A stretch of 62,271 bases of DNA, filler included, from Platydemus manokwari (taxonomy: Eukaryota): the NCBI GenBank assembly GCA_037951405.1. It is 5 parts of 5 records of this genome, joined end to end, with 100 filler letters (N's around TTAATTAATTAA, not from the genome) between each part and the next. Parts side by side here need not be neighbours in the genome. Positions count along the whole stretch, not along the records: positions 35,428 to 50,740 come from JBBMOY011303650.1; 4 more parts are not named here. One strand, 5' to 3'. The stretch's first letter is position 1. Every line of letters begins with the position of its first letter. Made by a program: the position numbers and the translations under genes. The notes beneath the pieces are model-generated. The model was not told the DNA's origin. It worked only from the letters and a program-made list of their open reading frames with translations, and made no database searches. Positions 1-62,271 of this stretch are shown piece by piece.

Positions 1-3000
1 TTTTGCTCGTTTTCTAATAGTTGTAGCTCAGTTCTAGCTTGTTTTTAACTAGTTTTAGCTCAGTTTTAGCTCGTTTTAACCAGCTTTATTTCAGTTTTAG
101 CTAGATTTCAACTAGTTTTAGCTCAGTTTTACCTCGTTTTCAACTAGTTTTACCTCAGTATTAGTTCGGTTTCAGCTGGCTTTAGCCCATTTTTCGCTGG
201 TTTTTAGCTGGTTCTAGCTCAGTTTCTGGCTCGTTTTTAGATTTTTGCCCAGAATTCCGGGCGAAGAGAACTGGGACCCTATTTGTCCGTAGTGTTTCTA
301 GCTAGTTCTAAGCTAGATATAGATAACTGTAGCTAATTTACGCTCGTCTTTAACTAGTTTTAGCTAGGTTTTCGCTCGTTTTTAACTAATTTTAGCTCGT
401 TTTAGCTAGTGTTAACTCAGTTTTAGCTGGTTTTCAACTAGTTTTAACTCAGTTTTAACTGGTTTTCAACTATTTTATTTCAGTTTTAACTCGTTTTCAA
501 TAAGGTTTAGCTCAGTTTTAGCTGGTTTTCAACTAGTTTTAGCTCAGTTTTAGCTAGTTTTCAACTAGTTTTAGCTCAGTTTTAGCTCGTTTTCAACTAG
601 TTTTAGCTCGTTTTCCAAATAGTTTTGCCTCAGTATTAGTTCGGTTTCAGCTAGTTTTATCTCACTTTTAGCCCATATTCAGCTAGTTTTAGCTAAGTTT
701 AGCTCAATATTATCTCGTTTTTAGCTAGGTTTAGCTAGGTTTTAGCTCGATATCAGCTAGTTTTAGCTCAATTTTAGCTCGTTTTCAACTAGTTTTAGCT
801 CAGTTTTAACTTGTTTTCTACGAGTTTTATCTCAGATTTCGCTCATTTTCAACTAGTTTCAATTCAGTTTTATCTTGTTGTCAACTAGTTTTAGCTCAGT
901 TTTAGCTGGTTTTCAACTAATTTTAGCTCAGGTTTAGCTCGCTTTCAGCTAGTTTTAGCTCAATTTTAGCTAGATTTCAACTAGTTTTAGCTCAGGTTTA
1001 GCTCGTTTTCAGCTAGTTTTAGCTCAGTTTTAGCTAGATTTCAACTAGTTTTATCTCAGATTTTGCTCATTTTCAACTAGTTTTAGCTGAGGTTTAGCTC
1101 GTTTTCAGCTAGTTCTAGCTCAGTTTTAGCTCGTTTTCAGCTAGTTTTAGCTCACTTTTAGCTCGTTTTCAGTTAATTTTATCTCACTTTTAGCCTGTTT
1201 CACGCTAGTTTTAACTCAGTAGTCAACTGGCTCAATTTTTGCTCAGTTTCGCTCAATTTTAGCTCGTTTTTAGCTTGTTTTAGATCAGTTTTAGCTCGTT
1301 GTCAACTAGTTTTAGCTCAGTGTTTTTTTCGTTTTCAAGTAGTTTTAGCACAGTTTTATCTCGTTTTCAACTAGTTTTTACCTCAGTTTTAGCTCGTTTT
1401 CAACTAGTTTTTGCTCGTTTTCAACTAGTTCTAGCTCAGTTTAGCTATTTTTCAACTATTTTTACCTCAGTTTTAGCTCGTTTTAAAATAGTTTTAGCTC
1501 AGTTTTATCTCGTTTTCAACTAGTTTTGCCTCAGTATTAGTTCGGTTTCAGCTAGTTTTAGCTCACTTTTAACTCGTTTTCAGCTAGTTTTGTCTCACTT
1601 TTAGCTCGTTTTCAGCTAGTTTTAGCTCACTTTTAGCTCGTTTTCAGTTAGTTTTGTCTCACTTTTAGCCCGTTTAAAGTTAGTTTTAGCTCAGTTTTGG
1701 CAAAGTTTAGCTCAGTGTTAGCTCGTTTTTAGCTAGTTTTAGCTCAGTTTTAGCTGGTTTTCAACTAATTTTAGCTCTGGTTTAGCTCGTTTTCAGCTAA
1801 TTTTAGCTCAGTTTTAGGTAGATTTCAACTAGTTTTAGCTTAGGTTTAGCTCGTTGTTTAGCTAGTTTTAGCTCAGTAGTAGCTAAGTTTAGCTCAGTTT
1901 TTGCTCGTTTTCATCTAGTTTTAAAAAAGTTTTAGCTGGTTTTTAGCTAGATTTATCTAAGTTTTGCTCGTTTTTAGCTAGATTTATCTCCATTTTAACT
2001 CGTTTTCAGCTCGCTTTGCTCAGTTTTAGCACCTTTTCTACTAGTTTTATCTTAGTTTTTCCTCGTTTTTTTTACTAATTTTAGCTGAGTTTTAGCTCGT
2101 TTTCAACTAGCTGTAGCTTAAATTTAGTTCATTTTTAATTAGTTTTATCTTACTTTTAGCCCATTTTCGGCTAGTTTTAGCTCGTTTTAACTAGTTTTAA
2201 CTCAGTTTTAGCTCGATTTCAACTAGTTTTAGGAAGTTTTAGATCGTTTTCAGCTAGTTTCATCTCACTTTCAGCTCGTTTTCAGCTAGTTTTTGCTCAG
2301 TTTTAGCTAAGTTTAGCTCAGTTTTGGCTCGTTTTTAGCAAGATTTAGCTCTCTTTTTACTCGTTTTCAGCTAGTTTTTACCTCAGTTTTAGCTCGGTTT
2401 CAACTAGTTTTAGCTGATTTTTAACTCGTTTTCAGTTAACTTTAGCTCATTTTTATCTCGTTGTCAGCTAGTTTTAGCTCAATTTTTGCTCAGTTTACCT
2501 CAGTTTTAGCTCATTTTTAGCTAGTTTTAAATCAGTTTTAGCTGGTTGTCAACTAGTTGTAGTTCAGTTTTTGCTCCTTTTCAAATAGTTTTAGCTCAGC
2601 TTCAGCTCGTTTTCAACTAGTTTTAGCTCGTTTTCAATAGTTTTAGCTCACATTTAGCTCGTTTTCAGCTAGTTTTTAGCTACGTTATAGCTTGTTTTCA
2701 ACTAGTTTTAAATCACCTTTAGCTCGTTTTCAACTAGTTTTAGCTCATTTTTAGCTAGTGTAAATTTAGCTTTAGCCCACTTTTAGCTCGTTTTCAGCTA
2801 GCTTTAGCTCAGTTTTAGCTACGTTTAGCTCAGTTTTAGCTCGTTTTCAACTAGTTTTAGCTGGTTTTCAACTAGTATTAGCTCAGTTTTAGCTCGTGTT
2901 CAACTAGTTTTACCTCAGTTTTAATTTGTTTTCTACAAGTTTTATCTGAGATTTTGCTCATTTTCAACTAGTTTTAGCTCAGGTTTAGCTCGTTTTCAGC

Positions 3001-4767
3001 TAGTTGTACCACAGTTTTAGCTAGATTTCAACTAGTTTTAGCTCAGTTTTAGCTCGATTTCAACTAGTTTTAGCTCAGTTTTAACTTGTTTTCTACGAGT
3101 TTTATCTCAGATTTTGTTCATTTTCAACTAGTTTCAATTCAATTTTATCTTGTTGTCAACTAGTTTTAGCTCAGTTTTAGCTCTTTTTTAAATAGTTTTA
3201 GCTCAGGTTTAGCTCGTTTTCAGTTAGCTTTAGCTCAGTTTTAGCTAGATTTAAATTAGTTTTAACTCCGTTTTAGCTCGATTTCAACTAGTTTTAGCTC
3301 AGTTTTAACTTGTTTTCTAGGAGTTTTATCTCAGATTTTGCTCATTTTCAACTAGTTTCAATTCAATTTTATCTTGTTGTCAACTAGTTTTAGCACAGTT
3401 TTAGCTCATTTTTAACTAGTTTTAGCTCAGTTTTAGCTCGTTTTAACCAGCTTTAGCTCAGTTTACGCTTGCTTTCAACTAGTTTTAGCTCAGTTTTACC
3501 TCGTTTTCAGCTAATTTTAGCTAAGTTATATAGCTCGATTTCAACTAGCTTTAGCCCACTTTTCGCTGATTTTTAGCTGGTTGTAGCTCATTTTTTAGCT
3601 CGTTTTTAGATTTTTGCCCAGAATTCTGGGCGAAGAGAACTGGGAGGATATTTGTCAGTAGTGTTTCTGGCTAGTTCTAAGCTAGATTTAGATAACTGTA
3701 GCTAATTTACGCTCGTCTTTAACTAGTTTTAGCTAGGTGTTAGCTCGTTTTTAACTAGTTTTAGCTCAGTTTTAGCTCGTTTTAGCTAGTTTTAACTCAG
3801 TTTTAGCTGGTTTTCAACTAGTTTTAGCTCAGTTTTAGCTGGTTTTCAACGATTTTTACCTCAGTTTTGACTCGTTTTCAATTAGTTTTAGCTCAATTTT
3901 AGCTCATTTTCAACTAGTTTTAGCTCAGTTTTAGCTGGTTTTTAACTAGTTTTAGCTCAGTTTTAGCTCGTTTTCAACAGTTTAAGCTCGTTTTCAACTA
4001 GTTTTAGCTCAGTTTTAGCTCGTTTTCAACTAGTTTTACCTCAGTATTAGTTCGGTTTCAGCTAATTTTATCTCACTTTTAGCCAGTTTTTAGCTACTTT
4101 TAGCTAAGTTATAGCTCGATTTCAACTAGCTTTAGCCCGCTTTTCGCTGGTTTTTAGCTGGTTCCAGCTCAGTTTCTGGCTCGTTTTTAGATTTTCGCCC
4201 AGAATTCCGGGCGCAGAGAACTGGGAGGCTATTTGTCCGTAGTGTTTCTAGCTAGTTCTATGCTAGGTATAGATAACTGTAGCTTATTTACGCTCGTCTT
4301 TAACTAGTTTTAGCTAGGTTTTAGCTCGTTGTTAAGTAGTTTTAGCTCGTTTTAGCTAGTGTTAACTCAGTTTTAGCTAGTTTTCAACTAGTTTTAGCTC
4401 AGTTTTATCTCGTTTTAAACTAGTTTAAGCTCGTTTCCAACTAGTTTTAGCTCAGTTTTAGCTCGTTTTCAACTAGTTTTACCTCAGTATTACTTCGGTT
4501 TCAGCTAGTTTTATCTCACTTTTAGCCCGTTTTCAGCTAGATTTAGCTAAGTTTTGCTCAGTTTTAGCTCGTTTTTAGCTAGTTTTAGCTCAGTTGTAGC
4601 TCGATATCAGCTAGTTTTAGCTCAATTTTAGCTCGTTTTCAACTAGTTTTAGCTCAGTTTTAACTTCTTTTCTACGAGTTTTATCTCAGATTTCGCTCAT
4701 TTTCAACTAGTTTCAATTCAGTTTTATCTTGTTGTCAACTAGTTTTAGCTCAGTTTTAGCTCTTTTT
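1..4767. repeat. Higher-order repeat copy 1 (5192-bp period; 5' end cut by window edge)
   Basis: Matches 5193-9959 at a constant offset of 5192 at every position spot-checked (identical ORFs at 1299/6491; islands at 247/5439, 3616/8808, 4197/9389). Confidence 0.92.
3609..3670. other. GC-rich palindromic island within the satellite (six copies; palindrome cores start at 247, 3616, 4197, 5439, 8808, 9389)
   Basis: GCCCAGAATTCTGGGC at 3616-3631 and 8808-8823 is a perfect 16-bp palindrome; the other copies have one mismatch. It is followed by GAAGAGAACTGGGA...TATTTGTC.GTAGTG, which does not fit the satellite monomer. Confidence 0.9.
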
Positions 4768-5192
4768 TAAAATAGTTTTAGCTCAGGTTTAGCTCGTTTA
4801 CAGTTAGCTTTAGCTCAGTTTTAGCTAGATTTCAACTAGTTTTAGCTCATTTTTAGCTCGATTTCAACTAGTTTTAGCACTGTTTTAGAACGTTTTTATC
4901 TAGTTTTAGCTCAGTTTTAGCTCGCTTTTAATTAGTTTTAGCTCAGCTTTAGCTCGTTTTTAGCTAGTTATAGGTCAGTTTTAGCTAAGTTTAGCTCAGT
5001 TTTTGCTCGTTTTCATCTAGTTTTAGCTCAGTTTTAGCTCGATTTTAGCTAGTTTAAGTTCAATTTTAGCTCGTTTTCAACTAGTTTTAGCTCAGTTTTA
5101 ACTTGTCTTCTACGAGTTTTATCTCAGATGTTGCTCATTTTTAACTAGTTTCAATTCAGTTTTATCTTGTTGTCAACTAACTTCCACTAAAT

Positions 5193-8100
5193 TTTTGCTC
5201 GTTTTCTAATAGTTGTAGCTCAGTTCTAGCTTGTTTTTAACTAGTTTTAGCTCAGTTTTAGCTCGTTTTAACCAGCTTTATTTCAGTTTTAGCTAGATTT
5301 CAACTAGTTTTAGCTCAGTTTTACCTCGTTTTCAACTAGTTTTACCTCAGTATTAGTTCGGTTTCAGCTGGCTTTAGCCCATTTTTCGCTGGTTTTTAGC
5401 TGGTTCTAGCTCAGTTTCTGGCTCGTTTTTAGATTTTTGCCCAGAATTCCGGGCGAAGAGAACTGGGACCCTATTTGTCCGTAGTGTTTCTAGCTAGTTC
5501 TAAGCTAGATATAGATAACTGTAGCTAATTTACGCTCGTCTTTAACTAGTTTTAGCTAGGTTTTCGCTCGTTTTTAACTAATTTTAGCTCGTTTTAGCTA
5601 GTGTTAACTCAGTTTTAGCTGGTTTTCAACTAGTTTTAACTCAGTTTTAACTGGTTTTCAACTATTTTATTTCAGTTTTAACTCGTTTTCAATAAGGTTT
5701 AGCTCAGTTTTAGCTGGTTTTCAACTAGTTTTAGCTCAGTTTTAGCTAGTTTTCAACTAGTTTTAGCTCAGTTTTAGCTCGTTTTCAACTAGTTTTAGCT
5801 CGTTTTCCAAATAGTTTTGCCTCAGTATTAGTTCGGTTTCAGCTAGTTTTATCTCACTTTTAGCCCATATTCAGCTAGTTTTAGCTAAGTTTAGCTCAAT
5901 ATTATCTCGTTTTTAGCTAGGTTTAGCTAGGTTTTAGCTCGATATCAGCTAGTTTTAGCTCAATTTTAGCTCGTTTTCAACTAGTTTTAGCTCAGTTTTA
6001 ACTTGTTTTCTACGAGTTTTATCTCAGATTTCGCTCATTTTCAACTAGTTTCAATTCAGTTTTATCTTGTTGTCAACTAGTTTTAGCTCAGTTTTAGCTG
6101 GTTTTCAACTAATTTTAGCTCAGGTTTAGCTCGCTTTCAGCTAGTTTTAGCTCAATTTTAGCTAGATTTCAACTAGTTTTAGCTCAGGTTTAGCTCGTTT
6201 TCAGCTAGTTTTAGCTCAGTTTTAGCTAGATTTCAACTAGTTTTATCTCAGATTTTGCTCATTTTCAACTAGTTTTAGCTGAGGTTTAGCTCGTTTTCAG
6301 CTAGTTCTAGCTCAGTTTTAGCTCGTTTTCAGCTAGTTTTAGCTCACTTTTAGCTCGTTTTCAGTTAATTTTATCTCACTTTTAGCCTGTTTCACGCTAG
6401 TTTTAACTCAGTAGTCAACTGGCTCAATTTTTGCTCAGTTTCGCTCAATTTTAGCTCGTTTTTAGCTTGTTTTAGATCAGTTTTAGCTCGTTGTCAACTA
6501 GTTTTAGCTCAGTGTTTTTTTCGTTTTCAAGTAGTTTTAGCACAGTTTTATCTCGTTTTCAACTAGTTTTTACCTCAGTTTTAGCTCGTTTTCAACTAGT
6601 TTTTGCTCGTTTTCAACTAGTTCTAGCTCAGTTTAGCTATTTTTCAACTATTTTTACCTCAGTTTTAGCTCGTTTTAAAATAGTTTTAGCTCAGTTTTAT
6701 CTCGTTTTCAACTAGTTTTGCCTCAGTATTAGTTCGGTTTCAGCTAGTTTTAGCTCACTTTTAACTCGTTTTCAGCTAGTTTTGTCTCACTTTTAGCTCG
6801 TTTTCAGCTAGTTTTAGCTCACTTTTAGCTCGTTTTCAGTTAGTTTTGTCTCACTTTTAGCCCGTTTAAAGTTAGTTTTAGCTCAGTTTTGGCAAAGTTT
6901 AGCTCAGTGTTAGCTCGTTTTTAGCTAGTTTTAGCTCAGTTTTAGCTGGTTTTCAACTAATTTTAGCTCTGGTTTAGCTCGTTTTCAGCTAATTTTAGCT
7001 CAGTTTTAGGTAGATTTCAACTAGTTTTAGCTTAGGTTTAGCTCGTTGTTTAGCTAGTTTTAGCTCAGTAGTAGCTAAGTTTAGCTCAGTTTTTGCTCGT
7101 TTTCATCTAGTTTTAAAAAAGTTTTAGCTGGTTTTTAGCTAGATTTATCTAAGTTTTGCTCGTTTTTAGCTAGATTTATCTCCATTTTAACTCGTTTTCA
7201 GCTCGCTTTGCTCAGTTTTAGCACCTTTTCTACTAGTTTTATCTTAGTTTTTCCTCGTTTTTTTTACTAATTTTAGCTGAGTTTTAGCTCGTTTTCAACT
7301 AGCTGTAGCTTAAATTTAGTTCATTTTTAATTAGTTTTATCTTACTTTTAGCCCATTTTCGGCTAGTTTTAGCTCGTTTTAACTAGTTTTAACTCAGTTT
7401 TAGCTCGATTTCAACTAGTTTTAGGAAGTTTTAGATCGTTTTCAGCTAGTTTCATCTCACTTTCAGCTCGTTTTCAGCTAGTTTTTGCTCAGTTTTAGCT
7501 AAGTTTAGCTCAGTTTTGGCTCGTTTTTAGCAAGATTTAGCTCTCTTTTTACTCGTTTTCAGCTAGTTTTTACCTCAGTTTTAGCTCGGTTTCAACTAGT
7601 TTTAGCTGATTTTTAACTCGTTTTCAGTTAACTTTAGCTCATTTTTATCTCGTTGTCAGCTAGTTTTAGCTCAATTTTTGCTCAGTTTACCTCAGTTTTA
7701 GCTCATTTTTAGCTAGTTTTAAATCAGTTTTAGCTGGTTGTCAACTAGTTGTAGTTCAGTTTTTGCTCCTTTTCAAATAGTTTTAGCTCAGCTTCAGCTC
7801 GTTTTCAACTAGTTTTAGCTCGTTTTCAATAGTTTTAGCTCACATTTAGCTCGTTTTCAGCTAGTTTTTAGCTACGTTATAGCTTGTTTTCAACTAGTTT
7901 TAAATCACCTTTAGCTCGTTTTCAACTAGTTTTAGCTCATTTTTAGCTAGTGTAAATTTAGCTTTAGCCCACTTTTAGCTCGTTTTCAGCTAGCTTTAGC
8001 TCAGTTTTAGCTACGTTTAGCTCAGTTTTAGCTCGTTTTCAACTAGTTTTAGCTGGTTTTCAACTAGTATTAGCTCAGTTTTAGCTCGTGTTCAACTAGT

Positions 8101-9959
8101 TTTACCTCAGTTTTAATTTGTTTTCTACAAGTTTTATCTGAGATTTTGCTCATTTTCAACTAGTTTTAGCTCAGGTTTAGCTCGTTTTCAGCTAGTTGTA
8201 CCACAGTTTTAGCTAGATTTCAACTAGTTTTAGCTCAGTTTTAGCTCGATTTCAACTAGTTTTAGCTCAGTTTTAACTTGTTTTCTACGAGTTTTATCTC
8301 AGATTTTGTTCATTTTCAACTAGTTTCAATTCAATTTTATCTTGTTGTCAACTAGTTTTAGCTCAGTTTTAGCTCTTTTTTAAATAGTTTTAGCTCAGGT
8401 TTAGCTCGTTTTCAGTTAGCTTTAGCTCAGTTTTAGCTAGATTTAAATTAGTTTTAACTCCGTTTTAGCTCGATTTCAACTAGTTTTAGCTCAGTTTTAA
8501 CTTGTTTTCTAGGAGTTTTATCTCAGATTTTGCTCATTTTCAACTAGTTTCAATTCAATTTTATCTTGTTGTCAACTAGTTTTAGCACAGTTTTAGCTCA
8601 TTTTTAACTAGTTTTAGCTCAGTTTTAGCTCGTTTTAACCAGCTTTAGCTCAGTTTACGCTTGCTTTCAACTAGTTTTAGCTCAGTTTTACCTCGTTTTC
8701 AGCTAATTTTAGCTAAGTTATATAGCTCGATTTCAACTAGCTTTAGCCCACTTTTCGCTGATTTTTAGCTGGTTGTAGCTCATTTTTTAGCTCGTTTTTA
8801 GATTTTTGCCCAGAATTCTGGGCGAAGAGAACTGGGAGGATATTTGTCAGTAGTGTTTCTGGCTAGTTCTAAGCTAGATTTAGATAACTGTAGCTAATTT
8901 ACGCTCGTCTTTAACTAGTTTTAGCTAGGTGTTAGCTCGTTTTTAACTAGTTTTAGCTCAGTTTTAGCTCGTTTTAGCTAGTTTTAACTCAGTTTTAGCT
9001 GGTTTTCAACTAGTTTTAGCTCAGTTTTAGCTGGTTTTCAACGATTTTTACCTCAGTTTTGACTCGTTTTCAATTAGTTTTAGCTCAATTTTAGCTCATT
9101 TTCAACTAGTTTTAGCTCAGTTTTAGCTGGTTTTTAACTAGTTTTAGCTCAGTTTTAGCTCGTTTTCAACAGTTTAAGCTCGTTTTCAACTAGTTTTAGC
9201 TCAGTTTTAGCTCGTTTTCAACTAGTTTTACCTCAGTATTAGTTCGGTTTCAGCTAATTTTATCTCACTTTTAGCCAGTTTTTAGCTACTTTTAGCTAAG
9301 TTATAGCTCGATTTCAACTAGCTTTAGCCCGCTTTTCGCTGGTTTTTAGCTGGTTCCAGCTCAGTTTCTGGCTCGTTTTTAGATTTTCGCCCAGAATTCC
9401 GGGCGCAGAGAACTGGGAGGCTATTTGTCCGTAGTGTTTCTAGCTAGTTCTATGCTAGGTATAGATAACTGTAGCTTATTTACGCTCGTCTTTAACTAGT
9501 TTTAGCTAGGTTTTAGCTCGTTGTTAAGTAGTTTTAGCTCGTTTTAGCTAGTGTTAACTCAGTTTTAGCTAGTTTTCAACTAGTTTTAGCTCAGTTTTAT
9601 CTCGTTTTAAACTAGTTTAAGCTCGTTTCCAACTAGTTTTAGCTCAGTTTTAGCTCGTTTTCAACTAGTTTTACCTCAGTATTACTTCGGTTTCAGCTAG
9701 TTTTATCTCACTTTTAGCCCGTTTTCAGCTAGATTTAGCTAAGTTTTGCTCAGTTTTAGCTCGTTTTTAGCTAGTTTTAGCTCAGTTGTAGCTCGATATC
9801 AGCTAGTTTTAGCTCAATTTTAGCTCGTTTTCAACTAGTTTTAGCTCAGTTTTAACTTCTTTTCTACGAGTTTTATCTCAGATTTCGCTCATTTTCAACT
9901 AGTTTCAATTCAGTTTTATCTTGTTGTCAACTAGTTTTAGCTCAGTTTTAGCTCTTTTT
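5193..9959. repeat. Higher-order repeat copy 2
   Basis: Same sequence as 1-4767. The first difference seen is a T6 vs T5 run at 4763/9955, and similarity to copy 1 breaks down about 20 bp later. Confidence 0.92.
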
Positions 9960-12900
9960 AAAATAGTTTTAGCTCAGGTTTTGCTCATTTTCAATTAGTT
10001 TTAGCTCAGTTTTAGCTCGTTTTCGGCATGTTTTACCAAAGTTTTAGCTCAGTTTTAGCTCGTTTTCAACTAGTTTTAACTCAGTTTTAGCTTATTTTCT
10101 GCTAGATTATACTCAGTTTTGTTCGTTTTTAGCTAGATTTTGCTCAGTTTTTGCTCGTTTTTGGCTAGTTTTAGCTCTGTTTTAGCTGGTTATCAACTAG
10201 TTTTAGCTCATTTTCAACTAGATTTAGCTCAGTTTTAGCTCGTTTTCAACTAGTTTTACCTCAGTATTAGTTCGGTTTCAGCTAGTTTTATCTCACTTTT
10301 AGCCCGTTTTCAGCTAGTTTTAGCTCAGTTTAGCTCAGTTTTAGCTAGCTTTCAGCTAGTTTTAACTCGGTTTAGCTCAGTTTTAGCTCGTTTTCAACTA
10401 GGTTTAGCTCAGTTTTAGCTCTTTTTTAAATAATTTAAACTCAGATTTAGCTCGTTTTCAGCTAGTTTTAGCTGTTTTAGCTTGATTTCAACTAGTTTTA
10501 GCTCAGTTCTAGCTCGATTTCAACTAGTTTTAGCACAGTTTTAGCTCGTTTTTAACTAGTTTTAGCTCAGTTTTAGCTCGGTTTCAGTTAATTTTAGCTG
10601 ATTTTTAACTTGTTTTCAGCTAATTTTAGCTCACTTTTAACTCGTTTTCAGCTAGTTTTACCTCACTTTTAACTCGGTTTCAGTTAGTTTTATCTCACTT
10701 TAAGCCCGTTTTCAGCTAGTTTTCGGTCAGTTTTAGCTAAGTTTAGCTCAGTTTTAGCTCGATTTTTAGCTAGCTTTAGCTCAATTTTAGCTCGTTTTCA
10801 GCTAGTTTTAGCTCAGTTTTAACTTGTTTTCTACGAGTTTTATCTCAGATTTTGCTCATTTTCATCTAGTTTCAATTCAGTTTTATTTTGTTGTCAACTA
10901 GTTTTAGCTCAGTTTTAGCTCGCTTTCAATTAGTTTTAGGTCATCTTTAGCTCGTTTTAGCTAGTTTTAGCACAGTTTTAGCTAAGTTTAGCTCAGTTTT
11001 ATCTCGTTTTAGCTAGTTTAATCTCAATTTTAGCTCGATTTCAACTAGTTTTAGCTCAGTTGTAACTTGTTTTCTACGAGTTTTATCTCAGATTTTGCTC
11101 ATTTTCAACTAGTTTCAATTCAGTTTTATTTTGTTGTCAACTAGTTTTAGCTCACTTTTAGCTCGTTTTAGCTCAGTTTTAGCTCAGTTTTAGCTCGATT
11201 TCAACTAGTTTTACCAAAGTTTTAGCTCGTTTTTAACTAGTTTTAGCTCAATTTTAGCTCGCTTACAATTAGTTTTAGCTCAGCTTTAGCTCGTTTTTTA
11301 GTCAGGTTTAGCTCTGTTTTATTCGTTTTTAGCTAGGTTTAGCTCAGTTTTTGCTCCTTTTTGGCTAGTTTTAGCTCAGTTTTAGCTGGTTTTCAACTAT
11401 TTTTACCTCAGTTTTGGCTGGTTTTCAATTAATTTTAGCTTAGTTTAAGCTCGTTTTCAACTAATTTTAACTCAGTTTTAGCTCGCTTTAAACTAGTTTT
11501 ATCTCAGTTTTAGCTCGTTTTCAACTAATTTTAACTCGTTTTCATCTAGTTTTAGCCTAGTTTTAGCGGATTTTTAACTCGTTTTCAGCTACTTTTAGCT
11601 CACTTTTAACTCGTTTTCAGCTAGTTTTAGCTCACTTTTAGCTCGGTTTCAGTTAGTTTTATCTCACTTTAAGCCCGTTTTCAGCTAGTTTTCGGTCAGT
11701 TTTAGCTAAGTTTAGCTCAGTTTTAGCTCGTTTTTAGGTAGTTTTAGCTCAGTTTTAGCTCGATTTTTAGCTAGTTTCAGCTCAATTTTAGCTCGTTTTC
11801 AGCTAGTTTTAGCTCAGTTTTAACTTGTTTTCTACGAGTTTTGTCTCAGATTTGTCTCATTTTCAACTAGTTTCAATTCAGTTTTATCTTGCTGTCAATT
11901 AGTTTTAGCTCAGTTTTAGCTCTTTTTAAAATCGTTTTAGCTCAGGTTTAGCTGATTTTCAATTAGTTTTAGCTCAATTTTAGCTCGTTTTCAGCATGTT
12001 TTACCTAAGTTTAGCTCAGTTTAAGCTCGTTTTCAACTAGTTTTAACTTAGTTTTAGCTCGTTTTCAACTAGTTTTAGCTTAGTTTTAGCTCGTTTTCAA
12101 CTAGTTTTAACTCGTTTTCAAATGGTTTTAGCTCAGTTTTAGCTCGTTTTCAACAAGTTTTAGCTAAGTTTTAGCTCGTTTTCAACAAGTTATAGCTCAG
12201 TTTTAACTCGTTTTAACTAGTTTTCCTCAGTTTTAGCTCGGTTTCAGCTTGTTTTAGCGGATTTTTAGCACGTTTTCAGATAATTTTAGCTCACTTTTAA
12301 CTCGTTTTCAGCTAGTTTTAGCTCACTTTTAGCTCGGTTTCAGTTAATTTTATCTCACTTTAAGCCCGTTTTCAGCTAGTTTTCGGTCAGTTTTGCTAAT
12401 TTTATCTCAGTTTTAGCTCGTTTTTAGCTAGTTTTAGCTCGATTTTTAGCTAGTTTCAGCTCAATTTTAGCTCGTTTACAGCTATGTTTAGCTCAGTTTT
12501 AACTTGTTTTCTACGAGTTTTATCTCAGATTTTGCTCATTTTCAACTAGTTTCAATTCAGTTTTATCTTGTTGTCAACTAGTTTTAGCTAAATTTTAGCA
12601 CTTTTTAAAAATAGTTTTAGCTCATGTGGCTCGTTTTCAACTAGTTTTAGCTCAGTTTTAGCTCGATTTCAACTAGTTTTAGTTCAGTTGTAGCTCGTTT
12701 TTAGCTATATTTCCCTCAGTTTTGCTCGTTTTAGCTAGATTTAGTTCAATTTTAGCTCGTTTTTAACTAATTTTAACTCAGTTTTACCTCGTTTTCAACT
12801 AGTTTTAGCTGGTTTTCAACTATTTTTACCTCAGCTTTAACTCGTTTTCAAATAGTTTTATCTCAGTTTTAGCTCGTTTTCGCCTAGCTGTAGCTTAGTT

Positions 12901-13419
12901 TTGGCTCGTGTTCAACCAGTTTTTAGCTCAGTTTTAGCTCATTTTCAACTATTTTTAGCTCAGTTTTAGCTCGATTTCTGCTAATTTTTGCACAGTTTTA
13001 GATCGCTTTTAACTAGTTTTTGCTCAGTTTTAGCTCGCTTACAGTTTCAGTTCAGTTTTAGCTCGTTTTCAACTAGTTTTGGCTCAGTTTTAACTTGTTT
13101 TCTACGAGTTTTATCTCAGTTTTTTTTTTTCATTTTCAACTAGTTTCAATTCAGTTTTAACTTGTTGTCAACTAGTTTTAGCTCAGGTTTAGCACTTTTT
13201 AAAAATAGTTTTATCTCCGATTTAGCTCGTTTTTAACTAGTTTTAGCTCAGTTTTAGCTCGATTTCAACTAGTTTTAGCTCAGTTTTAGCTCGATTTCAA
13301 CTAGTTTTAGCTCAATTTTAGCTCATTTTTAACTAGTTTTACCTCAGTTTTAACTTGTTTTCTACGAGTTTTATCTCAGATTTTGCTCATTTTCAACTAG
13401 TTTCAATTCAGTTTTATCT

Positions 13420-13519
13420 NNNNNNNNNNNNNNNNNNNNNNNNNNNNNNNNNNNNNNNNNNNNTTAATTAATTAANNNNNNNNNNNNNNNNNNNNNNNNN
13501 NNNNNNNNNNNNNNNNNNN
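13420..13519. other. Artificial contig linker (44N-TTAATTAATTAA-44N)
   Basis: Exactly 100 bp, with a core giving stops in all six frames; identical at four places. Confidence 0.97.
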
Positions 13520-15073
13520 ATAAAGTAAAATTAGACAAAACCACTTGCGAACAATTGAAATCGTTTGTTACGAAAACAGATAAACGTTTGGATAGTTGTG
13601 AATTTGATTCAACTAATCTACTTCAGTTTCAACATGAAGAATTTGTGGATGCTTTTTCGAATGTAATATATATTATTTTTTTTACTATTTTACTGTATCT
13701 TAGGATTTGGTTTCACAAACTCTGTTTTCCGAACAATTTTCTCCGATCTCGATTCCTACGCAGCAATCTCAAAATGATGTTTATTCGGTTTCCAATTTAC
13801 TTTCTCCGTTTCTCTCCATGTCGTTGCCTAATTTGTCTTTGTCATCTCATCCGAATTTGTTTTCTTTTAAAATTTCAGGTTTATTATTTTTTTTATTGCT
13901 TTTTTCTATTTATTTTTAGATTTTGGTGATAATGCTCACAGTGTTTCTGCTCGAAATGGTAAATAATTTATAATATTTTGATATAATTATGTTTTCAGCA
14001 TATACTATTGAAAATTCATCATTTCCTCAACCATCGGGCTTTGAATTTGTTTCCCGTCTTCGAACATCTAAAAAGCACTTCTCTTGTGGATCTGAAATGT
14101 CCCTCAATTTTTCACATTTACCCGAATCTAGACTTTCAACGCAAAGTGTTTCTAGAACTCTTTTACCTTTCCATTATGATTCAGTTTACTTGTCGGATGA
14201 TCATCACGCTAATTATTCCTTATCCACTCAACGATTTTCTAGCTGGATGAATCTCTTTGAAATGGAATTAAAATATTTGGAAGGTCAAACTGATGCACTG
14301 ATTTCAACTCATTCATTAAATGAATCATACGATGTATCCCTTGGACAGTTTTCTTCAGATATTGACTCTCTCAATGATGTTATATCTTCAGTTAAAGCTC
14401 GCTTACAGAATTTTGAAAATTATTGCAAAAGTTTTGTTTCCAAAAATCGTTCATCTACATATCAAGCCTACTTAAATTCCAGAAATATTTCAATGCCGAA
14501 TAATATGTCTTCGTATTTGGATTCCCTAGGCGATTATATTCATAGAAAAGATGAGAATATCTTAAAAATTTCTTCTTCAACGAGGAATGACACGCGAAAT
14601 TTCTTCAACATCCAAAATAGAAATTTATTGGAAATAAAAAATCGTCTCTCAAGGTTTTTTTTTTATTTCAGTACTATTAATTTTACTTCTTTTCAGTTAC
14701 GTTAATAGAAATACTTCAATGTCCAATGCAAAACACCATTTTAGAGTCTCAACAAAGGTAATTATTGTTATAAAGTTATTCATTATAAATTTTTAATAAA
14801 CATAGACGTCCCAAATATCAGCTTGGCGAAAATACAAAGAGCAGAACTTTATATCAAGTCATTCATCGAGGTAATCTATATTTTGGTCGAGATTTTACTA
14901 AATAATGTTATTTTACCAGATCTTCTTCGTGCATGAAAAAATGTACACCGCTACCCACATCTCAAATCTCAACAAGGAAATCTAATTTTGATTCTCAGAA
15001 ATCTAAACAGTTATTAGAGGATGCGAGGAATATTATTCAGACGTTTAAAGCCAGGATGAATGAAAATAAATAA
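13520..15073 (+). CDS. 3' part of a spliced gene of unknown function (Ser/Asn-rich, probable coiled coil); exons <13520-13662, 13704-13878, 13920-13958, 13999-14653, 14697-14757, 14806-14870, 14920-15073
   Basis: Six GT-AG introns of 41, 41, 40, 43, 48 and 49 bp with consistent phases join ORFs 13555, 13707 and 13989 into one open frame ending ...KARMNENK* (TAA 15071-15073). No family recognised; the 5' end is lost at the linker. Confidence 0.8.
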
Positions 15074-16639
15074 ATATTGAGGTGTGCTTTAATACAATGT
15101 TAAATATTTATGCACAAATAAATTCCTTATTTTTTAATGTTATTTATTATCCAAGTTATTCTGTCAAAATTAAAAGTCAATCGATAACGTCCCCCAGTTT
15201 ATACTTGAAATAAAGCTGAATACTTTGGAACTTGAATTCGGAAACTTGGCTATTTGAGATGCTATCTAGTGTTTCTGGAAGAGTCTTCACTTCTATATAT
15301 ACAGAATCAGGCTCCTTCGAGCAATGGATATAAAATATTAAAACCTCGAAGTTTCATTAAATTTTCGAAGGGCCCCTAATGTATTTTGAAAATATGAGCG
15401 ACATATTATAAGTTACCATACAAACCATTCATAATACGGTTCAATTAGGAAGTTGTATGGTTTGATTGAGAGCTGTTTTGATTGCGATTTTTTCGTAATT
15501 GAAAAAGATTCTTTCGAATTTATAGGTGCATAAGTTTGGTTATGATTTGTAAGAGTTTGGATTTGGAATTTGTTTTTGTACAATTAACGATAAATTTAGA
15601 CACGGCATAAAATGATTTTTAAGTTTAAATTTTGTTAAAAAATTGTAATAATAGTTGATTGGTAAACTTTTTAATAAGTCTTATATTATGGAAATAACTT
15701 TTAAAAGACTTTATATTTAAAGCAGAACTATTTATTTTTAAAAATAACGTTTTATAAATGTATACTTTTTTATAAATACGGTTTTAGAATTTGACAAAAA
15801 TCGTTCGATCCAATTTCATTAAAATTCTTAATCATATTTTAAGATAATGCCATTCGTTAGAATTTTCTCGTAATAAACTATAATGATTAAAGGAATAAAA
15901 ATCATCTTTACTCAGCATCTTTTTTACATGTTATGTGATAATAATTCCTTTGCGCCGTTAATTTAAATAAAAATCAGATATTTTATGATTTGAGATTTTC
16001 GAGATTTTTATAACCGCAATTATTTTTAAATTTTTTAGAAATTTAATAATTACGTTATTTAGATTCTTTTATAAATATCGTCTTGATTAATCAACTTTCA
16101 ATTTTATTTTAGATGATTATTATATGTGAGTCACTTCAAATGGAGTCATCTTGTGATAACATGATTTGTATTGTGAATTTTTATAAATAATAATATTGTT
16201 TTGTATTGTTTTCAATAAAGATAAATTTATTTAAATGATAAAATGATGACATTGATCATAATTTTGCTATTTAATATTTTGCAAGATTTTTCTACTGTAG
16301 CCTTGAAACAAGCAATATATTGTAAAATTACCTGTAAAATTACCAGGCATTCTAATTACAATAGAGTTATTTGAATTTATTTATCTATACGATTTACTAA
16401 CAAATTGAATGTGATGATTATTGATATCGTTATAACTGTAAATCTACTTTATTTTTTTTATAATTTTTTTTATAATTTCCAAAACTTTTATTTCCCATAA
16501 TATGTCTCTAAACACCATTTCCAGCTCCAGACACCTCTGTATTTTTATCTAAATACCAATCTTGGTCAATTGTTTATCTATAGACTTCAAAATATTTTCA
16601 TCTCAGGATTCTAGATATTTGGCATTTTAAATGGTGAGA

Positions 16640-16800
16640 ATTACCTTGCTTCGGTCTTCAATATAAAGCCCTGCTTAATATTTACCGAAAATATAACCTT
16701 CATATTCAATTTCATAACGGATTATATTTACCCATGTTATTGTTTTTGTAATTTGTTTTACTGAGTTTGGTGAAACTATTGTTTCTATTCAGGTCCATCT
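16640..16800 (-). mobile_element. Decayed Ty3/Gypsy pol fragment (RT thumb to RNase H start)
   Basis: Minus-strand PNSVKQITKTITWVNIIRY has the spacing of the Gypsy PxSVKQLRSFLGLVNYYR motif. Downstream, in another frame, KQGFILKTEAR resembles KPFILETDAS. Many stops. Confidence 0.35.
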
Positions 16801-17539
16801 ACACGGATAAGTAAAAAATCATCTTTTATTGAAGAATACGACTTATAAGTAGTTTATATCATTAAAATTATTCAATCTAACTGAAAATTTAATTTAATTT
16901 AACTTCATTGTAAATTCTTTAAATCATATTATCTTTTCTAATTCAAAACAGTGTTTACTCTTAAAAGATTGTTTGGAATATTTATGCTATTAATTATTCT
17001 TTACAAATAACAGCGGTTAAGATAAATAAGTCCAATTGTGTTAAATCTTGAACTGCTGCTTGGTTGCCCAATGGTTTATGCGAGTTTGAGGAGTTTGAGT
17101 GAAAAGTTTTTCGAGAACGAGATCAAAGTATGATATTTATCAGATTATTTTCTTATACTTTTATCTGGAAAACTAATAAAATAATCGAATTACAAGTAAA
17201 TGTTTTCAATCATGTATTTTAAAAATTGTCATTGTTTAGGTAATTTTAATTAATTCATCGAAATTTTGATCAAATAACTTCTTTAGGAAAGTTGTTTTGT
17301 GGCACTTGAAATACAGTTTATTTTGTCCAAAAGTTGAGATCGTACTTTCCTTGCTGCAAGAATTTAGGTTAATGTCGAATGTTTTTTCTAATAATTTGAT
17401 GATCTCAAAATAGAAATAATAAAAAAAATATTATAATTAACAAACTCTAATTCTGAATATAACAAAATTTATTTCAAAAAAGATAAAATCCAGATAATCG
17501 ACAACAAATGAGGTTGAATCATTGTATCGTAGATTGTTG

Positions 17540-17930
17540 TTATTTCTCTTCATCATCGTCTTCTCCCTTTCATCTTCTTGATTTCAGCAATTCAATGCAC
17601 CTCTTACCAGTTGTTGGCCACGCCATGTTCATCATTAGAGGTTTGTTCTTGGCTTCATTTATTTATATGTGTGGTTCTTCCTTTTCTTCACATAACTTAC
17701 CTTTGATGCTTTCGTGTCCATGGTAATTTTTCCATTATTTGCAGCTTGTCTTTTATAATCGTCCTCATGCATGTTGAGAATTCCGTTCACATTTATTTTA
17801 TTAAATGATAACTTGAGTGGGTTAACGTTATTTTGTGGCGTCCATGCTCCAATTATTCTTACATTTCTAGACAATTAACTCTAGGTTGAAAATATTAAAT
17901 TATGAATTATTGATGCTTTTAGTTGCATTT
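17540..17930 (-). pseudogene. Degenerate Hsp70-like substrate-binding-domain fragment
   Basis: LSFNKINVNGILNM...KIT, then frameshifted KGKLCEEKEE..INEAK, is collinear with Hsp70 VTFDIDANGILNV...[25 protein letters not shown]. Stops and frameshifts are present. Confidence 0.4.
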
Positions 17931-18835
17931 ACCGAAAAATTATTTGTGGTATCCTTAAAAAATCAAGTATTTTACAAATCATAATCAATAACCAAAAGCA
18001 AATAGTACAAAAAAAAATATTTCGCCTTTTCAACCAAGAACATTAAACAAGTAAGAATATTTTCTATTTGTTTCTGTCAAAGAGTTTTCGCGTGCTGCCG
18101 TTGGGGTTCCACGTTTTGCGTTTCTCTAACATTAAATATTCTACATAATTTAAAATCTAAACTCTACATCCTATAGTCACAGTATTAACTCCATCAATAA
18201 CTAAATCAATCAACCTCAATAACTCAGTAATTGATTACGGCAATCTCAAGCGATTACAGTTATCATACAGCAATCAACCCCTGAGATCCATTGAAATTTC
18301 ACCTTAATTAGCTCAATAACAGATACATCCAAAATTTAATGCGAATCAATTCTTGAGAATTCAGAATGTATTTCAAAACATCAATCTATAAATCAATAAT
18401 CACAAATAACTTATAAACTGTTTAAAAAAAGAAAGGAAAAAACTAATATTTATTAGATATAAATTTGGTCTTCAGGAGGCAGTAATATGGTTTGTACCGT
18501 TTTATATTCCTGATATAAATCAGCGACAGTAGCGGGCCTTAAGTGCCGGGAGCAACAAGTTATTGAGCTTCCTTATAAGCTTTTTTTGATTTTTCTCTTT
18601 TTCTCTTTTTGTGTGTATTTGAGTAGTGTAGTTTAACTGAATAAAGCATCAATCAATCATTTCCAATGCTAACCAAATGCATTGACTGTTGATAATCTGT
18701 GATATTGCTCTGACTGTATAATTTTTATTTTATCAGTCCAATTTACATCATTTGGATAACATTGTTCATTGAACAGAGGATGGAATGCAGTTCTACTTGT
18801 TAATAATTATCTGAATTATTTAAATTAATGCATTT

Positions 18836-19140
18836 ATTTGCTTTGCCTTTACCAATATTATGTGATATTGCTAGTATTTTCCAGTATTTAATCAAGTATT
18901 CAGATAAAAATAAAATTCAGGAAGGTGAAGCACAAAAACTTACTATTTTCCATTTTCCAGTTCTACTCATGTAACCTGGCACTTCTTAAATTAGAGATCC
19001 TATCTGAATTTATTATTGTGTCCGTCTTAAATACTACAGGACCACCGCTCTCCCACTGGAATATTGTCCACAATGAACATAAGGGCCTCAGTTTCACATA
19101 CCGAATGATTCTCCTTTGGATCGAGGAACCCTTGTGCAAT
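18836..19140 (-). mobile_element. Decayed Ty3/Gypsy RNase H fragment
   Basis: IAQGFLDPKENHSVCETEALMFIV resembles ExNYSxxExEALA. It is followed in order by KTD, SARL and GKAN, matching the TDH...ARL...GKxN order of Gypsy RNase H. Frameshifted. Confidence 0.4.
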
Positions 19141-19194
19141 AATTTTATTTATTCTTAAAAGCATTTATTTTGCCAGTAGAAAACAAGATATTTT

Positions 19195-19252
19195 CGGAGA
19201 TATATACCAAGAGATCGGAGATAAATACCAAGATATCGGAGAGATATGCCAA
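19195..19252. repeat. Short tandem repeat, 21-bp unit x ~2.8
   Basis: CGGAGATATATACCAAGAGAT / CGGAGATAAATACCAAGATAT / CGGAGAGATATGCCAA. Confidence 0.75.
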
Positions 19253-21268
19253 CTTCGAACACCAATAGCGATTACTCAAACATTCTTTATTATACTTTCA
19301 TAACATATACTTTGGGGGGTCGACATTCATAGTGCACGTTAAAATAACCAAAACCCTACAAATCCGTAAAATTTGCAAACCGTTTAAATATGTAATCACA
19401 ATTTTTAACCATTTAAAATTTTAAATCAAACCCATAATCAATATAACATTTAACACTGTTCTTCCACATATGAGGGAAATGTGTGACGCAGAGATATAAT
19501 GATAATTCGAATTTCAATTTCAGTAACAAATATCAGTCATTTGTCATAACCAAATTAATAAATACTTAATATTAATGACTTGAGATGTTTTAAATGATTT
19601 CTGCAATGATCTATTGATAGGATTTGTCAGTGTTTCCTCGATTTTCATCGGAGATTTATATAACATTTTCTATCTAAAATGTAACATGAACTACAAGCTG
19701 TTATTTAGTTTAAATATTTTATCCAAAATATGAATACAAATGGAAACATTATTATATTTGATACAATTGTTGGCAACGGTAATTAAAATAAATAAACGGA
19801 AATAAAATTAAATTATTATATAAAATATTAAAAAATCCCATGTAAATTTGGTTTGAAGAAAAAGAAAAATTTCAGTATACTGGTCAGTTCTTCTTCGTAA
19901 TTGAGGCTCATCTCTATATCTTCATCATTTTTATTAGTAAATAAATATAAAAATCCGATAAATTCAAAACATATCTAAAATCTTTCTAGTGAGCCAAATA
20001 TTTAATAACATTTTGCTGCTGGTGGGTCCCCCATCTGAAATAGGCATCTGGATCATTTCATGAAAATCGTCCCGATAAACCTTCGGATTCCCATCAACAA
20101 AAATTTCAGTCTACCTTTGTTTCTGATTTAGTTAGGGAATTCACTCCAAGGATGTTGTCGGTAAGAATTTTGCATCCCAATCCTTGATTGATATCAAATC
20201 ACATTTTCTCACATCAACAGCTTCGTCCTTACCTCTCTTCTTTTCTTTCACTATGAACTTTCTCATACAAAAATTAGAAATGCGATAATATGGCGAACTT
20301 TAAGCTATTTGAGCAATTAATTTCCTTGGGCTGATGATGTGATCGATTCCAAATAGTGGTCAAATGATCCTTACTTTGACTTTCTCTTTCATTTATATAA
20401 TACTGCATTTAGAAAGCAATCCATCACTGATTTTGGAAAAATAACTTAATTTTGAAGGCGAGAAGCTCCAACGCGCATTGAGACAGCTCTTATATGGTGT
20501 GTGCAACCAGTTAAAATTTTCATCTATGAAATTTAATGAGTGTCAAGGCACACATACTGTATACACATACATTAACTGTTTTGAATACCACTAATGTAAC
20601 CCATTGAAAAGCCAATGAAATTTACTACTTGCCGTACTCAATTTTTCAAAGTTGGTGTTATTGGTATTTGTTTGGTGTATGTATCGGATAGACATTCCAT
20701 CATTTTCAACATCTATGTTTGGAACTTAGTAAATAAATATTTGAAATTTAATATTTTATTACCAGCGTTCACATTACAAGAATATCTATGTTACTAATTC
20801 TTACATTTGTAATTTGTATATTTTTTCGTTTAATGTGTGGAAATAAAGTTGGAAATAGATTTAAAATTTTAAACATCAAGAATTTAATTTTTGTCGCATA
20901 TACGTCTCTTATCCATTAAATTATTTTAAAGGTTTTAAAATATAAGTTTTCATCATTTGCTCTCTTCGAATACTTAAAAAACTCTTGTAGGATAATAGAT
21001 TGGACATTTTCTTCAATTTGTTCAAATTAGATTTTATTGAATGTAAGATGCTTTAAGTGGTAAATGTTTCTATGCTCTTTGGAATTTGGATTTTCCTTAT
21101 GGACGGTTTTCGGAGATCAATTTTGAAACCAAATTAATTCATTTGTATAATGTATAATTTGACAAAATTTTCCAAACTCATTCAGGTGTTTATTTAAATT
21201 TATAACCAAATATTTAAACATATATAACCACGTAACCATATCAATAGAGACAGTCGATTTATACTAAA

Positions 21269-21960
21269 TTATTTACTAACACAAATCGAAAAATTGATGT
21301 TATCATTACATCTCGGTAAGACAGCTATGGGAACGACAGTAGGTCTCCCATGTGCGCACTGAAATGGTAGAGAGCACTTGGTAAGATCAATTATTAAACG
21401 ATGCATTTCTTCTTTTTTTAAAATATCACCGAAACGAATTGCATTGTAACAAGCTTTAGATTTTAAAATCTCAATCATAACATTTTCTTTTTCCTTGTTA
21501 GGATTTTCCAATATTGTTTGAATAATTTCTCTAATTTTCATAACTGGAACAGAAAGGTGATCATTTTTCATTAATAACTGTGGTACTTTAATTACGAATG
21601 AATTTTTTGGCAAAGTACCAACAGGTTGAAGAAAAAAGCCAAATTTGTCTACTATATCATTTATTCCATCAAAATATTTTACGTTATGAATTTTAATTGG
21701 TGATACTAGTTTGAAATGACTGAAACAATTGATCAATTTACATTTTCTTTGCAAATCTTCTAAAAGAATTCTTTCATGAGCTGCATGTTGATCGACCGCA
21801 AATACCAATAGACTTTCATCTAGTTTTGATGATTTAGCAAAAATAAATTTATTACTAACTTGACCAATGATATCTGCTTGATAAAGATCAGATGTAGTTA
21901 AACTGGATGCGTGTTTCGGAAATCGAATCATTAGTGATCGATTAATCAAATATAAAATGT
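21269..21960 (-). CDS. MLH3: MutL homolog 3, C-terminal endonuclease/dimerisation domain (terminal exon; 5' boundary uncertain)
   Basis: GQVSNKFI, DQHAAHERILLE (DQHA-x2-E-x4-E metal motif), KACYNAIRFGD and PFQCAHGRPT. The DQHAAHER and FQCAHGRP forms are MLH3-type rather than PMS2-type (DQHATDEK, WNCPHGRP). Candidate CAG acceptor immediately upstream of 21960. Confidence 0.9.
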
Positions 21961-22388
21961 CTGTTATTTATAATTCTGTTAATTTCAAATTTCCTTTCAG
22001 CGTTCAATTTGATTTGTTGAATAAATAATTATTATGTTTATGCATTATAAGAAATTTTAGATTAGTAAGATGTTGTAAGATATTTTAATTTGTTACTAAC
22101 AAATTTATTTCCCATTTATTTAAGAATTGAGAACGTTTTTTTATACACATAATTTATTATTACCAAAAATCATGTTATCTAAAGTTAAAATTTTCAGTTT
22201 GTCAAATTTAATTTGTAATAGTGCACATAATTTAATTTATTAATAATGCGTCTGGTTTGATTAAAGGGTAGAATAGATCCCGGAAGAGGAGAATAAAATG
22301 TTGTGAAGTCACAAAGTCATTGATAAGTACACAGATGTAATAGCAATAATAGTAGCAATCACGTTAATAATTAGTGTATGACATAATA

Positions 22389-22493
22389 CAGGGGTGGCCA
22401 ACATGTCGACCTTGAAGCCAATTTTAGTCGATTGCGTGAGATGGTTTTCTAATGAAAAGTCGATCTTACGTACACAAAAGTTGGCCACTTCTG
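22389..22493. mobile_element. Non-autonomous hAT-type MITE, 105 bp
   Basis: 14-bp terminal inverted repeats CAGGGGTGGCCAAC / GTTGGCCACTTCTG (12/14 match). Flanking 8-mers ACATAATA and GTATAATG differ only by three transitions (decayed TSD). Internal GTCGA motif occurs three times. Confidence 0.65.
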
Positions 22494-23555
22494 GTATAAT
22501 GCACACCAATAATAAGAATTATCCCAAAGATGGCATCATAAGTGACCACTTTATTAGCTCTATTTTCTGTATGGTCATGTATTAATTACATAATGATGAC
22601 AAAAGAAAAGAAAAATTGCAAATATATACCAAATATGGCAGAATCAACATAAATTAAGAACAGACAAGATAAAATATCTTTCACAGTACACATATTAAGG
22701 GAATTTGACATCAGATGTTAACATTTATGTAAGTGACTGATGATAGAAATAATGTTTGCATATTTACTGTAAATTTAAAATATTCCCTTTCCATTTGTAC
22801 ACATGTGTTATATTAATTTAGTCCATTCCTGGGGTTTATGTGTTTTTTTATTTCTGATTCGTTTTTCACTCAATTATTTTGTGGTTTTTCTTATCCTTTG
22901 GATAGTTTATCATTTGTACCGTTGTAGATGATTAACTGATTATCTTTTACGCCATCATTCGCAATATTAGTTGCTTCTTTAGCGCTAGCCTTACTAGATA
23001 TTTTATTGCTTATTTTATTTTATTCGACTTTATTTATATCGGTAAGATGTTTTATTGCATGTTTGTACATTCTTTCATTTATCTCTAATGCCTGGATTTT
23101 GAACCAAAGTTCTTGTTAATGTATATTAGATTTTCTTAATACCTATGAGTGCAATTTCTTATCTCTATCTAAGGCACGGGTTTCGTAACTTTTTACTTGT
23201 AATTTATGTTTATTCCTACTTTGGTTTTTCTTGATTGGACTTATTTGGCGATATGTCTTTTATTTTTATTTGATATTAAGGAATCATTATTACCTGCTTT
23301 TCAATTATTTTATTTTTATTTTTATATTTTGATCCTAGTAAGCCTTATTTTTGTTTTATTGTTGTGTTGGGGTTCTGGCCCAACTAGTTACTTTAAAAAC
23401 AATTGATTTACATTGAAAAAACGTGTGCATGACAGTATGTATCAAATGTGTATTAATTTTTACTGTATAAATTTTTATTTTTTATCAATGTGTATTTTTA
23501 TGACCCTCGCTTTCTGGAGAAAAGACCTGTTCAAAATATTGATATTTATAATAAT

Positions 23556-23655
23556 NNNNNNNNNNNNNNNNNNNNNNNNNNNNNNNNNNNNNNNNNNNNT
23601 TAATTAATTAANNNNNNNNNNNNNNNNNNNNNNNNNNNNNNNNNNNNNNNNNNNN
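23556..23655. other. Artificial contig linker
   Basis: 44N-TTAATTAATTAA-44N. Confidence 0.97.
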
Positions 23656-23838
23656 TAAACTCATAATAAACTCATTACTGTATATGTATCATCTATATAG
23701 GTTTATAAATTTATTACTATTTTATTAATATTGATTTTTAATGATCAGATTATTACCGTAACGTTAATTATCTGATTATTTGTCATTATTATTAATAATA
23801 AAATATTAAAGTTTATTATAATTATTAATAACAATTAC

Positions 23839-26730
23839 CTTGTAATAGATTCTTGTGTTGGCCAGGACCATTGTTGTTATTGTAAAGCGACTTGTTATAT
23901 TGTAGATTAAGCCAAGATGCAACTGGATTCTGTGATACATCAACATCCTTATGGTATGGCAACAATCCAGGATTGAGTGCTTTTTGATTGATAGATTTAT
24001 CATTAAGGCTGTCGTCTTCATTTGCCAAATAATGGGCATTATTGTTGTTGTTCGTATTGGTCGACAGTCTGGTTTCACCGTACAGGCCATTGGATTCGAT
24101 AATGGTGTCTCTAAACAGGGGTGAAGAGCGGCAATTGATTCCAGGCACGTGCTTAACTCCAGCCGAAGACATTTTAACGTTGTCTGGACTTTGACAATCG
24201 ACAGAATTAGAAGAATCTCTATGATTGATAAAAATTATTATTAAAACGACTTGACAACTGTACGACACGACCAAAATTATTAATAATAATAATTATTATT
24301 ATACAAACAAACAAACACACTCACACACTCCCCGAATGTCATCGGTATCGTTGCGCAAATCGACCCAACAGAGGAAAGAAAAACAAATACTACTGCCTAA
24401 TTAGTTGAATAAAAATTTATAATTGATTTTTTAGCTTATTTATGTTTGTAAAAGAGTAATCTTCTTTAAATTACAATTAATGACAAAGACATTGAGAAAA
24501 AGTGAAAAAACATTAAATTAAGATTTACAAAATCTGGGACCCCCTCCACCCCTAAGTTACAATTTCAATATCCTCTACATATATTACACGCACACATATA
24601 CACACACATATATAACCACATAAAAATAAAAACAGATAGACACACACACACACATACAGAAATGGGCGCGCGTATGTCGTTTGTTTATCTTCTCAGTTTC
24701 ATTTAGTGATATTTGAGAATGAAGAACAATTTGCTTTTTACACCATGTCTAAAACTGATACACGATGGCGTGGTTATCAATTAATTAAATATACGAATGC
24801 TAATTAATTTAGGCTGAGACAAATTAGCTCAAGGTTCAATTCGGTAAGGATGCTGCAATATATATTGATATATCATTGATACAAGAAGCGGCAACAAAAA
24901 TTATACTAATGATATCCAATTATCTACGTTCAAGGTTAAACAAACAAAACGATAGAAAGTATACCAAGAGACGGTGATAGAGAGAGAGAGAGAGAAAAAA
25001 AATAGAGATAGAGAGATAGAGATGAAGAAATGAAAAGTCAAAAAATTGTTCATCAATCATCATTGAATCCATCGATAAATTTAAAAACGGAAATATGCCT
25101 AAAAGAGACAATTTATTTTATGTGCAATTCCACAGATCAAAATCAGATCGTTTAAATAATAAATAATTCGATAACCCTTATCATTATTATCATTACTTAG
25201 TATTATGATTATTATTTATTATTATTATTATTATTATTAAATATTATTTAATAAATATTTAATTCATAATAGTTTATAATTATAAAATTGGGAATAAAAT
25301 GACATTTTATAAATATAATTAAATCGGACTTTATATCATGTATATCAACTGATAATCCTTAAATTCCTTCTGATTTGATATAGAAACCTGTTGATCACTA
25401 TAAAGACAGAAAATTGTGAACAATCTAATACGATTGGTTTTAAAAATAGGCTTAAAACACCGCTCAAAATTGGTGAACTCATGTATAGATATACATATAT
25501 ATATATATATCACAAATAACTGTTAGTGCAAATATGGCGTATTAAAATCGATAATATTTTATCGAATTAAAAGACATTTCAAATCATCACAACTGTCAAT
25601 AAATATTGTTCTTCTTTTGTGATAATATCATTTTAATGACCAAACTAATATGGTGTTCTCACAACATCATATATTGATGGCCAATATATATCAATCGATC
25701 CAAAAAAACACAAATAACATATTTGTCTTAAAAGCGGTTTCTGTTGGATTTTCTCGTGACCAGTTTTTTTTCGGTGACCATTAAACAGTCAAAAACAAAT
25801 TTGTATTCCATTCAATACACCAATCGAAACACAACATGACAAATGAAACAGTGATTCCACTGTTGTCAATGGGGACATCACAGTGGATAAAGATTTCGAA
25901 TGTGACATTCGACGTCACGGTTTTTTTTTAAGAAAAAAATTTTTAGTCGTCCTTTCATGCATAACAAGTAAATAAACAAAAATGAAAAAGAAAACAGATT
26001 CGATGAAATTATCGATATGACAAAACCAACAAATGCAATGGAAGAAAAAATTCGTTACCACAGAATGATTGATAAATAATAGGAAATTCTCGAAAGCAAA
26101 TATTTGAAAAAAAAGATTCGCTTTGATTAAAACAAAAATTACAATAATAATGTTTGTAACATGAATATTGTTCATGTAATTTGATTTGAGGAAAAATTGT
26201 CAATGGAAATCATTGGTAATTTGTAAATAATTGAAATAATAATTAATGATAAATCGATTGGATTAGAAAAAATCAATAACATCGAATTATGAATGAGTCT
26301 GAGATGAAGCCAATTTAGCAAAGACAAAACAATTAAGCCCCCCCCTTCCAGATAAATCAAACAAATTAAATATATCCATCCAAATATTAACATTTTATAC
26401 CCAAAAAAATAACTTACATTGGTTTCAAATTGTTCACTCTGATATTTGTTGTCACTGGTTGCACGGAATTGATTATATCGATTTCCGGAGAATTCTTTAA
26501 ATTATTGTTATTAAGGCATAAATTGGATTCATCTGTTACTACTGATTGTCTATCAGTAACCGTTGTGAGCAAATCAACTGAGAACTTTGTCGGCACAATT
26601 TTAGATTGATATTCTATGACAATCAATTAGTTTTTAAATCAATTAGATGAATTATTATTTATCCAATATTACTTTCATCAGTGGAATGCAATCTCGATTG
26701 GCTGGTTAATATCTGAACAGAAAATGACAT
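23839..26730 (-). CDS. 5' part of a probable transcription factor with two eh1-like motifs; exons 26730-26673, 26613-26418, 24218-23839; continues beyond the contig end
   Basis: ATG at 26730; introns of 59 bp (phase 1) and 2199 bp (phase 2) with GTAATA/GTAAGT donors and TAG acceptors give one open frame MSFSVQILTS...TKFSVDLLTT...NPVASWLNLQY...KNLLQ, ending at a GTAATT donor. The gene structure is well supported; the function is inferred only from the motifs and Asn/Ser-rich composition, as no DNA-binding domain is present in the window. Confidence 0.7.
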
Positions 26731-26977
26731 TCTTTAAATAAATATATCGCGATTTTTTTTTGATTTTTTTTAAAAATAATTTTCGCAAATAAATAAATGA
26801 GAAATAATTTTCGAATTATTCCAAACACAGATAGATCAGAACAGAGGCAGAGTGCGAGAGAGAGAGAAAAATCATAAAATGAAAAACCAAAATCAATACT
26901 AACCAAATGAAAATAAAATAATTGTTAAAGTCATTGTCATTATAATCCTGTTATAATGTAAAACTATCCACGTTTTC

Positions 26978-26999
26978 ATTGGTTCGTTTTCTGGCCAAT
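26978..26999. promoter_or_regulatory. Pair of oppositely oriented CCAAT boxes ~250 bp upstream of the ATG at 26730
   Basis: ATTGG at 26978-26982 and CCAAT at 26995-26999, next to a GA-rich stretch near 26840-26867. Motif match only. Confidence 0.3.
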
Positions 27000-27835
27000 A
27001 GAAACTCACCATTGAATATTTCATTTTATGCCACATTCCGTTCTAATCTTGTGGCAAAAGAATTTCATTGAAAGAAAAACACAGTTGTAAAGTGTAATCT
27101 ATATGGATAGGTAAATGAATTCATAGGTGAGTAACGCATCAGAAAATCATTGGAGAAAAAACAAAATTTACAATATTGTCGTTCTTAATCTTTTTAAGAA
27201 GTTCCTCAGATTTTGTCATAATAATCTTATTTGATGACCGTCAACAAGGGACGAAAAATTATAGTTGTTGTAAAATTGCACAGGAAAACTAATTTAGAGC
27301 AAAGTTTTTTACAACGATAAATGGGCAAAACGAGTGAATTAAATTCCCATAAAATGATCGAATTATGTAAACTGGTGTTGTTTTATGTTCCATAAATTCG
27401 ATGTCTCGTTGAAAATGTACAGGAAATTTATTACCGATAATTGTCAGTAGTACATGCATAACATCAAATAAATTCCATAATTTTAATGAGGTCCTGCGAC
27501 ATAAAATATTTATGAATTTGAAATTACGACGAAATGGGATTTTTAAAAAAATTACAAAACTCCAGAGATAGATAAAATTTATCGAAAAAATGCCGTTAAA
27601 ACTAAATTGTCGATTTTGTCGGTTTTTTCTGTTTAAGAGAGTGATCAAATACTTTATGACTTAATAGAAAATTAGTTTCCAAATGGAAACAATTCCGTAA
27701 ATTGTTTTAATTAACCAAACCAAATAATCGATAATTGCATGCCTTCCATATAAATTATCATTAATAAGCTTATAATAGAAAATAATATCAAATAAATTAA
27801 TTTTAATAAAATGGTTGAAAATAATCAAGTCAATT

Positions 27836-27976
27836 ATGATGACAGTAACAAAAATATAGATAATAATAATAACAATTATAATAATTATAATAATGTTAAT
27901 AATAATAGTAACAATAATAATAGTGATAATAATCGTAATAATAATAATTATTATAATTATTATAGTGACAATAATA
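27836..27976. repeat. Degenerate (AAT)n microsatellite
   Basis: Runs of AAT/AAC/GAT triplets, which explain the poly-Ile and poly-Asn ORFs in the track. Confidence 0.85.
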
Positions 27977-29055
27977 CAAAGGTTCTTATTACTCAAGATG
28001 CCATATAAACTGTCAATTAGAAAGTGGAGTCACAATGTATCCACAAAAATGTTTACACGACTTTGGTTTAGAATGAAAAGAATCATGAAATAATTACTTG
28101 TTAACGTTTTCCGGATGCGTAGGTTCAATAATTCAAGAAGAATGCCGTAATAGACTTGAATAATCACATGTCAATGTTCAAGAACTGCTGATATCGACTA
28201 ATGACAAAGCAAATCTTCTTAATGTCTTCTGATATAATGAGTTGATAATAACTTCAACGATAGTAATGCAATAACGTGTGTCGATTGTAAAACTTCGTAC
28301 ATACAGTATAAAGCTAATTTTAGTACAGCTATAATGAATATTCATCTTGTATCAATATTTATACAGTTTTGTGCTTTGTATTCAAGTCTTTGTGACGCAT
28401 GCGTTTTACTTCTTTGTTAAAATTTGTTTACTCAGGCTAGGCGTTGTTTCATTATTTTCTATTGATTTACACGTTGTGATCGATGTGATATTTGTGTTCA
28501 TGTGTTTTTATTATAACTTTAATGAATACAAACAGAGGCAGAAAATTGCAGGCTTTATATTTATAGTCTTTTCTATTTTCCTCACGTGTTTTGCTTGCAT
28601 TTTTGTCATATGGAAAATATTCTTTTTTAGAATTTTTAGCTTTTTGTAAAAGTCTTTAATTTTTTTAATTATTTTGATGCGTGTGCCATGCTTTTATGGT
28701 TATTATTATTAGGCTGGTAATATTAAAGGCACTTTTGTCATTATATATATGCTGCATGTCTGTTATTGATTATCATTGTTGTATATACCAATATCAATTC
28801 GTTAAGTATCTTCCATAAGAATTCATACGGCATTAAGTTGTAATGTCATTAAATCATAAATTACATGAAACACTACATTTGTAAGACATAATTTGAGCTC
28901 AAAGATCTGCTAATTATTGAATAAATCTCAATTAACTCTAATTAGAAAACATTTTGTCCAATCACATTTCTTGCTCAAAATAATTGAGTCAAACTACACC
29001 AATTGCAGCTTATTTCAAAAAGAAGAATTGAAATTTCTGTTATTATCTTCAACAG

Positions 29056-29497
29056 ATGTGGAAAAATAATCGAGTAGTTCATATGTTGTCAGATGGTCAT
29101 TTCGATTCTTTGATTGACCTACGTATTACGGAATTCAGTCCTTTCGTTTGTGAGTAATATATTATCTATATTTTTCTCATTTCATTGAAAACAACGTATC
29201 AATTAATTTAACAATATTATTTTTCATTGGAAACGTTCCAGAGGAGAAGTTTGTAATTTAAAAAAAATATCCAAAATCAAATTCATGTTTTGTATTGACT
29301 TGAATGCATTTTGTTGTTTTGTGTTCAGTTGCACCGGTCTCGTTAGGAAAATCCTCAAAGACTCAAGTGATAAAAGAAGGTTATCTTTTCAAAATAAAAT
29401 GTCAAGCCGATGGAAATCCAATTCCGAAAATCGACTGGTTTCTGAACGGTACAAAAATCGATGAAAAATATGAGGATATTCAAATACAAATTAACGG
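29056..29497 (+). CDS. Partial I-set immunoglobulin-domain gene (FGFR/FGFRL-like or adhesion receptor); exons 29056-29149 and 29329-29497
   Basis: APVSLGKSSKTQVIKEGYLFKIKCQADGNPIPKIDWFLNG carries the I-set C-x-A-x-G-x-P-x-P-x-I-x-W signature. A phase-1 intron (GTGAGT...TTCAG) precedes the domain and a GTAAAT donor follows 29497. The second half of the domain was not found in this contig. Confidence 0.75.
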
Positions 29498-32400
29498 GTA
29501 AATTGAGTTCATTGTGACGACGTTTAAAAATTACAAATACCTCAACATTGAAAATCTAATTTAGTTTTATTTATATTATTAATATCACATATATTCATAT
29601 TATTCTGGGAGTAAATAATTGATGTTATATTAATTGCCTTCTGTACATTAAATTTTAAATCGTTGTGGTTTATTTTGTTTACAGCACATGTGAACATTCT
29701 TTTTTGAAAAGAATCGTACTTTCAAACAAATGAAATTATTAAAAAATCTTATTAAGCTGAACTTTCAATTAGAATGAAATAAAATTTCTGTTTTATAAAA
29801 ATATATTTATTCACAAAAATCAATACCATCACTGAGAAAAAATTATTTTCCTTTTATCAATTCTAAATATTTTTGATTTTATTTACTGTTATAAAGTAAA
29901 TTCAATTTTTTTCCATCACGATATTCACAAATAAGATGCTAATAAAAAACCTCGTTGCAGATCACATTATCATTTTATTTTTAAAAAATCGAACTAATGC
30001 TTGAATGTACTCAGTGTTATATAAATCGTTTATCTATGATGGGGGAATAAACACGATTAATTATTTTATAAATAAATAGATTCCAATGACGTTGCGAATA
30101 AGTAAATAATTTTAAAAAGAAATGTATGAGAAATAAAGGATTCATCTACAATAAAATGTAAACAACTAGCAAGTCTTTGCAGAAAAATATTTTCAAATAA
30201 TACAACTTTTGATTTGCTTCTCAATGAATAACATATTTTTTCATTTTATATAATTAATTATTATTAAATATTACTAAAATTTATTAAATATTACTAATAA
30301 TTAATTTCGAATAATATCATAAAAAAGCATTTTATTATTTAATTAATTTAAGAATTTGTGTTTTTATTATTTGCAACTATTTTTTGTTAAAACTTGTTTG
30401 ATGATGTTATATCAGCAATATTCGACTGTAATTTCATTTCTAAAATAGAATATTTGGAAAAGTAATATTACCAAAACTTTTTTATTCAATTTAATATGGT
30501 TTTCCTACATTAAAATTAATTTAATAAAATTAATTTTACTGGAAACTTAGTAATATAAAACGATGTATATATATATATATATATATGTAATAGGGAAAGA
30601 ATTTATTATATAAAATTTATTTGTCGAAATGACTTAACCACCGTTAAATGTTACTAATTACTAATTAAATACTCAAATATAATTTAAAATTAAAAATTAT
30701 ATATTTATAAAAATTTACCATATCAAAATAACAATGATTTTGTTTAAATATTGGTGCTATAAATCATGTTTTTTTAAAAGTATTACTTTTTCGAAATATA
30801 TCTAAAATTAAATAGAACTACTAGCAGCTAATAATTACTATTAACTTTCTTCTAAGCAATTTTTTCGCATGGTAAAGATTTTCGGTGTATTAAAATGAGA
30901 CTTTGAAGTTCTTTAATTATAATTATAAAAACAATTGGAACCGATCTAAAATTTTCGATAAGCTGTTAATAAAGTTAAGAATTAGAATTGTAGTGTTAAA
31001 GCATAAAAGCGGTTTTCTGTGATTATTTTAAACCTTTTTAGTTATATTGCTTTCATTATATATATACAGCTTTGAGGAAATGAAATTGATTTTTGTGTTT
31101 CATAATATTAATACTAATAATACCGTAATTTATTCTAAAATCATTTGAAGTATTAATCTCCTTTTATGATTATCCTATGCAACGATCAACTGTAACTAGT
31201 GAATTTATTTAGGTATTTTAATAATCCCTATAAATGAATTTCCATCGCTAATCAGATTATTAATGTTTTTTATTGATTAAAACAACTACTGAGGAAATTT
31301 GCTATTAATTCCTTTTATTGTTAATGGTTGATTGTACACTGCTATTATGTTTGAGGAAGTCTGAATCGGTTAATGTTTCAGTTTTAATCTGGTAGAACAA
31401 AATCAATTTTTGAAAAAAATATATCATTATAGCTATAATTTTCAATGATTTTTCAGTTTTGATGTGATACGATTTAGTAGTTCTGACAATTTCTATGATG
31501 ATTTAGTTGTCACGCGGATCTCAAAAATAAATCTCTTTCGGTAGTTTAATCATATCGTGATAGAATTGATTTGTTTCATCTATATTTTTTTAAAATATAA
31601 AATACATGAAATAAATATTTTATAAATTTTGATGATTTTTTTTTCAAAGCAAAAAATCCATTAGAATAATTTTTAAATGATGTATCAAGTCTACTCATTA
31701 ATTACGTGATTTATTGGAAACATTTTTAGAGGGATACTAAAAGTATATCGTTAAAATCAACATCTGGTCTTGGACAAAGTAATGAGAAATTATTTAAAAT
31801 TGTCTCTTTGTTTATAGCCCATTAGAGTAATTATTATTTAATACAACGTAGAAATCAGATGCTCTTTAATGGTCTTTAACAGTAGATTTAAACAAGAGAT
31901 AGCAAAAAACTAGTTCCTTACTAGATACCTTAAAACTGTGAGAGTATATTACTTGATAAAATCGGTTATCTTTTGATATTTTGACCGTGTTAATTGAAAA
32001 CTTTAAAAATACTCTGATATTTACTTCTTCAATTTCAATAATGATTAAATGTTGTCATTGTATTGATTGTTAAATAGTTTGATTTTGTAATCCTAGTGAT
32101 CTTGAACCGTTATCAATAACCACTACTGAGAATAGCAGTTTTTTTCGATAATACTTTATATAATTAGACTATATCATTGTAAAAGATTTTTCTTTAATTG
32201 ATGATGAAATACTTATAGATCAAATTACTTTTGCAATTACGGAAAAAAACCATTACTTCAATTTCACTCGACTCCCTTTAGAGATGATTATCGATTTTTA
32301 TTATGGTAAAAAAAATGTTCGATTTTTATCAAAAATTTCTTTCATTTCAAATTCATGTCTAGTAGGCACTTACCATTATCAAATAAATTGAACCTAATGG

Positions 32401-35327
32401 AACACTCTCCAGAGCATAATTTACGATTATTTTATTTATGGTTACAAAGAAAAAAAAACTATTTCCATTTATTGTGTTGAAATATTTTGGTTTTTACTGA
32501 AATAAATTTTAATAGTTACGTTTTGCTTATCAAAAACCTAAATCAAGAATTATCTACCCAACTAATTATGCTTGAAACATTAAACGAATATTACTTTTTC
32601 TCTCAGACATGTTGTCGACCATTCTTTGACCGGACAACATTCGATTGAAGGATTTTTTTTTGTTTCATCTATGTTCAATGACAAAAGTGGTGAAAAAATT
32701 TCTAAGACACACACAACTGAAGCATACAATCACAAGATACAAGAATGTAAATGAAACACAAATCACCAAACGAATCTTTATAGACCATTAGAATTTGCAT
32801 ACAAATTGATAATTAAAAGTTAAATTGAGTATTTTACTGAAGTTGAAAACCACTCTGGTGAGACAATATGCACTTGAAAGGAAAAGATTTTCAGGAGCAG
32901 AAAAATTTTTTTTAATGAACTTTACAAAAATGGAACTTTAGTCTTATGGCGGTATTTGATTTTTACTATAGAGGATTGTTTTATTTTTCATATAATTTAT
33001 CTTTCTCTATCATAAATAACTGTTGAAAATTCTGAATTAGATTTATTGATAACAATGATTTTGATATCATCTCGATGGATCTGGATAGACAATTCCTTTG
33101 GTTATTATCCGCCGCATTTATTTTTACAATCATTTTATTAGATTCCAATAGCAATAAAGCTTAGTTTTTTAAGGTAAAATATTAACTTTAATTTAACATT
33201 AGCCTGGTTTACTTTATCGCTAGTTTTTATAAGAATTTCAAACCTGTTCTTTAAAAGATTACTTTCTATAAAAACTTTTAAATGTAAATTTAATTAAATA
33301 TTTTCAATATTAAAATATTTTTTAAAGTTTTTTTTATTGTCATTTATGGCTTTATTTTGAAAAAATGTATTTCATTCTTGTGATATAGTTTTTGTTTAAA
33401 TAAATTTTTATTTATATATTAGAACGTTGCAAAAAATTTAATTTACTACCCAGGCTTGCAAAATATCGAATCAAAATTTCGGCTTAAATTAAGAAAAGGA
33501 GTCCTTTGATCTACTTTCGCGCATGAGAAAGTTTTATAACTTAATTTTATACATAATTGGTATGCTTGATTTATTCGTATAATTCAGTTAATATTTTACT
33601 TTTTTCGGATCTCTAATATGAATAAAATATAGCTTTGAACCAAGTTCCTATTTGAATCACAACACTTCTATATGTTTATTTGAGTTTTTAAATTTAAATA
33701 TTTTTTTAAAATTAGAAATCGAGTTAGTTAATTACAGACATGTTTAATAGTATCATTGGTTATTTTAAAAATTAAGACTACCTTCCAATCTGCTTATAAT
33801 GTTTTAAGAAAAAGGATTCCTCACTAATTTTCAATAATTTACAATTTGACCTACATAGATCCCTTTTTAAAATAATCAAATTTTAGGAGATTTACTGTAT
33901 TTAATGTTTGATTTCAAACAGCTAAAAAGCTTCTTGAATATTTCAATCAAAATTTTCAGATGTTTTTAAATAATATAATTAAATTAACTATATAGGTTTT
34001 TGCAATACACTCAACAAATTTAAAATTTTATTTTAGGACCCCTTTTCTAAACTTTAACAAAAATTTATATTTATTATGTTAGTTTATATGTATTCTTAAA
34101 ACAAAGACTGCCGAGATGATCACTGTGGTTTAGATTAATTATAAAACAAATTTTTTAACAAGATAAATATCAACAAACTTTTTATTAACGTAGATAAATT
34201 ATATAGAATATAGATAGATCAAGATTATATAGAATATGTACCCATTCTTATTATATTGAATATGTAAAAATTGAGAGAAATTGAAAAACAGTATTTTTAA
34301 ATTGTCCCAGAATTGAATTGAATATACTCGATATCGTTTTATGAATAATGAAAGAATATCAAGATTCAACTATCAAACGAAGGGCGGATGTTTAAAAGTT
34401 TATTTTAGCAATTATAATTCTGAAATAAATATTTGATTCATCTGTCAGCTGATCTCGAAATCAAACCAAATTGCCAACTGATCAAACTTGGCAAATTGGA
34501 GAACGAATTAAATGAAAATGTGAGGAACCCCATATATTTAGGAGATATAAAACTTGTAATTCATTAACACTGGGGAAAAGGAACAAAAGAATTTCGTTGA
34601 TTTAAGAGTCGATTTTTTTCCACCACATTGGTCAGCCTTTTTGATTATTAAAGAAAATTCTGCTTATTTTTCGAAAAAATATACATTTTACTTAGTGATT
34701 TCATTTCGAATACGTCTTGTACTGCGTCTGATGAACGTAAAATGAACCCAATTGCTAGTTGCTTGAATTCACCTCAAATGATTTTTATCCAACTGGCAAA
34801 GGTTTTTAAATTAATGGCTAATATACTTTCGTCGATCAAAGTCATACGGATTAGTGGAATATATCGCGAATTACTAAATGAAACGAGGATGTTCTTGCTA
34901 TGATACTAATTGCCATTAATTAGTCGTATCCAAGAAATACCAAAAATTTGGCATCACCATAGATAATATCGAGAAATTGGAAATAAATTGCTTTAGGAAT
35001 TTTAATAATTAAATATATTTTTCACTTAATATATGACCAACTAATGTCTAGGATATTTTTAAAATGCGATTTTTCTCATTCATATAAATCCACCAAATAA
35101 AATGTCGACGTGTGAAACAATCAAAAGTAAATCACAACCAATATTGTTGGTTGCCAAAATTTCTTCGTTTTTAATTTTCAAATCAAATTTCATGTTTTCA
35201 ACAAAACAAAGAATATCTTGATTTCAATACACTCATTTTCTAACAAACTTTAAAATTTATTTCCATCTGATTTGTCTTCATTTTAAATTTACATAAAAAT
35301 CTCCATATTTTTATATTACATGTTATT

Positions 35328-35427
35328 NNNNNNNNNNNNNNNNNNNNNNNNNNNNNNNNNNNNNNNNNNNNTTAATTAATTAANNNNNNNNNNNNNNNNN
35401 NNNNNNNNNNNNNNNNNNNNNNNNNNN
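35328..35427. other. Artificial contig linker
   Basis: 44N-TTAATTAATTAA-44N. Confidence 0.97.
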
Positions 35428-35849
35428 ATGTTCAGCGTTATAACAATTTGTGTTAATAAAATACCTGCATAAAAACATGAATAACTTTTGACTCAACCTG
35501 GTAAATCCCACAATTATGATTTCATTAAAGAACCATGAAATGTAAGAAATAATAAAATCAGATATACAAGATGATTATCTTCACTTATATCTTTAGAAAA
35601 GTTATATTTTCTTGCGAAGATTGACAAGAATCAATTTTCTCGAATCTGTAGTAGTAGTTCTTACAATGAAGGATAACGAAGGCTTCAATAAATAAAATTC
35701 TTGTTTTTATTTCTCCAACTTATTCTACACGAATAACTATATTTCAGGAGAAATTGCTCCTTCTTTTACGAAACTTTATAATGCCAATCAGTATCAGTGG
35801 AACAATATGTGTAAGCGTGAGGGAACAATGAGCTATATAAAGATTTGAG

Positions 35850-35990
35850 TGGAAAAACCATCAATAAAAGATATCAATTGGAAAATAGTGTTACAAAATA
35901 TTCGGGAAGATAGAATTAACAAAGATAGGAGATATGTGACACAGATCATCAAACATAGACATAAGATTTTAATCTATAATTACGGTTTGA
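35850..35990 (+). mobile_element. Possible decayed L1/Tx1-type LINE ORF2 C-terminal fragment
   Basis: DINWKIVLQNIREDRINKDRRYVTQIIKHRHKIL resembles the W-xx-IW...K-x-R...KI-x-H-xx-L segment that precedes the zf-RVT knuckle. Flanked by stops. Confidence 0.3.
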
Positions 35991-38900
35991 AATGAGTAAT
36001 AATAATAAGTACAACAGAAATCAATCTTTTACAGAATATAAATATACATTATATATTATTGGTTTGTTATATTTGATCATATCTATCAATATTTGAAAAT
36101 TTATTTTCTATTATTAATATATTTTAACTACTTAAAACCAATTCTAACTAGCTATTGTCTTTCTGAGTTAAGATAAAACAATTAAATTTTCATGTTTGTC
36201 ATAAAAGATAATTCATATTTATAGTCAATTGAAAATGATAATGAAATAATCTAAAATTCAAGACCAAATAAATTTCCAAATCAACGAAATCGATTCTAAA
36301 CCAAAAATGTTTCAATCATAAATTGTCGTCAACAATATCTTAATTCATTCTAATGATATTACTTAATAATTTGTATATTATTATGCTAATTAATTTATGA
36401 TTTTTTATCCGAAATGCAATACATTTTCATATCATTCCATAGTCCATACAAATCATATGAATTTCATTTCTTATTTAAGTTTTGATTTGTTGTAATACGA
36501 TTATTTTGTATGATAAGGTTTTGATGAGTAAAACATTTAAATTTTGTTTTATTCTCCTTTAGTTCAATTTGCTTCTAAAGAGAAAATGTAATATCATGTA
36601 TGTCTATATTAAAATATTTGCTAACGATTTATAAAATTGATAATCTTATTATGTGTATTACAAGGTCACTCATAGCTAACGTCAATACCATTATAAATAT
36701 AGAACTGTAAAACCTGATTCTTGGTTTAAAGATAAATTTTGTCTAAAAGTTGCTTCGCACTTCATTCGGCTGATGAATCTAGAAATTGCTTTTATCAGAT
36801 TGTGATTCATGTGGCTTTTATTGAGTGAATAAACTTATACAGATTTATAAATTGATAAAGATACATAAACGGAACAATTTAAAGTTACATATTTTACAAA
36901 ATCAACATTTAATTTCTCGCAAACATCCTAAATAGTAAATTATGTTGTAATAATTACAATTTCTTATATACAATACTAGACATTGTATTTTATTACTTTT
37001 TATTGAGACTGAAATCTCGCTAGCTACTGACCTGGTTTATATAGATGAATAAGAATTTGTTTGGTGTTTATAATTTTTGAACTCTATCTAAATGTTTGAA
37101 TTTAGCACTTTCCTCTTTAACACTATCGTTAGCACATGATCCTATATATATATATATATATATTTATATATAAGTTAAGTTAAATTCACAATCCGTCATA
37201 ATATTTATTTGAAAAAACTGCCATCAACCGCCAATCAATTATTTAAACAAACACCATGTGTTTATTTATTTAATCACGTTACTTATAGTATCTTTAATAA
37301 TAAACGAACGTAATATTAATTTATAGGACTTAATAAAACTTTGTAAACATGAACCCATTTCAATCATGCAAGGCATGATGGCACTTAGAGCTTTATCTAA
37401 AGAAAAATGCATATAAATATAAAGTTATATTAACCACATCTGTGATCATAGACTAACCTCTTGGAAAGACTCCAGCATTCTGGCACTCCATGTTTTGGAA
37501 TCTTGGTCTGCTAAATTTATGGTAAAATATTATTTTGATGAAATAAATATTTGTTTTGATTTTTTAAATAAAAGTTGCTTTTTTCAAAACATAAGTATTT
37601 AATCTGGATTCAGAAATAAGTACAAAATGCAAACATTAATTGAAAAACTGACCATAATTTTTATTGAATTTAAAAATAAAAGCACGCTCACCAATAATTT
37701 GAATAAAACTCTTTCAGCTTAAAAGATGTATAAATTATATATTAATAATTTTCTGGGAAAATGAAAGGAAGATGGATTAAAAGAGTTTAAAGAATTTACT
37801 TAAGTCAGTACTAGGATAATGAGGAAATTGTTTTAATTTTCAGATCTGACTGATCTAAACAATCATGATAAATTATCGTATCATCTCTAACCATGGAGTT
37901 TTTTACATAACTTGCCTTCTGGAATTTCTAATTTTTTTCTAAAACAATTTTAATAAATTTGAAACGTACTAAACTATATCTATAGATGAAAATTGTAATA
38001 AATTTTAGACAACAACTAATTAAATTTCTAAAATCATAGAGACGATACGTTTGGATCATGGTTGCTAAATTTCTTATAATTATCAATTACCTAATTGGTA
38101 TTACTTCTGTTTTACATTGCTCCTTTGATTTCTATTTATTAGTTTTTCGTTCACCTCACACTCTAATTATAATATAAAGATTGCTAGACTAGCAGAAGTA
38201 ATGTTTTATTTTTGATATCAGTCTCGCAGACACCTTATTTAACAGTATAATTCACTAACTATAACTACTAACCAAGTCAAATATGGTGAGGGTTGATAAT
38301 GAAGTTAAATTTTTAACTAACATGTTGAGGGTCTCCACATATTCAAAAATTCCAATATTTCAAACATTTCCATATTTTCAACACAATCTTAATATTCCAA
38401 AATCATTCTCAAACATCACTCTCAAACAAAAAAAATCTAATTACAAATTCTGACATGCCAAATTTCGCTAAATATTCAACTAAATGTATAATCCAACAAT
38501 CCAAAATTGATCCAATTCGATATTTTGAATCTTTAACTTTTATATTGATTGAACCTTAAACTTTTAAATTGATTGAGTCCTTTGAATTATTAAAAATCTT
38601 GTATCGCTCTTGTTTGATGCGATGGTTATTCGCGATAGTAATATTTTATAATTATCATTTTTTATGATTATGATTTCAAATAATTATCTCTTTATATTAT
38701 TTTAATTTTAAAAATCTTTGTAAATTGTAAATTTGAATAACTGAAAATAATAACAATAATCATTTAATAATTAATTAATTTCATTAATCTTTTATTAGCC
38801 TTCACCTTTTTTTACCGATATCTATCGAGTAGATATTTATTAACAATCTATTTACGTATTGTAAAGTGTTCTGGCAAATTTTGTCGTTCTTTTGAATTTT

Positions 38901-40412
38901 GTTAAATTTTCGCTTTCTTAAATAAATCTTGTTAATATTAACAGAGTCGTTATTATTCTCCACACACATTGAATAATAGTATTTATATTAATTTATTATT
39001 ATGAACGTTTAGTGCCAGACAAGCTTGCTGTAGGGAGACTAACGATCCCTATTTGTAACAGTCAATTTATATAGCTTAAAATCTTTAGGTATTTCGACAT
39101 CATACAAGTCACTGAAGCCCTCTAAGACCAGGGAGAAAATATAAAACATCTCAACATAGCATATTTTTAATATACAAATGATGTATCACTAATTATAAAA
39201 CTTTTGAAATCAGTGATACATATCACCACTAAAATTAGTAAAAATATTGTAAAATAAGAAAAACCAAAAGAAATTATCCGATGTTGAAGGAATCTGAAGT
39301 GGATGCAAAATACTTTTATTAAATTTCATGGTATGTCGGCAACTTTTGAATATCAGATACTACTGTGATTATCGTCAAAGGAGATTTAGGGATTTGTGGA
39401 AGGGGATTATTAATTTATACAATTTTCATAGCATTATTATAATTAACTTTGATTATAAGTTAATTAATTTCATTAAAATTTTAATCTTATTAATTTTTAG
39501 CAGAAGTCTCTTCCATTTGTTTTGGTAATATTCCTTGTGTGGGTAGGTAGGCAGCCATCTTTTTTTCAGTAGTGTATTGCGATTTTCCAATTTTTCTTGT
39601 TATTTTGTATCTTGTTAAATTTTCTGATTTCCTAAATATATTTTATTAACACAGTTTGCAAATATTAATCTCTATACGAAGTAAATAATAATATAAATAT
39701 TATTGTCTACATTTAGTACTAAACCATTTCACTTCAGTGGGTAGATAATTCTTGTTGCAACAATCAATTGGGTTGAAACGATAAAATTAAATAGCAGAAT
39801 CCACTATAAAATTTTACTACAATATGATTAAATTTTATCCGATGAGATTCTTAGGTTCAACCCTTCATATGTTTTTTAATCACGTTGATATTTTTCTTAT
39901 ATTTTGACCTGTTTCTGTGAATTGTTAATTTTTCTTTGAGTTAGTTTTGAAAAATTTTTTGCTAGTAATATTGACCGCATTTACGACATTACAACACACT
40001 TTCATTTTTACATGCCATTTTTCTTAGCAATTGTTTTTCGGTTAATTATTTATTTCCTATTTTACAATTTTAGTTTTCCTTTATCGTTATTATTGTTTCG
40101 TTTATTAAAGAAAACTATGATATTTATATTTTAAGGTTTTTGCATTTATTTTTTACTATAATCGATTTTGTATTTTTACAATCTTTTAATTAAACGAATT
40201 CATTTTAAAAATTAAAATTTAAAAAACTTTCGTAAGCCATGTAATTAAATGTTTATGTAATTAAAATTTTATTTAGAATAATTATTCAATTTCCACAAAT
40301 ATGTATTTTATTATTTTTAATGTTATGAATTAAAATGAGATTTGAACTAGAAATTATTGATTGATTTAATTTTCAAATTAATTATTATCTCTCATTAATA
40401 ATGTGACAAAAA

Positions 40413-43400
40413 ATGATTTCAAATGTTAGTAATTGTTGGGCGCCATCTGATACAACATTGGAAAATTTAATGTACCAGACACACCAATGTCATGATAATA
40501 CTAACGAGGATATTGAAATGGTTAAGAAAATGTTGAATAATATTAAAATAGAATTATCATTTATTAATGGATTTACGGATAACGAAATTAAAAATCAAAG
40601 CAATGTTGTGAGAATTAAATTAAAATCTTATGAGAATCAGATAAATAAATCAATTCGAAGAATCGTTAATAAACAAAATACTGTAACAGAAATATCAGAC
40701 AAAATTGATGTTTTCAGTAAAAATATTTTTTCAGAGCTTGAAGCCAGCGAGTTATACGAAGGTTAGGCGATTATTTTCAATAATTTTTAATTTTCAATTT
40801 GTTTTTTTTTAATTATTTAAGGTCATACTCAGAAAGAATCTAATCATTTCAATATGTGGAATAAAAACACTCGATTCGTTAATTTAAAAAAATATCATCA
40901 TCAATTGGAAAAGTCTAAAGTACGAATTCTAAATGATATTGACAATCTTGATAAATTAAATCGGTTAGTGAATGAAACTCAAGCTCAATTACAAACAATC
41001 TATCGAAAAATTCCCAAAATATCTCAGCCAACTAAAATCAACAATAATAACATTTCTGAATCTGAAAAAGAAAAACTCAAAAGTGAATGCAATAAAAGTA
41101 GACCCAGTTTAAGCATAAGCGATGAAAAACTTCTCATTTTGAATAAAGCCCAAATCAAAGAAGAGTTAAGAAAGAATTGCAAAGCATCTTTTGAGAAAGA
41201 AAGAAAACTTTCCGAAGATTTGCGATGGGAAGAAAAAATGAAAATGATAGAAAAGTATAATATTTATAAGGAACATGTAAAAAAAACTAATGATAAACGA
41301 AGATATGTATCATTAAAGGATAGTTCCGATAACATGCCTGATTCTTTGTTGTCCTCATCGATAAAAGATTTGTCGATAATATTCAATGAACAAAACAGTC
41401 ATGAGGAAGAAAGAAAAGCTTTAGAATTAAAAGGATCCAAGAAACTCGAAAAAATAAGGATATCTGATATAATATCAGAAGAGTATAAGCAGAATGGTGA
41501 AGATAATAAAATAGAACATAAAACAGTGGATGATTTGATATTAGAAAAAGAAACAAGTTCAGAAAAAGACGATAATGAAGAAATAATAAAATCAAGAAAA
41601 ACTACAGATAAATTAAAAATCTCCCCAGTGAACGATGAGAATAAATTATCCCAAAATGATTGGTTAAAAAAGAGTATTTTTTCAGATAATAATTTAGACA
41701 GCATTGAAACCGATTCACAAAAAGCAACTAAAAATCAGCCAGATACAATTCCCGTTATCGATGCTAAGACAGGCAAACTTGTATTAAGTAAAAGGTCAAA
41801 GAGATCAAATGTTTTGAGCAAGTGCGAAAAAACATTGAGACCAAAGGTTTTTGGTGATTTCTCGATTCAGAAAAATCTTACTTTGATTAGAAAATCAAAA
41901 CCATCTATGCCAAAATTTACAGACGTAAAAAGAATGTCACCAACAGAAAACAAATCAGCTCAACCAATCAAACAAGGATTGGAAACTCAGAACACTGGAT
42001 ATTCAGAGGAGAATTTTTCACTTCAATATACAAAGATTGACAATTCTTCACTAAATTTAGTAAATAAATTGAGCATTAGTAAAATTAATGAGAAAACAAA
42101 TGAAAAGTTTAAAGAATTTGATCCCAGTCAACCAGAATTGAAATCTTCTGTCCGTCCACAAACTGATGCCACTTCGTCAATGTACAATGAACAAATCCAA
42201 AGTCAGAGATATTCTAAAATCGATCAAAGCGTTGATAAATCAGATAAAAATTTATTCATTAATAATGAAACAATATCAAATGAAAATTTGGTGAAAGATC
42301 ATGAAGAAAAGTTTCGTCCATTCAAACGAGGATTTAATTGTTGTGACAGTATGAAAATGGAAAGAAAAATTAGCAAAGAAAACTTTCCAATAAATCAGGA
42401 TAATAATCAAGATCAATCAATTTACAATAATAAAGCTGATGCATACCCAATTTCAAATAAAGAATTTTCAAATAAACTTAAAAATGAATCAATTATCAAA
42501 TCCGTTCAGAATAAATCCCAAATTGAAAACCAACCGAAAATCGTAAATTATTCGAAGAAAAATAAAATACCAAATCAAACAACCAAGAAAAATGAATTCA
42601 CGAAATTAAATAAAATGGCTAACAAATCACTGGAATGTAAGGATGTAAAATTTAGAGAAAATAAAACAAATCCAACCAATCAATTTAGACATTTAAAAAC
42701 AGATTCGCCTAAAATGGATGAAAAAGTGAAACCGCAAAATAAGATTGAAGACACCGATGTCATTGCTCCACAATTTGAATTACAAAGAGACCATGTAGCA
42801 ACTAATAAAACGGATAGTTATTCAAAATGCGGAAAATTTTTCTGTCAAGATATAACATTCAAAAAAATTATGAATGATTTAAATCAAACCAAACCTCAGA
42901 TTCTTGACTCACAAACTTATGAAAATAAAAGATCGAGCTTAAACGGAAAGAAATCACTTTCACCAGGTCAAAAAGAATTACTCTTAAATAAAAATCAAGG
43001 TAAAGAGGAGGATATGAAAGAAAAAACTAGAATCATAGATGATAGCAACAAGCCTTATACTTCACCGGAAAATTTGTCATTGAAGAAAACATGTTGTGCT
43101 GATATTTTTAATAGGAAAATTTGCATATCTTGTCAAACTAACCAAGTTAAAGATAAATATAATCAAACCGATTTAAATAATCTCAAATCTCAGGAATTTG
43201 AATCTATTATTATTACAGATGAACTCGCTGAGAAGTCAAAAGATGTGGACGTTTCAAAAACATCAGATCAAGATATCAAAGTTCCATCAAAAATATACCT
43301 AACGGATGAAACTAATAAGACAGAAGAATCCATTGTGAAGGAAAATAAACAATGCATTGACATTTCGATGAAAAAATTATGCACCTGTGGCAAAACGAAA

Positions 43401-46400
43401 ACAATCAAGAACCTTTCTACAGAGAATAAATATCAATTTGATGAAGAAAAGGAAACTGTTACAGCGGACTATACGTTTGATTCACAATCACGCGAACTGA
43501 AAACTCCAAGGTCATTAGAAAACCTGATTGATGATAAAATAAATAAATTCAAAGATACCAAGAAATCTTTTAATAATGATATTAATGATTTGAGAACGGT
43601 TTCAGAAAATGAAATCAAAAAAGATGATTTAATAAAATCCAAACAAAATAGGAAAGTTTGTTTTTTCAATGTGTGCACAAGGTGTGATAGAAAAATGAAA
43701 GACATTTCCAATCAAACTAAACCAGAAGATCTTGAAAATAAAACTGAATTTTCCATGACTCTTGAAAAAAAGGAAACGATGATGTCATCAGACAGCATTA
43801 TCTGTCAATCTGAAAGAAAGAACGCAGACCTCATAGACAATATGACTGTATCAACTAAATCTAAAGAAATTGGACTAGACAGCACCGAAAAAATAACTAT
43901 TGGATATTTTGAAGAACTTTCTAATGAAATCCACGAAAACATCGAAACCAAAGAAGAAATTCTTGAAGGTAAATATAATAAAATGAAATTGATATCATCA
44001 TGTTGTTCTTATAAAATGAAGCCAGTTGAAAACAAGGGAAATATTTACGAAAATGAAAAACTAGAAAATGTATTATTAAATGACAAACAATCACAATACA
44101 GTGACGTTGTCAAATCAGATAATTTGGTAAATAAACAAAACGATAAATATTTTGAACATGAAGTAAGTAAACCAATAAAATGTAATATTCATGATAAAGA
44201 AGTCAGCATATTAGAGAAACCCATTGATGAAAATATCAATGAAGAAATATTAAAAAAATCTGATTTGAAATTAAAAGATCATAACGATGTTGATGTCAGA
44301 AAAACAAATGTGGTATGTTGTAAAATTAATAGAACCAAAGAAATTCATCTGAAAAATGATGATAGAAATATTGAAGTAATAAATATAAATCAAAAATCAA
44401 AACCAATTGACAATGACATGCCGGTTTCAGTTAAAATTCAACAATCTAATCAACCCAATGTAGAAAAAACTGAAGTCGAAAAGTTGGATTCGACAATTTA
44501 TGTAAATAAGCGAGTATCAGTTGAATGCTGTATTGTCAATAAAACGTATATATATTATCGAATAAATGAAAATGAGAATCGGAAAGATAATGACATTAAA
44601 AATGATGATATGAATTTCCATAAAATTAATGGATCAGATAAGAATAAATATAAATCAATTGTGAATTCAGAAACAAAAGACTCAATGGTTGATAATGAAA
44701 GATTAGATTCGAAAATGAAATGTAAACTGTGTTCGAAAACAGAAACGGTCAAATCAAATCAATTGGCCCTCTCAAATTTGAAAAATCATGAAAGTGAACA
44801 TGATACTGGAAAGGAAATAATTTTTAATCATGAAAAGAATGATAGAAATGAATCTGATCGCATGAAATTTATTGATAATGAAAAGGAACCTCGGAAAAAT
44901 GATACAAATGATACTCGATTTGATGAGGACTTAAAAAATAATCCAAATAAAGCAAGAGTAGTTCGAAATGGTCAAATAAATTCATTAATCACAAATCAAA
45001 TAGAAAATAAACAAATTGAAATAGCTAATACAATGAATTCATTGATTTCCAAATCTGACAATGAGGAAAGAAAATTCACGAAAACATGTTGTCATAAAAT
45101 CATTACTAAATCCGAAAATCCATCACCAAAATCAGATCAAACCATAATCAAATCGGAAATTTCGATACAAGAAAAATACATAAATCTAGAATTAACAAAT
45201 CCAAATGTCACTGGAAAGGCTGATACAATAAAAGAATCTAAATATGATAGTCCATATTCACAAATACCTGATTTCTATGAAATAAACCTAACGAAAGATA
45301 AAAACGATAAATCATCAAGTGAATATACGAGATACAAATTTCCTTGTTGCAAAACTGATATTCTATCAGAAGAAATGAAACCCGATCGAGACAATTTTAA
45401 TAGTAAATTAATTAAGAATAAAGTCGATCATAACGAAATAATGGATAAATCTAATATGTTATACAAAATCCAATCAAAATCAGCTTTAGCTGATTCTGAA
45501 AACATTGAAAATACTGTCTTGTCAAGTAATTATTCCGATAATTCAATGACCGATAATGAAGTTCAAAATCAAATCTCAAAAGAGCTTGACACAAAGCATA
45601 CAAGAAAGATAAGCTGTTGTAAGAATACAGAAATTATTAACTCCACAAAAAAATTAAATGTCGAAGAAGTCCAATATATTATTAATTCTATCAGTAACGA
45701 AGACAAGGAAAAACTTCAGCGGGAAGCTCAAATGAGCGAAGGTGCCAGATTGATGGAGGAAATAAGAAGCGATGAACTTATAAACCAAACCAAAAACGAG
45801 GAATTGAAAAAAGAACAATTTATAAAGGATAAATTGAAACAATATAATCATTTGATTCAAATGGAGAAGGAAAGAAAAGAATTCAGAGCAAAATGTGAAG
45901 AAGAGCGAAGATCAAGAGAAGAAAAGCGACTTGTTGAAAAGTCAAAAATTGAAAACATATACAAATCAAAAGATAAATATAAATTGACTATCAGAAATTG
46001 TAGTAATACTTTTAATATGGACAAAATTACGGAAAGAGAAAGAAAACATCTATATGTATCGCCCATTTCTAATAAGTCATTAGAAACTATTTCGAACACG
46101 ATGAATAAAAATAAGAAATTACTTTTAACTCCTGGGATTGATTCATTGATCGATTTTTGTTCTCAATGCGATACTGCTAGAAACAGTCACAGAATAATTC
46201 CAATCGATAAAAACTATTATGTGGTTTCGCAGATGAATAACAATGTTATTCAAGAAACGGATAATAAAATAAAAAACAATAAATTTTATGACAATGTAGC
46301 TAGGCATATGAGTGAAAAGAATATTGTAAACCATAATGATAATGTCGTCAGGAATGAGAATAGGAACCACAAATTTAAAAACAATGAAAGTTTAAATGAT

Positions 46401-49400
46401 ATAACCAAGGTTCAATCTTCAAATGTCGACTGTATGGAAACAAATGAAACAAAAAAAACTATGAGAGATAAAAGGCATATTCGCAAATTTAACAGGAAAA
46501 TATCCATTGCTAAAAACTCATCTCATGATTCAAATTTTAACTCGGTTTCGAAAACAATTTCATGCACAAACACAATTGAAAATCAGCAAAATAATGGAGA
46601 AAATAATTCAATAGAAAAAATCATAGATGAAAGTCAGAAGATTATAAGAAGACAAAAATATAATATGGGCTACATAAGACAATCCAAATGTTCGATGAAA
46701 CATGATAATAAATTATCAGAATTAAAAACAAAAATCATGAGAGATCAAGTTCTCTACAATGAAACTATAAAAAGAAAAGGTCAGTCAATCGGAACTAAAA
46801 ACAATGACGAGGAATTAAATTCTAATATTGAAAGGCAAAGGAAATTGTGTTGCGAGTATCGTACAAATATCGTTTCAAACAATTCATCGCAAAGTCATAT
46901 CATTGAAATCAATCAAATCAACCAAAACAATGTCGAGAGTAACAGGAGTGAAAATCAAAATATTGAAATTAGAGAAAAATGTCATATTGGCTATAAGAGA
47001 AAATCCAAATTATCAGATGATAATGATAAAGCAAATGAAGAAATGAAACAACATATACATAGAGATACAACTTATGAGGAGAGTGATCACTCTGTAGATA
47101 AAAATATTAAAAAAAAGAATTCAGATTTAATTCAAAAGAAAAAATGTTGTTGCTGCGCATGTGGTTCAACAAATATTTCAAAAGAGGTATCCCAACGGGA
47201 ATCTGTAGATGTTCCTCAAATTGTCCGAGTATCAGATAATCAACCACCAAAAATATTAGAAGTAATCTCTGATGAAAATAAATCGGTAAATGAAATAGAT
47301 GAAGAAATTAATAAAGAAGCCAGCTTTGTAAATGAATGGGATGATAAGAAGCTAAATAATGGCGTTGATTCCGATAGAAAATCACAATCAATAAACGAAG
47401 ACATTAAAGATAATGCCGATGAATCAGAAAAAAAATCAATCGAAAAAGTAAACCCAGTACCAAAAGTTAAAAAAATCAAGAAAAAACATTATCCATACTT
47501 TGACGAGGAAGAAACAGTTGACACTACGGAACCTAATGATACATCTAATAATAAAGAACTTTGGAAAGAGACTTCCGATGAAATTTCAGACGATCATGAA
47601 AAAACTGATGACGACTTTATCATTCCACCAGACGATGCTAATAATTTTAAATATTGGCCAACATATTTGTGAGTTTTCGCAAAATGTTTAATATTTTCGT
47701 AATTTTGATTTTATAAATTACTCTTCGTTAGGGACATTTCTATTATAAAAAATGAAAACATGATTTTAAAAAGTTTTTTTATTGTTGTAACATTTGAAAC
47801 CAAGTTAAACAAGCGGCATTAGTATTTGATGTTCTAATTTCATTAATTTAGCAAAGCTAATTATTGAAGAAAACTAGAAGGGTGCAAATTTTCATAATAT
47901 AAGTGAATGGTTAGGAAAGTGGAATTACCTGGACATATTGTTGAAATCGATTTTAATTATTTTCAAGGCTCAAAATAATTGTTATGCACTGACTTATATC
48001 AAGTTGGAATTGGATTAAGATTAATTTAATTTTATAACACAGTCGAACATCTAAGTTTATAATTTGATTAAAGCCATTATTTAAAAATATAATTAGAATA
48101 TTAAGTTAATTTGTTAAGTAAACTTATTCTGTTATTTCTTTTTCAACAAATACTTCATGAGAAAGAATATTCACTTTAGTTAGTCGTAAGAATAAATTGA
48201 AATAATTAATGTAAATATCGGTTCATTTTTTTATTAAGATATTGGATCAAACCTGAAGGGTCACCAACAAAAAAGATTGGATGCATATTGAAAGCTAAAC
48301 CAAATAGTATATTTCGAAAGAAAAACTTAATTTGTCGAGCAATTCCATCATCCAAAGTATTGCCACCAATTGATTTGAAAGAAGATATTGCTAGTTTACC
48401 ATTCGAACTAATTCCTCATGAAGAAGCCCCTGAGTTTAATGTAATATATGCTAATTATTTAATTGATTTAAAACACAATTAGTTTACAATATCTAAAATA
48501 TAATGCTCTTTGTATATAAAACTTGCTTTTTCTACGTTTTGTAAAGGCAGTAAAATTATGAGTTATTTATTAAAATTGGCGTGTTGGATGTGGATATTTA
48601 TCCATACGATCACTTCGGCAGTGGAAGTTCGAAGGTACTTTTCTTAATATAAGATTTGTTAAATATACGCTATTATTAACAAGTTTCAATCAATAAATAG
48701 AAATAAAAAAGATCATTGATTTGAAAAAACTTTTATTAAAATAATTCTATAAATAACAAACGATTTTGTCTATTCACAATTTTCAGTATGCACAACAATA
48801 ACAGAATAATTATTATTATCAATTATAATTGCAAAGTTAATTTGGTATAGGATATTAACGATCAACATATAAACCGTGACTAAATATTCCGAGCTAATAT
48901 AATCCAGCTACATCAAAAACCCTTTAATTTAATTGTTAATTATTATAAATGATATTCTATCAAACAAATAATAACAAATGTCCTATTACTTAAACGTTTA
49001 ACTCAACCTTGATTTAAAAAAAATGGATTTCTCGGTGAAAACCTTTATTTCAATTTATTTATTTCATTTTATTTTGGGTTTGGCCTTAACAGAAATCTGC
49101 ACTTAAAACCCGTATAGTATTCTTCCTACTTTCAACAATAGTAAAGTTAAATATGAAGATTTTGCGAAGATATCCTTAAACATGATTTAAATGTCGTTTT
49201 ATTGTTTGAAATGAAATATTTTCAAGGATTATTAACAGAAAAATATTATCTTATCCATAGGCATTTCTTTATTTATTATTGATAAGAAAATAAGACATGT
49301 AAAATTTTTATATAAAATATAAATTAGAAATAATATACGAAATTAATGAGAAATATCTCATATTATTTCAACTATTAAAGTTTGAAAATCCTTGGAAGAT

Positions 49401-49859
49401 AATCATACCTCATATTTTGCCTAAAAACCACCCCAAAGAACCAGTGATACTGATGCTGAACGAAGAACAAACAGAATGGATTGAATTGCCAACATCCGAA
49501 ATAAATATGGATGAACTTAAAGAACATAAACTAAGATTTGTTGAGTCTAAATTAGAAAAACCATCAGGTATTTTCATCATTCAAACAAAAACGAAAATTG
49601 ATACTGGAATCATAAACAAACACGGTGCTCGTATTTCGAGTTCAATTGATAGTCGAGTATTTTTATCAGTTCCTGCTGGTGCAATTAGAATTACCCTAAA
49701 TACTTCTCTAAAGGTTATTTAACTAAAATTCAATATTTTATATTAATAAATTTTTTCAGATAATTATGGTTGATCAAAATTTTTGGAAGGAATTGAAGAG
49801 TAAATTAGACAAGAATCCATTAGAACAAGTTGTTTCTTCATCTCATCTTATTGAATTCA
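40413..49859 (+). CDS. DTHD1: Death domain-containing protein 1-like (tandem ZU5) with a giant low-complexity N-terminus; exons 40413-40761, 40822-47668, 48239-48440, 49381-49713, 49760-49859; 3' end missing
   Basis: All four introns are GT-AG with matching phases (1, 2, 0, 0), giving ~2610 codons. The C-terminal exons read IGCILKAKP..LICR, ASLPFEL..F..PWKIIIPH, SGIFII..., GARISSSIDSRVFLSVPAGAI..SLKIIMVD..VVSSSHLIEF. This is collinear with ZU5-A/ZU5-B as remembered for DTHD1 (SSMDSRISLNYPPG..LKIQPVD..STSPLI). No ankyrin repeats or LRRs, so not ankyrin or PIDD. Confidence 0.8.
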
Positions 49860-50127
49860 GTACGTTTATTAATTATAATTTGTATTTAATTTATTATTTT
49901 AAGAAAATGAATGAGTTGCTCATAAACAAGTATAAGTATAATATCGCTTAGCACTGACCTCGATTAGTAATCATAGTCTCAATTAAGTATTATTAACTAT
50001 TGAAAATAAAAGATAATTCGTCAACGGTTTCGTTATTATGAAACAAAGCGATGTACTTCAATACTTATTATATATCTAAATAAGGAAAATTATAATAACT
50101 TCTGTATGGTCAGTGTTAGTTGTACAA

Positions 50128-50231
50128 TTCAAACACCTACTGATGATATCCTAACACCTATGATTGCTAACAAGATTATATGTTTCGGCTGGCAGTTGTT
50201 AGTAGCAACTATTTTCAGTGGGTGTTTGGAA
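50128..50231. mobile_element. Inverted pair of degenerate minimal hammerhead motifs, probable Penelope-like pLTR relic in a DTHD1-like intron
   Basis: + strand AAACACCTA-CTGATGA-TA (50131-50148). The - strand reads AAACACCCA-CTGAAAA-TAGTTG...CAGCC-GAAA-CATATA (50227-50177). The two arms are inverted copies of each other. Confidence 0.45.
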
Positions 50232-50740
50232 TACCGACAGCGCGTCTTTAAATGATAGCTATTTTACGTTAGCCAGAAACTGGGTTGTTTATTTTAGATA
50301 TAATATGGATTAAAATTTTCCATGATTTTTTATTATTTCGTAACATTAAAACTTCCATAAAAAATCAAATTTTATTATAATAACAATTATATTGAATTTC
50401 TCCTTCACATAAATAAAAGAAAAAATATTTGTTATATAATGAATGAAAATATTATGCTGTTGATTCGAAATTATATTAATACGGATACACAAAAATAAAG
50501 CACAAATGATACTTTGTACAATTATTGTCTAATATTATGATAATAAGTTGATTTTGATAATTGTACCTATTGGTGTGATCGGTATGCAACAAATAAGGGG
50601 AAATTAAGGTTTTTATAAAAGTTGATTTTGGAGAGCTGAAACGATGACAAAAGATAAGATTAAGGTACTTTCCTGTTATCCGGGATGCAGACAAAACAAT
50701 TAATATATAAAATAATATTTAATCAATATATTTAATTTAG

Positions 50741-50840
50741 NNNNNNNNNNNNNNNNNNNNNNNNNNNNNNNNNNNNNNNNNNNNTTAATTAATTAANNNN
50801 NNNNNNNNNNNNNNNNNNNNNNNNNNNNNNNNNNNNNNNN
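50741..50840. other. Artificial contig linker
   Basis: 44N-TTAATTAATTAA-44N. Confidence 0.97.
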
Positions 50841-51866
50841 TGAAAAATGAATTTGAGTGAAATGACAGTTGGTTCGAATCCATATTTGTGTAATTTAGTA
50901 AATGGTTATTAGTTTTAAATTAGTGAAAATATGAATATAAAAATGAAATTTAATGTTATTCTTATTGTGAATTGCAAATGATTATTATTCTACTTGTCAT
51001 ATTTATTAATAGACTGTATATATAACTGTATATATGCGTTTAAGTAGACGAGTGTGTCTGAGTGTTTTATTATTGGTCGAGATCAGTATATCGCTTACAT
51101 TATGCATTGGTTCCATGTTTTACTGTTGCCTAATGGTAAAAATTTGTATTTGGAGAACGTTTCAGATTTGATCACTTTAATACGGTTTCAGTTAACATTT
51201 GGTGCTGCCACTTTAACGAATCCAATTCAAATTCACATTGTTTCCATATTTCTTTATTCACATTATATCTTTCCTTCAATTATAGTGGATTTTTGAGCAA
51301 TAGAAATACTTCTGACATCATTGTAATAATTATTTTTCATATTATTTGAATGTATATATTTTATTTTTATATTTTGTTGATAAAGTCAGTTGTAACTTAT
51401 TCCTATTTCATAAAGCTCGGATTTAAAATAAACTGAAAAGTCGTTATTGAGTACTCTATATATTTATCTATATAAAAATCTCTAATTCTAATATCTTCAT
51501 TATATGTTTTTTCTTGGCTAGAAGACTTGCTTATTGAACTAAATAATTGAAAATGACGAATAAAATGTTATTTTTGTGATTATTTCTAGCAATAATGGGA
51601 TTATAATTTAAAAATAATGTGGTTTCGACCAATTTCTTCGCTAAATCTTGATGTTGATATTCATATTTTCATCCTTAAAGACCAGCAGATTTCTTGTAAA
51701 TAATAAAGAAGCAAAACCATGTGTTGATGGATGATTGAATTGTCCGCTAAATGTCCGCGATGTGTTGAATCGAATGGTTCCTGTATTTATAATTATAATA
51801 TCAACACAAATAATTAATCGATATTTAATTAAAATATTATTAATAAAATCAATATTATTGTTCCAG

Positions 51867-54800
51867 TTCGTCGGAAACGTAAACATGAATGTAATAAAAA
51901 TTGTTCAATCTGTAAAAATGAGCTCCATTCAAAAATCATCAAAAAAAGTGATAAAAAACAAGAATCGAAGAATATCATCCATCCGAAAAGTCAAGAAGCT
52001 GAAGATCTGTTATTGAAATCGAAACATATAAAATTTGCTCGCCGATCGAATTCTGTGCCAAACATATCAAATCATGTAAGTAAAAATTGATAAATGGGAA
52101 TGATGCTGTATAAAAAAATATGGTGTTCAGAATGATGTTAGCGGCAATACATCAACGGGTAATGCAAGGAAAGCTATTAAAGCATTTAATGAAAACGAAG
52201 TCGTCAATAGGTATTTCAGTAATACCGAATTTCTTCAGCATATTAATGAATATAATCCCGTAAAAATAATTATTCACTTATTTATATTTATAATTTTATC
52301 TCTTAATCTAGAATCTTCTTCAGATTGTGGTTCAGATTTGCGATGCTAGTGCTAATAGGTATTTCTATTAGTTTCCATTACGTTGCTATGNNNNNNNNNN
52401 NNNNNNNNNNNNNNNNNNNNNNNNNNNNNNNNNNNNNNNNNNNNNNNNNNNNNNNNNNNNNNNNNNNNNNNNNNNNNNNNNNNNNNNNNNNNNNNNNNNN
52501 NNNNNNNNNNNNNNNNNNNTGGTAATGACAATATTCAACCAAGCACCAGTCAGAGAGAAGTGACGTTTTTGAATAATACGGATACCAGTATGGATTTTAT
52601 CGATGGTTTAATTGATGGGAAAAACTGACATCATCAATATTTTCAGATAAACGTCAGCTGAATAATAATTTAAAAAACGTTCGGTCTCAGAAAAAAACCA
52701 ATAATCTGCGATTGCTTCAATCGTTTCTACGTGATAATAATTTCGCCAATGTATGTAATAATATGTTTTCAAATATCTGTTGCGCAGCTACTGGTGTGGA
52801 ACACAGCTGTGAACAAAACAGTATCATGACGGGAATGCAACAAACCGATGATGATTTGACTTTGGATGACGATTGTAGATCCACTTCCCGATCGTCTTCC
52901 TCAACGGAAGATGAGGAAATCGTGGCAAATAGATTGTTGGATGCATCGTTCTATGAGTGTTTAGCCAAACCGGGTTATACTTTATTATGGGACATTTTAG
53001 GAGAGAAGAAATATTATTCTCTTAGCTCATCGTGTCGATTATTAGCTCCACGTTTGTTTCTTCAAGTATTGGTTTGATTTGTATTTAAAAAAATTGTNNN
53101 NNNNNNNNNNNNNNNNNNNNNNNNNNNNNNNNNNNNNNNNNNNNNNNNNNNNNNNNNNNNNNNNNNNNNNNNNNNNNNNNNNNNNNNNNNNNNNNNNNNN
53201 NNNNNNNNNNNNNNNNNNNNNNNNNNNNNNNNNNNNNNNNNNNNNNNNNNNNNNNNNNNNNNTTACTATTATAATTCTCATCATTATCATAATAATTATT
53301 AATATTTTGTTATTATTATTATTGTTAATATAGATGCTTGAAAGCTTCAATGAGGACAATATTCGATTGTTGTTTCTGAAAGGATGCATTGAAAACATAA
53401 CAATTGGCCAGTAATTTACTTTTATTATATGTGTATAATTGTTCTTTGAATCTTATAATAATAATAATTTCATAATAATATTACGACAATACTTTATAAT
53501 AATAATTTTGTTCTTCTTATCTGCTGGTACCCTTAAATATATTTTGTTGACATATTTAATCGACTTCTTATATACTGAATAGTAAATTCTAAAAATATTC
53601 ATAATAATCTAAGAGAAAGGAATTCAAAATATTTCAGGATTTATTTGAAGAAGTATTTTTGGTCGAGAAATTTTGTTAAAAAACATTATTATATTACATT
53701 TATAAATACAATTATAAGAAAATTTAATTTTAATAATAATAATTATTATTGTGCCAATAAGTTGTCCATCAACAGTCGATTTCGATTTGGTTTTTCTATT
53801 CATCAGTATCGAGTAGATCTTGAATTTTTCATTACATGATTTGGTTAATAGTGGATTTGAACTGGGATCATCACTTGCAATTGGACGGTTGATGCTTGTT
53901 ATGATACGATTTCGATTCCAAACCATTGATAATTCTAACATTGTAGTCCATTATGCTCATAACTACCTGAATGGATTATGAAATCATCCTCATTTCAATC
54001 TCATTCACAGTCACTTATAACTGGGCTAGAAAATACTTATTAAAATAATATTAGCTTACTTATGGGTAATATCAGTTTGATACCATTAAGCATGTCGAAT
54101 CAAACCGTTCCTATGTTTCTCATTCCAATCATATGATTGTTTATAATCGAATAAAAATTCTATCTGTGCCATTAGCACTGTATAAATGAAATTTGATATA
54201 TCAAATATAATAACAGATAAGTGTGTTTAACAAGTTTAAATATATAATGTAACAAAATGCTTCATTAAATAATATTTAAGCTCGAAAACCATCTCTTTGA
54301 AATTGATTGGTCCTATCATTCGACTTCTCAGTTCACGCCGTGACAGCAGATCTACATTCAGGTAACACCGAAAAACCACATAAACGATTATTTGAGATAA
54401 CTTCCAGACAATTTTTCAAAACCAATAATGTTGTTCAAATATTATTGAAGGAATTAGTTGATTATAAGACTTTAATGATTGAGAAACTTCAGTTACTGGA
54501 AAATGAATCTTCATCCGATCGGTGTGTTCAATAAAGCAATCACAATTAAGATATTTAATCCTTATAAATGTAGAACTCATTCAGAATTACTTGATGATAT
54601 TGTACTGAGATTAGAAGTTCTCGGACTCGTCTTCACTGAAATAAATGATGATCGAAATTCTAATAGTGAATCACCAGCTGATATACATTTTATCGGGAAT
54701 AACGAAGAAGAACTGAATGATATGGCGGATATTATCTGGCAAGCATTAATTCAAGATATGCCCGCCTTCATAACAGATATTACGTTTAGCTGGTGGCTTA

Positions 54801-57800
54801 GCCTCTTTAAGGTTTGACAAATTGTTATTATTATTATTAATATGATCTCAATATATATTTTTATGAAATTCAATTTTTCCTCCAGGAAAGTATCAACATA
54901 TTTAGCTCTGCTAATATCAAACATATCATTGAAGACCTTTTCCCCACTATTCCACCTTCCAAATTGACAATAATGGCTCTGGAACTCTATCAATGCTTAA
55001 TGAGAAAAGAACGAAATCTAATTTTTCAATTGAAGCAAAGCATTGTTAGTCGTTGTCATTGTCCATTTATTCCTATGGTGAAAATTGTGTTTGTAGGATA
55101 ATGATTTCATTTGGCAAGCTGCTGTGTATGCCGAAAATGCGGATGTCAGTGTAATGGCTATTAAAATTAACGCCATGATCTCTTTGGAATGTGAGCATTG
55201 CACATTTGATATCATCATGTATAGATAGATTATATATTTGCTATTCGTCATAAATTATTCCTTTAGGTTCTACTTTTATTAGTGTAGGGTTTGAATGTAA
55301 TACGAGAAACAATTAAGTCAAATGATTTCAAAATTATTTTATAACATTTAATTAAATAATAATGGTATAGAATAATCAATATTCTGAAACACTTTAAGTT
55401 AAGTTGACTAGAACTGGTCACAGTTAATCATACTAGCTAGAAATAACTAGTTTTATACGGTATAATTTATTTAACACAATTACATAATCTTATCAACGTC
55501 TTGGGAGGTTTATTAGATTGTACCAACTGACAATTGGGCAATCACTAATCAACATGCAATCAAACAACATACACACATTATACATACGACATTCACATTT
55601 CGATTTACGAATCTCCTTTACAATACTGTTTTGTTGAAAAGACACTTTTGAGATAGCTCGAAATCTAGTCCTACGTTTTTTCAAATATAGTCTGGTAATA
55701 ACCCAAACTATCGATTATTTACCATGGTTACAATAGTAATCTAACTCGAGTAAATCAATTAAGTTTATTAAAACACATTAAACAATGATAAATAAATAAA
55801 ATGATATTTAACTGTCACTGTTTAATAATAAGTTTCCAATATCAACAAATGAACTATTAAATCATCTCATTAAATAAAGATGAATTTCAATTGGGATTCC
55901 TTTGAATTTTGTATATTTTCATTTATACTCGAATCATCTGATATTTATAACATGATATCATGTATACAGTTTTCCTTGAATATTTAGATTGCATTGATTG
56001 AATACAATCGATTTTTCTAAATCATCACGGGTTTTCATTTCTGTTTACTAAAACTCTGAATTTCTTTCAAATATTTATTGTCATTTTTGTTGAATATTTC
56101 GTCTAAATAAATCATGACAGATCTTCATATATTTCAAGATTTTGATATTCTTTTCATATTTTGAGCAGTTACGTGCGTGCGGATAATTTATAAGTGTAAG
56201 AAAATCATCTGGTGATGATAATGTAATATAAAATATCTATTTAAGAAAAATATGTCCAGTGTTTTAACTGACTAAATCTGACTCCAGAACTAATTTTATA
56301 TCTTGATAATTAAATTAATAATTTGTTTTATGGTGTAAAACTTGTAACAAAATCAAAACAAAAGTAGCTTCGAAAGGTATGAATATACACGCTCATTGGT
56401 GTATTCATTATGGATTCAGTGAAATCATGTTAGGTCAAAGCTGTTTCAATCTTTTTAGTTTCGTGAGTTTAGGATATCCCAATCTTGAATCTAGGATATC
56501 CCAATCTTGAATCTAGGATATCCCAATCTTGAATCTAGGATATCCCATTCTTGAATCTAGGATTATGGATATGAAATTGTTGATATAATTCAACATTTAA
56601 GTCTAATTATCTGTATTTATTATTATGGTTTGCTTTGGTTCGTTTCAAATTCTATCCGAAGAATATGCAGATGACAATATCTTCTACCAGTTATTTCAGA
56701 AGTTCCCTGTTCAGAGTGATCTTTTGAATTTCTAATTTAATAATTTCTATATTTGATTTCATTAAAACAATAATGAGTCTAGACTTTCTATAACATGAGA
56801 GTTACTGATGAGCATGAGTAGTGTAGGTATATTATTTATTAAAAACTCAATAAAGTGAAGTATTGCCATTTTCAATATTCATCCTTAATCTTTGCTTTAT
56901 AAGTAGATATTACAAGGCTCTGTTAAACGACTTGTTTCATTAATCCACCCTGTGCTCATATTAATACGGGTCGTGGAATTTATTTCAAGTGAGCATACAT
57001 GGTACATAAGCGAAAGTGTCAAACATCAAGTTCTAATTCACTTGAATATTGTTTTCCAAAAAACATATTGATTTCTTATGAGGTTCCATCCATAAATTGC
57101 TTTTAATTCTCAAATCTTAATGGCCCGTTTGAAAATATGATAATAATAATATATATATATATATATTTCAAATCTCGTTTATAACGATACAATAAAATGA
57201 TATTTTCTTGCATTTTTTCTCTTAAGATCTGAAAGAAAACGTAGAAAGATACTGTTTGGAAAATCTCAATGAAGAGATATGTGAAATAGTTAAACATGAA
57301 TTTGGATTGATTGATGTCAATGGAAATCTGGGTCGGATTAATACGTATCTGTCGAAATGTATTTTATCATTGAAGAATGGTATCGAAACAATCAATAGAA
57401 TATATCATCAATCTTTGAAAGGATCGCAACATATCGTTGATGTGGCACCGACAACCGTTGATAATATTCTCATCACCATTCAGAGAATTCTCAATATTCT
57501 CCATAGCTTATTATTGGAATTTACCAAACATTTTGCATTTTCAATCACATCGAGAATCATAGCGATGGGTGAAGTGCCGAATTATGCAATGTGTTTTATT
57601 GATTCTAAATGGAATTGGGTCAAACCTCTCTATCCGAAAAGCCAAGAAATATCGATTTCATTGATTTTGAATGATAAAAAAGTAATTTGCATATTTGAAA
57701 TGATTTTTTCATTATGCCTTGTACTAATATCGATTGTGTATGGTTGTGGAATATTTCTGTAAATGGTTTTTATATTTCATTCAAGAAACCAAACAGAGCA

Positions 57801-60800
57801 TGTGCTAATGTATATATTGATTTTTAAATTAAAGTAAATTACATTGATAATAATCGTAATGTTTAATGAGTATTTGCTGATTTTTTTGATTCACAATATA
57901 TTTCACTCATTTGTCATTCATCGATACCAGATATGAGATTTATAATTCGTGTATCTATGGATTCGTTATTATTTACCGTTATGATTTAATCAATAAATTG
58001 TGATTGGTTGGATTTTGGTGCCAGTTAGAATATATCTTATAATGACAACAAAGGCTTTTAAATTTTATCAATGGCATTTTAATGTTAATAAGCTTTAAAA
58101 ATTGATTAATTGTATTAAAATAATGATATAATCTGGCCTGAGATCTATTGATTTGAAACCATGGGTTGTCATAAAAATATATTTACCATAAAATAATTAG
58201 TATTTGGTGAAGACGAATAAAAATTCTAAGTTTACTAATATTGCATAAATAAAAATTCCACCTTACATTCCATTTAATAGAAACTATTCAATGTTCAGAT
58301 TCTTCTATTGCATTTTTCACACCACATTTTCGGGGTCATTCGGGCAGAAGCAGTCTACATATACAGAAATAATTGCAATTCGTTCAGTCCAAATACCACA
58401 ACCGATTCGCAATTTTGTGGAATCGTTCGGCTCTATGTTGAAGGTGTAGAAATCAAACCGGAAAATGATTATAAATGCTTACAAGAATTAAATATCAATG
58501 ATGGATGTTCGATTATTGTCTGCAAATGTGAGACGAACACAGCTAGCCATATCGAATTTATTAAATCCGAACTGTTTTCATCATCGAAGGATTATTTATA
58601 CCAAATACCTGACTGTTATTTGCCACAAGTCTCTGAATGTCCTTTTAATATTTATCGAATATTGACACAGCCAGAATTTTTCAATACATTCTATCAGGAA
58701 ATATTCTATAATCTCATGAAGCTTCTCCATACCGATGAACTGGGCAATGGGTTTTCTACTTCTACGAAATATCGGCTATGGTTACTGACTCGAAACATGC
58801 TGGAAATTATATATCTTCTATCGAAATGGATCGGCGCTGACCATCCCTTTATTCAATCGATATCAATGGTACAATCAGAAATGGATTTTAAAAAGCTATT
58901 CGATCTATCATCACCGTATTCTTTGATAATCAATTTACGATTGACTCAGAATATTTGTCAAGGCTTGTGTCGAAACATCAGTCCACAGAGTTTTCTCACT
59001 ATCTTACAACGAAACAATGGAATGCTTGTATTCATTAATTTAGTGAAATCCATCAATGACCAATTTCAAAATACAGCTCAAGAATTAAGTTTCTGGTTGC
59101 TAGATATTCTCGGATGTCTGTTGGATATTTTATTTTATGTCATCAAATCTGATTCGAGCTTGTCTTGGAAGTCAATCGTTCAGAATGGTGATTTTCCGCT
59201 CGTATTATTCAACATTTCTGTTTCTCTTGCTCGAGTTAATCGGCCTGCATCGACAAATAAACATCAGTTGAAATCCGAAACCGAAATCGATTGTTTGAAA
59301 TTAACTATTCGATTAATGACAAGCATTTTACCCAGCACCAATATATCGATAATCAATAATTCCAGTGTCATGTCGGATTGGATTCGAATGCTTGTTATTG
59401 ATTGTCCGACGAAACAATTACGATTGGATGTCGTATCGTTCCTGTCAAATATATGCGAGCGAGACACTGTCATGTCGTTAGTGATCTTCAAATCGGCCAT
59501 CACAAATTTATCGATAGCCAGTGAAAAATGCAACTTAATCGCTATTTGTAAAGTCGATCTGGATCTACAGAAGAATAAATATTTCGTCATCAAAGATGAT
59601 TCCTGTGAACATAATTATTTTGATTTGTTGAGAATAATTATTGATTTCTTTCCCAATAATCACGAATCGTATGATACGACATTATTAGCAATAGATTTGG
59701 TTGTCAATATTATCGATAACAGAACGATTTATGAGAGACGTCCATTGAAATTTGAAGATATCACACTGATAGGTCTGATTAAAGTTTTACGAAGATTGAC
59801 TGCCTCGCTTATATCGTCACAACATCGCAGCTCGAATTGCATTGCGATTCTAAACGAGGTTGTTTGTAAGGTTTTCAGTTGGATGTTCAAAATCTCGAAC
59901 AAAACCGGAATTTCATCGTCGGGACCAATTGTAATGTCGATGAAATTTCTTGATCTTCAAACCAATACCTTACCAAAGTTCAAAGGTCAACTATTACGTC
60001 GACTCGTATTTGAGTTGTTACTTGATTTTTGTCAAATCTCCACGGAAATATTTCAAACTCTCTGTGCTAAAATAGTTGGCATTCACATCGATCGTTCCAG
60101 TCATGATGATGCAAAAATGTTCTCTCTCGAATATTGGCCAAGAGACGATCTCAGAGAGGAGACGGGATTCTGTGGTATCATTAATTTGGGTGCTACTTGT
60201 TACCTAGCAACGACATTGCAACATTTGTTCATGATTCCTGATTGTCGGAAATTGATCTTAGAATGTACCGAATCGGGTCTGAAATGGTTCAGTAAGTTGC
60301 AATCGATTTTTTCGTTTCTCCAATTTTCCGAACGAAGCGGTCTCAATCCGAAAGCTTTTTGCGATGTTTACGAAATGAATAAACAAGTCATCAACACTGG
60401 TGAACAGAAAGACATGTCTGAATTTTTCAGTGATCTGATTGGAAAACTGGAAACGGTATCATCGACATTGAAAAATGGTATTAAAAATCTATTCGGTGGT
60501 GAATCTAGTAGTTATATCGTGTCTCTCGATTGTCCCCATCAAAGCCGTATACCGGAAGAATTTTATTTCCTGAGTCTAAATGTTAACAATATGACCAGTC
60601 TTCAGCAGTCATTTGCACATTTCGTTGAAAAAGATATCTTAGATGGCAATAACAAATATCGATGCAGTGAATGTGACAATTTGGTTCGAGCGGAAAAGAG
60701 AACGTGTCTGACGAAATTACCATCGATTCTGTGTTTGAATATCATGCGCTATTATTTCGATGTGAACACTCTGCGACGAGAGAAATTGAACAATTTCTTT

Positions 60801-62024
60801 GAGTTTCCAATGCAACTGGACGTGGAACCGTTTATGAAGCATTCGCTAATGCCAGTTGAACCTTACACCAATGTGACGGGCAATTACAAGTACCGATTGA
60901 TTGGCATAACAGTTCATTCCGGTACCAGTGAAAGTGGTCATTATTACAGTTTCATCAAAGATCGTAGCGATGGCAAAGCTTTGTTTTGGAACGATCAGAA
61001 TTCCTCGTCAGATAAATGGTTCTGTTTCAACGATTCCAAAGTCAAATGTTTCGATCCGACAAATATTCCATCGGAATGTTTCGGTGGATTGAATGTCAAC
61101 AAGAGAAACATTGAGACGTCGCAATTGTTTCTGGGAACATCTGAGTACAAAACTAATAATGCCTATATGCTTTTCTATGAAAGAGTGTCTGTCAATGATT
61201 CACGTAAAGAACCGAGATCAATGGAAATCAATGTTCCACCGAATATTTATGCAGCCATTGAAAATGAAAACCAAAAATTTCTTCGCGACTGTTTACTGTT
61301 CGATGTCAATTATTTCCAATTCCTTCTGCAATTCGGAACGAATGTTCCAAGATTAATCAGCAAACCACAAACGGAAATTATTGTGACAACCGATGTCGGT
61401 AAAGTGTGTGCATCGTTTATTCTCGAAGTGTTGCTTCATTCGAGAGAAAAACCAGAACTCAGTCAATGGGTCGAATTATTATTTCGAATCATTTCATCTT
61501 GTCGACCATCTCAATTGTGGCTGATCGATTTTATGACAACAGAAAGCAAATGGATCACTCAATATCTTTTCCTCTGTACCGATAAAATCGTGAGAAATCT
61601 CTTTATCAAATTTGTACAGGAACTTGTCAAATTGTTATTAGCGGAAAATGATAAGAGTACGGGTTTTGAAATCATTTCAAAAAAGATCAAACAACTCATC
61701 AAATCACTTCTCGATGCTCTATCTTTGACGTGTTCTGATATCAATAATGTTTCATCGATCAATATGAAATTGAATCAATTCGATGAACCGATTTTAGCAG
61801 GAGTGGCTCGACCGACATTGATCCAATGTGGCACCAATAATTCCACATGTTCTCGATTCAATTCAAATAATTATCCCGATCAATTGGAGAATTATTTCGA
61901 TTTATTTATTTCTCTGATTAAAATCAGTCAAGAAATAATGTTGCCAATTATTTTCAAATCCGGTGGACTTCATCATTTAATTATGTATTATCTCAATATA
62001 CGACTATGTGACTCTGAAGTGAAG
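51867..62024 (+). CDS. USP34: Ubiquitin carboxyl-terminal hydrolase 34, partial; well-supported exons 52647-53065, 53334-53410, 54281-54361, 54408-54521, 54574-54811, 54886-55044, 55097-55190, 57227-57681, 58299-62024; less certain exons at 51867-52075, 52131-~52260, ~52520-52605 and possibly ~51047-51290
   Basis: Cys box YWP...GIINLGATCYLATTLQHL, QKDMSEFF, His box HSGTSESGHYYSFI and WFCFNDSKV. N-terminal USP34-like segments include PGYTLLWDI, IRLLFLKGCIENI, ISLKLI, DIIWQAL, FIWQAAVYAENADVS and IRAE. Intron phases are consistent from 52647 to 62024. Confidence 0.92.
52391..52519. other. Intra-scaffold sequence gap (129 N)
   Basis: N run without the TTAA linker, inside the USP34 gene. Confidence 0.95.
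53098..53262. other. Intra-scaffold sequence gap (165 N) within a USP34 intron
   Basis: N run followed by (ATT)n-like sequence; the flanking exons splice in phase across it. Confidence 0.95.
56470..56563. repeat. Minisatellite, 22-bp unit TAGGATATCCCAATCTTGAATC x 4.3, in a USP34 intron
   Basis: Three identical units, a fourth with one substitution, then a partial TAGGAT. Confidence 0.95.
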
Positions 62025-62271
62025 GTGAGATTTATTCATTTAATATAATAATTATAAATAATAATAATAATTATTATTGTTATTAATATTATTATTATTT
62101 TAATTATACTTAATGGTTACAATTGTGAGATTAATAAAATTTAATTATATAATGATAAAATAATAATAATTTCATTATTTTTCTCTTAAATTAAAATTCA
62201 ATCATAATTTAATAATAATATAATTAAAAAATTTAAATAATAATCTCGATGATTTAATAATAATTTCTAAA

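Follow-up and report, generated by a model that had tools for sequence, protein, structure and literature searches.

A probable giant linker exon upstream of the ZU5 exons in a DTHD1-family gene of Platydemus manokwari

The window is a stretch of 62,271 nucleotides of Platydemus manokwari DNA (assembly GCA_037951405.1; five parts joined by filler), and the gene described here lies on the plus strand of the part that comes from JBBMOY011303650.1 (positions 35,428 to 50,740; hereafter the piece). All homology and structure work on this locus was done exon by exon. The features are as follows:

40413–40761, plus strand: exon 1, ATG + 116 codons + 1 base (phase-1 end, split codon G/GT), read from the sequence
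40762–40821, plus strand: intron 1, 60 nt, GT..AG, phase 1, read from the sequence
40822–47668, plus strand: exon 2, the giant exon, with no stop (shuffle maximum 138 codons)
42339–47162, plus strand: array of 15 dicysteine motifs (CC, CxC, CxxC, CCCCxC), exon 2 residues 506–2113
43092–45620, plus strand: regular core of the dicysteine array, exon 2 residues 757–1599
45696–46004, plus strand: predicted long charged E/R/K-rich helix, exon 2 residues about 1625–1727 (AF2 single-sequence model)
47655–47668, plus strand: W-P-T-Y and the first two bases (tt) of a split Leu codon, the exon-2 half of the pre-ZU5 motif
47669–48238, plus strand: intron 2, 570 nt, GTGAGT..AG, phase 2
48239–48440, plus strand: exon 3, 1 base + 67 codons, N-terminal two-thirds of ZU5-1 (hhalign, family HMM)
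49381–49713, plus strand: exon 4, 111 codons, end of ZU5-1 and start of ZU5-2 (phmmer, family HMM)
49760–49859, plus strand: exon 5, 33 codons + 1 base, continuing ZU5-2 (family HMM); its donor is the least certain boundary

When exon 4 was compared with 1.84 billion proteins using phmmer, 21 matches were obtained (best 8e-20), and these were exclusively ZU5+Death proteins, from Lingula, Owenia, Haliotis, Lottia, Mytilus, Biomphalaria, Aplysia and Lineus; several of them are named death domain-containing protein 1(-like). With a family HMM built from spiralian DTHD1-like proteins, exon 3 corresponded to positions 71–121, exon 4 to positions 124–235 (E 3.5e-30) and exon 5 to positions 233–268 (E 0.027), the last being collinear with exon 4. 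These three exons, which are all in phase, were the three best of 605 six-frame fragments, and they follow the profile in order, with coordinates that abut. Exon 3 starts with Y-W-I...GCILKA, and its residues 10–60 pair with columns 20–69 of the family alignment A2 (hhalign, P 2.8e-4), while residues 75–104 of exon 4 gave a faint Pfam ZU5 match. Exons 4 and 5 start where Aplysia exons start (aa 1541 and aa 1649, respectively). PDB sequence searches with exons 3 and 4 singly gave nothing useful. The tandem ZU5 exons proposed by the first-pass annotation were thus borne out by the HMM search. The piece holds ZU5-1 and about half of ZU5-2; no family match was seen in 49860–50740, and the gene runs off the piece after 49859.

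The C-terminal module of this family consists of an ankyrin-like ZU5-ZU5-UPA followed by two death domains. The family profile matched the ankyrin-2 ZU5-ZU5-UPA-DD structure 4d8o at 2e-29 by sequence, and the AF2 model of the family module (pLDDT 84) matched it with a Foldseek E of 1.2e-25. Lingula DTHD1 matched the Asterias DTHD1-like protein at 3.5e-81; its match to fish DTHD1 reached 9.7e-38 and covered 84% of the module. DTHD1, a little-studied gene, is conserved across echinoderms, spiralians and vertebrates. It should be underlined that homology of the present gene to vertebrate DTHD1 holds transitively only, from exon 4 to spiralian proteins and from Lingula to fish. DTHD1 figures in a list of Leber congenital amaurosis genes, its function being given as unknown (PMC5574398), and the human protein was recently detected in a motile-cilia proteome (PMC12310455).

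Other ZU5-containing families were also considered. Pfam gave no match to an ANK, LRR, Ig/TSP or TM part in exons 1 and 2. An ankyrin identity was rejected on this ground, on an in-frame stop 5' of the exon 1 ATG, and because no ORF above 66 aa other than exon 1 was present in the 5 kb upstream to supply an ANK-repeat domain. An UNC5 or PIDD1 identity was rejected likewise, as exons 1 and 2 showed no Ig/TSP ectodomain, TM or LRR in Pfam, and the relatives matched by exon 4 have no LRR or Ig/TSP plus TM part upstream of ZU5. Assignment of the downstream exons to the DTHD1 family, as first suggested, therefore stands: their relatives are ZU5-ZU5-UPA-death proteins with no ANK, LRR or TM part.

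In the six relatives whose layout was determined, an N-terminal exon with a terminal helical domain is followed by a phase-1 intron, a linker, a phase-2 intron and the module. The linker comprises an alanine/glutamate-rich coil and then an E/R/K-rich helix, and ends in the motif NPNNWPRY. At the corresponding place the present gene has exon 2, which spans 6,847 bp and contains 2,281 full codons and two split codons, compared with linkers of 133, 145, 145, 138, 150 and 205 aa between the same two introns in the relatives. The open frame runs from 40824 to 47672, with 2,282 stop-free codons before a TGA terminator, in DNA of 27–30% GC; when exon 2 DNA was shuffled (n=200), the longest open frames averaged 74 codons and did not exceed 138. 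Each of the remaining five frames has 96–365 stops, and a TAA at 40818–40820 lies directly 5' of the exon, within the AT-rich acceptor tract. The product is rich in N, K, E, D and S (K 14.2, N 11.1, S 9.6, E 9.5, I 8.4 and D 7.6%), in agreement with the initial description of both the composition and the stop-free frame. Since the length of exon 2 is 3n+1 and its flanking introns are of phase 1 and phase 2, skipping would shift the frame. The exon is therefore best regarded as constitutive, and not as the optional exon of a "giant isoform" that had been envisaged.

Searches of exons 1 and 2 against Pfam, NCBIfam and PDB sequences returned sub-threshold noise only; a CaV-beta2 match (E 0.03) was weak and was taken as chance. 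Whole exon 2 found no homologue, nor a match to itself, among proteins of 1,255–3,992 aa. Self-BLAST and Tandem Repeats Finder detected no internal repeats in exon 2, and a recent tandem-repeat origin was rejected on these empty results together with the unconserved flanks of its cysteine pairs (see below). Neither the piece nor its introns gave an Rfam or tRNA match above threshold. Among public sequencing runs, one DNA run and no RNA run held this DNA.

The exon 2 product has a mean hydropathy of -1.17. In an AF2 model of residues 1100–2281 the mean pLDDT was 33.9, with 1,091 of the 1,182 residues below 50, and values of 55–83 were confined to the E/R/K-rich helix (~100 residues). Disorder is thus predicted for most of the product, together with a single helix of some 100 residues, although a single-sequence model is weak evidence for disorder. 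The cysteines are distributed in a distinctive manner: 12 adjacent CC pairs are present, whereas shuffled sequences (n=5,000) averaged 1.05 and never exceeded 7. Spacing within the core of the dicysteine array, which was picked post hoc, averages 93 aa (CV 0.19, P about 2e-5 against random placement). When aligned on the pairs, the flanking residues and DNA were not conserved, and the cysteine codons are a mixture of TGT and TGC.

These features bear on the possibility that exon 2 is translated but that a large in-frame internal segment is mostly spliced out (as an exitron or by internal alternative sites), the giant form being minor or tissue-specific as in giant ankyrins. The relatives' linkers, at most 205 residues long, would agree with such removal, as would the many GT and AG dinucleotides in AT-rich DNA and the fact that the ends of exon 2 are the parts tied to conserved introns. 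An unused interior, however, would not be expected to keep 2,282 codons open, nor to retain cysteine pairs at the amino-acid level with mixed codons throughout. We consider internal removal unlikely.

Exon 1 encodes a helical-looking N-terminal segment. Its ORF (117 aa) is the longest in the 5 kb upstream region, the runner-up being 66 aa, and the in-frame TGA is located 9 nt 5' of the ATG. Retention of intron 1 would lead to a TAG at once. In all six relatives examined, the helical-domain exon is followed by a phase-1 intron whose split codon begins with G, as after exon 1. The family helical-domain profile showed no significant similarity to exon 1, the "coiled-coil first exon" of the initial description (hhalign P 0.38; shuffle-based P 0.09), or to exon 2, and neither did the family linker to exon 2. 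This lack of similarity would fit a fusion, in which exon 1 and most of exon 2 came from an unrelated upstream gene or de novo sequence and were joined to the end portion of the ancestral DTHD1 linker exon, the phase-1 match being coincidental. A phase-1 donor after G is common by chance, and the N-termini of DTHD1-like relatives contain no CC motifs, which also agrees with a fusion. Against this, Dimorphilus and Lingula have the same architecture (ATG exon, phase-1 intron, one linker exon, phase-2 intron), a long E/R/K-rich helix like that of the relatives' linkers is predicted to persist in exon 2, and N-terminal parts diverge fast throughout the DTHD1-like family. A fusion appears to be just as improbable as internal removal.

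The link between exon 2 and the ZU5 exons is carried by the junction itself. The exon 2 donor is tt/GTGAGT at 47668/47669, and splicing to 48239 restores the pre-ZU5 motif WPx[YF]-[ILT]-Y as WPTY-L-YWI. In hhalign, YWPTY pairs with NWPRY at columns 6–10 of alignment A2, and WPx[YFCQ] is present a single time in the 2,283-residue frame of exon 2, within its last five residues. An intron with the same position and phase 2 is found in Dimorphilus, Biomphalaria, Lingula, Lineus and Asterias, representing five phyla; in Aplysia the acceptor side alone is readable, the exon expected to end in NPNNWPRF falling in a run of 2,203 Ns. Read through unspliced, exon 2 meets a TGA after one further codon, as had been predicted for failure to splice at 47669. 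Because of the conserved motif and the conserved intron position and phase, we take the giant exon to be joined to the ZU5 exons, and the in-phase splice originally put forward is supported at the sequence level.

The junction also speaks against exon 2 being a separate gene (ATG 40854 to TGA 47672) for a ZU5-less protein, with the ZU5 exons belonging to a neighbour. Exon 2 does have an ATG of its own at codon 11, and a stop follows the proposed donor by 4 nt, but the motif is restored by the splice only, its exon-2 half stands at the very end of that exon, the intron is conserved in position and phase, and exon 3 has no ATG, its ZU5-1 lacking the preceding conserved motif; a separate gene is thus very improbable. 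An assembly artefact, contamination or a decaying pseudogene, to which the occurrence of the sequence in a single run (probably that of the source assembly itself) and the lack of a self-match or close relative of exon 2 in protein databases might point, can be dismissed almost entirely, as neither GC content nor A-skew breaks off from that of the flanking exons, the 6.8 kb frame is intact, and every splice site and phase is both intact and conserved.

Taken together, exon 2 is probably a giant linker exon, constitutively included, in a DTHD1-family gene. The window would then contain the 5' two-thirds of a DTHD1-family gene from a spiralian-type animal, and its linker exon would have expanded to 2,281 codons without losing the terminal WPxY motif or the phase of either flanking intron. 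As exon 2 is not skippable in frame, each ZU5-containing product that starts at the exon 1 ATG would carry it. About 2,610 coding residues lie within the piece, consistent with the proposed product of more than 2,600 aa, and the full product would reach about 3,100 residues if the C-terminal module, as deduced from the relatives, is complete. Equally long N-termini are not the norm in the relatives compared: 272–1,471 residues precede the pre-ZU5 motif in these, and about 2,394 here. The longest relative, in a search among proteins of 1,198–3,813 aa, had 2,179 aa.

With regard to function, we infer, with much less certainty than for the structural claim, that the product is a long flexible cytoplasmic tether, which would keep an N-terminal helical head at a distance from a ZU5-UPA-death docking module. 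For the ciliary, sperm or neuronal role that was first suggested as a possibility, the detection of human DTHD1 in a motile-cilia proteome (PMC12310455) is the single link. The cysteine pairs may represent repeated attachment or cross-linking points, most likely for S-acylation to membrane, with metal or disulfide bridging as alternatives. That such evenly spaced pairs, in hydrophilic surroundings that are otherwise unconserved, act as S-acylation or metal/disulfide anchors, which would pin the ~2,300-residue linker at regular distances along a membrane or lattice, is a speculative and rather unlikely proposal; if true, the protein would be a periodic, "stapled" molecular ruler of a new type on a ZU5-UPA-death docking module, convergent with giant ankyrins and different in mechanism. 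The periodic dicysteines are in any case a concrete and testable feature.

Compared with its DTHD1-like relatives, the present gene shares ZU5-1 and the start of ZU5-2 in exons 3–5, the pre-ZU5 motif, four intron positions (shared with Aplysia or other relatives, the first by layout place and phase only), and the lack of ANK repeats, LRR or a transmembrane part upstream. It differs in its 2,281-residue linker with 15 dicysteine motifs, as opposed to 133–205 residues and no dicysteines, and in an N-terminal helical domain that is not recognisable by sequence. The relatives also carry UPA and death domains; here the piece ends before UPA. Gastropods have long DTHD1-like proteins as well (Aplysia 2,179 aa, Bulinus 2,168 aa, Biomphalaria 1,937 aa), likewise with an N-terminal disordered expansion from one large exon. 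In these, however, the giant exon is exon 1 (Aplysia 3,711 bp, Biomphalaria 2,991 bp), upstream of the helical domain, while the linker stays at 138–150 residues and CC motifs are absent. Gastropods have thus enlarged a different exon, and N-terminal growth therefore recurs in the family. The segment between the N-terminal head and the ankyrin-like module seems to tolerate a roughly 16-fold expansion under open-frame selection, and this expansion together with the separate growth in gastropods suggests that the N-terminal half is a spacer of tunable length, a reading that favours a function of the family as tether or ruler.

Giant ankyrins (480-kDa ankyrin-G and 440-kDa ankyrin-B) contain a single giant exon of about 2,600 residues (PMC6765234). 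As in the present gene, a multi-kb uninterrupted and largely unstructured exon adjoins a ZU5-ZU5-UPA-death supramodule, and the family module is similar in fold to that of ankyrin-B (4d8o). The ankyrin exon, however, sits between UPA and the death domain (PMC6765234), and it is alternatively spliced and vertebrate-specific, whereas exon 2 is not skippable in frame and lies N-terminal to ZU5-1 in a protein lacking ANK repeats. The insertion point 5' of ZU5-1 thus agrees with the first-pass annotation, and the expansion is unrelated to the ankyrin giant exons. The giant exons of ankyrins and of this gene are of independent origin, which makes the latter a second giant exon adjoining a ZU5-UPA-death module; a giant scaffold formed by growth of a linker exon would be unusual, yet not unprecedented.

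The gene under study, a DTHD1-like gene, lies on the + strand of the piece at 35428-50740, which has about 27% GC and is free of N inside. The exon and intron geometry proposed in the first-pass annotation is present in the sequence, with consistent phases from exon 1 to exon 5 (E1-E5):

40413-40761, + strand: E1, ATG start with a TGA 9 nt upstream; one extra base ahead of the GT
between E1 and E2, + strand: intron 1, 60 nt
40822-47668, + strand: E2, the giant exon, preceded directly by TAA and AG; 3' end tt/GTGAGT
48239-48440, + strand: E3, in phase
49381-49713, + strand: E4, in phase
49760-49859, + strand: E5, in phase; its donor is the least certain boundary

The frame of E2 is open from 40821/40824 to a TGA at 47670-47672, giving 2,282 codons, whereas the longest open frame in 200 shuffled controls of the same 6.8 kb did not exceed 138 codons and the other five frames of the region contain 96-365 stops. 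The open frame is thus kept by selection. The long stop-free frame noticed earlier is thus confirmed, as is its claimed richness in N/K/E/D/S, the product being rich in K/N/S/E/I/D with a mean hydropathy of -1.17. It also holds that leaving 47669 unspliced leads to a stop one codon later. In contrast, the idea of a giant isoform with an optional exon does not fit: E2 has 3n+1 bases and is flanked by phase-1 and phase-2 introns, so that skipping it shifts the frame, indicating that E2 is probably constitutive rather than a cassette exon. The 5-kb region that precedes the start codon (35428-40412) appears non-coding, with ORFs of at most 66 aa on both strands and several short AT-rich tandem repeats.

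To place the downstream exons we searched exon by exon, using each singly. Pfam gave a faint ZU5 match alone (E4 residues 75-104); Pfam picks up ZU5 weakly in DTHD1-family proteins. With phmmer against 1.84 billion representatives, E4 had 21 matches (best 8e-20), full-length in Lingula, Owenia, Haliotis, Lottia, Mytilus, Batillaria, Biomphalaria, Aplysia and Lineus, several being annotated as death domain-containing protein 1(-like). The matched proteins show one weak match to ZU5 and two to Death; ANK and LRR were not found in them. The HMM search suggested in the first-pass annotation, built from the relatives' region and scanned over 605 six-frame fragments of the piece, had E3 (profile 71-121), E4 (124-235; E 3.5e-30) and E5 (233-268) as its top three fragments, lying collinearly along the profile, bearing out the DTHD1-like ZU5 identity. 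The alignment of the C-module from 20 relatives (A3) contains two death domains and matched, by sequence, the solved ankyrin-2 ZU5-ZU5-UPA-DD structure 4d8o at 2e-29. An AF2 model of the module (pLDDT 84) matched the fold of 4d8o (1.2e-25), next ankyrin-spectrin complexes and next UNC5b. Since Lingula DTHD1 matches both Asterias DTHD1-like (3.5e-81) and fish DTHD1 (921 aa; 9.7e-38), the window gene is, as judged by sequence similarity, a DTHD1-family member whose UPA and death domains would lie beyond the piece.

Some features of the relatives themselves were also observed. The family module ends in tandem death domains, one PIDD-DD-like and one FADD-DD-like (A3 and the model of the relative's protein P0014, 303-1021), and a beta-rich region C-terminal to ZU5-2 (282-507) exceeds a plain UPA in size. 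A Lingula 'titin homolog' (P0001, 1,528 aa) carries the pre-ZU5 motif and ZU5 region twice, identically, at about residues 308 and 830, and E4 scores identically against both copies; the doubling reflects a tandem duplication or else an assembly/annotation artefact.

The joining of E2 to E3 was tested by comparison with the relatives' proteins and loci. Immediately N-terminal to ZU5-1 the relatives have the motif RxNPxNWPRxIYS...GCIIRA (the WP motif). In the window gene, E2 ends ...NNFKYWPTY, the split codon encodes L and E3 begins YWI...GCILKA, so that the motif is rebuilt across 47668/48239. hhalign aligned YWPTY to columns 6-10 of the family block and E3 residues 10-60 to columns 20-69 (P 2.8e-4), and WPx[YFCQ] occurs a single time in the 2,283-residue frame, within its final five residues. 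In the mapped loci of Dimorphilus, Aplysia, Biomphalaria, Lingula, Lineus and Asterias, a phase-2 intron sits at this position in 6/6 (for Aplysia it is read from the acceptor side alone, the upstream exon falling in an N gap), splitting an I/T codon with two bases 5' and one base 3'. Aplysia exon starts at aa 1541 and aa 1649 are the exact starts of E4 and E5. In all six, the exon with the N-terminal helical domain ends at a phase-1 intron whose split codon begins with G, and the window gene has such an intron at 40761. Rebuilt motif and intron position and phase together support the in-phase splicing of E2 to the ZU5 exons, and the two introns are ancient in the DTHD1 family. The WPx[YFCQ]/[ILT] phase-2 intron and the phase-1 intron were seen in echinoderm (Asterias), annelid, brachiopod, nemertean and gastropods. 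In the Aplysia locus (L002:6834-10486), 2,203 N stand where the linker exons would be expected, which means that other evidence underlies the protein annotated for it.

Between these two introns the six relatives encode 133, 145, 145, 138, 150 and 205 residues, forming an A/E-rich coil and then an E/R/K-rich helix, and the window gene has one exon of 2,281 codons. Comparison searches gave E1 and E2 no demonstrable homology to the relatives' N-terminal parts, which leaves room for an origin by fusion with a DTHD1-family gene, although we consider this improbable. What the evidence shows is a DTHD1-family gene in which the linker exon is enlarged about 16-fold with its frame kept open.

Searches of E2 found neither domains or homologues nor internal repeats. 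AF2 on residues 1100-2281, which as a single-sequence prediction is weak evidence, gave a mean pLDDT of 33.9, and the sole part of this C-terminal half predicted with confidence to be structured was:

45696-46004, + strand: helix, E2 residues 1625-1727, about 100 residues, pLDDT 55-83 (AF2, single sequence)

The helix is E/R/K-rich and, like a single alpha-helix, is predicted to be unbroken; it may be a remnant of the ancestral charged linker helix. In E2, 37 of the 49 cysteines belong to a set of 15 dicysteine motifs or to an additional C-x4-C pair. Adjacent CC pairs number 12, whereas 5,000 shuffles averaged 1.05 and never exceeded 7. Over residues 757-1599, a core chosen post hoc, the motifs are spaced 65-122 residues apart (mean 93, CV 0.19; P ~2e-5 against random placement). 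Flanking residues and flanking DNA are unconserved and codons vary, so that selection targets the cysteines themselves. CC was absent from the relatives' N-termini.

The product would be a long flexible cytoplasmic tether from an N-terminal helical head to a ZU5-ZU5-UPA-DD-DD docking module, with the periodic cysteine pairs as repeated anchoring sites. S-acylation of the pairs is our leading guess, because K/R (31% versus 18% background) and hydrophobic residues are more frequent immediately before the motifs. Human DTHD1 is among LCA genes (PMC5574398) and has been detected in motile cilia (PMC12310455), which makes a ciliary role a lead rather than a result.

The comparison of N-terminal lengths called for in the first-pass annotation gave about 2,394 residues before the WP motif in the window gene versus 272-1,471 in the relatives compared. 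Among proteins of 1,198-3,813 aa, a word-based search, which may miss distant kin, found no relative longer than 2,179 aa (Aplysia). Long N-termini in gastropod DTHD1-like proteins stem from exon 1, 5' of the helical domain:

L002:2001-5711: Aplysia giant first coding exon, 3,711 bp, aa 1-1237
L003:501-3491: Biomphalaria giant first coding exon, 2,991 bp, aa 1-997

These exons encode an S/E/D-rich disordered N-terminus. In the window gene, by contrast, the length stems from the linker exon, and the gastropod expansion of exon 1 is independent of that of E2.
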